A DNA stretch of 62,815 nucleotides, filler included, from Rhabdomonas costata (GCA_019059605.1; 36 parts of 36 records of this genome joined end to end with filler, not necessarily neighbours in it); one strand, 5' to 3'; positions 1 through 62,815 are shown, numbered from the whole stretch's first letter. Program-made: numbers and translations. Notes: a model not told the origin generated them from the sequence alone.

Positions 1-110
1 CCGCCAAGAAATATACACAGAAAAAGGAGTGCACCGGCGGTGTGAGCGTATGGGGGGGGGGAGAGCAACACCAGCATATCCATCCCATAAGCAAGCCGGG
101 ACAGGGAGAC

Positions 111-1285
111 CGTGAGCACCCAGCTGATCAGCATCGCACACGCCAGGGCAGCGACCACCACGACCACCAAGATAATGGTCATGTGGTTGTTGGTGCGACG
201 GATGCCGTCCATGGTCGACGCAGTGTTGGCCTCAATGGGGCCCATGGTGGAGTCGCGGTCAACCAGGAGCACAAGGTTCACGTTCAATCCCATCTGTTCA
301 CACCAAAAAGCTGGGGGCGCGTTTGGCACTGCATGATGATCCATCTGTGTGTGTCAAAAAGTATGAGGAGTTTGCATGAGCTGGAAAAGCAAAAAGCGAT
401 AAGTATTGCTGGCACATCGGCGTGCAGCGTCAAGTCAAGTCCGGTCCGGTCCGGGAATGCCCATGGGGTATGCCATTCAGCGAATAGACTGACGATTCGG
501 GGCCATTTCCGGTGAGGATGCCGACGACTGGTGAGGTCTGAAGGTCGCCTCAAGAGGACAGATAGATGCCGCGGACCGCACCAGTTGTTCAAAAGCGAGG
601 GACAAGCAGGCGCAATGCACCTTCGTCTTGATAGCCGCTGCGCTGAGCCAGTAGTCTTCTCCATTCAGACGCTGCACCACGTCCAGGTCAGGGATCGCGT
701 TCCACGAGGAAAAGGAGGTCAGCAACCACACCCCAGTGGCCTGGATCGTGAGATCGGAGGAGTTCACCGGGGTGTACCTGCAAAACGACATTCCGGAAAA
801 TCCACCACCCTCGCGAAGGGAATCAAACACCCAAACAACAACAACATGCATGACAACAAAACCCCGAAGAGGAATCCTACCTTAATATCCTTGGAACTCC
901 TTGGAAGTGAACTTGATTGATTGACGATGGATGACATTATCACAAAAAGGGAGACTCCTCTCAACATTCTCTTGCAGATTTACATTTAGATGCGCCACCT
1001 CTGAAAAGCGTACACGGGCGGTGGGTTGGTCAGCGGATTATTTGCGCTGTAGTCAACATCGCTGTGCGAGAAGTACTTCCCATGGGAGGCCCCAATCAAT
1101 GTCCCCGCGGGGGTGCGGAAGAACACGAAAAGCCTCTGTTTGGGCCCGTTCAGCAAGCCCTTCAGGAAACTGCTGATGGTGTAGACGTTGGTGTAGAGTC
1201 CGATGTAGTGGGCGGAGCTCATGTCCGTGGAAGGGACTTGGTAGTCCAGGATGATCTGGGGCTGCCCCGTGTTTGAATTGAAGTC
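111..1285 (-). CDS. Partial receptor-type protein: extracellular Cache-like sensor followed by a TM helix (probably a receptor adenylate/guanylate cyclase); exons 1285-999, 777-621, 293-111
   Basis: Three exons join in phase through GT-AG introns: DFNSNTGQPQIILDYQ...RLFVFFRTPAGTLIGASHG...R|YTPVNSSDLTIQATG...NGEDYWLSAAAIKTK|MGLNVNLVLLVDRDSTMGPI...IILVVVVVAALACAMLISWVLT. The Cache/TM call is by resemblance; no cyclase domain is in this contig. Confidence 0.6.
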
Positions 1286-2252
1286 CTGCAGAGTACAAAC
1301 ACAGAGCATCGTGACATTGAACAAATTTCAGCTGAGGGATCACTAAAACGTTGCCAGAAGACTCCCGGGCACTTGCGTCAAGCGGAGTGACAGCCTAAAG
1401 AGGACAGAAGACTCCTGGTGACCGCCCTTAGTTCAGTGCAAAAGAGCAAAGAGCCTTCAACCCGGGTGCCGGAGACCTACCCTCCCCCAGTATGTGCGAC
1501 AGCGAGCCCAGCCCACCTTTGCCTACGTTAGTATACTGCTAATATCCTCGCTAATGTTTTGCACGAAGCCCCGGGACCCCTCGCCAAAATAGTTCGGCTT
1601 AAACCCAACAGATGCACCATGCAACACGAATGGCATATCCACAAAAACANNNNNNNNNNNNNNNNNNNNNNNNNNNNNNNNNNNNNNNNNNNNTTAATTA
1701 ATTAANNNNNNNNNNNNNNNNNNNNNNNNNNNNNNNNNNNNNNNNNNNNCTCTGAACTGAGCCCCCCGCGCTCCCCAGCGGTTTGCAGATTCCGCTAAAC
1801 TACTGGAACTGCATGTCTCCCGGCTGGAAATTGACGCTGGAGATCTGGGAAGTGGAAGCCGTAAGTCTGGGCGTGGGAGTGGTAATCGGTAATCGAATGG
1901 AAGGCATGGCCACGTGGGTGGCAGCAAAGGTTAGCGCGATGGACACAATGACACGGGAACAGAACAGATTGGGAAAAGGAAATTGAAGGGCAAGGGGGAG
2001 AGCAGTGATTGCTCGTTGGGCGGTTTTGTGGAAAAATAGGGAGGATGGGCACGACAGACAGCAGAAAATGGCGTGGTGGTGGGGTGAGCAGTGTGAGGAT
2101 CATGGTGGCAGGCGCGGCTGAGGAGAGAAGAGTGAGATTAGAGTGTTCTCTCACTTCCACTTCCATTGATTCCACTGATGCATTTCGGCAGGGGAATTGG
2201 CTTACTGCGCCTCCCCCCATGAGACATGAAGCGGGTGGACAGCCAAGGGCAC

Positions 2253-2397
2253 CTGGCTCGTCTGCACAGTTAAGGTGTAGATCACGGCGGTGTCCACAGT
2301 CTGGGAGAGGTCGAGCAGGGGTACAATGGCGTACACCATTGGGGAGGTGCTCACGGGGCCTATCGGGAAGGCTGCCCCCAGGATGGGGTTGATATAC
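2253..2397 (-). CDS. Isolated internal exon, unknown protein
   Basis: cag|...|gt bounded, GC3-rich, reads YINPILGAAFPIGPVSTSPMVYAIVPLLDLSQTVDTAVIYTLTVQTSQ. Confidence 0.45.
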
Positions 2398-5257
2398 CTG
2401 TGAGGCGAGGGGTGGTGCTCCATCAACCCAAGCATGAAAACCGGCACTGGAGAGAGCGAAAATAAACATTATGCAGAGCCAACCAGACGTGTTTGCTAGT
2501 TACTTTATTCGTGTGTGTGTGTGTGGTTGAATCGGTGGTAGAACTTTGTCTGGATGTCAATGCCAGTGTGGCTCTTTTGATGTTGCTCAAGGTTGTCAGA
2601 ACGGAACAGGCATGCTTTGATGCTTGATGGGGTGCAACTGTCTCTCCTTTGCTTTTGCTTTACAGGGTTGCTGTGATAAGGTGCAAAGTGTGTACATGTG
2701 TAAAGAACTTGCACCGTGGAAGTGATCTGTGTACGCATGGATGGATGTGTGTGCGCGCGGAGTGAAGAGGGTTCGCAAACCCAAACTGATATGTTACAAT
2801 GTCGCCAGACTCCGCCGCCCAACGGTTGGCCACCGCCACAATGGAGTCTCCAACCAAAGCAACCTGAGAAGCGCGCAACTCTCTTAACCCTCGACAGTCG
2901 ACAGCGCATCGCACGCGAAATCTCCGCTGCAGGCCAAAACGTATTGAACAAAAAACAAACGAAGTATGCAAACACTCGTACAACGTGCAGTTGAGCATGG
3001 AGCAACTCCACCTTTCTTTGACACTAAACGCAGGTCTAGACTTCCAGCGGAGGGACGATGAGACTATACGCCTGCACAATGAACGCCCTCTCCACTCCTC
3101 TGAAGAACGCACCCCAAGGGAGACTGGAACTACACAAAATGAATCAGATGTTACAGCATTCTTAATACCGTGAAAAACTGTGCGAGTTGTTGTACCACCA
3201 ATGAAACATCACAAAGTACTTGATTTTGTATTAGGTTGTTTTCCCAAAACCCTGAGAGTTCGCATCACTCTGCTATCGCGCAGATCACGTCAGCCATCAG
3301 CGCGTGCAACTTTATCCCCCAGCGCAAAAGAAAAAATCCACAAGAAATGCTAAGTTACTCAGATCTCATAAGCGCACTCAAACAGTCACACACCACAANN
3401 NNNNNNNNNNNNNNNNNNNNNNNNNNNNNNNNNNNNNNNNNNTTAATTAATTAANNNNNNNNNNNNNNNNNNNNNNNNNNNNNNNNNNNNNNNNNNNNGG
3501 GTGGGTGACCACTGTGGACTGACTGGCGCACGCGCTGTTGGCCACGGGTGCTCGCGAGAGGTGTCGTTGGAGCGAACGTTGCCGTGGGGAACCGAAACCG
3601 GATCGCCGCATGCGTGTGTGTGTGTGTGGGGGGGGAGGTGGCCGCACCGCTTACCTCCCCCGCCCCTCAAACTTCATTTTTATAAACGCAGGCAAGCTCG
3701 GCAGGGGCTGCACGAGACCGATTGTCTCTTTCCCCGGGGCCACGCATCGCTCCGCGACAAAAATCAGAGAGCGACCATCGATCCGTAACTCCATTCCCTC
3801 CATAGTTGCCAAGTAACCATGACTTCTCCCTGTTCCCAGAGCCCCAGAACCCATCTTTAAAAGGGACCCCTTAGCACACACGTAGCCGAATGGCAACTCT
3901 CGCATTGTTCCTCCCCACAAGAGGAGAGCCAACAACCCACCATTCCACCGGGAACTTATTACATAATTTTGGGGGTTCTCTCACTGATCTCTCCGGGGAA
4001 GAGACCTCTTCCGCCAGTACAGAGCCAGTACGGCCCACCTCTTCTGCCCCTCGCTGATATGCAGCTGCAAAAAGGCCCTCAGCTGAACCGGCCGCACAGA
4101 CCCGTAGAGCCTGAGGACGGACAAATACCTGAACCTTGTCAGTAGCGAGAAGCTTGAACGTCTGCAGAACCAATCACCGTGAACACCCGCTTGATCGCCA
4201 CCCTTAAAGTGGCAACAATGTACAGCTCTGACTCACCAGCCAGTGACCTCCTGCCCACTCCAAGTTTCCAGTCAAGCACCCCAAAGGTATTCCTGTACAA
4301 CCGTTTGCATTCCAACACCATTGCTCAGCAGGGCCCTCGAAGCACCTACCGTCGGGTGCTATCACATTGTGTACATCCGTGCGCAAAGAAAGGGTTTCAT
4401 AAGAGGACGCAAACTAACAGACACAACTGTCCCTAAGTCAAAGAATATAACCCGGGTGACACACGGGACCAAACGCCTCAGTCTGTCCCAGAACCGATGG
4501 CCCTCGGAGTTTGGGAAGAGTCCTGGGATGGGGTTAACGTGATTGGTGGGTGCTGGGTAGGTGGGTGTGTAGGGATGCCTGCAGTCCCGGTAGTTTTCGG
4601 CCCTCATGGACTTCCGCTGGCCCCCTTCGGACTGCTCCCACCGCTCGTAGGCCTTGCAGGGGAAAAACACTATGGCTGGAAAGTCAATCAAACCGATTGA
4701 TTGATTTCAATAAAAACAAAAGATAGGTACAACAAAAAAGAAGGCCCAACAGAAAACTATTTCGCTGGGTATCATTCAAATTATGTGTTCCACTTAGATG
4801 GCGGCGTTCCTATGCGATCTTGACTACAGCGATGAGCACGTCGGAGACCCGATGTGATGAAAGGATGTGCACCGACCATGTGGAAGCACCCAGGTTACTT
4901 CTGACCCATGAAAACAATTTTCCAAGGGCGTACCCTCAAAAACGTCAGGACCCAAGACGGTTTAGCAAAAAAAAAACTTCACAGGGCAAAAGCAGCAAGC
5001 TGAAAAGGTCCGGGAAGGACGACAACCAGGCCGTCCCCGACCCTCCACAACCATGGCCGATCTAACAAAAACAAAGCGGCGGGGTGTCCACCTCTTCCAG
5101 CTCGGAGTTACGGGCGGACAGCCACCGACGGAACCACCCCCACCCCACNNNNNNNNNNNNNNNNNNNNNNNNNNNNNNNNNNNNNNNNNNNNTTAATTAA
5201 TTAANNNNNNNNNNNNNNNNNNNNNNNNNNNNNNNNNNNNNNNNNNNNGTGGTGTGT

Positions 5258-5389
5258 GGGGCAGCGGTTCCCATTTTTCGTCAAGACTTTAAGCATGCAT
5301 TTCGCCGCAGAGATGGGGGGTCCAATCGACTTGGAAATTCCTCGAATCACATGCTTAAAGTCTTGACGAAAAATGGGAACCGCTGCCCC
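5258..5389. repeat. Perfect 40-bp inverted repeat with 52-nt spacer (MITE-like, nonconventional-intron-like, or fold-back artefact)
   Basis: 5258-5297 GGGGCAGCGGTTCCCATTTTTCGTCAAGACTTTAAGCATG is the exact reverse complement of 5350-5389. Confidence 0.9.
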
Positions 5390-7774
5390 TGCAACACGGC
5401 ACAAACACACACCCACGCAGCAGTCCCATGCTGTGCACGGGGTGACGCACAACTCAGCACTGGTGTTCCGAGTCATCCTCGGGCCGCACTGGTGGCCAAG
5501 GCCAAACCACGCACTGCAGGTTGTGCTTTCTGTGGGTGCGGCAAAACGAAGCCCATAAGGAGACCGAGCATTTTGGCGCGGATGTCCACAGCTCAGCTCA
5601 GCCAAGAAATGGTGGGAAAGGGAAGCCATTGCGAGACAGGCTTCGTAGCCGCACAAAAGAGCAGCGGGGACAGCCCAGACTGGCAGAAAAACTGCAGCTT
5701 CGTGGTAGTGTCGTCTTTCATTTCATGATTTCCGTCATATTACCACGAGTTGCTGAAGGACCCTGACGTTCAAATACTGACAGAAGTCGTGAACCAACCG
5801 AGCCAGTCCTTTTTTGTTTCCTAAGTCGCATAAGCTTTCCCGTAAATCAGACTTTTTAGCGCGCAGGATTGGTGTCATCACCCAGCATGCCTCTGGACGG
5901 TTGGGGCTCGGAAATACACACACCGCAGCAAGTGAGCTCCGTGCACGCGCCGGAATAGCAGGGCGGTGCGGAGGCACTGGGATAAGAGCCTGGGGGGCAG
6001 CCGTTGCCAAGTTGAAACCAACCGGTGCAGTTCGTGATTCCTGTCAGACAAAAGAAGGGCACGCCGTTGATGACATGACGGCGAGTGGGATGTCGGACAT
6101 ACAATGCTCCAGTGATCCGAAATCTAGAAAAAAAAACGGGGAGTACCAAACATATTCAGTTCGTACAACCCACTATCTACCATCGGCAACCAAGGTGACC
6201 GCGAGCTCAGGCAGCTCCACCGCAGTTATCGCCGGTGACGTCCGATTAGCCTCTGGGCTGCTTTGGCCGCAAGTCAAATGGAGCCTGGTCCGGAACCTTT
6301 CCTCCCTCGTCACTAGTCACTGACCTCAGCTGGTGCCCGAGCTTGGTTTCACAGCGAAATGTACATCGAGCCTCTGGAGAACGCACGAAGGCCGTCGGTA
6401 GGCACTTTCGAGTGGCTCGCACTTTGGAGGCTGGTGCCTTGGCAACTTGGTGAGACCCGGGCCAGTGCCGGTTGTTTGGGAGGCTCCCAAACAACCGGCC
6501 CGAGACCCTAGTCTCATCCCCATGGTGGAATTCAACCGGTCACATGAGCATACATTCACGAAGCGTCTGAAAAACGCCCTCGTCCTGGACCCTGACCTAA
6601 GCGGTGACTCGCCGAAGCCGATGCCCATCGCTGGGCGCTGCGAATGGTTTGAAAAAGTCTTTCACAGATTTTCCGCGTCTGCGGTTTCCAACCCAACTGT
6701 GCTAGTGGCGGGTGTTCAGCAGCAGAGAGCTAAAAAATACCAAGCACGGAAGCGTACCGCGCGAGCAGGAAAGAGATAAACAAAAAGAAAAAAAATGATC
6801 TACAGAGGAACAAGACAAAGTGAACCCGAGCCAGGTAGGCGAGCAAATCACAATTTCATGCCCAAAATGACAAAAACCCCCAACCACACCCACCACANNN
6901 NNNNNNNNNNNNNNNNNNNNNNNNNNNNNNNNNNNNNNNNNTTAATTAATTAANNNNNNNNNNNNNNNNNNNNNNNNNNNNNNNNNNNNNNNNNNNNTGT
7001 GGGGTGTGTTGGGGGGTGGTGGGGGAAGGGAAGTCGCATCCAGAGGACAGTGGGGGGCGTGGCTGCAAGCTGCCCAGCCCGATATCTTCCTCCTCAGGGC
7101 TCCCAGGGGAACGGCAGCTGGTATCCTGGCAGGCATTCGGGACAAGAGCAAACACGTCTGCAGTGGTCCATTAAGATGTCTCTCAAGGAGCTTAGGTTCT
7201 ATGTTGCCAGAAGCCATCTTATCTCCCGGGCGCGGAAGTCAGATGTTCGCGCCAGTCTCTGATGCAGAGCGAATCCAAGGCTACCCTATTTTCACAAACT
7301 CAAAAGATTTTAGTCTTGTCCTGTGTGACAGCTCAATACTGCAAAAACAGTTCCGCAGAGTTGTGACACTGGGTCGTTATACACAACACCGTAGATAATT
7401 GGATGACTGTAGATGCCTTCGCTTCCTGCAAACGCTTTGAAACGTCCGCTGTGCTGTGGCCACACATTTCTCACAAGCTTTCCTACTGGGGATTTGCCTC
7501 TCACACAGGCACCAATACCCACAGTTTTTGCACAAGCCTTTTTCATGGGAATTCCCTTCCACTTCGAGTTCGAGAGGGCAGGCTCCACCAACCACCTGGC
7601 CAAAAAGGAAGCAACCACATCCACCGACAGATTGCCAACCATATCCAAGATCCTCTAAATCACAAGTGAAGCGCCTCTCTTTTTTCCTTTCTCTGCTGGC
7701 TTGTCAAGACCCTTCATTCACAGTTGCTTGTCAGCCTCATTTCAAACCTCAAAACCACACTTGAACAAACCAAC

Positions 7775-8646
7775 CCGCGCCATTGCACAGTTCCATGCGG
7801 GGAACAGGCACACACTTCACTCGAGGGGGAGGAGGGGCGCCACATCACCAGAAGGGTCGGGTCATCCACGGCCACGCCCATCCGGAGACTCACCCCCGCC
7901 CCGCTGCCCCCGCGCAACTCCACAGTAGAGCAGCTAAATGGAGCGAGCGGTGGGGAGAGTCCCGAAGAGCCGACATAGACATGACAAACCGCCTGCCACG
8001 GCGCTGCCATGGGTGATTGAAGGCATCAAGGATTCTATCCGGATGCTATCGAGTATTCATGCACTTCGAAATCAAAAACGGCAGCTTACCTTTCTATTGG
8101 CGCTCTTCCACAGGTTTACCCGTTTCTGTGGATACTGCCGGGACTGAAGCTTTTCTTTGCGTTCCAACCTAAATCGGTGTCCAGTGTGGATGTTTGCTTG
8201 GCCCTGGAACTTGGCTGACGGAACCAGATTGCAGAGCCGTTCTACTCTTGGGACTCTCGCCCAACCGCATGGCTCCTCCAACGCAGGACAACTCCTGCCC
8301 CACTCCCACCGCAGCCACGGCCCACCACAGCACCGTCGCTGATCCCCAGTGCCGGTCCCCCACGGGGAGCTGCTCCAGCAAGCTGACCCCAAGCCCTTCC
8401 GGGCTGTCTGCAGTCACCGGGATCCGGTCCACACAACCCCAGTCCACGTACGACAGAGCCAACGCGGAGCTGAAGGAGGACGTGGTGGGGCAACTTGGGG
8501 GTGCGGGGGACGTGATCAATGCAGAGCTCAACGGCACGTCGGAGCTCGTGATGGCACGGCAGGTGAGTGTCAACGGCACGACTCGGGCCCAGCTGCTGAC
8601 GAAGCCGAAGTTCAACTGCAGCGGTGGGCCATGCCCAACGCTAGCA
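7775..8646 (-). CDS. Two exons (8646-8266, 7933-7775) of an unknown Ser/Val/Cys-rich, probably surface, protein
   Basis: GC3-rich frame; GT-AG intron 8265-7934 joins in phase (GAM-R|CSTVELRGG...). Confidence 0.5.
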
Positions 8647-11229
8647 NNNNNNNNNNNNNNNNNNNNNNNNNNNNNNNNNNNNNNNNNNNNTTAATTAATT
8701 AANNNNNNNNNNNNNNNNNNNNNNNNNNNNNNNNNNNNNNNNNNNNGTGGTGTGGGTGCATGCATTTGGTGCTAGAAACAGTCAGACTAGTTTCATGCAT
8801 CATGCATTTGTGTGCGTATGTGCCCTTGTGCTATCAGAGCTCTCGTGAAGGTACGCACAACTTGGCATTTTGCCAGTGGTGCTAAGCTGTTACCTCGTTC
8901 AACCGACATAGAACTCATTGACGTTTGGACCTTTCTGGGCCGGAATAGCATTCAGCTGAGAAAGCAGACGGGATCTTGCGCTCCGGAATTTTGCAGGAGT
9001 TTTTCCTCTTTGACTTAGGGACAGTTGAGTCCGTCTGTTCGTGTTTGGGTATGATTGTGCGATGGAACTATGGGCTGGATGGTAGCAACGGAGTTCGACT
9101 TTGATCAGAAAGGTCACAACCTACTAGCAAGACACTAAGCGATCCGCGGAGCCATATACCGCAGTGAACACATTAATTGGCAAACTTTTTTTTGGGCCCT
9201 TATTATGCACGCCTTTATGCACTGTTTCACCTTGCTGCTGAAGGCAGTGAAAAATCTTCGTTTGAAAGATGCATTACTGCGTTTCGGGGACACAATGTGA
9301 TCACAGCAATTTTGATTGAACCTCATTTTTGCTCTTTTTGGTGCGTGAGAAGCCTCTTCCTTTTCTTACCGTAGCTTTCCCTCGCTTTGGCTTGTATACG
9401 GAACACCACGTCTTCAACGTCCATCGTTTCTGATCCATCTCAACAAGGTCGCAGCATCCTGAAAGGGGAAGGCCCCAGAAAATCGCATTGCTCGATGCTG
9501 TAGCGGAATCCACAACACCCAGATAACTGGAAAAAACGCTCGAAATGGTGTCTCAAGACAGTGCACGGCGCTGCGACATTCAACACCACATGTACCATCA
9601 TGTAGACCATGTAGCATCCCATGTACAGTCGAAACAGAAAGCCAGCGTTCAAAGCTCCTCATTAGGAAGCTCAGGCGAGACGGAGCTGGCGGAAAGCGAG
9701 GGGATGGGTTCGTCAAGCTGGTGGCAGCCCAGCGTCCGGCTTGCCGTGGGCCGCTCGGGATCGAAGGGCTGCAGCGGGGTTTCCCTGTCCGAGCCTCCGC
9801 CCAGCGCTGGGCCGTAGATCCGGAAGCCCTCCAGACACACCTTTAACGGTGATGAGAGAAGAGAACAGTGGACACGTGACAAGGTGGCAGGGCAGACTCA
9901 GTGCGTTTCTTGTGGCTGGTGTGGAACTGATTGAAGAAGGGTACTGGCCTGTTGTGTGGCGAGCTAGCCCGAACACAAATCTGACACCAGTGCTCTACGG
10001 CCCTGTGAAGCGCGCAACTGTGGTCAGTGGCAGCTTTTCTTCTCCACCACATTCGCCTTCCCCCGTGTTTCTCCTTTCCGTCGTTGGCGGCTGGGGATCT
10101 TGAAAGCTAAAAAGAATTGCTGTGCAGGTCATTCCCCATTCACACGGGCGAGACTGAGATGTGCTCACAGTGCGAAATCAAGATCAAAATCAGCTTCATT
10201 TCTTACCCACCTTGAGCTGGCTGCCGCTTCCCTTCCCTTCCACTCGTGAGAAAGAAACAAAACAAGAAAGACTCGTCAACGGACTCATCGAAAAAATGAT
10301 TACACTCAGTAACCCAACACACCCTAACAAAGGGCGGTCCCAGCAGGGCCACCCTGACATGGGCCACATCCATCGGGCTGACTGCCACCACACAANNNNN
10401 NNNNNNNNNNNNNNNNNNNNNNNNNNNNNNNNNNNNNNNTTAATTAATTAANNNNNNNNNNNNNNNNNNNNNNNNNNNNNNNNNNNNNNNNNNNNTGTGT
10501 GTGGGACAACTCGCGCTCCGATTGCACAAAAAAATCAGGCGAGAAGCACGCTGTACAGAAAACAAGGAAAAGAGCCCTTCTAATTCTCAGGTAGGAAGGA
10601 CAAGCACGTACAAGCACCCACCCACATCAACAAAACAAGGACGCTTGGGTGCATCCCGCATTCGGGGGATCACAAAGGAAAGCAACTCAACACTGTACAA
10701 GGATTGACAAGGAGGAGAGCACATCGGTTGATTCCTGCGGTGTCCGAGTGTGTCCCTCCTCTGGAGTCTTTTCCCGACGCGCACGCAGATGACGATTCTG
10801 ATGTATAGAGGTAACCGCACTGCTCTACGCAGTATGCAAACCCACCCGTTTTTCTGAGATTTCATCCGATTAAAAAATCACAAAGATCAGGCGGCACTTT
10901 CTTCAAGCTTGTCAACAATGCTCTTTGCTCGTAAGCCAGCTGAGCTCTCATGCGAATAAATACTGACACCTATAGCCCAGTGGGCCGTCCATCTCCTAAG
11001 CTTCATTTCAACGGCTAAAAACCTTTAAAAAAAAAGACAATTTTGAACTACTTCTGGCAAGAAGACAGAGGGGTGCGGATTCAACTCAATGGCTGCAGAA
11101 CGGCAACCACGCCGTACTCTTTCCAACTCCACCCATTTGCTGAACTTTCTAACTCGAACACCGCCAGCAATGAGTGTCAGGGTGCATGTGTGGAAATTCC
11201 GTAACAGACAGTGGTCAGTGGGGGAGGCT

Positions 11230-12143
11230 TCATTCCGGCCACTCCTCTCGAAGAAAGCGAAGCCCCGGGCGCTCAAAAGGGTCCCCATCCATTGGGGGGC
11301 TGAAAGGGGCCAGCCGCAGCGGGGGTTGCTGCTGTGATGGGCGGGCTGTCGCGCCGTTGCCGCCCCGAGGGGTGGCGTGCTGTGAGTGGTGGTAGTGCTG
11401 CAGCAGGGCCGCAGCCACAGAGTTGCACTGCGCCGCACACGTCGTCACCACGGGCTACGCAGAGATAAGGATCGAGATCGCAGTCACCGGGAAGCGCACC
11501 GGGAAGTAGGGGGGGGTATAATATAGGAATCTGTAGAAACGCGGGAACGAAGCCCGGATAATTGGGTTGAAATAAGTCCAAGAAGATTGCAATATATGAA
11601 AGAAGAAAAACCGGAGGGTGCGTTGCTCACACATTTTACCTTAGGCTGCATAGTCTAGCTAAAAACATCAGAAAGGTCATCCCACAGTGACCGGACGCGA
11701 GGGCACATATGTGGAAACGGAACCACCAGGGCTACGTATTTTTCTATATTTCGCCCCTAACCCCCGCCTTCCTCCCTCCTTCCGACCCACACACCGAACT
11801 GAGACCCTCACTGGCAACAGCAGTGCCGAAGAAAGGCCGCCGCAAACCGCAGGCCGTACTAACAACGAAACGGCATTGCCACAGATCCACAAGCCACGCT
11901 GCAGTCCGAGATACCTTACGATCCAACGAACAGTGCCCTGCAATTCGAGTGCCCCTATGCCATTCTGGATCCCTCACCGACGCTCACTCAAAGCACCACT
12001 CACAGTGAACAATCCATCCACCTTCCCAACCGAAATCCCTTTAATTTTGTACCAACTGCACACCTCTGCCGCTGCCTCGGCAGCCTTGCCCACCCCCACC
12101 TCCTCCTCCGCCCACGCCGAGCCCTCCCCAACCGCCCAACACA
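11230..12143 (-). CDS. Last two exons of an unknown protein (12143-12064; terminal exon 11454-11230)
   Basis: gag|gt donor and tag| acceptor, both phase 0; terminal exon PVVTTCAAQCNSVAAALLQHY...LRFLREEWPE*. Confidence 0.45.
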
Positions 12144-13300
12144 NNNNNNNNNNNNNNNNNNNNNNNNNNNNNNNNNNNNNNNNNNNNTTAATTAATTAAN
12201 NNNNNNNNNNNNNNNNNNNNNNNNNNNNNNNNNNNNNNNNNNNGGAGCGTAAATGGAAAGTCTTTGAGATACAGGCACTCCCAGCGGCAGAGTCGTTTCG
12301 TATAACCTGCCCTTCACGCCGGTAAAAATCAGTAGGGAAAGCGGCAGTCTTGGCAACGCTTGGTGAGTAACTTTCATCGCTTTGGCTCTTGAGCTCTTGT
12401 ATCACTTTGAGCATAGAATCCGTGCCTGTACCCTTGCGTGTTCATCTCCCCTCCCCCTGTGTTCCTGGACTGTAGAACAGCGTGCTGTATGCTTGTGCAC
12501 AGCGTGCCCTGACCTATACGTGCGTGGCGTTCTTTGAGGTTTTCCATGTCAAGCAGATCGGAGATGATGGGAATTTCCTCTTCGGGGACACGCAGAAGAG
12601 ATTAGTTGACGAACAATTTTTGCAAGGAAATAAGATGTATTTCCGAAACTCCCGTTCTAAATCTTCCCCTATATCGCTGTCTAACGGCGTTATTCGCCCG
12701 TTTTCCGTATCAAACTGCTAAACTGTTCTTATACCCTTATACCCTTTTCTGTGAGTCGCCGATGCCGGGAAATGCAGAATATTTTCTGCTGGATGCTTTG
12801 CGTGCTCTTTCATTGTATGTGTCTCTGCATGCAATGTTTAATTTTAGTCCCTTGGGCTGGTCTTTGTGCCTGTGGGCTGTGTGTGAATAAGCTCTTCAAA
12901 GTAGGAGGCAGATGGGACTAAGGTTATTTTGAAATACGCCCGGGATTTTTTTTTTGCTTTTATATTTGTGGGGAGACAGCGGGGAGGGTTAGTGCCCGGA
13001 TTCAAGTGGATCCATTTATTATGCTTGGGTGCCTGCATTCTTCCCGGAGTTCACAACTCTGGTGTTGTCGGGAGAAAGGATTTCGCCTCCTTTTCATTAT
13101 CTACGCCATCTGCCAAGAGGCACGATTTCACTTCATCGCAATTGCGTCAGGAAAAGGCTTCTCAGTGGAGTCATCCATTACTTACCTCTCAAAGATGAAA
13201 TGGGATTTTATTGTTTCGAAGGTGGCCTTCCTTGATTCATTTTTTTGATGATTTTCGTTACTTTCTTCGACAAAAATCCGGGGCTCTCGAATTATAAGGT

Positions 13301-13541
13301 AAATATATTTGGCGTGCCTGGAGATTACCGGCCAAGGGAATATAAAGATTAAGGGATGGGATGGTTTGGGGCTGGGCACCACGAGGGCCAGCGAGCTGGG
13401 GTCGCCCGAAGAGCGGGAGGGCCATATTAAACCTTTGGAGTGTCTTTCTTATGGAGCGGCATGCACACCTACTACATCTACTACATCACTAATTTGTGGG
13501 AAAGTGGCTTGGTCGGGAATCTCCAGATATGCCATATATTT
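13301..13541. repeat. Degenerate inverted-repeat element (old MITE-like)
   Basis: 13301-13336 AAATATATTTGGCGTGCCTGGAGATTACCGGCCAAG pairs imperfectly with 13508-13541 CTTGGTCGGGAATCTCCAGATATGCCATATATTT. Confidence 0.5.
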
Positions 13542-14009
13542 GAATGGCATAACTCCAAATGACGGGCCATAAGAAAGAACACGAAAAGCCGCAAGTGTTA
13601 CTGAAGTATCCGTCCCGAATACAGCACAGGAGTGAAATGAACGGATCAGCATCATCGAGGAGATTCCTCCTCCGCCACTGGAATTCCTTCACATTAGCCT
13701 CTAGGTGGTTACCATGCACTCATGGTCAGAATGAGCAGCCTCCCAGTTCATGACGCACACCCTAAATCTCTGAGACCAGGTGGCCACCGTGGTATGGCTT
13801 ATACCGAGCATGTGGACACTCCGGTTACCGGCACAGTCCGGGGTGTGTATGGAGGTTGTATAGCCCTGTGTGGCCGTCACTCACCCCCACCCNNNNNNNN
13901 NNNNNNNNNNNNNNNNNNNNNNNNNNNNNNNNNNNNTTAATTAATTAANNNNNNNNNNNNNNNNNNNNNNNNNNNNNNNNNNNNNNNNNNNNGTTGGGGA
14001 GGAGACTAC

Positions 14010-15201
14010 CGTGGTGGACCATAATCGTAGGGCTGCGCGGTGGCACGCTTCCTGGGGGAGGCGACTGGGTCGTGAGGGACGTACTCCATCTGAACCCCAT
14101 CCACCAACCCCGAATACGTTATCCCCATTCTCCGCAAGCCCCCAACACACAGCAGCGAGTTTCCACTTTGCCCTCATCTTCTTTGCGGGGCATTGCATGT
14201 TGAGCAAAACACAATGCGAAGGATGTTGGCCCTGAATCCACCGTGCGAAGCCGTGCTCCCAAGTCGGTGATATCATCCCATGGACATTCCAGCCCCCTCC
14301 CGTTACCCCGTCAACCCACCACCCACTCACCTTGTAGCAGGTGTTGCCGTCGAAGGGGGCATTCTGCACACTGTGGGGCTGCGGGGCCATGGACTCCGGG
14401 GGCCTGGCGCCGAGGTGGGGTTTGTAGTACTCCTTGGAGGTGGTCATGTCGTCGAAGGGCACGGAGGGCCTTACCATCGGCGGCGGGCGCTGACACACAC
14501 ACACACATTTTGAGGTGGAAAAAACAAAAAAAGCATAAAAAAAGGCAGCAAAACAACACACGCTCGACAGCCCGTAGCAAGAATGCAACCGTTGGGTTTC
14601 AGTTGTGGCGCTAATGGCATGGCAAAGAGCACAAAGGGGACCGAAAGCTGACACACTACGAGCACAAGGCATTGCTTTGATGGGTCTTTTCTGCCTGGGT
14701 GACATACCCAAACAACAAAGAGCGTTCACCACAGATGCGGCTGCAACTTTGAGCAGAAAAACGACTGCCATGTGAGGGAGTGGATGACGAAGAGCGGCGT
14801 GGCGCTAGGGGAAGAATGGGATTCCCGTACATTTTCCATAAATTCCCATACAGCAAACATGCACACACACTTTGTACGGCTGCCTCGTGATAGGCTTTGG
14901 GGAGAGCATCTCGCGATACGTGGTGTTGCCCACAAACGGGACTTTCCTGAAAACAAAGCAGAACATATTAGGGCAGAATAGAGCACCACTTGTATGACAG
15001 ACCCGCTGAGAGAAGATCCCATCTTAACAGTAATCGATCATGGGCTTAAAATTCCAAGGTGCAATAGGAAGGGAGGGAGACGGCAGTGGACTCAGAAAGG
15101 AGAGGGAAGGAGGGGGGGGTACACTTGGCAGCCTCCCCCATTGGCTTCATCGACTTGGAGCGTGCCGGGGTGAAGGGCAGGAAGTCGTTGTTGTACATCG
15201 T
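14010..15201 (-). CDS. SAXO/FAM154-like (Mn-motif) axonemal microtubule-stabilising protein, partial; exons 15201-15133, 14489-14331, 14089-14010
   Basis: Repeats of PFD-x2-T-x-(S/Y)K-x2-Y-x-P: TMYNNDFLPFTP..., VPFDDMTTSKEYYKPH, APFDGNTCYK|MEYVPH. The second junction is GT-AG in phase; the first needs a GC donor. Confidence 0.75.
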
Positions 15202-15975
15202 CTAAAAGGGTAAGCACCCTCCGAGACCACACACATACGCACGCAGTGAAGCCGGAAGACTCCCACCCGCAATTTCACCTCCAAAACATTGATGAGGAAG
15301 AACCCCCACAACACCACAACACCGAAAACACCCACAACACCAGGAAGCGCGTCCGACGATCGTGCAGGTGTCAAGAACAAGAAGCCACCTTCCGGGCCGC
15401 CCCATCCAAAAGCAAGCCCTATCCACAACTGCCATGCAAACTTCGCACCTTCCGCCAAGGGTACAATGCTTTTTTATGGGGGGGGGGATCCGTGGTAATC
15501 ATGGTTCACGGTTATCTGCTAATCAAAAACACAGCGGCAAGTTGGCCGCGGGGGAGCGGCTCCCGGGGGAGATTCGAACTGCCGAGAATGATGACCCCTC
15601 CCCCTCCCCCGAACTGGAAAGCAGAAAATGTGGGGCCCCGGNNNNNNNNNNNNNNNNNNNNNNNNNNNNNNNNNNNNNNNNNNNNTTAATTAATTAANNN
15701 NNNNNNNNNNNNNNNNNNNNNNNNNNNNNNNNNNNNNNNNNGGTTTCGAAACTACCATAAAGCACTGGTCAAAAAAATGGGACTTTCCAGATCCCGGAGG
15801 TCCCCTTTAATCCAAACGAATTTAAATGTACTCACTGAAGACGTTTTTCCCCTGCTCCTCCCATCCATTGTTCTTTTTCTTTTGCCCACGTGCGGAGTTT
15901 GCTTGCCTTTCTGAGATGGTGGGGTGAGGTTATAGTTGGCGTCCTGTGCTGCATGCCATGTTTCCCGTCTCAAAG

Positions 15976-17255
15976 GAACGTTCTCAAGCACCTCGTGGGG
16001 ATGCTGCAAGACTGCTGGGATGCTCTTGGAGCTGTGAAGCGAGGCGGGCGCTCCGAAGATTTGGGTAGCCCACCCAGTCCTTGGCAAGCAGGTAATCCCT
16101 GCTCTCACTGAACCTCCGTTGTTTTGTTTGTGATAAGCATTCACAGCATTACGAGGATTTGCTCTAGTACTGCCAGACGACCGTACGGTTCTTATTCAGT
16201 TTGTTTGTTTGTTTTTTGTTTGCTTTTTTTTTAACAATCTGTGTTCCCGATGGAAGGATCTTCCTGAGGAGCTTCATTCTACCACTTGCCGCGACAACAG
16301 ACTCAGACAAACTCATTTGGCTGCAGTTGACTCCTGCGCTCCCCTTCTCCAAGGGAAAAGGTTTGAAGTTTGAACATAATCTCTATGAGCGTTTTTTCGA
16401 AGTCTACCACTGGCTGCTTGGTCTCGTTGTCCAATGTTGACCAATTCCGCAGAAGAGGTTGGAGACCGCTCGCCACGCTCAGCGGTGAGCCGTCTGTGCG
16501 CTGCGCTGGGCGAGGCTCTTTCTCATACCAGGGGCCCACATGAGGGCTTGCTGGCCGCGATGTGCCTGATGCTGTTGTGGCGAGCTGCGGCTGGGCCATC
16601 GTCCGGCCTCTGGAACGCGGTGCTCCCACTGGGATGCATCAGGGGAAGGTCTGTGTGATGTCATCCTGATCAGTTCCGGTTGTGCCTTTCAGCTTTGGCG
16701 TTTGTAGGATCAGCAACATCACAACCACATCTTCCGTGATAAATGGCGGTGCTGCTTCTGGATGTCCCATTGCTTCCGCTGGCGGTTACTTGGCGGTTCT
16801 ATTGCTGTTTCATGAATTCGCACTAGTATTTAACGCGATGCGCAGAAGAACCTTTGAGACGTCTGCGGTGACACTGCCCGCAATGGGCATCCATATTTCC
16901 GTTCGCGCCAAAGAATGGGGTTGCTTTATGGGATCTACTTCCTCGGTGCTCTTTTAGGGCTCAGTCTGCGCCCCTGTGCAGCTGCCTGGCCTGCTACCTC
17001 ACTCTCCCAAAAGAGCAGCCGCCCAATGCGGAGGTCGGAGATCCGTTGCTGATCCCTATGCTTACCCCAAGGCCGTGTGACTCCGCCTGGTCTTATGTGG
17101 GTTCGACATTGCGCTGGAGGCTCTTTGGCCTTTCGCGCGGCGGAAAGGTCGGTGCCGGTGACGCCGTGCGGTGGGTTCGGTTGCAGGCGCTTCTGCTGCA
17201 CTCCGTGGTGGCCTTGGGGCTGCACGAGCAGCTCGAGGCTGAGGATGGGCCTATG
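15976..17255 (+). CDS. Three exons of an unknown helical protein (15976-16091, 16453-16648, 16958-~17255)
   Basis: GT-AG introns with consistent phases (1, then 2); Leu/Ala-rich translation; no recognisable family. Confidence 0.55.
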
Positions 17256-20200
17256 GTTAGCGTTGGTGGTCCTGAAGAGTTTGGCATCGGAGCGGTGGAA
17301 GAGCATCAGGTTTCCAGGGGGTGCAATGCCTGCCTAGAGGGACTCACGAACCTGGGGGCAACTGGCTTTCGGGATGGATTGTCCAAGGAGNNNNNNNNNN
17401 NNNNNNNNNNNNNNNNNNNNNNNNNNNNNNNNNNTTAATTAATTAANNNNNNNNNNNNNNNNNNNNNNNNNNNNNNNNNNNNNNNNNNNNCGCTTAACGC
17501 GTAACTACCTGTTTTTTGCATAGCTTTTATTGGAAAATAGGAAAACGATGGTTTTACGATCGTCACATGCGATTACGAAAAGACGCTGGTTTGTAGCCAA
17601 ATTTCTGTGCCCATGTTTTTGGGAGTGATTCTGTTAAGTCCCAATAGGCGGTGGAGGCGTAATTAGAACTGGGTCGGAAGTGGACTTTTCCGTGAATGAT
17701 GAACGAGTAATATTATACAAATGCGTCTTTTTTGCGTCAGAGCCAGGAAGGGATGATAAATAATGAAAAGATTTTGGAACCAACCTGGCGACCTGGGGTC
17801 CAAAGGCGCGGCGCTGACCAATGACCCTTCAAATTATAACGATCTTGCAGCAGTGTGCGCCGAGATTCGACCCGCGCAACCCAGGAGGAAGTGCAGGTCG
17901 GTCTTGGAGGCGCGGTACGTAATATAAATCACCCCCATTTATTGGTGTTTACCGGCAACAAGTCAATTTGTGCAGTTCCAAAGGCGTTCGTACGCAGTTT
18001 TTCTTCCAGTTCCTGCGGCCTTTCCTGCGGCAGGATTCAGTGAACATTTATGGAGGAATGAATGGGTAAATTTCGGTACATTCGTGGCTGTTGAAGAGCG
18101 GCTTCCAGGCTCAAAATTTTACTTCCGGCGAAATTTCTTGCACTAAAAAAACTGTGTTAACAAATCAGGAGCTCAAAACGTCTGCGGTCATGCGTTTGGT
18201 GTAAATGTTTGGAAGTCAATTGGAACTGCGGGTTCAACAGGCACATCTCCACAAAATGAGGTGGGACACAAAGATATTGTGAGAAAGAAACGAACATTGC
18301 AGTGGTTTCTGATCTTCTAAAAAAGAAATTATATGGTAAAAATCAATTCGACCGCATATGCTTAGTTTTGAGGTTGTGTACTTGCCGTCTTTAGGGCTGA
18401 ATAATGGGCTGCTACAGAAAAGCGTCAGCTTGAAATTTGGCTTAAGTGCGCTATTGTACCCACCGGATTATAATAGTATAGCCATGCACCTGCGGGTAAA
18501 TCCGTAATCTTAAACCAGTAGTTACGGGTGCGAGGCTGAAACTCGACCCACCAGTGAACCACAAACAAAGCTCAGTTTGGAGGCGATGAACCTGCCCACT
18601 GGGATTCTAATAGAATGTTTGCATGGGGTTAGGAGGCAATGCACGTGTAACCTAGGATTATAATACAATTAATACCCGCGATATAAATACAAGGAACTTA
18701 CAAGGAAGTATCTCTGCGATTCATTGACACCAAAGGATGTGAACGTTTCCCAGGAGATTGCCGTACAAAAGGGACTGAATTATTTTGGGTGCGGAGGCCA
18801 GACCGCGGAGTGGCCGAAGCTGGGGGACCGGGCAAGTCGGGATATAAAAAAATACAAACAAGCCCTTGTACTCCAACGCCGCTGACCAGAGTTTAGAAAA
18901 AAGGTCCCAATAAAACATTCGGCTCCCGACCAAAAGCGGAACACGGGGTAGGGCGAGAGAGAGCCTCCGCGCAATCTTTCGGCCTTGCAATCGGTGAAAG
19001 GTCCCAATCGGACAGTTTGTTGAGATTTCAGGGGTTAAGTCGACCTTACCACCACCCCGTAGGACATTCACCACCACGTCTTTCCCGCAGCTTTGGGCAA
19101 TCTCCTTTCTTATCTTTTCTTCGGCCATGCCCACACACCNNNNNNNNNNNNNNNNNNNNNNNNNNNNNNNNNNNNNNNNNNNNTTAATTAATTAANNNNN
19201 NNNNNNNNNNNNNNNNNNNNNNNNNNNNNNNNNNNNNNNGTGTTGGGGTGGTTTGGGTCGGTGTGGGTGTAGACCGAGGGAAGCGGGGTAATCAGGAAGA
19301 TGATGTTGCCCGAGAAGTTCTCAGATGCAACCTTGGTTTTTTTATGTCGCCGGACGTTGGGCGGCAGTGCGTATGGGCTCATGGAGCACGGAGCTGCCAG
19401 GCAAGCAAGAACACTTCATTTTCGCCGAGCATTCCAAACAAATGCAGCGCGGGCCACCTCAGACTTGAGAAATGCAGCGGAAGCAACAAGGCATAAGCAA
19501 TGTTCACAGTTGCGCCACCTGTATCGGCCATCGGCAAGCAGTCATAGTTACACTCGATACGGAACAAGGGCGGGGAAGGGGAGTACAGACAGCCGGAATA
19601 AAGATTAAGGATGAGGCCTGAAGGTTCACTGTACCATGTAACGGCATTGTAACGGCATTCTCCTGAAGGCATTTAAATGTCTGCCAATGAATGAAAATCC
19701 GAACCCTTCAGTTGCGAACCAGAGCGTAAGTCCAAATATATCGTCTCCATTGTGTGCTGCTTTGCATATGTATGTGTGAACATTGTGAACAGCCTGCTGA
19801 TTGTCGCAGCATGTCAGCGGACATTCTGCAACACTGTTTTAGTAGGAACCACCCCAGAAAAGAACGTCTCCTTAAGAGCACACTGCTTTCCTCATCGATC
19901 AGGTGGGGCGGGAAATATGCCAGAATCTTGGCGAATGTTTCGAGATGCTTTCACAATGTAATGGTCTCAGGACTGCTTCTCGGCAGTTTACCAGCATAAA
20001 AGCCTGATTGCCAAGGTCAACGGTACCATGCTGTAATTGAGGAGTCATTGAGGCCAGAAGTTTGCAACAGCCACCCCCGTCCCCCACTCAAATGTCCGAA
20101 AACCATTAACTATTGGCAAGTAGAAGCCCCGACTTCTTATTCGTTATTTTGTGTAGATCCTGGCGCTCGCCGGCCTGACTCAGTCCCTCTTCTGAATCAC

Positions 20201-20408
20201 GGACACGATACGGTTTCGCGGTTTTGGTAGCAGGCCAGACAACAGGGCGCATCTTCATGTTCCAGCATCGTCTTCAGTCGCATAATGAATGGGATCGAAA
20301 ACATTAGGTTCAGAGCATGAGCTAATATGCAAGAACCTTCATTCAGCCTAGGGGTTGGCAGTCCAAGTTATATGGACATTTCAGCATCCCTCCCGACTCA
20401 TCGCAGAC

Positions 20409-20579
20409 CTTGGGGTCCGTGGTTGTGGACATCAATGCGAGGTCGCACAGCGCTCTGCCGAACATGAATCCAAACATCTCCTTCTCGCCATTTGGAGGAT
20501 TCTGCATGGCACGGTAGGCGTCGACGAAGGGCTGCTCAATGAGTCCTACGGCCACATCATCGAAAGTGAGAAGCGCACG
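20409..20579 (-). CDS. Isolated exon, unknown protein
   Basis: aag|RALLTFDDVAVGLIEQPFVDAYRAMQNPPNGEKEMFGFMFGRALCDLALMSTTTDPK|gt; coding-like codon usage. Confidence 0.45.
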
Positions 20580-20802
20580 CTTTTGCAACGAGGAAACGAG
20601 GAAAAAAACGTCACCACCGAGGAAGAGCAACGACGCAATGAAACCGGGATGAAACGCTCTCCCCACAGCCATGCACAGCTAGGAACGGCCTTTTTTATTA
20701 AAAATGTTCCCTTTTATACCGATGTTTTTCCTCTCTCTCTCTCTTTCTGACCAGCAGCTGTTCTTTTCATTGACATGTGTCACTGCCTCTTTCGGCTCGC
20801 CG

Positions 20803-20887
20803 ATGACGGATCCCAACACCGTCTTGCAGCAAATCCTCGCTGCTGTGGAGCAGATCAAGGCTTCCCAGCAGTCCCCCCAACAGAGTC
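20803..20887 (+). CDS. 5' end of an unknown gene (MTDPNTVLQQILAAVEQIKASQQSPQQS...)
   Basis: ATG about 50 nt downstream of a (CT)n pyrimidine tract ending in CAG (about 20725-20754); truncated by the contig end. Confidence 0.45.
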
Positions 20888-21887
20888 NNNNNNNNNNNNN
20901 NNNNNNNNNNNNNNNNNNNNNNNNNNNNNNNTTAATTAATTAANNNNNNNNNNNNNNNNNNNNNNNNNNNNNNNNNNNNNNNNNNNNGTGGGTGGTGTTA
21001 TTTTACTGCCACTGTGATGTTTTTGGAGGTCTTTTGGGCGCCTTTGCCTTTTCCTTCTCTGTCTGACCGCCTCATCGGGGGGGGGGGGGTTCTTCTCGCT
21101 GCAGGAAGCCTTGGTGAGACTCCAAGCTGAGCTTGGCGCTCTTCAGGTGGAATACGCTTTAAAACCTCCTCAGTGAGCCCCCTCTCCCTCTTCCCCCTCA
21201 CCCTTGGACCAGACTGACGCCTTCCCATTTCCGACCCATTCACCCGCACGCACACACGCGCGCTTGCACTCCTTCCACCAGCATCACGGTCTCCTGTCGT
21301 GCTATTGAATTTGGATGTCACAGGGTCAGATTCAGCGGCTGCACTCCAGCGTGCCGTTGAGCGGGCCGCAGGTACTGCCGCACGCAATCTTCCCCTTGCT
21401 CCACTTTTTTTATTTCTCTCTTCCCACTGCATTGAACTCCGACCCGGCGCCCTCCCCCCTCCCCGTCTCGATTCCCTTCCTCCTCCTTGTCAAAGGCAGT
21501 GCCTTTGAGCACGCCAAAGCTCCCCAGGAGTGGGGGACTCTTGCGGGTGCGTCTCACTGTTAGTTATCGTGCAGGGATTATAAATGCAACGACCGTTTAT
21601 AAAAATACAGTTATAAAAACAGTACAGTTACCAGTCTTCTCGGGGTTTGGTGTGAAAGAAATGCAAGCCAATACTTCTTGGGGTGTGAGGGGAATGTTAA
21701 CCGATACCTTTGGAAAATAAACTCTGAGGGGGGGGGCTGTGACCACACGTGCCTTATTGATCAACTTTACCCGTTCCTGTCGCTACTCGTCGTCCCCTGT
21801 TGCACCGAAATTCCTGCTGTTCAAAGCATTTCTTTTGTGTTCCCACACAAAGAGACAGAAAGTGGAGGGCGCCTTTCCGCCTTTTAG

Positions 21888-22599
21888 GAAGGCCAGGGCG
21901 CTACCGCTGCAGCTACAGGTGGGGAAAGGGTAATAACGGTGCCCCCGATCTTCCCGGGGGGACCAACCGAGGCCCATGTCTTCGACAGTGGGGTGCGGGT
22001 GTGGAAGCACTTTTTGCGGAAGAGCCAGCGGGAGCGGTTTGAACAGGACAACCTCTGGGAGAAGGTCGATGAGCGCCTTATCACCGCGGTGTTGAGGCAC
22101 GCCCGGAAGGGCGACGTCTTCCTGGACTTAGGTGCGTGGGGGGAGGAACAAGCTCTTTCTGTTCTGCGCATGCTTTTTGCTTTGTCCATTTCCAGAATGA
22201 TTGTTTTGGTTTACCTCATGCTATGCGTAATCCAGTGTATTTACGGTGTTCGGTCGAGGTGAAGGCAAGAAGTGCAGCTTTGATTGCATATGGATGGATC
22301 CATCTTTGAACCTGATGATGATGATGCACACATTCCACGACCGCTAAAGGGTGCGAGGAGCTTGTGGCTTCCCTGCACACTCCACACGCAGCCTATTTTG
22401 GGAAACCGTTCCTTTCATCTTGACAGGAGCAGCGCTGGGGTATTACAGTCTGTTGGCCAGGAGGATTAGCTCCGAGATTGAGGTGCACGCATTCAACCCG
22501 CACCCCAAGTTCGTGGCCCGGATGCGCCAGAACATGCAGCTCAACGGGGTGTCCGATATTACAATTCACCAGATGGCCATCGCGGATCGTCCCATGCAG
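21888..22599 (+). CDS. FkbM-family (Methyltransf_21) SAM-dependent methyltransferase, partial; exons 21888-22131, 22427-22599
   Basis: Spliced motif I GDVFLDLG|AALGYYSLLA, then EVHAFNPHP...MRQNMQLNGVSDITIHQMAIAD, the typical FkbM pattern; phase-1 GT-AG intron. Confidence 0.85.
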
Positions 22600-22790
22600 G
22601 TCCCAAAACCACATTTGCACTCGAATCATCGACCGNNNNNNNNNNNNNNNNNNNNNNNNNNNNNNNNNNNNNNNNNNNNTTAATTAATTAANNNNNNNNN
22701 NNNNNNNNNNNNNNNNNNNNNNNNNNNNNNNNNNNGGTTTTGCAGACGAACAGCAGAGGGAAAGGGGTGGTGATTTGGAGTGGGGTGGAC

Positions 22791-23006
22791 CTGCATGGTC
22801 TCCGTAGACGCATCCTTCAGCTCCGTGATCGCATGGGCAGAGTATAACACCAGCACAGTCACCACCGCCGCGGTAGTCAGCACTAGCGCCATCACAAAGA
22901 AGCTCAGGCTGCACACCCGGATGGAGAGCAGGCGGTCCAGCAGAGACTCCGGCGGCAACAGCCCGGTGGCGGAGGAGCTCTCGTCGTGGTCATGGTCTTG
23001 CTCCAT
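22791..23006 (-). CDS. First exon of a membrane protein with an N-terminal TM helix (resembles the N-terminus of Cache-type receptors)
   Basis: MEQDHDHDE...LSIRVCSLSFFVMALVLTTAAVVTVLVLYSAHAITELKDASTETMQ|gt; pyrimidine-rich tract upstream on the minus strand. Confidence 0.6.
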
Positions 23007-24106
23007 TTAGATGGAAGTGGTTGGTTGTGGCGGTTGGCTCGGTTACTTTTGTAAAACTACTGCCTCAGGACGAGTGATGTTGTAAAAGATAGGTTGGGAG
23101 AAAATGTTGCGCAACTGTTGCTTCGCAACGATTTGCGACGGCAATCAGAGAGATAGACGGGCCACAGGAGTGGAAGGCTGCGCCCAGAAGAAAAAAGAAC
23201 GGGGGAGAGGGTGCAGGTCGAAAAAAAACAACACAACAGAAGGAACAGAAGGAATGCTGGGGTCTTGGGAAAAGGCTTCGGTTGCTTCGGTTGGGAAGGC
23301 GAAAGCAGAGTGCAATAGGGAAGAGCCTTGGCAAAAACAAACAGCAACCTGATGCAAGAAAAGATGCACGGGTCCCAGTGAGGGCATCCGTTTTCACCGT
23401 GGGCACTTTGCCCTTGATGCTTTTCGTACGATTCGGGTGGAAGAGTTTGGATGAGTTCGCGTTACCCCAAAAACTGTGTTCAGAGCAACATTATCCGTGA
23501 AGTGAGTGTGTTCTACTATGCAGGCTCTACGCTGGCACTCGGTTGGACTCTATAGCGGAGGTGGCCTCGATCAAAGACCCTACCGAGGCTCACGATGAAT
23601 CACGATGAATTCCGATGTCCTCAAGAATAACCTGAAAGTAGACCAACCTTCAACGAACCGAACCAAGGAACGAGACTGGTTGGGGTGGGTTGACCTGTGT
23701 GTGCTCGTGACTTGGTGAAGAGAGAGGTGTGTTGGCTGGGCAGTAGGAAGCAACCGAAAGGCAAGGGTTTGTGAACGGACGGCAACCCAACGCGAGAGCA
23801 TGATCAGTCCTGAAGCAAACCTTGATCATTAACCCTTTCTTGAATTGGCCCGGCCTGGGCACAAACTGGCTCCACACATCAATCGCCATTCATTCCATGT
23901 GTTGTCATTTCGAAAGCCTGGTGCCGAACTTCAATTGTAACCACGCACCGTGAAACCTAGGCCTAAATCGGTAACCAAAACCATCGACCCATTGAATCGA
24001 TGAACCAAGCACGATCAGATTTTACAGTCCGCAGCCGCAAATGTCACAGGTCCATCAACCTCCCAGAACTTGTCCAACAGCCGAGGTCACAGGGCCAGTC
24101 CTCACC

Positions 24107-24380
24107 TCATGAAGCGGACGACCCCGAGCCCGATTTTCCGGGCTTAGTCTTGGGTTTAGCGGTGGTGAAGGTGAGATTGAGGATCCCGATGCGGACCTCA
24201 ATCCGGGAGCGGTCGTACTGCGTCAGCGCCCGAGTGAGGGTCTTCTCGTGGCGGGACAGCACACCAAGCACCGCCCCAGTGAGATGCCCGATTTGGGTCA
24301 CCAGGTATCCCACGACGACCATCCCTCCACTCACGGGAAACCGCAGCGCCCTATTAAGAGCGGACAAAAGTGCGGCTGCG
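24107..24380 (-). CDS. 3' terminal exon of an unknown gene lying head-to-tail upstream of the 23006 gene
   Basis: Open GC3-rich frame from the contig end to TGA: ...GMVVVGYLVTQIGHLTGAVLGVLSRHEKTLTRALTQYDRSRIEVRIGILNLTF...SSAS*. Confidence 0.5.
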
Positions 24381-24480
24381 NNNNNNNNNNNNNNNNNNNN
24401 NNNNNNNNNNNNNNNNNNNNNNNNTTAATTAATTAANNNNNNNNNNNNNNNNNNNNNNNNNNNNNNNNNNNNNNNNNNNN

Positions 24481-25457
24481 TGGTTTGGGTGGAAGACCTT
24501 TTGCTAGACGAGGGCGTGCTGAGGCAGAGAGTGGGCCAGCACTTTGCGGAGAAGATGGGGCAGGCTCAAGACGCCCTCCGGAGGTTCGGGATGGGACAGC
24601 GCGCCCCGGCGCAGGGCCAGGCGTATCTGGACTACGGGGACCCAAGCAGCAGCGAAGGTATGCGGCTTGGAGCAGGGGCCGTGAGCTGCGTATCTGCATT
24701 GGAAGGCGCCCCAGAAGATGGGAGAAAAAACGCGGGAACGTGGGATAGGGGAAGAACGTATTGTTGTTTTGACCTTGTGTCCTTTCCCTCGGCTTTGCTG
24801 TGATGAAAGTAAAAAAATGAAACCAAAGGGAAAAGGTAGACAGCACCGAAGTCGAAACGCATCTGACCATGCGAGATAAATTAGCCTGACTCTTGTGCAC
24901 AACCAATCCCACGTGAAAAATAGTACCCCCGTCTTCTTCGTTTTTGACTGAAAATCGATGCCTGTTTCATATAACACGCTGTACTGTTGTCAGACTTAGA
25001 CCTCAGCACACACAAAAGAGAGTCACATTTTTATGTTGTGAATGAAACAAATCGTAATCTGTTGGAAGCCTCTGTAGCCGAGGAAGGTGCGACGTCCATG
25101 CAACGTTTTGCTGAGGCCCCTGCCGTCAGAGGGAACCGGGAGAGTGTTAAATTGCGTGTTAATTGCATGCCCTGTGTTCTCTTTTGTCCTTTTCCGTCAT
25201 CTCTTCCCGCCTGCAATGATTGAATGAACCTAATGTGGCCACAGGGTTAGTGAGCAGTTTGAGGTGAGGGTGCTCACTCAGGGTCTGCGGTGGATGAAGC
25301 TCGGCTTCGGCAGGCACAGGAGGTCTTTCTGGAGGAGCTTGGGTCGGTCACCTTGGACTCCGTGATGGGCTGCTTTCGAAGATTCGTAACACGATTTGGG
25401 CCTTGCATCGCCGACGGTGCGGAATTGCTGCGGAAGCACTTGCTGGCCAAGCGAACG
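24481..25457 (+). CDS. Two exons (24481-24657, 25282-25457) of an unknown protein
   Basis: WVEDLLLDEGVLRQRVGQHFAEK...SSE-G|SAVDEARLRQAQEVFLEELG...LLAKRT|gt; phase-1 GT-AG intron. Confidence 0.6.
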
Positions 25458-26229
25458 GTTGATTGGTCTGTGTGGGAGAGAAATGAGGATACTGCATGGA
25501 ATGTCAGTTGAATGCCCGCTACCCCCGTCCCTCCGACATTATGGCAGAGCTCTCAAGCGCCTGGCTTGGGATGCGCTCGTTCGTGGTCTGGATTATTATT
25601 ATTTTTTGGCGGTTTACCCGTGTTGTATATCGTTGTTCAGTTTTTTGGGTATTTTTTAAAACCCATGAGTCAAATTGGTTGCTCCTGGGAGTTAGTCGTC
25701 CGAAAAACCAAAAGAAAAACTCTTTGTATGGGTTAATCTATTTTTTCGAGATCGCTTCAGTCGTTGCGAAAAGGTTGGCTAATTTTTCTTTTCTCTTGTC
25801 TTGCTTCGTGGTCCACTTGTGCAGGAAAGGGAAAGGTTAAAAGAAAGAGGGAAGAATTAGGACAACACGCTGAATGTATGCTCCCAACTGTTCGTTCGAA
25901 CACGGGACGATGAATAGCTCTGTCTGTCACCAGTCCGTGATATATACGAGTGCAGAGTGCTATCCCGAAGTGATGGAAGAGTGTCACAAAGCAGAATACC
26001 CTTACTTTTGCTTTTACGCTTTAAATTCCAGTGCGATTTAGGTTTTTGAGTTTGGGGTATTTTCTCTCGGGTGTTTTTTTTTGTGGTTTTCGGAAGTGCC
26101 CTCAATCAATAGCTGCTTGAACCAACACANNNNNNNNNNNNNNNNNNNNNNNNNNNNNNNNNNNNNNNNNNNNTTAATTAATTAANNNNNNNNNNNNNNN
26201 NNNNNNNNNNNNNNNNNNNNNNNNNNNNN

Positions 26230-26843
26230 TCACGATCGATTTGCAATCGGAAGGCCCCGGGGTAGAATCTTCCACTGGCAGTCGTAGGCATTGCTCATGA
26301 CTTCCTTCAGCTTTTCCGGCGAAGTCGCCAGTTTCTCTGCTCCTTACACTCTCCTCCTCATCTTAGTCTTCATATACTTACTGCACATTCCTAATTTGAG
26401 ATTCAGTGCCCATCTTTAAATAACCTCATTCCGCTCGCTCCTCCTCATACGGACTCACACGCTTCTGAGTACAACCATCTCTTAACGTCACCCGCCCCCC
26501 CGGCTTTAGTTTACGCCTTCTCTAGCGTCTGTGCAGAACAACTGGGCAGACACATGGCGACCTGAAAATTCTCATTGGCAAACAAAAACAGCACCAATGG
26601 ATTCACCCAAAACAAAACAGCGCAGGCCTTTCGCTCCAAGGGCTGCAACCGCATAGGCAGCAGCAACACCCCAATTTGAGGCAACATGGCGTGGTAAGGG
26701 AAAAAGGTGGGGGAACGGGCACGGGCCTGAGTCTCCATGTACTGCGCCAGCTCGCCGACGTCAATGCCGCTTTGGCTCACCCTACGAAGCAGCTGAATCA
26801 CCCACTTCGTGTCCACGCCAGCGTTGCTGACCATGGTGTAGAT
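26230..26843 (-). CDS. Two probable exons of an unknown protein
   Basis: cag|IYTMVSNAGVDTKWVIQLLRRVSQSGIDVGELAQYMETQA... and ...AEKLATSPEKLKEVMSNAYDCQWKI; exact junction uncertain. Confidence 0.45.
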
Positions 26844-29119
26844 CTGAGGTTGAGAGCGAGGGAGAGGGCGAGAGGCGCTCAAACAGCAGCAGAAGAAGAA
26901 AAGGACTTCATCAGAAGTGAGCAAGTTGACGTCTTTTCGTGGGCTGACCTATTGCTACGATCAAAAAGTGGTTATGCGAGGGTGGGCTATCGTTTCAGGT
27001 ATCAAACCAACCTCCCACTAAAGTCTCCTTTCAGTTTTAATCTATTTAGTGTTTTGTGCAGGCGATATGGGATTGAGGTGTGTTGTTGCTTGTCCATCTG
27101 GTTTGGCGCGTGGGCTGTAGGGTGCTGGTTGGGGTAGTGACTGTGGGTTAGGCTGTGTTGGGTGGTGCGGCGAGGGGGGTTCGGTCTTGGCATCTTCTAG
27201 CGCCATTCTAGCGAGTTCTTGGGTTCGGTTCTGCTATTCCTATGGTTGCTGTGGTTGGTGTTGTGTCCCCTAGGGTCGCTTTGAGTGGGTCTCCCTCGCA
27301 CTACACTTCACTTTGCAATTTCTGCTGTTTTCTTCCCAAAAACCCGTGGTCCTATCCCGACCCCCCCCCACCACTGCATTTATGGCTGGTTTTCAGGGTG
27401 ATTCTTGTTGTGTTATTGAGCACTTTGCCTTTATTCCTTTGCACCGTCTTTTGCACCCTTACATTAAATAAAGTCATTTCGAGGTTGCTTGCATCAGCTA
27501 CCTAAACCGTTTGCAAGTTAATACGAGCAACTATTGATAAGTTTTCAGCACCACTGGAAACCGTTACTCCCTCCCCCCTCAATTGGGCCCTTTTTACCCC
27601 TGCTGAGGCTTTTTTGCACCTAATCTGCAAATGTTGTAGATGAAACAAACGCGCTTGTCGGTTTTCCAAATTCCAGAAGTGTGCCCAGAAAATGAGGTGC
27701 TTTATCCAGCCACATTACAGAATGTTGCAGCGTGGAGATCGAGTGTGCCGTATTTTTGTGAAAATTGTTTACAACTACAAGGCTACCTTCCTACACTCTC
27801 TAACTCGGCACACAAACTTGTCCACCACAATTTTTAGAGCTAGGACCCAAACACCCAAACACACCACCACAAACAACNNNNNNNNNNNNNNNNNNNNNNN
27901 NNNNNNNNNNNNNNNNNNNNNTTAATTAATTAANNNNNNNNNNNNNNNNNNNNNNNNNNNNNNNNNNNNNNNNNNNNTAAACATCTTGTAAGGGGACTTT
28001 TCTGTAGGCTCGCGTGCTGAAGATGATTTGTCACCCCAACGTTGTGAAGTTTCTGGATATGGGGCGATCAGCGAAGCATCGCGACAAGATTTTCCTTCTG
28101 ATGCCGTGGGAGGTGTGCTCCCTGCGATTGTTGTGATCACTTTGGTGAAACCAAGCCGCCACGGCTGGTGCTGGATTGGTCTCAGATCCTCTCTGGCCTG
28201 GCCTTTCTCCGCGTTTTTTAGTCGTGAGAGTTAGTTCTGCAGGGACAGTCGTACGTATAACAACGTTGTGCGCGAAGTTTGCGTGTTTATGCGTGTTTAA
28301 CAACGTTATCTGACGTAAACCGCCAATAACACCGTCATACGTATTCCAAATTTATCCGTGTCCCTGTGTGTGCGTTCTTTCCATCAGCTTGCTCTGGGTG
28401 AAGCTGACACCATCGAAAGTTTGTTGTACTGCTTTCCCTTTGGTATAATAAAGCTAAAGATCTCCCTGTGAAGTCACACAGCATTGTAACGTTGGAGTGA
28501 CTATGGGTCGCTGTCCTATCTACGAGATTGTGGGGGGACTAATCGGGATTGAGGTCGCCCTGGTTCTACACTGGCCGATGTAAATCCAGGAACGCTTTTC
28601 ACCAGAGCCACCCGAATCATCCATCGAAGAAGGACCCAATACATGAAGCCAACTCGAGTGGAAGCAGCGACAAAAGCTGATGCAGGGCGCAGGACCAACA
28701 GAGTATTCTCATCTTCATGTGTTTCATTGCCAATTGATGGCTGTTCCATTGGGTGGGGAGTTTGGGTGGGGAGTGAACAGATCTGAAGAATTTAAGCCAA
28801 TGAATCGCAGGTGGCCTGCTGCTTAAACATACAATTAACGTGGAATCCAGGTAGCCCACTCAATCTCTACTAAGATTGTAACGTGGAATCCCCAAACCTC
28901 AGATCACTCCGCCAGTATTTCCGCAGAGCCTCCGTTCTCTACGGTACAACTGTCCTGTGTCCTTCCCGGCAACCTGTGCTGTGTCCTCGCCGAGAGTGCT
29001 GCACCCATCACGTTCTCTTGGCTGCAATGTTCAAGCCCCCCATGTTGCCTTTTTTCCCTCCCATCTCCCATTTTCTCCCCTGCGTGTGTTTCGGGCTTTG
29101 TCCGTTTCTTTCGCTTCCA

Positions 29120-29290
29120 ATGGGAGCCCGCCACTCTAAGCCCGCGGAAGGGTCACCCCCCTCGGCCTCCCCGCAGCCCCTCTACGGGCTGCACTCTTTG
29201 CTGCGCTGGTGGGCGGCCCGACCTGAACACCTACGGCCTAATGGGCCTACCCCCGTGCCGGCCCCGCCCGCTTCCCCACCGGCAACTGCG
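29120..29290 (+). CDS. First exon of a protein with an N-myristoylation motif (MGARHSK) and Pro-rich linker
   Basis: G2/S6/K7 matches the NMT consensus MGxxxSK; preceded by a pyrimidine tract; ends at gcg|gtatcc. Confidence 0.55.
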
Positions 29291-29724
29291 GTATCCACGG
29301 GTTCCATTCTGTGCCCCCTCTCTCTTTTCCTCTTTCCGCTTTTGGAAACGGACATGCAATTTCCTGTGAGGGTGAGAGGGTTATGGTGAAGGGGCTGGAC
29401 TTTGATGCGGTGCTGGGTGTGAGAGGTGAGATAATGAATGGTATGAGTTGCCAGTTCAGTGCATTACAGGTGCTTTTTTGCAACTGGACACAGTCCCTAA
29501 ATTTCCTGAACAGTCTGCACGAAAACAACTGTGGTGCGTGGCTTCACCTTCTCTTCCCTCGTCCCGTCTTCCCCCCCACCCCACCCCATCCCAACGACAC
29601 ACCAACAAACGCGGTGTTTTTCCTNNNNNNNNNNNNNNNNNNNNNNNNNNNNNNNNNNNNNNNNNNNNTTAATTAATTAANNNNNNNNNNNNNNNNNNNN
29701 NNNNNNNNNNNNNNNNNNNNNNNN

Positions 29725-30958
29725 GACCGAGGTGAGTGTCTGCTTGATAACTTGATCCATCCGGGCCTGCCAATGACAAAGGGAGTTCAGAGGAACTGAT
29801 TGAGAGGTACTCACCCATTTCGTCTCGGCCGATGATCTAGTGATGTTTATAGGCAGTCCAAAAATGCACAAACACCTTGAGATCGTCAGGAAGTTCAATC
29901 TCTCCATCGAAGGATTCAGCAGAAGGCGGTGCTGTTGTCGAAGAGGCCGTGGGCTTTTCCGTGAAGGATGGACGCTTTCGGCCCATCTCCTCCTGGAACC
30001 ACGGAGAAAAATGATGCATCTGGGACCCCAAAACTGGGAACTTGATGATGAAGAGAGTGGGGGGGGGGGCGGCATTTGGAACCAGCGGAGGTGAACAATT
30101 TTATCTAGATTCAGTTTTTCTCACAAAACGGGGTCTTTTCCCGACGGTACACCATGGTACTTTCGGGTTCTTGTGACTTCACTGCATGCTGTTGGAGGAG
30201 CCCCGAATCCCTTACTAGAAATTTTTGTGAGATATGCCAGCACAACAGTGCGCGTCCACCGAGAAAATGCGAGAAAATGCAACAACACCAAACTGGCTTT
30301 GCGACTCGCACCCCCCCTGACTGACACAACAAGTCCGCAATTCTGCCAAAAAAAAAGGGGTGATAATGGTGATTCAGCTTTGATTAATGGATTGTCTGGA
30401 GCGAGGGCTATGCACCCACCCATGGAACTCTGCTCCAGCAGTCGCAGGATTCGCAGGGCGTTGGCGGGCGATGTATTCTTAACGTCGGAGTCGGAGATGG
30501 GCAGGTGTTCGGAATATAGGCAGGTGGAGAAATATATGGCTGAATGCTGAATAGCCTTTGGACCTGAAAAGGACACTTGCGAAATTTATCAAGAGCACCG
30601 GTTCTCATTCACACTCTTCATTCATACTTTCACGCACTAATACGCAAAATCAAAACTTTCTCGGTGGTCGATGGGTGCGAGGGTTGGATCGTCGGTAAAC
30701 AAACTCGAGGCTGATGCAGGGTGGAAGGCCACAGCACCACACCTCCTCCTTTGCCAGCTGTACCCGCAAGCTGTCCTTGAGCCAGTCCGGGATGCGCTTC
30801 GTCGGGCCGCGCCCCGGATACCCCGGCCCACCAACCCCCTCTTCAAACTCCCCGCCAAAGGGAAAGGGCGGCGCTCCAGCCCCATGGGCGGCAGGGCCCA
30901 AGTCAGGCCCCAGGAGTGCGGGAGGGGCGTACACGGCGGCAGGAGGGAGTCCAGGGCG
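29725..30958 (-). CDS. PNISR/SFRS18-like protein, partial; exons 30958-30743, 29992-29876, 29766-29725
   Basis: Pro-rich stretch, then KRIPDWLKDSLRVQLAKEE (cf. LPAWIREGLEKME in PNISR) and ELPDDLK|ARMDQVIKQTLTSV (cf. TKMLLTEIL); all phase-0 GT-AG. Family call is by recalled resemblance. Confidence 0.5.
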
Positions 30959-32833
30959 CTGCACGTGATTCCGAAAAAAGGGGATAGGGAAACAGTCTCC
31001 AAATGTCATATTGCCCTGGACAATTTTGTATCCGAACCGTCAACTTTGTTATGGCAGTGCCAAACGCGAACACTTGGCACAATTTGGAGGTGAAATTGTG
31101 AATTTTTTTTTGAAATTTCGAGCGTTTTTTTTCGGAGTAATGCCATCAATGCGTCGGGTGCTTCTGAACTTGTGAAAAAAAAACTTTGGACAGATTCACA
31201 TGCATAACAGTGTGGCACATAAACAGCAAGTTGGCAGAACAATTTTTCTTGGTATGTTTTCGTAGTATGGTGTTGTTTTGCCAGTTGCCCCTTTAAGCTT
31301 GTCATTATGAGTCATATTAAAATTACTGGTTTATGAAATGGAAATGCTCTTATTGTCATTAAACCAACAAACNNNNNNNNNNNNNNNNNNNNNNNNNNNN
31401 NNNNNNNNNNNNNNNNTTAATTAATTAANNNNNNNNNNNNNNNNNNNNNNNNNNNNNNNNNNNNNNNNNNNNTGTTGTTGTGGAAATGGAGAAAGCCTCT
31501 CTGCGTGATCGTGAAGGTGTTCCTTGAGGACAGGCTGTTCAGTGTGCCTACCCCAGCTGAGGTTGGCGGTTGCTGCGGGATGGGTTGTGGGGATATTTGT
31601 TTATACGGTTATCCGCTGGGAGCGTTTGAGATTTAGGGGTTTGCACCAGGTGGGTGCAGGGAAACGGTCTCAGGTGAGAGCATGCGCACAAAAGGCGGGT
31701 CTTTGATCTTTGCTTCGTGTGCCGTAGAGGAGCGAGGGAAGGCACAGAGGATGAGAGAGAATGGCCCAGGGGCAGCACAGACGTTTTCTCTCTCTGTGGC
31801 GACCCCAAGGCCACCCTCCTCTTGGAGCCTTCCCTCGCTTCCCCCTTTTTATGTGGTTGTAAATATCATTCTTAACCAGCTGTCAAAAATGCCCATTCCC
31901 CCTTTACGTTGGTTTCGTTGTTGTAGCCTCCCACCTGTGTCGTTCGTGACCTGCAACTGCGTGTGAGAGTGTGTGTCTGAACTTTCTGAGATTAACGAGA
32001 ATGCAGCGGCCTGCCCTTGGTAATGAAAAATGGGCGGGGGGGATTTTTTGTCGCCATCCATGCTCAACCTTTCTGTCGCTGCCCGTTCCCCCGCCGTCAC
32101 GTCCAAAGCTCCTCGGGTGGCAGTGCCGTTTAGAGCTTTAGCGCTTTTCCCTTAGAGTGTGCAACACCCCCCCGTTCTTCTCCGCCTTAGTGGCCCTGGC
32201 ATCGATGTCTTTTTTGTCTCCCTCCCTCCCGCCGCGAAATGTCACTGTGCCTGCTTTCCTCCTCTGCTGTGGCCACTGGAAAGCATCTCTCTCGCGCACT
32301 CCTTTGAGATCGCCGCGTGGAGTGTACCTTTTGCTTGGCTTGGGGGGGGGGGGGCAGGAAAGGGGCCGAACCACTCTGAGGCGTGGCTGGTCACAGGCTG
32401 TTGCTGCATGCCGAGAGATCACATGCCTGCACATGCACACCATCACAATTCTTGCGCCAGGAGCAGGCAGGCAGGTTGCTGTCACCGCCCGGGTAGCTGT
32501 GGGCACCGAAATGAGTGGAGTGTGAATGGGCGCTATCCCGCCTTCGACTTCTGGACTTCAAACGAAATGTTGATATATAAGAGACCATATAAGGGACCCC
32601 ATGTCGGAGTGTCACTCCCTGTTTCAGCGAACTCTATCTACACCTTACCGGCTTTTCTTGAAGACACGGTTTACCTCGAGAGAAGGCGCCCCGGAGAGAG
32701 CCCCCACCACTCGCACATCTGATTTCCAATACACGCCTCTCTGGGGTTTAGTGGCAGCGTGTGTGTTGGTAGCCCCAACCCGCCCCCGCCCCTTTGAGGG
32801 CTCTTTTTGGGGTCCTCTGCCTGCAAGCGAGTG

Positions 32834-33058
32834 ATGAGTCGGGCACTGGGGCTGGGGCTGGGGCTGATTGGTGCCGCCGCCATCGCGGTCGGAGTGGTAT
32901 GGATGGCCCAGCAACAACCGCCACAAAATAAGAAACCTTCTCCACCTTCGCAAGAGAAGAGCCAGCAGTGCTCCGCCCATACCGCTCCTCCTAAGCCCAA
33001 ATCTGGCATGACAGTCCTGGGGCAGGGATCCCCCGCTGAGTGGCATACAAATTCTTAC
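32834..33058 (+). CDS. First exon of an N-terminal signal-anchor membrane protein
   Basis: MSRALGLGLGLIGAAAIAVGVVWMAQQQPPQNKKPSPP...EWHTNSY|gt. Confidence 0.55.
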
Positions 33059-34028
33059 GTATCGAAATTACGGCGAAATGATTGGTTTTCTAAAACCATG
33101 CAGAAGGAGCAAGACCACCNNNNNNNNNNNNNNNNNNNNNNNNNNNNNNNNNNNNNNNNNNNNTTAATTAATTAANNNNNNNNNNNNNNNNNNNNNNNNN
33201 NNNNNNNNNNNNNNNNNNNATTCTTGGTCTCCCTTTCAGATGCTCTCAGTGGCCCCAATTTTAAGGAGTGAATCACACCAATTCTCAAAATGGAGCGTAG
33301 GAATTTCCATGTTTTTTTCTCTTTCTTTGGAAGAAGCAATATCAAAGCACGGCAGACATAAACAATACCATGCTCAACACGCATATTAAGCACGTTAAGG
33401 TGCAACAAGATGGATCGGTATCCGAAAATTTCCTTACAGATTCATTCGGAACTGTATGCTGAAGCATTGAGTTACGGAGCCCCCCTCTCTCCACATTTTT
33501 CCCTTAGGCGCTTCTGTCTTTCAGCGAAGCTCTGTCGTTGCCGTTCGTGGTGCAGTTTGGCCGCGGACAGGATCCGGTGCAGTTTCACACTTTTAGGCAT
33601 CGTCTCTCCCCTATCCCGATCCCTTCCTCTCTCAGATGCAATCCTGGGGTTGAGTTTAGTGGAACCTACATCATAGTTCCAAAGCCTCTTTCAGAATATT
33701 CACATATGCGTCGAATATACCCCGTGTTCAATTCACACAAAGATTTTGGGAAGAAGCCAAAGTTGGCCGCGGGCTCAGTGCAGGAATGATGAATTGTTTT
33801 CCAACGATCCTCCGCCATTGCCCAAGCTAGACAGCTGCAGCGGTAGCTTTTTAGATGGGTGTGGTGCGAGACAGAACGGAATAGTCCCCCTTTCGAAATC
33901 ATGGTGCAAAAGAGGATGAAATTGTCCTCTGATTGGAATCGATACAAATGGGCACGAATAAAAGATGAGATGTGGCCTTGGCGTGTGGTTGGGTGAAGCT
34001 GATCTGATTTGGTGTGGATTCATCCTAG

Positions 34029-34748
34029 CTCGGAGGAGAACCCTGTCTTTGACGCGGTGCTTCTCGTTGCGGCCTTTGATGATTATGATGAGGATGACTC
34101 CGGGCTGAGCCGCAGCTCCTCATCCGCGATCCCCGCTGGGGGGCCTATCACACCCCAGCAGCACTCCCATACTTCGCAACTGCCACACAGCTATGGTGTG
34201 CTGCTTTTTCACCGCTTTGGGTTCACGCGCACTCTTCTCTTTGAAATATTCCGCTGAAAATCTATGATTTGCGACCGAAGAAAAGGCATGACTTTGTGGG
34301 CACTATTTACTCTCTTGTAATTTAGTTTCTTTTCTTCCTGCACGTTTTACGTTTGTCTTGAATATTCTACGGCTTGTATTCTTATCGTTGCTTTTGAATG
34401 TTTTCGATGCCCGTGACGAATATGCACCCCTGGTCCTGACACGATGTGTTGGCCGCACCGCAATATCAATGACTGACTCCCCACACCGCTCTTCCTTTGT
34501 GAAGATCTTACCAGATGGACAGGATCTTGTGAAGATCGTGCTTGTGTGCGTGCTCATGTGCAGATGGGGGCAGGGTTTCCCCACGGGAGCCCGCACTGCT
34601 CTCCACGGGCGCTGGGATGGATGTCAACTTACATCCACCAATGAGAGTGCCTGCCGCCGCTGCCACGCCGCAACACGCGGCGTGGTCTTCTGGAGCTGCG
34701 CCACCCTCTGCCATCTCCATCCGCTCCTTCGCCGAATCGGTGGCACAG
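34029..34748 (+). CDS. Two exons (34029-34195, 34564-34748) of an unknown low-complexity protein
   Basis: SEENPVFDAVLLVAAFDDYDEDD...HSY-D|GGRVSPREP...FAESVAQ|gt; phase-1 GT-AG intron. Confidence 0.5.
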
Positions 34749-34782
34749 GTCAAACAGCGGGGGAGGGGAGGGGTAATGTTTG

Positions 34783-34867
34783 TTTTCCCCACTCTGCCTC
34801 CAGTTTTGGTCATGGAGATTTTGCGTTGGTCTCACCATGACCAAAACTGGAGGCAGAGTGGGGAAAA
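34783..34867. repeat. Perfect 33-bp inverted repeat running to the contig end
   Basis: 34783-34815 is the reverse complement of 34835-34867; 19-nt loop. Confidence 0.9.
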
Positions 34868-35849
34868 NNNNNNNNNNNNNNNNNNNNNNNNNNNNNNNNN
34901 NNNNNNNNNNNTTAATTAATTAANNNNNNNNNNNNNNNNNNNNNNNNNNNNNNNNNNNNNNNNNNNNGGGTTTGGGGAGCGTTGAGGGTGTTTCAAAATT
35001 GACTGTGATCTGAAGGCCGGGTTATGTTCCATAACATTATTGTAGTATATATTGCCTGCGCCACCTTAGAAGCGAGAGGTTACATGTAGTGACATGGTTT
35101 TCTCTCATGGCGCGCGACTTTATAGGGTGCTTCAGGAGTTTTCAGCCTTTTTTGGACACGACTATTTGAGAGTCATCACATCTAGCCTTTGAGGTCATGG
35201 GTCAGTTTTTGCGGAATTATCCCTTCGGCTGTTACTCTCACTTTTGACATGACGCGCGCCATAACAACGGTATGCGGTCATGGGAGAAATCAAAATCCAC
35301 CGTGTTGTCTGCGCCGGACACTGGACAATGTGATATCCTTGTTTATGTGTTCGCAAACATAGAATCAGAAATCATACCCTTTTCTCACGAGCTATTTTTG
35401 ACTGGCTGAAAATGACTGCTTGCTGGGCTGGCGGATGGGGATGAGAGCGCCTGTGCATTGCTTGTTTGTGTTTCACCAAAGCCAGCAGCTGGGCGGGACT
35501 CTCCCCCTTGAACAAAAGGCTCATTTTTTGCACTTGCGCTGTTTGCGTAATTCAAAGTTCAGCTCATTTCAGTGGCGCTGATGCCGTCGGACCTGTTCCT
35601 TCTGAAGTGTTTGATTGTTTTCGAGTTTCCACACACGCAAGCGCGCGCGAAGACAAGAAAACCAAAAGGAGACTTCTTCAGTGAAACAAACCTGCACATG
35701 ACAGCAACAGTGAAGAGAGTCAGGCGCAGTCGGTTTCTTTCCCTGATCCACACACACAAGAACTTTACAAAATAAGGTCACCCCTTTCCCCCGCCCGACC
35801 TCCTCACTGAAACCTACTCACGTACACTGCCTCAAGGCGGGAGCTTTTC

Positions 35850-36615
35850 ACAGTGCCTCATCACAGCTGCCTCACAGCTCTGCCCGCTGGACTGGAGCAC
35901 CGCCCGCATCTCTTTGGGAAGGCAACCCATCGGGGCCCCCTGCCGAAGCAGCTCGCACCCGAAGGCGCGGTATCAGGGGTGTGTCAGGTAACCCCGCCGA
36001 CGCAGAAAACAGAAATCGCACCGCGTACCGCACCAGCTTGGAGGCCAGCCCAGCCAGCAGTCCGCGCAGCAGAGCAGGCGCACGTGGATCCTGCCACTCC
36101 GGCCACTCCGAGAGGGCCCTGGCGATCGGCATCAGTTCGATACGCCAAGGTGGCCTTCACCGCGGCCTCGCTCCAGTCCAGCCGCAGTTGCAGGCACCGT
36201 GCGACTCTGCCTGCCCGCTCAGATCCCACGGGCATCAGCAGCAGCCTGCTCAGTTCCTCAGGCACCACAACAAAAAAAGTAATCCCTGTAGCGGGCGGTG
36301 CCCACCAAGGGAGGGTGGCCACACGCAGTGTTCTCTCCACCACCAGCTCTACATATGCAGCGGAGAGGTGCCCTCCAATGAGCAACCCTTTGCGCTGCCG
36401 CAGCACCTTCACATCAGCTCCAGCCTGCGCCTCAAAGAGGTCGACGTTTTCAAGGTCCCGCGCACAGGCCGCGAGCACCTGCACAGCCCTCTCCCAATAA
36501 TGGGTTGAGGACGGGCGCACGCGATGGTCGCCCGCCTTTCCATCCTTGGAGATTGCGAGGCACGGCTGTCTGCTTGCGCAGCGCTGAGTTGCCTGAAGCC
36601 AGTAACCCACCCACA
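35850..36615 (-). mobile_element. Decayed Penelope-like/TERT-like reverse transcriptase (frameshifted)
   Basis: Intronless. Motif B' VLRQRKGLLIGGHLSAAYVELV; in a shifted frame about 20 codons later, TARYRDYFF (36293-36279) at the motif C position; thumb-like WQDPRAPALLRGLLAGLASKLVRY downstream. Confidence 0.7.
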
Positions 36616-37073
36616 NNNNNNNNNNNNNNNNNNNNNNNNNNNNNNNNNNNNNNNNNNNNTTAATTAATTAANNNNNNNNNNNNNNNNNNNNNNNNNNNNN
36701 NNNNNNNNNNNNNNNGGTGTTGTGGGGCTGCTTCGGTGCGTTCCGCCCTGTGGTTGATGACGCAATAAATTGCCTATCGTGTTGTGTCAGTCTTTTCTTT
36801 CTGTTTCGCGTTCAATTTATCTTAAAAAAGCGTGCATTGTAGCAGCAGGCGTAGTAATACTTGACTGCATGCAACAGATGGCGCGTCCACATACGCGCTA
36901 ACCCGCCACTCGGGCAGCTTCAGCACAAGTTTTCAAATTATCTTGCGTATCAGCGCACTGCTTGCTTTTTTGGGACTAGTTGCTTGCCCTTGATTGGCCC
37001 CTTCTTCTTTTTGACGAGCCTCCTTCTCCTCACGGTATCGTGTCTCCTACATTACTCGAACACTTTTCACCAG

Positions 37074-37747
37074 CTCTGGTGTGCTCCCTTCCCTCATCAC
37101 TGCCCTCGGGCAACTCCTACGGCGGCAGTGGTTGTGGCCCGGGGCACGTCAGTGCCTCGAGCTGCACCGCTCTGTCATGCCGCTCTGGCTGTTCGGGCAC
37201 CGTGTCTGTGAGCTGCAGCTCGATCTATGAAACCTTCACCCCATGACTTCAATCCGAAGCTCCTAAAATAGTAAACTCTGTTTTCTGGCTATTCAAGTGA
37301 ATGCATCCACCAACAATACACGCGTGAGCCCCTTTTATTATTTCCCCGTGTGTGCGTAGGGGGGGGGGCGAAGTGAGTTTGCAGCTTTATCGGGAAATAT
37401 CCATTTGGAAAAAGAATCCGATCTACCAGTGTATGTTAATGCAGATACTTGAATTTTTGTCGTGTTTTTCTCGCTGACTTCTGTGCTCTACTATTTCATA
37501 GTGACTTGATCAGACTAGGTTCTGTTTGATACCAGATACAAACATGACGTGAATTATTCATTCCCAAACCGTTTAAGCTAAACTGTCATACGCATTCCAC
37601 TTCTGTCTTCGACAGCGATATCGCTAGGATCCGTTTCCGAGTCTGTTGACCGGACACCCATCATCGTGGGAGTTGTGGTCAGCGTGGTTGCCGTCTCCAT
37701 GCTGGCGGTATTGGGGTGGTTTTCTTGGCGGCGTAATTGGTACCAAG
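37074..37747 (+). CDS. Type I membrane protein fragment: Cys/Ser-rich module (37074-37246) and TM exon (37616-37747); possibly a pseudogene
   Basis: LVCSLPSSLPSGNSYGGSGCGPGHVSASSCTALSCRSGCSGTVSVSCSS..., then cag|...TPIIVGVVVSVVAVSMLAVLGWFSWRRNWYQ|gt. The first exon runs into TGA. Confidence 0.5.
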
Positions 37748-38463
37748 GTCTGCCTTGCCGTCTCCCCTATCTGTCACCTTGTACTCTCCCTTTCGTTTTT
37801 TCTGTGTCTTGCTTTCCCGACGGATCCCGTTGAAGTTCGTACTGGAAAATGCAAGGGGCGCTGCGAATGATCAGTGCCTGTTATGTGCTTGCAGTGTGGT
37901 GGAGTGCCTCCTGCATACATATTTTTTGTATGTGGCTGGTTTATATCTTGGTTACAGCTTACACCTTTTTAGAGCCACACACGGACAGAGATGAGTGACA
38001 ATTTTCGCGCATGTCGCTGCGTTGTCAATTTTTGAAGAGCTGTGAGGTGGTCAAGAGCTGTCGTGGAGAAGTTACAGTAATGTGATGAATTACTGTAGTA
38101 GATTGGCAGAAACATTTTAAGGGTTTTGACCGCGCTGTTCTCATTTTTTGAAGGCTTGGGACGCCGGCTGTGCACCTTGATATCCACGCACACATGCTGT
38201 CCACGGCGCATCAACCCAGGTGTGGTTTTTCCCGGGTCGATTAATATGATTCCTGCTTGTAGTCAAAGAGCGCAGTGGGTCTCTGTGGCTTCTGGTGTGT
38301 GCGTGTGTGTGTGCTGTGTCCTTTCAAATGCGTGTTTTCATGCATTTGAAAGGACACACCACANNNNNNNNNNNNNNNNNNNNNNNNNNNNNNNNNNNNN
38401 NNNNNNNTTAATTAATTAANNNNNNNNNNNNNNNNNNNNNNNNNNNNNNNNNNNNNNNNNNNN

Positions 38464-39015
38464 GGTGGGGCCGAGGGGTCCCGGACGAGCTGCTGAGAAG
38501 GTCGGAGAGGCTGGCTAAGCAATATACGAGAAGGAAATGAGAGGATGAGGGGGGTGGGGGTGGAGGGGAAGTGAGCGGGTTACCCGCGCAATCCACAGGG
38601 AAAACTTTAAGGGGTTGCCGAAAGTCAGAAAAAAGACGAGGTCAAGTGATCAAAAACAGAGGAGTTCAGGACATGGGGCATGGACTCGATGTCTCACTGC
38701 ATCCCTCCCATCCATACTTTGAGAATCGGAGGGGAGGGGCCATCACTGTATCCATCAGTTTATCACTTGACAAACCAGACAGCGATGCTACGGCGATGCA
38801 TAATTCATAGTTCTGTCCTCAAACACGATCAAATGCCTGCATCTCCATAATGTCCAGCGAGGACAAAAAAATCGAATAGGCGCACCCTTCTTCGGAGCAT
38901 CTGAGGTCGAGGAGGAAGCCGTTGAAAACCCCCTCATAGCGGACGTTCTGCTCAAAGAGGGGCGGAAGAGCTGCCCCCACACGCGAAGGGCCCGAATGGC
39001 AACAGGAGCAGACAT
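38464..39015 (-). CDS. 5' end of a probable mitochondrion-targeted protein; exons 39015-38886, 38514-38464
   Basis: MSAPVAIRALRVWGQLFRPSLSRTSAMRGFSTASSS: Arg/Ser-rich and acid-free with an R-x-F-S cleavage-like motif; phase-1 GT-AG intron. Confidence 0.65.
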
Positions 39016-42000
39016 TTCAGTCAAACAGAAAGAGTTGGTGACTGCGCGAAATAACAAGGCAAGAGCAGCTTACGCAAAAGGAAAAGGCAAACCCCAAAAG
39101 CGTTTGGGTGTACCTTAAATCTTGTTGCCACCAGACTCCAAAGATGTCCTATATGCCTTGCGAAGGTGTAAAATTGAAGTGCAACACAACCCCTGGAGAG
39201 AGAAGCTAGTGAGGCTATATGGAACATGAAGAAAGTCGCGATAAGGATGAAATTAGGAGAGCTTGACACAAGGAGACTCGGTCTTGCGTGTGTTTCGGCA
39301 GAAAAGCAAGTCTTGTGTTACGACCGGACTCTGATAATCCCCATTCTGTTAACTGTATTTTGGTCGCCCTCTGCTACTTTCTTCGCGGTTCGCTGCAACT
39401 CCTTTCTCCCGTATACATCAAACGTACGCGATTCAAAATTCATGCGTTTCCAGCGTTCCTGAAACGAAGTAGTTTTGTTCTGTTCATTGTGTGATAGTTC
39501 TCTTCTGGATCTTGTTTTTGGGGAGCTGAGAAGACTGACAGAATGCGTGACGATTGAGTTGATCGCGGCAAAGGGAGGATAGTGAGATTGGAGACAGAAT
39601 ACGGTACTCTGAAGGCCATACTTTTTCTGCCAACAGTCACCCTAAGACCTGCTCGTGCAGCGCCTCTTGCTTTGAGAAAGGAAGGCAAACCGTCCAAAGT
39701 CGGTCTCTTTGTCCGTGCCCGTTGCGAGGAAGGGGGGCGTTCGACGCTTCAAAGAAAACAGTCGAGCGATTCCAGAAAGGGAGAGATGGTTCCTTCAGAA
39801 GCGCTCCGATGCCGTGGTGCAAGGCGACGCATCCTGGCTGCTAACGCTCGGCCCACAGCCGGTCTGGTAAGTGATCCCAACCTTCCATGCAGAGACTTTG
39901 GCGTACCGGCTGAAGAGCACGGGCCGCAAAGAACCTCCAGAGTTCCCCACAGTAGTCGCACAGACGCCCTGCCGCTGCTGGTGGGAAATCATGCACGCAG
40001 GATCCAACACTGCAAACTAACCAGGTGACTCACCGTGATCAAACTTGTAACATTTCTGTGAAAACACGCATAAGGCTAGTAATACCCCGAAACTGAGAAT
40101 TTAGCATGTGANNNNNNNNNNNNNNNNNNNNNNNNNNNNNNNNNNNNNNNNNNNNTTAATTAATTAANNNNNNNNNNNNNNNNNNNNNNNNNNNNNNNNN
40201 NNNNNNNNNNNGGTGGTGGTTTAGTCCACTTTCTGTCGAAGCGAAGGCTGTCAAGTCCCCTTCGAGGTGAGGCAAGGTACGAGAAGCGAAGATGGCAAGT
40301 CTGTCGGGGAGTTTGACAAATTAAGACGAGTTGCGGAGCAAAGGTGGTTAATTCCCCTTCAGAGGAGTTTGAGAAACGAGCAGGTTGCGACCTAGAGTCG
40401 TCGACCAAGAGTCCACAGGCTTGGGAAGCTGCGAGTAGTGGTTGAAGCCAGGCTCTAACAGTCCCTTGGCGAAAGCGAGGCCAACCAGGGGAAAAGAAAG
40501 TATCCTCACCTAGGTGAGTTGACAGCGCTCACAAAGCGAAAGCTTTGTCTGGAGGGACCACGGAGTGGAGCGGATCGAGTGGGCTACGCTGGGAAGTCGC
40601 AAGAGCCACGTAATTGGTCCGAGCCCGCCGTACCGTCTGACAACTACGGAGATTGTGTTATTGACTTTTTCTTGCCGAGGATCCTAACAGAAGGCTGAAC
40701 CGAGCAAGAGGAATTGCCAGGCAGAGACACCTAAACTCGAACCAAATCCGGCAACCGATCGGTCGAGGTATCGATTCTACGCATGGAAAGGCCAGAGACA
40801 ATCCCAGGAAAGACGAGTGGGTTTGAAAGTACCTGATCCCCAAGTCTGCCCTACCGTAACAGAAAGTGAAATACGGTCCCTGAATACCGGGTTACTCGTA
40901 TACGGTGCGGTTTCAAAATAATAAGGGGTCGAAAAGGCGATGCCATCATGACCAAACACGGAGGATGCAGCCATGGCATCACCCAAAAGGGTTGACACGC
41001 TTGAGAAGTCTCCGTCTCCAGAACCTCGTACTGGGCTCTGGTCCAGGTTTACTGATACTTACTTTGCTTTACAAAATACTTGGCTGATTCGGTAGAAATT
41101 TACTTGAAACTCCGTCTCTTTCCCAATTCCAAAGCAAAAGCGTTAGAAGGAAATCAAAACACACACACAGGTTCCACGTTCACTTAGGAATTAGGAAAAT
41201 ACTGGAATTGAAGGAATGGAGAAGAGTGTGTAAAAACTTGGAAAAGGAACGCAAAGGTGCATGAGAAGAATGTGAAATATTGACAACAATTCATTGGACG
41301 AAGTTTTCCGGTCAAATCCGGTAGTTTTGTGGGAATGGGAGTTTTGATCTAGAAAAAGGGGGGTTCCAATTAGATTCCTTTAGTTTTGGTCTAATGGTCA
41401 AAACAAGACGGTAGTGTCAAGTGACGAAAATGTCCGCGGTGTGAAAAGCGGTACCAAAGTAAACCAAAAGCAGGAAGAAAAGCACGAAAAAGACAACGGT
41501 GTTGTGTAGGGAAAAGAAAGTAGCAATGTTCAATGGGAATGGCCAGAAAGGTCATTTCGCCAAAAGGGAATTTCGTTAGGGGAAAATGTGGGCGAAAGTG
41601 TGTGTTGTGAGAGTACGTGTTTCCTGGCAAGGAGTGATCCTTTGCCGAGGAGAAAGAATCGGTTTCTAACATTAGGATGACCGTTACACACTCCACCACT
41701 AGGGGCGGAGGAGCCCCGGAAAAAGGTAATGGTCGACTAATGTCAGAACCATGGTGTGTTAGGGTATGACCAAAAGAATCCGTTAGTCGTGGAAAGGGGT
41801 GCGAAGACAACAAGTGCAGCAAAAGTGGTACAGTGGTCAAGTGCAGTGTATAATTGTGTNNNNNNNNNNNNNNNNNNNNNNNNNNNNNNNNNNNNNNNNN
41901 NNNTTAATTAATTAANNNNNNNNNNNNNNNNNNNNNNNNNNNNNNNNNNNNNNNNNNNNGTGTTGGGTTTTTGGTTTTTGTCATGCCTGCGTTTGCGTCA

Positions 42001-42111
42001 TGAAAGAGAAAACCTCAATATAAAAGAGGGGACAGGACCGCAAAGAGAGGAAGAAAAGTGAGGCAAAATTCACAAGTTATTTCACAAAAAACAGCTCTGA
42101 GGCACGATCAC

Positions 42112-43478
42112 CTTTTCCGTCAGAGTGCGGTCGGGGCGGAGCATCCCAGCGTGGTGACACCCAAAGCCTGCCGAGAAGAGCTCTTTCAGGTCCTTGTTCG
42201 TGGACTTGGCCACGTCCTTCTTCACCCACGGCTCCGGAGCCTGCACAGAGTGTACGCTCATTGATATTAGTTCGTTTCCGCACCCACTATGAGTCTGCAG
42301 AAGCTTCAAGCCAGAAATTTTGCAATTCTATTTTTTTGTGGAGTTGGTGCAATTTTCTTAAACCATAAAAACCAAAAACCGGCCCTGGTACAGCTCCATT
42401 CTTAGAACGTGAGGAAAACCGTACTTTTGTATGAGGAAGAGAGAGAGAGAATACTGGCGGGGCGAAGACGGACGCCTTCCCACTGAGCTTCGCCATCTCG
42501 CTCAAGTCCCTGGCAGTGTTGGCCGTGGCCTTCCGCGCGTGCACAAACACCATCACCTGGTGGCCTTGGGCAAGGCTTTGTGTGCACTGCGCAAAGCAAA
42601 CGGCAAGGGCACACCTACAGAACTCTTGGGCTGCGAACAGGTGCGGTGGAATGCAAAAAAGGGCCCTGGCTCCGCATCCAAACACACACGCACACATCGG
42701 CAAACCTTTTCCAGCAGCACCTGGTTCATCGCGGCCTCTCGGGCGCCAAAATTACTGTGCTGCTGTGATCCGGCTGCCGACTTCAGCTTGACGCCGATGA
42801 AGGTCTGGCTCAGGGGCACTGGCCGGAAGGAGGAGTCAAACACAAAGAGCCCCTGTGTGAATGGTACAGGCATTTATTGAGAAATCTGATGTCTGTTCTC
42901 CTCATGAAGCTCCATCCAAACCTCTTTATTCTTCACCTTCTATCAGTTCAGCGCCTGTTTCCCACATCCCAATTACCTTTCTGATCAACATCCCGCCCGC
43001 CCTTTCAGTTGTTGTGGCCAAACCTTGCTTTCAGCCTCTGAGCTAAAAAAGCCAAAAAGAAGCCTCTGAGCTGGACGATGACGCAGCGAAGAGTTCACAA
43101 AAGGCCGACTTCTGTGGGCATCAGGGCTCGAAAGGTCGGTGATGGGAGGGGGGAGGGATGCGTAGGAGCACAGGTGCCTTGCTGCTGACCCCTAGGAAGG
43201 TGGCGACGTCCTTGTAGTTCGGCAGAGTGGCAGATAGCCCGACAATGCGTATCATAGCTTGCGTGCTCTCGACCTGAAAGGCGCGGAAAGTAGGGCTCAG
43301 GGTGAGGAGCCAATTTCTTCGATCAAGCCCTTTGCGCAAAGGCACAACAGTGGTACACTCCGCCAGCCCAAAAGTGTGACACGACCTGACGCAAAGTTCG
43401 CGCCACCAACGTCTCAATGACAGAGCCTCGAGACTCGTGCAGCAGATGGACCTCGTCGATGATCAGAAGCCTCAGGAG
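42112..43478 (-). CDS. ASCC3: Ski2-like DExH helicase, ASCC3/Slh1 subfamily, N-terminal cassette; exons 43478-43386, 43273-43178, 42852-42706, 42586-42455, 42240-42112
   Basis: [57 protein letters not shown]..|[22 protein letters not shown]...|[14 protein letters not shown]...|[22 protein letters not shown] and QVMVFVHAR favour ASCC3 over Brr2. Confidence 0.93.
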
Positions 43479-43706
43479 CTGAGCGGTGGACAAAGAGCCA
43501 CAGCACCACTTGAATAACTGACAACTATGAGAACGAAGCTGAAGCAGACCCGGTCTTTTGTATGTACAGTGGGCCTCCCAAAACGCTGCATAGGCCGGTC
43601 CACCCCNNNNNNNNNNNNNNNNNNNNNNNNNNNNNNNNNNNNNNNNNNNNTTAATTAATTAANNNNNNNNNNNNNNNNNNNNNNNNNNNNNNNNNNNNNN
43701 NNNNNN

Positions 43707-44760
43707 GCGTGTGGGGTCCGTTGGTCGTACGTTGGTTCATGTGTGCTTCTGTGTCAGGGTCTGTGTCAGGAGGTGTGTCAGGAGTTGGAGTGGGTCGTTG
43801 TGTTGGTCTCTGTCTCTGTAACCATGCCGAGTCTCTGTTGTGGGTCCTTGTGTTTGCGTCTCCTGTTGTTGTGTACGGTATCATGGGTGGTGTTGGTGCT
43901 ATGGACTCTGTGTGTGTTGCTGTGGATGTTGCCTCTTACCCATGTTGTTCTGTTTCTGTACCCGTAGCTGTATCTGTTCCTTCTGTACCTGTTCCTCTTA
44001 CTCTATACGTGTGTGTATCTGTTCTTGTTGTTACCGTGTGTGTACCTGTTGTTGTTAGTGCTTGTGCTGTGGATGTTGTTGGCCTGATGGTGTGCTGGTT
44101 GTTGGTTGTTGGTGTTGGTGTTGGGCTAATCGGCGTTGGTGGTGTGGTGGTAGGGCTGGTGGTTGTATGTGCTTGGTGTGCTATGGTGGTGTCAGTGCTT
44201 GTGTCTCTTCTTTAGTGTCGTAGGGTGTGTTGGTGTTACGGTGCTCGTGTTAGTGGTAGGATTGGTGTTGTGTTGCTGTCTCATGCTCTGTCTCATGCTA
44301 TGTGTCCTGCTCTGTGTTATTGCTTCTGTTTCTGTCTCCATCTCCATCAACCATGCTCTTTGTGTGTAGTGTTGTGTCAGTGCTTCTGTCTGCTGCTGTT
44401 GGTGTCAAGGACTGTGTGATGGATTCGTGTGTTTCGCTCTCCTACCAGGTGTCTTCGTGTTCTCTGTGTCTGTAGCGATGGTGTTAGGGTCTGGATGTGT
44501 CGATGTTGGTAGCGCTGTCTCCATGGCTTCACGTGTTCCTGTTCTTGATGCGTAGGGTGTCTTGAGGTGCGAAGGGTGGTGTTGTGTCGAAGGATGGTGT
44601 CATGGCTTGCTGATGTGCGTATTCTTGACGGCTGTAGCATGGTGTGTTGTGTCGTTCGTGTCTCCGAGTCGAGGGGTTCATGCTTTGAGGGGTTCGTGTG
44701 GTGAGGTGAGGGTGTAAGGGTGTGAGTTGAAGGGTGAGTGAAGGCGTAAGGTGTCAAGAT
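43707..44760. other. About 1 kb extreme G/T (plus) / A/C (minus) strand-skewed low-complexity region
   Basis: Dominated by GTT/GTG/TGT words with no clean tandem period; unlike any other contig in the window. Confidence 0.85.
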
Positions 44761-44792
44761 CCAACCAGCTTTGAGAGTGAGAAGGCATTCCT

Positions 44793-45259
44793 ACCTGCGG
44801 TGCTGAACCCACTCCTACGGCATGCCCTTACGACCATGCCTTCGTGATGCCTTAAGTGAACCCTTGAGTGAGGTATTCGCTGTGGCTACGCCCGGACGGA
44901 GCATGACCGTACGCACCTAATGGTGGGGGAGGGCATGCGAAGTGACAGGTGGGGTAAAAGATGTTTATGCTGGTCGTGACTCGCTGCGCTCGTCACTCCC
45001 TAGATGCGTTGTTCAGTCGCTCCCCGCTACGCGGTACGCTCCTTCACAGCAATGGGTAGAACGCTGATGTAAGGATGCCATCTCGTACCTCGATGCCATC
45101 CTTCCATCCTACTCGCTCCGCTCGTGCCTTCTGTCACTCTCCTCTCATTCTCGCTATGCTCGTATGGCGGGGAGTGAGGGACGTAAGGGAAGAAGAAAGG
45201 CATTCAGTCGTCACATTCGCTACGCTCGTATTCCTCCTCCTGGTCACTTCGTTCCTAGG
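44793..45259 (-). promoter_or_regulatory. Cluster of about 9 GNA-triloop DNA hairpins, several with tandem G-A pairs (ssDNA-structured region, function unknown)
   Basis: Minus-strand hairpins at 44793-44801, 44814-44820, 44884-44892, 44976-44996, 45010-45048, 45071-45103, 45111-45125, 45150-45162 (ATA loop variant), 45217-45227 and 45239-45259. Confidence 0.7.
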
Positions 45260-45455
45260 TCGACTCTCAACATTCGCTATACATCAGTCGAATAACTCAG
45301 GTATCAAGACTTCCTTCCTTCTTCTATACACGTGTCACTTCTCTCCACACCCCCCNNNNNNNNNNNNNNNNNNNNNNNNNNNNNNNNNNNNNNNNNNNNT
45401 TAATTAATTAANNNNNNNNNNNNNNNNNNNNNNNNNNNNNNNNNNNNNNNNNNNN

Positions 45456-47034
45456 AGGGCTGCCCGAGCTGCCGCAAACCCTCACTGTCACTGCGAACTT
45501 CTCTGTGACCCGGCAGCCCGTCACAGTGCACTTCAGCAGGGGCAACCTCACTGTGGGCCTGCTAGGTGCGCTCTATTCCCCCTCCCCCCTCCCATCTGTG
45601 CTGAATGCCCTCTGGCTGGTTTTTGTTGTTTTTCGATTCCCTTTCGTTTGCCAATTCTGGAATCATGATTCACGGCTCGGCCCTTATCTCCTTCCCCAAT
45701 GCATCGCTTCTGGAGTGCAATGTAACGCAGAGAACCCTGCGTTCATTCAACAGACCGTTTAACGCCCCCCTCCCCACACACAAAAGCCTTTTTGCGTTTG
45801 GCAGGCTCTTTCAGCATGCAGGCCATTGGGGTGGACCCGGATGAGAACCCTCACAACCCCACTCTGCCGCACCGCTTTGAGTGGTCGGCCTTTGTGGTGC
45901 CCCTCGCGGCGAGCTCCGTGAATTCCTCGTGCAGCTCCGTGGGCTCGGGGTTGCCGTGGGGTCCGGCCTTCACTGCGGCTGCGAACAGCACCCTCAACCC
46001 ATCGGTCGCCATCAACAGCTCCAACCTCACCGTTAGCGCCTCGGTGCGTGTTTGTGTGCACGTCTCGGGCTCATGCTCTTTTCTTTGCTCACTGGATCGA
46101 CCGAACTAATGGGTCGAGTTGTGGCTTTCGTTAGTGGACATGGCTACCAGTGTTTTTCATGTTCCCTTCACCTCTCTCCAGGGTTCTTTAGCCTTTGCTT
46201 ACTTATTCTTAGCGCTGTGAATGTCGAGCTGCCACCCCCCTCCCTAATTCCCCGAATTCCCAGGCTTCGTTGGGCATTTCTGTGCTTCCGCAGCGGTCGC
46301 TGCCGTTCCCCGCGGGGGTGGCCGTGGTGACGGTGCGGTACATCTCGGAGACCTCGGCGGGCACGGTGTCGGCGCAGGCCCTGGTGTGGGTCAGCCTGAG
46401 CTGGGCCCTCACCCCACCCGTGGTGGAGGCCCCGATCATCCCCTTGCGGTACTTGGACAGCGGGAACTACACCACGAAGTACATTCCAGACGACGACTTC
46501 ACTGCGGTCTGCGTGTTTATGCGTGTGGTGTCTAAGGCATCGGTTTTATGCATGCACCCCTCTTGGCTTTTGCCCTCACATCCACGACCACCCGGAATTC
46601 TGGTGTGGCAGGTCACGGGAATGGTGGTCCTATATTTGAGAGTCTGGTATATGTTTCGCAACCTTCGATCACCCGCTCCCGGGATGGGATGGAGCAACAG
46701 CGATTGCTACGACAGAAGATATTGGCTTCAATTCCTAAGTGGTGGGATTGCGAAGGACAATTCTGATCTGTCCTAAAGGTCAGCGGCACTGCGGAAGGTG
46801 TGGCTTGTCAGCAGCCAGCTACTTTCTGCTAATGACCCCAGCCCTCTCGTTCGCGCGCTCCCTCTCCCACAGAGCCCTTCGGTGCTGCACCCGCTAACCT
46901 TGGAGCCCCTGGGCGTGGGCCTGTCCTGCAACTGGACCGTCGTCGTGCCCTCGCAGGCGTCGCGACACGGCAACACCACCACGCTGTCGATCCCCGCAGG
47001 AGAGCTCCTCACCGACTTCACTGTACTGCTGGAG
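45456..47034 (+). CDS. REJ/PKD-like beta-rich extracellular protein, partial; exons 45456-45565, 45805-46043, 46294-46506, 46873-47034
   Basis: In-phase GT-AG exons; REJ-like motifs GVDPDEN...RFEWSA and SCNWTV...TTLSIPAGELL; many N-x-S/T sequons. Confidence 0.6.
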
Positions 47035-48050
47035 GTGTGCGTCCTCCCAATACTCGCCCCCCCACCACCACCACCAAAAGCTCACCTTTTCGCTCCCAAA
47101 CACNNNNNNNNNNNNNNNNNNNNNNNNNNNNNNNNNNNNNNNNNNNNTTAATTAATTAANNNNNNNNNNNNNNNNNNNNNNNNNNNNNNNNNNNNNNNNN
47201 NNNTGTGTTTTTTGCGGCGGCCGTGGATGACATCGGTCAATGGGAGGTGCAGCTGGTCGTTCCAGTCCAGCTCCAGCTGGCGGTGCAGCTTTCGTAGGCT
47301 GTGGTGGGGACGACCAGAGTAGGATGGTTTTATGAGGTTGTGGCCGCCGCCGAGACAAAACCGAAATGATTCTTCCCATCCAAACGTTCCCCGAATTCCA
47401 AGAAGCGATTACGTTCGACCAGGCCATTCCAACCTCAAAACATGACCTAAAATGAATTAGCAGACAGCCCTCACCAACACACTTACACTTAGACGGGCTG
47501 ATTACCGAACGCACGCACACACACATACACAAACACAAACACACCGCTTTCTCTCTTTGCGAGACAGCTTTGGGATGACTGTGACGTGGTGAGCCGGGCT
47601 GCCGGAACTTTTAGCTGCCGCAGGGGAAACAGAGCGAGCCTTCCTGGGTCGTGGCCCAGTGGCGGCATTCACTGCGTTGAGGAAAGAAAACAGTTCAACG
47701 GTGGTGCATCTGCGTGTCTTTCTCGTTTGATTTTACAACGACGCCATACAATTGTCAAGATGGAGCTAATTGGCAGGACCAGCACAAAGCAAGAGCGGGT
47801 GAAGCGTTGTCCCACGGAATGGGTCTCCTAAACCAACCTCCGAAACCTTGGGATCAGCCGTGGGCGAGACCAAGCACATCCGCAAAATTCCTGTGTCACC
47901 CCACAAATGGCATTGGCACCAGTAAAATTATCAGTAGCTTCGCCAGCTGGTTACACACCCTGATACAGCAAATGATGTTTACGTAGACATTGAATAACAC
48001 AGAATCGGCGGTGCGGGCCCCCACACAGAGATGAATTTAAGATCAGTAAC

Positions 48051-48198
48051 CTTTCCGCCCGAATGGGCCCAAGGTTCCGAGACCAATTTCGGGAGGGGGC
48101 TGGGAGGAAAGGTGCTGCATGCCTGTAGGGGGGTTGGAGATAGGCGGCAGCTTGGCTGACGCTGGGCTCCTCTTCACGTATGGTGTGGGGGTGGCCAT
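48051..48198 (-). CDS. Probable first exon, unknown Pro-rich protein
   Basis: MATPTPYVKRSPASAKLPPISNPP...GPFGRK|gt. Confidence 0.4.
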
Positions 48199-48774
48199 CT
48201 CCCGCCAAGCACTGGGATCGTAGTGGTGTTGTTGGTGTTGCAAAGACGCAAGACTCACATGAAACGTGAAAGTAAACGAAAAGGGGTCAGAAAGAAAATA
48301 GCATGCGCAACCTGAGGCGCGGGTAAGGAGGGGACAGGAACACGAGGCACGCATCCCCTGGACGTTTCCAGGATCTGTGGTTCGAGTGTGATGCCCACAA
48401 CGGAATCGTCGGATGCGTTCGTCACATCAGGTTTGCTGCGGCCAAGGCCACCGCCGCTAGTGCTTCTGCTCTGTCCGCTGTATACTGGATGCCAAGTGGG
48501 AGGGATACTACAGGATTCCGCATCTCCATTGTGAAGCGGAAGCGCGATCGGTGGAGATAAACTGGTGAAACCGTCAGTGTGATCTCTGCTACTGCTACAG
48601 CGCAACCGCAATGTTTCGTGTGAAGCCCTTAATAGTGCTCGTATTGAAGACCTCCCCTCGTTCGTCCTTCGCATTTCATTTCTGTAGCACTTCTTCGAAT
48701 TTCATCGCACGCACTTTATCCAACTTGGTCCCGATCCCAATCAGCGCTTTCCCTGGAGGCTGCTACTTCTGCTG

Positions 48775-48806
48775 CACCACCACCACCACCACCACCACCA
48801 CCACCA
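48775..48806 (+). repeat. (CAC)n microsatellite
   Basis: About 10 perfect CAC units. Confidence 0.95.
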
Positions 48807-49165
48807 TTAGCTACCATTAGCTTCCATCCAGTCGGCTTCTGCACTCAACCCNNNNNNNNNNNNNNNNNNNNNNNNNNNNNNNNNNNNNNNNNNNNTTAAT
48901 TAATTAANNNNNNNNNNNNNNNNNNNNNNNNNNNNNNNNNNNNNNNNNNNNGGGTTGTTTTATGCACGGATGGGATGTGTGTGCAATGCCGAACAATCCT
49001 CAGACAGAATACAACACTTATTTTTCGACGATGACAAATGCTCAGCTCGCAGATACGTGTGTTTTCATTTCCTCGTGGGCTCGTGCTTTCCCAGGCTGAG
49101 GAATACTTCCAGAGTGCATAAGACACCGAAAACCATTCAACGCACGAAAAGAGAGCTGAGGTGAC

Positions 49166-50514
49166 CTTCTCCAGATTCCCAAGGCTGCTGTAGGTGTGGC
49201 CAATGTTCTCGAACAAGGAGGTGCTTGGACCGACCAGTTTCTCCATCTCCAGGAAGCACTCCAGGGCATCGGTGAAGCGGTACTGCTTCCACCGGCAAAA
49301 CCCTGCAGCCAACGGCAGATCAAGCAGTGCAGGTGATGAATGGGAGTTCGGGAACATAGGTCAGGGTGTGTGTGGGGTCGCGTGTCCCTTCCAGAGCCTT
49401 CTTTTGGGGTGAGCGACCGGGGAAAGGCATAAGCGGCGAGACCCGCCCAGCAGAATCCCTCCACAGCCCAGAAGGTGCGAGCCCCAAGAGCCCCCCCCCC
49501 CCGAGGCGGGAAGAAAACGGCTCTACGGCACGGCTGTGAAGGTCGGAGAAGCCAACTGGCGCAAAAAAAACGGTGTGAGAATTGTCCTTTGGCAAATACA
49601 AAATAGGTAGGCCTGTTTACGGCATAAAACAGAAAGGAGGGAAGGGAGCACAAAGGAGAACAAGGCCCATCTATCCAACAAAACAGAAAATGCAAAATGC
49701 AAAATGTAAAATGCAAAATGCAAAGCGGAGGTTTAAATCCTCAAATCAGGGGAGGCGAATCCAACGATATTTAGGGAAGTCCTCACCAGCCTCAGACAAT
49801 TTTCGCAATTTTCGTATCTGACCCCGTAGCGAAGTTTGTTCACATACTGTCCGGAACTTTGAAAATTGCTCAGGCCGCTTCATGCATGTAGGGGACACAG
49901 TGGAAAGATGTCTCATTTGATACCCAGCAACCTAACTATCCACGCACGAGCGCAAACACACAGCGGTGTACCCAAGGACTGAATCGCCTTGATGTGCCAG
50001 GTACCCCCGAGCTTCTTGCACACGGGGACAACCTCCTGCAGCAGGGCGTCCGTTTTGTTCAGGCGGTACAACGCGATCCAGTTACTGAACAGCTCAAAAA
50101 CCTTTTCTAGAGTCTTCGGGTCCTCCAGGCCCTGAAGAAGCACGACATGAGAAGTTCACGTGGAGCTCGGCAGACAACAAGGACTCGACCACCTGACCAA
50201 TCCACAACTACCCTACATGAAAAAACTTGGTCGGATAAACGGAGGTGAAGTGACAGAAACAAGCAAGAAAATTTCCGTGATCTGGATCGAAATATAAAAC
50301 TCTTAAAACTCACCAACTTGATACTTCCTTCAAAAATAGCAAGTCAGAGAAGCAAACAAAAATCGATGCTGCCCTCTTACCCTTCGAAAAGTGAAGGACA
50401 GAGAGAAGTGCTGGATCTCACCAGTTCAGCCCTCAGCTTGGCCACCTCAGCCTCCAGCTGTATCTCTTCCTGATACTGGTCCTCGATGGACTCCTCCGGA
50501 ACCCGAGTGGCCAT
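49166..50514 (-). CDS. TPR-repeat protein, N-terminal part; exons 50514-50422, 50131-49972, 49302-49166
   Basis: MATRVPEESIEDQY...AEL|GLEDPKTLEKVFEL...KAIQSL-G|FCRWKQYRFTDALECFLEMEKLVGPSTSLFENIGHTYSSLGNLEK; TPR consensus; in-phase GT-AG introns. Confidence 0.85.
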
Positions 50515-53500
50515 GTTTTGCAGTAGGCCGCAGCGAAACCTCTGTCCGAAGGAAAAGAATCACGGCGAGCTGCCGCTGCGCAAATTGCGGGGCTGCAAAN
50601 NNNNNNNNNNNNNNNNNNNNNNNNNNNNNNNNNNNNNNNNNNNTTAATTAATTAANNNNNNNNNNNNNNNNNNNNNNNNNNNNNNNNNNNNNNNNNNNNT
50701 TTTTGGGTTAATGTGACCTTGCCCCTTTCTGGTTTGGTTTGTTTTGAAGATGGGAGCTGCCATCCCAATCACAGTCATTACAAAGTTTCGACGAGGTTGA
50801 GATATGCAGTGAACTCACCTTAGTATTTTTGGACCTTGCACAACACCCACTGAACCAATGAGATGGATACCGCCGGTTCGGATTTCATTCTCAAGTTCGC
50901 CCCCCACCCTCTTCCAAATAACACCAGAGTGACCCGAACCGATGGTAAAGAGTTCCATTCAAAAGGCTTTTCGAGACGCCCCGTCGCGATGACTGTGCTA
51001 CCTGGTTCACGGCGATTTAACGCGAAGAAGAAGAAGAGCCACATAGTTGCGAGGGGTTGCCACCTGGTGCGGTTGGCAAAGAAGCTTGCGCAGAAGCCCA
51101 CACCTTCGACCAGTCGCCTGCAGGAGCAGAGACGCGAAGCCGCGGCGGAGGCTCATCCCGCGGCCAACGAAAAAGGTTGAGTTCAAGCGGATGCGCGGTT
51201 CACGATTCAAACAAGCACACAGGTCAGAGCAAACCAGTGAAGGGCCGAAAAGAACGAGAGAAGTTGTGACAAAAACTCTGACCTGAATGAAATAGCGCTC
51301 ACATCACCCCGGGTAAGAGCACCAAAATAACTGGCTCATCCTTTGTCCGCTCGCTCGTTTGTTCATTCCGTCTCGTCCCGTGCCGTCCCGTCCCGTCCCG
51401 TCTGGCTGCAAGTCTTCAGCGTTCAGGAGCCGCCCAAGGCTTTGGTTCCTCAGGGTAAAGCTCAGGAGCACATTGCGGGCACTGGAGCCCGGCGCAATGC
51501 TTTCCCTTTCGTTACCGAAATCACAGCCTCAGCGAATGGGTTGGCTGAACCAGTCCCTCCGCAGTCCCCCCGTTTTTCCTTGTGCAGTAACTTGCGGTGG
51601 AAATTAACTTTTAACGGAATTCAGGAAGCAGACTCCCGAGATGCCCCCCCCCCATCTCCACTGAGCAAAAGAGCTGGGGAAGAACACAACAACAACAAAA
51701 GCGAAACAGAAAAGGGAGCGTTTCTTCACAAGGAAAAGGGTTTCAGCGGTCTAAGTGTTCGCCGCTGCCACTGGTACCCCGGTGTAGTGGGGTGTGGTCC
51801 TCGGCACAGAAGAAACAAAACACAAAAAAACGAAGTGGCACACACACACCTCCCACCTTTTAGCCTGTGGACGGCAGGAAAAGGCCCACACAGCGCGGAG
51901 AACCCCACGCACATCAGAAAAAAGGACGACACAGCAAGAAAAGGAAGGGAGGAAGGAGTGAACCGAGATGTAACAACAATATGCACACGGAGGGGGTGGG
52001 GGCGGGGGCTGAAGGCACGTAGTAGCAAACCAAAGGGAACAGTCTGTAGAGGGGAAGGGATTTGAATGGGATGGAAATCCCAAAGCGGCGGGTGATGTCT
52101 TCGCAGAACCGAAAAAAAAATAAGGAGATCCACGAGGGCGATGGGGGAACACAAACTATTTACAGCCGCACAGAAGGGAACGAAAGGAGGCCAACCGCAG
52201 GGCGGGAATGAGGGTGGGAGAGGGAGCCGAGCCGAAGACAGGCTCGAAGCTCGTTCAAACCGAACGCACGACCCCCCCGCCCGCACACGAACTCACTCAC
52301 ACCCGACACAAGGACTAAAAACAAGCCCCCAAAAGCCCCACCAACANNNNNNNNNNNNNNNNNNNNNNNNNNNNNNNNNNNNNNNNNNNNTTAATTAATT
52401 AANNNNNNNNNNNNNNNNNNNNNNNNNNNNNNNNNNNNNNNNNNNNTGTGGAAGGTTGTGGTTTAGGCACCCGGGGAAGGTAAATACTTCCAAAGGAGGA
52501 CTGGAACAAACCCTTTAATGAATAAAAAATAGGCAATACTTAATATCAGATCAGGTCCCTTCATTATCACCAAACGTCTCTTTCTATCCAGCTTCGGCTT
52601 CCCCCTCTCAACTCCCCACTTCCACTTCTTACGTAAAACAATATTTCGATGTGACTGGTTAAATTGGTCGTGCAAAGTCCAAGACAGCAGTCCTTTTGTC
52701 AGCAGCAACTCTGCAGGTAACAGTTCGGAGATCTAAGTTCCCCTCCGAGCAAAAGTGAGTTAGTACATCGCAGCGACCGAATTAAAGTGAACGAACCTAG
52801 CGCTACACCCACCATTTTGCATGCCATGCCTTAACCTTCACCCGTAATTCCGGAAAACCATAGAATCACAGCTCAGCCTAATGCTGGGGATTTCTGTGCG
52901 CCGATTTTGTAGGACAAAAAAAGCACCTCATTTCTGACAGTACATCAGTATACGGTGCATCAGCGCGAGCAAAGAGAGCAATAGTCACGGTCAGTCAACA
53001 AGCCACCGTGCCAGCGGTGAGCCAGCGGAAAAAAGCGCGGCCCACAGAGAGGAGTGAGGGGGGGGAGGCAATGCGCAGATGATTCAAGGGACAAAGTCAA
53101 AAGGGGCAGGAACGCAAGTGCGCGCGCTGGCCTTGAAGGAGGCACATCACACGCACATCCACGGAAAGATCAAGGGGAGGTACGCATTCCGTCCTGGCAA
53201 CGCTCGTGCTTTGGGCACGCCACCGCCCGACCAGGGGAAGCCAACCTCGCACCTCCGAAGTACACCTCGACAGCACACCCTTACATCACGTCACGAACAG
53301 AGACTTAAGCACAGGTCAGTGGGAATTGTCTCCGTCCACTCCATTTTTTTCTGTGGTGGTTGCTCTTTCGCCTAAGGAGACGTCCACTCACCTTCCCCTC
53401 GTTGATGAAACGAGGCAAGAAAAGCACCCTTTATGCTATGTATTGATTCTCATCTATGCTTTCCAATGTTTTTTTTTCCGGTTTTGTTTTTCAAATAGTA

Positions 53501-53759
53501 GCGAGGGGTATCTGCAATGGTTTGTTCCATCAGATGCCCATGCACTTGGGACAACTCAGTTGCCCTCTTCTGTTCCTATTCCACACCAGTTGATCATATG
53601 GAGGTTAACTGAACCCAATTCAATAAATGGCATGCAAGACTAGTCAAGGACGAGCACGCCGTACCCACACCCAGAATAGTGACCGAGTTGCCCCGCGTTT
53701 GGAGCTCGATTTAAACAAGAACAAGAAAACTGGTATCGTGGTATTTCAAACACAACGCA

Positions 53760-54089
53760 GTAGGCCACAAGAGAATGCCATCTGTATCGCCATACGCGCT
53801 TTGCATGCCTATGTATCAAGTGTATTTTCTGAAATGTGTGAGATATTCCGACATCTCAGGAAAACTGGTGGACAAAAGGCAGCCAGTGGCAATGGCTGGG
53901 ACATTGACATTGACCTCAAGTCAGTGAACAAAAACACTCCTTAGGAGGTTGAGGATTGGGTGTCTGGAGCCTATGCAATGAAGCAAGAGTGCAGCGATCC
54001 TTCCTTTATTTGTGTGAAGGAGATCAATTCACACAAATAAAGGGAAGGATCGCTGCACTCTTGCTTCATTGCATAGGCTCCAACCCAAC
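53760..54089 (+). mobile_element. Possible heavily decayed RT remnant (motif A region)
   Basis: GWDIDIDLKSVNKNTP*EV resembles the Penelope-type motif A D-x-x-S-x-x-x-N-I-P-x-x-E; contains stops. Confidence 0.25.
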
Positions 54090-54478
54090 NNNNNNNNNNN
54101 NNNNNNNNNNNNNNNNNNNNNNNNNNNNNNNNNTTAATTAATTAANNNNNNNNNNNNNNNNNNNNNNNNNNNNNNNNNNNNNNNNNNNNCTTCAATGGCT
54201 ATCTCTCTGTTTGGCTATGAAAACGCAGGGGACCCCGTGCACAGGTCAACAGACGTTTGCGCGTGTGAAGGGGGCGGGCGAGAGGAATTAAGAGGTCGTG
54301 CATGTACGTGCTTGGTGACTAAGTGTAGGGCGTGTTAAGAGGGATCGCATTTACGGCGCTTGCCACCATTGATCTTTTTGGTGGTGCTGTACACCCCACA
54401 ACAGTACTGCTGATTTTATGGTGACATCGGTCGTTGTGATCATGTGGTTGTGCATGTCTGTGTGTTGCTTTCCTGCAG

Positions 54479-55555
54479 ACTAATTGACCGCCGCGACCGT
54501 CGAAGGTTTGTGGGATTTACAAGGACATTTTATGTGTGAATAATTTCGGCCATCCCGCGCTCAAAGGTTCCCCAATGTTTCTAGGGCTTCGCACCACCTT
54601 CAACGTTCAGCTTTGCTGTGGTCAGTGCAACGCAACAGGGACGACCAAGCAGATCTGACGGGGTGCGGTTGATGGGTGAGCTGCATTAGAGCAGAGCAAA
54701 AGAATCTCTCCACATTTCTACTGGCAAAGTCGTTCCTGGTCACAGCTGCAGACAGGCTCACAGACCGACCCGCTTTGACTCTGCGTGTGATGCAGGTCCA
54801 CCTCTCGGGATCGCGACCGCCGCCGCCGTGACCGCTCTCGGTCCAGAAGGTCCCGCTCGCGCTCTCGCTCCCGCTCGTCGAAGCGCCGCCGCCGCTCTTC
54901 GCGAAGGTACCCGGATCCCTTCTCATCCCTTCTCTTTTCAGAACGTTTGCTTTGTAATCATCCTCTCGGTTCGCAGGAGATGGATGGGCTGGCTGGAGGG
55001 GGTTGGGGCATGCTCGGCACTGCTGACAAGTTCTGTGGCCGGCTTAAAAGGAGATTTGGTGAATCTTAGTTGCGCGTTTGAGTTGTAACCCCATTAACCC
55101 CATCTGAACCGCGGCGGCGACTAGAGCCTGAATGGCTCGCTTCCCTGCCAACAATCGTGAGCCCCTCAGGCAAATCGAATCATACGCCACTGCACCAAGG
55201 CCTTCAAAACCGGGCGCAGTGGAAGCCTTGCCTCCTCCGACTTCAATAAGGCTTCACATCTTTCATCACACCCCTCTTTCTGTTTCTGTTTCTGTTTCTG
55301 TTTCCCATTCACCCCCTTCTCACAGGTCTCGCGGGCGCTCCTCCTCTTCTTCGCGGTCGCGGTCCCGCGATCGCCGCAATCGCGGCAAGGACAAAGACGG
55401 CTCCTCATCCCCCGCTACGAAGCCAGCTACAACGACCACACCGCCAGCGGAGCCTAAGCGTGAGGAAGGGGAACCCTCTGGTCCTTCTGCTCAAGAGGAG
55501 GCCACCACCACGGCTAGTGCCCCAGAAAAAGCCCCGTCGTCGCCTCGCCCTTCGG
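54479..55555 (+). CDS. RS-domain (Arg/Ser-rich) protein, probable splicing-related factor; exons 54479-54505, 54796-54906, 55326-55555
   Basis: LIDRRDRR-R|STSRDRDRRRRDRSRSRRSRSRSRSRSSKRRRRSSR-R|SRGRSSSSSRSRSRDRR...; phase-2 GT-AG introns. Confidence 0.75.
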
Positions 55556-55730
55556 GTGCGTATGCCCGTATGCCCGTGCATTGTTTTTCATGTGAGGATG
55601 AGACTGGCTGGCCGCCTTCACTTCTCTACCTGTCTCTTGCTCCTTCACTCACGGTGACCCTCTTTGAAATGGAGGTTGTGTTTCGAAGTGGCTGTTTGCG
55701 ACCGCCCTCGTCTAAGTCGACGGAAAACGG

Positions 55731-55831
55731 GGGGCCTCTTGTAAGGGGGGGGGGCCTTAAACGTTTAGCACCGCCATATGTTCAGCAGTGCTAAACGTTT
55801 AAGGCCCCCCCCCCCAAAAAAAAGAGGCCCC
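55731..55831. repeat. Imperfect hairpin of about 100 nt (MITE-like) in an intron
   Basis: GGGGCCTCTT..G10-CCTTAAACGTTTAGCAC / GTGCTAAACGTTTAAGG-C11..AAGAGGCCCC. Confidence 0.85.
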
Positions 55832-56183
55832 TGTGGNNNNNNNNNNNNNNNNNNNNNNNNNNNNNNNNNNNNNNNNNNNNTTAATTAATTAANNNNNNNN
55901 NNNNNNNNNNNNNNNNNNNNNNNNNNNNNNNNNNNNGGGGGGGGGCTGGTACCAATGACGCACAGAAAATAAAGACAATTCGGCAGACACACGGTGTTCT
56001 TTTGCTATCCTATCATCTAATCGTAATCGGAGCAACCCTGCCCGGCCCCGGAGAGAGGGGTTGGGGAACAAGCTGGCGCGCTGCAAACAGCATTCCGGCG
56101 CCGTGCGTGCCGAAGGGCGCCAGTATAAATGTGAGCTACAGTGTTGAGAGACAGGAAGCCATGATGGTTAACGAGCACTGCAC

Positions 56184-56431
56184 CTTCACGGAAGCAGCGC
56201 TGGTAGGGGAGAGCCCTTGAAGCTCAGCGTCGTGGGGCAGAAGGGCCTCTGCAAGGTAGCACTCGCTGCCATCAACCCGGGAAGCCACCACGAAGTCCCC
56301 CAGCAGGGCCCGCGCGGCGGGGGTCAGGCAGACCTGCCCGCTGGTCGCCGCGTCCACCGCGGTCCCGATGAACGCCAAGGGTCGCCCCGCCAGGAGGTAC
56401 AAGCTGCGGCCCGGACCTTCGATGAGGAAGC
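56184..56431 (-). CDS. Class III nucleotide cyclase exon (soluble AC/ADCY10-like catalytic domain, C-terminal part)
   Basis: FLIEGPGRSLYLLAGRPLAFIGTAVDAATSGQVCLTPAARALLG matches the ...G-x-P-L...A-x2-A-x2-G-Q-V-x-L-(S/T)-P pattern; cag| and |gt bounded. Confidence 0.7.
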
Positions 56432-57740
56432 CTGCACCCCGCGCCACAAGTAGCACGCCATTCATGATGTTGGTGGATGGGTTCCGTTTTGGACCCCCCC
56501 CCCGCCGATCCCATTGCGAAATTATCACAAGACATCTTCACCTTAGCATTTAGCGGAGGCAATGAAGATACGGCAGTCAATGAGCCACATTACAAAGTTA
56601 AGGGGAGTAAAGAAAGTCCAGGTCCAGAGCGATTTTTCAGAACACAGCACGCAGAAGACAGGGGTATGTGTGTGTAAGTTCACAAAACCCTGGGAATCAG
56701 CGAAAAAGAGGGCGTTTACTGTACTGGAGTACACAACAGTAAGAGCACAAATTAGAAACCTTTCGGCGCTTGAAAGGGCCACTCTAATACAGAAACACAC
56801 TGCTTGGGCACAAATCGCCTTTCCGGTCAATTTTCCAATTTTGCCACCAACGCTTTTTCCATGACCCCCCCCCCACATGTTTTTCTACGCTGTCACCATG
56901 GCACTTTACAGGACGCCGAAAACGTATTGCAGGAACACAAACCAACATTTTCACCAGCAAAGCCTGACGAGAGGCTAAAAGCATGAAAAAATACCTGTCC
57001 ACTTCGACCTGGTGCGTCACGTCAAAGGCCAATTTTCACCAAAACATCTTTCACGGCCAAAAATAACCGTTTGCTTTGCTCGCCTCACTTAAAAAGAGTG
57101 AGAAATTTGCTCGCTGTACATTAACGGTTACGATTTCGGACTTTTAGAGCGGAAAAGTAGTTTAAAACCTCGCTTTTTTTTGCTGCCTAAAAGTTCAAAA
57201 GGGCCCTTATTTTTTGCATGCATGTTTTGGGACTTTGACTGAGTTCTTACTTTTGACGACATACTTTTGACGGAGCATACTTCACGATTCTCTTTTCGCA
57301 TTCACGTTTCTTCACGTTTCCCGGGACCCTGGATTTTATACTACTTTGGAACCAAACCATTTTTTTCTTGCTATGGACAGGATTCTATGAAAGCTCAGAA
57401 ATTGTGGATAGGAGGGTCCACTCCTGAAGTAGGAGCAGGGTACAGAAACCTTGCGACCCCCCCGAATCAGCCGGACCAGCGGCGCAGAGAGAGACATAAA
57501 GGGAAATGCCCAATCAGTTGCCCAAGAACCGACCGACAGAGCTGAACAGCGGGACCTACACCCATCAGGCAGAAAACACCAAANNNNNNNNNNNNNNNNN
57601 NNNNNNNNNNNNNNNNNNNNNNNNNNNTTAATTAATTAANNNNNNNNNNNNNNNNNNNNNNNNNNNNNNNNNNNNNNNNNNNNTGTGGGTGGTAAGAAGA
57701 TCGTTCTGGGAAATGGAAATCTTCTTACTACCCCTACATC

Positions 57741-58480
57741 TTATCGAGATGGAATTAGAAACGGGTGACCAGTGGAAAAGTAAAAGGTGAGTAGAGGAGA
57801 CGGAAAACAGTCCTTCAAACGGGGAAGGACGGCAAGCACTTTTGCAACATGCCTAGTTAAGTCGGGGGCTCTGTGTTCATGCATCGCCCCTGTTTCTGTT
57901 GCACGTTCGTGCATGACACCTCTGCATGAATCCAGCTCGACTTTGGGTTTGAACGTTTGGGTTTGAAGGAGCTTCACGATGAAGACACGGAGCGCATGAT
58001 GTGAACTTTCACAAGGAGAAAGGTCAAATCCAAGAAAGCTGTACACGAAGTGAGGTTTGACCATAAGTGAAGAGTTGGTGTTTCTGGCCGAGGGTGATGT
58101 GGTTTTAAACTTTAATTTACCCCCTGCATGTTGTTGTGTGCATCCAAAAGTGCAGACCAAAGCTCCTTTCGTATCTGGTACTTCTCGCACAGCAGAGAAC
58201 CAGTTACATCCGCAAATGTGCTCACGGGATCTCTTCGAGAGGTTAGATCAAGTCCAAAAAGCATGACGTTGGTATTTTCGACCGAGAGTAAATATCAGAA
58301 CGCTCAAAAGTTGGAAAGAGGAACGAATGGTCCAGAAGGGGCATTGGGCGACAGAACTCCTTTTGGGCTTCATGAAGTGCTTGAGCAGCAGCCACTTGTG
58401 GTGCAAATATCCGGCCCTTTTGGTACCAGTTTTGGCGTCATCTGGAAAGGCATACCCAAGCCGGATCTTCTCCATAGCAT
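57741..58480 (-). mobile_element. Probable decayed Mutator (MULE) transposase N-terminal DNA-binding region
   Basis: Intronless with stops; IRLGYAFPD... followed by SREHICGCNWFSAVREVPDTKGALVCTFGCTQQH resembles the MuDR/FAR1 G-x-x-F...C-x-W...H pattern, preceded by an acidic stretch. Confidence 0.4.
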
Positions 58481-60345
58481 TGCGTGGGCTCTTGTCTGAA
58501 ACCCATTTGGAAGTTTTCTCCGCAGCCTGGTTCGGGCTGGGGGGCACGTTCAACCTCATCCGCAAATTCACCGCTGTTCGCACTGCTGCTGTCCTCCTCA
58601 TCACCATCGTCCTGACCTGAGTCCACCAAATCGGGCCCGATTCGGATTCCTGTATATACCTGATCAAAAATTGAACCTAACCAGACATTAGGCCCTTGCT
58701 CACACTCGGGCGGAGCGGTGCCTGACAACCATAAAATTATGCACTACAAACTAAAGAAATAGCCACTTGAAAAAGTGCACCACGAAAACTGTGGGCTGAC
58801 AGGACGTGAATATTTCTTAGGATATTGTTACAGACGCGTCGCATTTCTTTTTCGTGAAGATTTGTTAGGGCCGTTTTTTCATTGTGTAAACTTATTTGAA
58901 AGAAATTTTATATCAAGATATTTGCTCGCTTTCAATGAAGAGCTCAGAGGTGGATAGGGGAACTGTTTGATGCAATGCTCCTTTCCAACCACCAAAACGG
59001 GTGATTTATAGCTTTAACAAGGAAAATCGCAGGGTAAAAGTTTCTCGATCATAGAATGACTGCACCTTGCTGTTTTCGCCTTTCTCGTTTGCATCCGAAA
59101 AACAATGTCTTTTTTTAGATTTTTTTTTGTAAAGCTCGCTTTGGGTCGTCGCACCCCCGGCTCTTAATCACTGCGAGCTTGGTCAATGCCACCGGAAATG
59201 GAAAAGGCGGGAATCCGCCAAGGCGGTCTCTAATTCCGCTCGCTAAAAGCGGACTCACAAGAAACAAAGAATACGAAGGGACCGCAGTGAAACGGCGAAG
59301 AAGATGCGAACACGTGGAACAAACAAACAACNNNNNNNNNNNNNNNNNNNNNNNNNNNNNNNNNNNNNNNNNNNNTTAATTAATTAANNNNNNNNNNNNN
59401 NNNNNNNNNNNNNNNNNNNNNNNNNNNNNNNCGCGAAAGCCGCTGTCCTCGGAGGGTTCTCGGGAGGTGGTGGGTGGCGGGGGTGCTCCGGGCGCTCCGC
59501 TTAGCCCTGGAGTGACCCTGGGCCACGTTCTTCGGGGTGGTCTCGGACCGGGGCAGCAGTCGCAGTGAAGTGGAGCCTCGAGGCTGGGCTGTGATGGGGG
59601 ACCGGATGGCGGTTAGCTGTACGATCTGTCCAGGCCTTTCGGCGCATGTTGGAGTTGGGGCTCTGTTGTTTGTGGCGATTGTCGTGCTTTACTGTGTGTC
59701 GGCCTGTTGTGTGTCTGATGGTGTGATGGCAGCATCTCCCGCAATGGCTGTGTCATGTCCTTGCAGGCTTCTGACACCCTGTCTGATGTCTGCTGTACAT
59801 ATCGCATGTTGGCGAATTGGCGAATTGCTTCGGTAGGTCTGCATGTTTTTTCTACCTCTTTGTTTTCCTGGAAGGCTCAGCAATTGTGCGGGATTTCACC
59901 AGAGCTCGTTGCTTGGAACCCAAAAAATATGTATTTGTCCGACAGGGTTTTTAATTTCATTTCGGGTATAATAAGCTTAATAAGTCAGTCAGTCTGTCTG
60001 TCTGTCTGTTGAGGTCAGAGGCAGGCGGCAAGACCGCTGGGAAAAAGCTGCCTCGAAGCTTGCTCTTTGTTTCCCTGGGTGAATTTCGTTGAGGTGTCAT
60101 TACCTCCGGTGCATGCACTTCCACATTCTTATGGTGTACCGCCTTTCATTTTCCACGGCAACGTTTGCTTCATAGACAAGCCTGCTCACTTCAAGCGGAG
60201 CTATGCTTCAATGGACTTCTTACAGTCACTTATTGCCTCGGTCGAAGTTTTAAATAATTGTGGGATGCCAGAGACAGGGGTGTTGTTGTTGACCGTTAGT
60301 TGTACTCGTGCAGCCGGTGCCTTTGCTCTGTGATATGGTCGCACT

Positions 60346-60660
60346 ATGGTGCGGCGGCTGTGGGCGCTTGGCACTGTGCTGCTCACGGCTGCCCTTGCGC
60401 TCCTCGCGGTGGAGCACTGGTGGGCCGGCAACAACCCCTCAGAGGACTTCCAGGCTCCTGGCGTTGACGCTGGCCGGTCTGACGCCGTGACCGCGGCTGT
60501 AGCGACCAACCATGGGGAGCTGCTGCTTGGGCCTTCCGCGACTAACTTCCGGGATTTAGATCGGAGGGAGTTTCTCGAGCGGGTGATGGAGGAGTCTCCG
60601 GTGATGCTGCCGGCAATCACCGCACATGAGAAGGACTGCCAGCAGGCCAGGACTTCTGGT
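60346..60660 (+). CDS. First exon of a type II membrane/secretory protein (3' boundary uncertain)
   Basis: MVRRLWALGTVLLTAALALLAVEHWW + stem region; GC3-rich. Confidence 0.55.
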
Positions 60661-61385
60661 GGTCCCCCCACCCAAGGCACCCCAACTCTTTCTGCCCTTT
60701 GTGTTATGGTGGGGCTGTAACCGATCCAGTTGGATCCAGTTATGCAGGAGGGTCGCTCCAGTGGATGAATAATTGTTTTCACCACACACCGTTATCAGGG
60801 CGAGGACGTGACCTGGGGGCCTCAGACAAAATAGATAAAATAGATAAAATATGCTCCCTAATAAAAATTTTTACTGCTGATAACCGTTCTCCAATGGGCC
60901 CGCCAACCATTCTGAAATTATGACAAAAGACAAATGCCCTTCGAATGGCACAGTGAATGATGAGCGCATGTTGCACAGCAGCAAAGCGCGCGGCAAAGAT
61001 ACGACACTGGCAAACAATAAATACTAGAGGCAGGAGAAGAACAACACACACATGGCGGGGGAAACATAAACACAACCANNNNNNNNNNNNNNNNNNNNNN
61101 NNNNNNNNNNNNNNNNNNNNNNTTAATTAATTAANNNNNNNNNNNNNNNNNNNNNNNNNNNNNNNNNNNNNNNNNNNNCGGGAGTGACCATGGCGGATGT
61201 CACCCAGCGAATAGGGCGAGGTTTTGGGCCGAAGTGAGTGGTCCTACCCCATTTCCGATGAGACGATTGGTGAGGTTCCCGAGGCCGGCTGAAGAGGCAA
61301 GATAAGTTCACCTGGTAGAACCCCCATAACAGAACGACAAGAGAAAAAGAACTGCAACTGTATGAAGGGGTATATTATTTTTCAG

Positions 61386-62475
61386 GTATCCCTTCGTGGA
61401 GGGCCCTCAGTATCTACCTGCCGGGTGCCCATCTCCACCAACCCAATATTTCCCGATTCTCCCGTGGTCCTGATGCAACTCCGAGAGGTGTCCCCCCTCT
61501 TGCTTTCGATGAATGCGTGAGTAAATGGGTGCAGGTCTCTCCCAAGGCTGCTCTTCAACGCAGATGGCGTGCTTTTGGTTGGGTGACTGGGACTTTTGTG
61601 TTGTGGTATGGCTGGTGACGGATGGTGGTGGTGGTGGTGGTCTCATTTGAAATGCTGCGATCAAGGGGTGGGTACGGATCGTCGCAGGACGGGAGCACTG
61701 AAAAGTTGGCGGGACACCTGTTCCTTTTGCTCGTTGCATCCCCTTGCTTCTCTCCATGATGACCGCAGCGACTTCCCTTTTTCCTTTTTTTTTTTGCAGG
61801 AAGTCACTATCGAAGTTCTCACAGAAAGAACAGGCCCCGTTACAGGGCCAGAGCCCCAGAGCCGTCTGCGAAGGCTTTTTGCATGCCTCGCGTGCCGCCC
61901 GATGGGCGATATGGAAAGCACCTGCTTGGCCCACCGCACCCTCGATCTTACCCTTCTAGCCCAAGGTGCTGTGCCTGCCACATGTGTGTGATCCTCCGTC
62001 TAAAAAAGAAATGACATTGAGGGCGGAGCCAAAGCAATCCCGAGGTCTTTTGGATGCTCAGTGGGCCTCCCGTTCCGGTCCTTGCACCTCAGGCCCCCAC
62101 CCGTGGTGGCTCTTCCTCTTTTATCTTTTGCCGCTTGTTTCCCCAGCGCAGCGGAGGATTTATCGACGGCACCCACACTGTACGTACATATGCAATTTTT
62201 GCTTTAGACTCAGTTTTGAAATGACGTTGAGGCAATTGTTGTTCGATAGGATTCTGACCAATTTGGGCACATCGCATGTCCAGGGTGCAAGAAGCGCAGC
62301 AGAACCCACAGCCATTTTTTATTTTTTGCGTTTTGCGTTTTGTTCACCTGAATCCCTAAAAACTTGCGCAGAAGGAGAGGAGTTCCAGATCCCTCTGAAA
62401 CCCGATGGGGCCATCACCTTCGTGCGGCGCCCATCACGGCCCCCTCCCCAACCTGCGGAAGCCCCCGCTGCAGAG
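61386..62475 (+). CDS. C2-domain-like protein, partial; exons 61386-61487, 61800-61965, 62372-62475
   Basis: VSLRGGPSVSTCRVPISTNPIFPDS...|EVTIEVL...LAHRTLDLTLLAQ-E|GEEFQIPLKPDGAITFV follows C2 strand order (NP-x-F; L-x-P-x-G-x-I); in-phase GT-AG. Confidence 0.6.
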
Positions 62476-62815
62476 GTAGTCATCTGACTGTTTCTAGGGA
62501 GGAAGCTCCCTTGTATTTCTATGGCGCGCTTTTCATTCTCTATATCTGTCATGTGCCTGTATGCGCGCGGCAGGATCCGTGGCCTTCATGTTTGACTATT
62601 AGGGTTCCCACTCAGTTCGGATGGCTGCAGTTTGTTTGTGTGCCCGGCTCTATCTCTGAGGAAAGAATAAAGTTGCAATCGCTTGCTCTTGAACTTTCTT
62701 TGCATGGGGATTCTCGGTGGCTCAGTTCCTGGAGAAGTCCCGGGTTCTAGTCAGGTGGGGGGTAAGTATGTGGCACCCGTGCCAAGAGTCGCGGGTTCAA
62801 CTCCGACACACCCCC

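Follow-up and report, generated by a model that had tools for sequence, protein, structure and literature searches.

A one-strand array of tandem-GA triloop hairpins on an orphan contig of Rhabdomonas costata: a candidate single-stranded DNA signal

The window analyzed here, a stretch of 62,815 nucleotides from Rhabdomonas costata (GCA_019059605.1), is composed of 36 separate, unplaced contigs of 1637-1650 bp, arranged in roughly descending length and joined by 35 identical linkers (N44-TTAATTAATTAA-N44). Taken together, these contigs have about 50% G+C and observed/expected ratios of 0.54 for TpA and 0.77 for CpG, they contain no ORF longer than 287 aa, and they look eukaryotic and mostly non-coding. 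Of 202 stop-to-stop ORFs with 95 aa or more in the 36 contigs, 148 were translated, and none of them reached the threshold of a Pfam family, the two matches below the curated cut-offs being to Treslin_N (E 0.0076) and Vac17 (E 0.0006). No tRNA was detected in the 36 contigs, nor were telomere-type repeats found, and the Rfam covariance models gave no match at the gathering score, the best sub-threshold one on the contig described below having an E of 4. A kinetoplastid minicircle motif was matched once, with one mismatch, on a different contig, which is at chance level (26/100 shuffles).

One of the 36 contigs carries a non-coding stretch of 300-480 bases that can fold, on the minus strand only, into seven to ten tiny hairpins (H1 to H10). 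The features of this carrier contig are the following, with Watson-Crick pairs abbreviated as WC and loops in brackets:

43707..45355, no strand assigned: carrier contig, 1649 bp, flanked by N44-TTAATTAATTAA-N44 linkers
43707..44770, minus strand: CA-rich, T-poor tract, 1064 nt, no ORF
44771..45355, minus strand: motif-rich domain, leaning to purines on this strand
45239..45259, minus strand: H1, CCTAG-GA-AC-[GAA]-GT-GA-CCAGG; 6 WC, 1 tandem GA, 1 mismatch
45210..45234, minus strand: H2, G-GA-ATAC-GA-GC-[GTA]-GC-GA-ATGT-GA-C; 5 WC, 2 tandem GA, 1 G.T, 1 mismatch
45149..45163, minus strand: H3, AC-GA-GC-[ATA]-GC-GA-GA, a variant of the core; 3 WC, 1 tandem GA, non-GNA loop
45111..45125, minus strand: H4, AC-GA-GC-[GGA]-GC-GA-GT, the bare core module; 4 WC, 1 tandem GA
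45071..45103, minus strand: H5, 33 nt, AAGGATG-G-CATC-GA-G-[GTA]-C-GA-GATG-G-CATCCTT (inverted pair I2); 12 WC, 1 tandem GA, one G/G mismatch, GTA loop
45010..45048, minus strand: H6, 39-nt nested hairpin with a GTA/GGA 3x3 loop, flanked by G.A, and a CCGC-[GTA]-GCGG tip; 11 WC, 2 tandem GA, GTA loop
44972..45000, minus strand: H7, GG-GA-GTGAC-GA-GC-[GCA]-GC-GA-GTCAC-GA-CC; 9 WC, 2 tandem GA
44793..44893, minus strand: minimal GNA trio H8 (44893-44883), H9 (44820-44814) and H10 (44801-44793), with 2-3 bp stems and GTA or GCA loops (GGC[GTA]GCC, CC[GTA]GG, ACC[GCA]GGT)
45217-45229, 45151-45163, 45113-45125 and 44981-44993, minus strand: copies of the core (family D5) in H2, H3, H4 and H7
45278, 45221, 45155, 45117, 45021, 44985 and 44881, minus strand: AGCGA tracts

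The contig has two parts, the CA-rich tract (43707-44770) and the motif-rich domain (44771-45355). The first has, on the minus strand, 39% A, 34.5% C, 16% G and 10% T, and is made of ACAC-type words and short degenerate repeats in which AAA and CCC are strongly depleted. The contig shows an extreme CA/GT strand bias. All six frames of its 1649 bp contain many stops, and no Pfam family was found in the two open frames scanned (43709-44215 and 44380-44790). Comparison with the other 35 contigs revealed no similarity, and the two ends of the contig do not overlap.

The ten hairpins, which had been proposed by an earlier note on this DNA, were all recovered at the expected places on the minus strand, with the middle base of the loop varying over A, C, G and T as that note had claimed. 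The seven larger ones (H1-H7) occupy 288 nt (44972-45259) and contain ten tandem GA/GA mismatches; each of them is exactly symmetric and bulge-free, and six of the seven are capped by a GNA triloop, the exception being H3, with ATA. Four of the ten tandem GA mismatches are in a CGAG/CGAG context (in H3, H4, H5 and the inner part of H7), one is CGAG/CGAA (in H2), one TGAA/TGAA and four are mixed, and six (the four CGAG-type ones and two more) have the pyrimidine-GA-purine arrangement on both arms. The same GA/GNA rule is obeyed by stems as different as GTGAC/GTCAC, CATC/GATG, AC/GT, TGT/ACA and CCGC/GCGG. The earlier claim that the stems differ stands for H1, H5 and H6, which are unrelated, and fails for H2, H3, H4 and H7, which copy a single core, ACGAGC(G)NAGCGA (family D5); for this reason the claim is only partly right, and these four hairpins are not independent, leaving about four effective independent events.

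The unit used to evaluate the excess of the array over chance was a triloop hairpin with at least three WC pairs enclosing a tandem symmetric mismatch, for which there are 12 mismatch types. On the minus strand there are five such hairpins with GA/GA and none with any of the 11 other types, and on the plus strand they are present only as TC/TC, the mirror of GA/GA, so that GA/GA is the sole tandem mismatch type enclosed in the stems, in agreement with the single, strand-specific structural grammar that had been proposed. In the other 35 contigs, both strands considered, GA/GA triloop hairpins have a background of 0.08 per 585 nt (0.08 to 0.14 for every mismatch type), and dinucleotide-preserving shuffles (n=2000) contain a mean of 0.21, with 0/2000 reaching five. 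GNA triloops closed by at least two WC pairs are also in excess (9 vs 2.7 +/- 1.6 in shuffles, the value of 9 being reached by 6/2000), and GNA makes up 8/25 of the triloops of the domain vs 6.3% in the background. The overall density of plain triloop hairpins with at least three WC pairs is not raised (7 vs 8.8 expected), and H8-H10 are individually of a size that chance supplies. The hairpin pattern is genuine and strand-specific, and it exceeds chance by far. We tentatively read it as a one-strand signal, possibly formed in single-stranded DNA and lying on a foreign or specialized segment, whose function we infer.

The domain is also rich in words confined, or nearly so, to the minus strand. 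Within 44771-45355, AGCG occurs 13 times on this strand and is absent from the plus strand (2.2 expected), AGCGA, the most over-represented 5-mer, occurs seven times vs none, CGAG nine vs none, CGACTGA three vs none and AGTGAC four vs one. Tandem Repeats Finder reported no tandem array inside the domain and the offset analysis gave no peak. An origin of the domain as a tandem repeat was rejected for this lack of periodicity, and satellite DNA with a G.A fold-back (centromere type) was discarded on the lack of head-to-tail repetition of one unit. The domain contains eight inverted 11-mers (with at most one mismatch) vs 1.6 +/- 1.2 in shuffles, none of 200 of which reach eight, and since these pairs cross one another they do not build a single nested long-range fold.

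It is possible, if rather doubtful, that the array is a by-product without function of a scattered and diverged AGCG-N-AGCG / CGAG repeat, which would be quasi-palindromic, with G.A oppositions, by construction. The four copies of one 13-15-nt core fit this explanation, as does the fact that the core can also be read as a direct AGCG repeat with a one-base spacer; tandem arrays of the same core, with periods of 12-25 nt, are found in many metagenomic loci, the adjoining kilobase of the contig is degenerate, CA-type low-complexity DNA, and short unplaced contigs are typically repeats. However, the tandem periodicity is missing here, H1, H5 and H6 follow the same GA/GNA rule with unrelated stems, perfect symmetry is kept by every hairpin, with no bulges, and the core is found in none of the 35 other contigs.

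The carrier contig stands apart from the rest of the window in its composition. With symmetrized dinucleotide signatures and the other 35 contigs as reference, it deviates by 0.23, vs a mean of 0.065 and a maximum of 0.122 among those contigs. The hairpin domain taken alone, compared with 140 size-matched windows of 585 nt from the other 35 contigs, has the most deviant signature, beyond all of them, with a delta of 0.23 (highest window, 0.178), an AA/TT value of 0.77 (lowest window, 0.94) and a TA value of 0.95 (window mean 0.52, with 1/140 windows as high). An outlier signature of this kind would suit a separate replicon or a segment under strong constraint, a point in favor of the earlier note's interpretation; it is compatible with foreign or strongly constrained DNA, without saying which. 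The signature is unlike that of the surrounding contigs, and the segment is likely to be of foreign (viral or mobile) origin or else specialized DNA. The other contigs also abound in CA-rich words (CACACA occurs 120 times in these 35, with at least three copies in 24/35), which argues for a host nuclear origin of the carrier contig. A BLAST search of phage and plasmid records gave no match to it, and no homologue was found in them or among the loci matching the core patterns described below.

If the contig were nuclear, the array could belong to a regulatory duplex or to transiently opened DNA of the AUTS2 kind, in which the one-strand words would be protein sites and the hairpins would modulate access to them, an explanation that we consider unlikely. 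The strong over-representation on one strand of AGCGA, CGACTGA, AGTGAC and GGCAT, several of them forming compound words, speaks for it together with the excess of inverted 11-mers, and CGAG blocks have a precedent in a promoter, as described in PMC10085684. On the other hand, this 1.65-kb orphan contig has no gene, transcript or promoter that can be assigned to it, its AGCGA tracts are not spaced as in AGCGA-quadruplexes, and the dinucleotide signature is unlike that of the rest of the window.

Nearest-neighbor folding of the whole region, on either strand and with DNA or RNA parameters, gives z-scores of -0.3 to -1.5, which are not significant. At the level of single hairpins, the DNA fold of H5 has -10.4 kcal/mol on the minus strand vs -6.3 on the plus strand (z -5.6), that of H6 -4.7 vs -3.4 kcal/mol and that of H7 -4.6 vs -3.4 kcal/mol, the minus strand being the more stable for the three of them even under the standard DNA model. 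With the ViennaRNA DNA parameters the bare core, ACGAGCGGAGCGAGT, scores 0 kcal/mol, a model that cannot score mini-hairpins; as it returns about 0 kcal/mol for small hairpins, it is unable to judge their stability.

Tandem G.A pairs are stable in RNA as well, and the minus strand could instead give rise to a structured non-coding RNA, or to a structured part of a transcript. Small purine loops stabilize RNA too, and when the minus strand is folded as RNA, the minimum-free-energy structure retains H5, H6 and H7 and the z-score is the lowest (-1.49 vs -0.64 for the plus strand). This origin is nonetheless distinctly unlikely: no Rfam family reaches threshold and the z-scores are not significant, G.T wobbles occupy just two positions in the seven hairpins H1-H7, and the loops are triloops throughout (GNA in 6/7), with no GNRA or UNCG tetraloop, the loops that are usual in RNA. 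A preference of RNA for tetraloops is also mentioned in PMC13037366. On the published thermodynamics, the fold would be one of DNA and not of RNA.

The weakest alternative takes the array for an origin or terminus belonging to a mitochondrial chromosome, to a rolling-circle element (HUH Rep) or to a genome of parvovirus type, ties that the earlier note had put forward together with an episome; the GT/AC skew of the contig does resemble the strand skews that asymmetric replication produces and the contig is a compositional outlier, but this is very unlikely, given that its 1649 bp contain stops in six frames, no tRNA or Rfam match, no pieces of mitochondrial protein, rRNA or tRNA genes, no Rep or polymerase gene and no replication, transposition or polymerase gene linked to the hairpins, that the skewed half is low-complexity DNA of ACAC type with AAA and CCC depleted and looks microsatellite-derived, not like a mutational skew, that the hairpins lie on the A+C-rich strand and not on the G+T-rich one, and that the ends of the contig do not overlap.

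As to the preferred reading, a one-strand signal formed in single-stranded DNA, it could operate as follows. When the duplex is opened by replication, by transcription or in a single-stranded intermediate, the exposed, purine-leaning minus strand would collapse into seven compact hairpins in a row. A three-base loop with a sheared G.A pair, the loop being GNA in six, would close each of them, and tandem sheared G.A pairs, most of them in a C-GA-G context, would hold the stems together. The other strand, which faces these elements with TC/TC and TNC, would be unable to fold in the same way. Documented hairpins of this type resist single-strand-binding protein and nuclease and mark a strand for a primase or polymerase, and, by analogy, the cluster might be a signal for initiation or processing on one strand. 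The formation of the fold in vivo, its being DNA rather than RNA, and its function are what we infer from the pattern and from these precedents.

The core of the array is not restricted to this contig. The 15-nt module AC-GA-GC-GNA-GC-GA-GT is present in at least 281 loci of viruses, prokaryotes and unassigned environmental DNA. A search for arrays, defined as two copies of ACGAGCNNAGCGA separated by 25-55 nt, recovered 42 viral and at least 119 metagenomic loci, and the same pair pattern, now requiring G as the first base of the loop, recovered at least 120 loci in prokaryotes of many phyla. In 136/161 of the viral and metagenomic loci listed, which were found without any constraint on the loop, the predominant loop begins with G. 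The base that follows AGCGA in these 161 loci is G in 117 (40 expected), GT follows in 61 (10 expected) and three or more further pairs are formed beyond it in 21 (2.5 expected); the corresponding figures for the 120 prokaryotic loci listed are 87, 24 and 6 (30, 7.5 and 1.9 expected). Unrelated sequences thus extend the stem beyond the G.A pairs, as would be expected if the module forms a hairpin, and the recurrence of the module in arrays elsewhere agrees with the earlier note's view of it as a structural element. Plain tandem repeats account for many of the pattern matches, and some matches may be coding; of the 120 prokaryotic arrays listed, 64 lie within open frames that are 600 nt or longer.

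Several of these loci have a recognizable context. L042 is a fragment of a tailed phage with large terminase, lysin and tail-type ORFs, in which about 1 kb of gene-free, purine-rich DNA directly follows the terminase gene and contains ten distinct GA hairpins in 600 nt of one strand. L024, which we take to be giant-virus-like because of the DUF5757 and the family-25 glycosyltransferase encoded on its contig, has one-strand arrays in two intergenic gaps. L128 is a bacterial locus with an intergenic array and a sorting domain (presumably of type IX secretion), and L037, a viral record of 191 kb with RNase III and PIF1-like ORFs, contains microsatellite-like runs of the same words. The inner 21 nt of H7, with another loop base, are found once in each of three related viral contigs (about 60 kb), where they sit in an AT-rich intergenic region, and the core pattern of H5 has 21 viral matches; near-identical copies of H6, or of the compound word AGCGAATGT/CGACTGA, were found in no viral contig. 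L068 and L097 are gene-free metagenomic contigs in which copies of ACGAGCGCAGCGAGT are surrounded by T-poor, CA-rich text and which have in common the motif TTTTTTA(CG)8TATACGAT, absent from the viral and prokaryotic collections and from the carrier contig. By shared 9-mers these two are no closer to the carrier contig than other loci, and the likeness is therefore only qualitative, as this measure singles out no locus. Sensitive blastn of the carrier contig against the pattern loci gave only two weak matches, of low complexity or shared vocabulary.

It is conceivable, if improbable, that the carrier contig is the control region (origin, priming or packaging) of an unrecognized extrachromosomal or viral replicon of this eukaryote, belonging to a cross-domain class of heterogeneous one-strand G-A/GNA hairpin arrays with L042, L024, L068 and L097; should this be true, such arrays would offer a general mechanism that singles out one DNA strand without the need for protein. 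The recurrence of the 15-nt module suggests a convergent or mobile structural unit. The chemistry of the DNA mini-hairpin and of the sheared G.A block has been well studied, and just a handful of natural sites are known for them. If clusters of this kind are true signals in single-stranded DNA, they would mark origins, priming or processing sites that escape ordinary palindrome finders and folding programs, for which the core is worth 0 kcal/mol. For the carrier contig alone the practical gain is modest. The literature searched gave no account of hairpins of this kind forming heterogeneous arrays in any eukaryotic assembly, and literal searches of the motifs in papers returned only primers and unrelated text.

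Several known systems resemble the array in part. The Ssn-related motifs (SRM) are hairpin repeats cut by GIY-YIG single-strand nucleases, according to PMC11893778, and resemble it in being short DNA hairpins recognized in single-stranded form, dispersed or clustered, in many phyla; the degenerate SRM pattern given there has no match on either strand of the 36 contigs, and the carrier contig, of just 1649 bp, contains no long ORF that could be a flanking ssnA. AGCGA-quadruplex regions share with it the over-representation of AGCGA on one strand. Their rule, as stated in PMC5442326, asks for four AGCGA tracts, each 1-20 nt from the next; a regular expression for it has no match on the minus strand, where the tracts are 32-104 nt apart. 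Among hairpin promoters, that of phage N4 (5-bp stem, GGA/GAA loop, read by a virion RNA polymerase) was also considered and rejected: the loops of H4 and H1 match, but their stems have 2 bp followed by G.A; the carrier contig has no polymerase gene and no similarity to phage records. For a terminus of the HUH Rep or parvovirus type, no Rep was seen, but in a contig of just 1.65 kb.

Two DNA structural motifs known from publications, the CGAG block (PMC10085684) and the GCGNAGC mini-hairpin (PMC13037366), make up the array, which supports what the earlier note had said of its building blocks. The CGAG block of the human AUTS2 promoter region consists of C:G, sheared G:A, A:G and G:C pairs (PMC10085684), and the likeness lies in two CGAG facing each other on a single folding strand, here in H3, H4, H5 and H7. 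In AUTS2, following the same source, consecutive CGAG repeats surround one long loop, whereas here single blocks are placed in separate triloop hairpins. The d(GCGNAGC) mini-hairpins of Hirao and colleagues, as reported in the review PMC13037366, are found in the complementary-strand origin of phage G4, in ssiA of a broad-host-range plasmid and in the N4 early promoters, and GCGAAGC has a Tm of 76.5 C. Between 44885 and 45225 the minus strand has five copies of GCGNAGC, and the plus strand of the carrier contig has none; the two strands of the other 35 contigs add up to 35 copies. With these mini-hairpins the array shares the exact heptamer, the G.A-closed loop, the free middle base and the location in non-coding DNA. 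At the known sites the hairpins number one to three and lie on a single-stranded replicon or promoter that is defined and has a known primase or polymerase, whereas the present array consists of seven to ten hairpins with mixed stems and tandem G.A extensions, on an orphan, eukaryote-type contig with no enzyme in view.

Finally, the arrays of L042 and L024 have nothing in common with the carrier contig beyond short words, and they lie in gene-dense viral genomes, whereas the carrier contig has no gene. They nevertheless present the same organization, with heterogeneous hairpins formed around the same core module, on one purine-rich strand and in gene-free DNA, over spans of several hundred bases to 1 kb, and L042 is, in its design, the closest analogue of the array described here.

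The window (1-62815) consists of 36 contigs of about 1.65 kb each, in roughly descending order of length, and is not a single locus. These contigs are joined by 35 linkers, each composed of N44, a 12-base six-frame stop word and another N44, and any feature that spans a linker is an artefact. Over the whole window, runs of at least eight G (or C) are in about 20-fold excess (56 observed versus 2.6 expected), the excess extends to T runs and TG/CA runs, and a G6 run (45350-45355, minus strand) forms the terminus of the contig that carries the hairpin cluster. In five other contigs, stretches of 54-142 nt that are self-complementary (77-90% identity) lie close to one end or directly at it; they look like fold-back artefacts of assembly or amplification:

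Self-complementary stretches at or near contig ends
5258-5389
34783-34867
38310-38363
53956-54088
55731-55831

Among the prokaryotic matches listed, ACGAGCGNAGCGA occurs in paired copies at no fewer than 120 loci (L186 onward) in genomes from many phyla, among them actinomycetes, Bacteroidota, Myxococcota, Acidobacteriota and haloarchaea, and in 87 of 120 the base following it completes the CGAG block (two opposed CGAG tetranucleotides). In L082, a 17-kb metagenomic contig, the core module is present as 18-nt tandem repeats (125-249 and 2384-2568) located where two long open frames begin on the opposite strand; these are possibly in-frame coding repeats. Two metagenomic contigs without genes (L068:1315-1964 and L097:1100-780, the latter on the minus strand) have in common the sequence TTTTTTA(CG)8TATACGAT, after which come GC-rich hairpins and a T-poor text that contains copies of ACGAGCGCAGCGAGT. 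This shared sequence, of which an imperfect inverted copy lies at the opposite end of L097, had no match in viral or prokaryotic collections.

Hairpins with tandem GA/GA mismatches or GNA triloops were also found in viral DNA. Directly after the large terminase gene of a tailed-phage fragment (L042:9430-10400, minus strand) there is about 1 kb of purine-rich DNA without genes, one strand of which is densely occupied by at least 10 distinct GA/GNA hairpins; GTTGAAC-GAA-GTTCAAC and runs of GCAGGCGAAGC are among these. A single copy of GTGAC-GA-GC-GTA-GC-GA-GTCAC is present in each of three viral contigs that are related to one another and about 60 kb long, placed in an AT-rich intergenic region with a second hairpin adjoining:

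Single copies of GTGAC-GA-GC-GTA-GC-GA-GTCAC in the related viral contigs
L162:2443-2463
L163:3265-3285
L164:2856-2876
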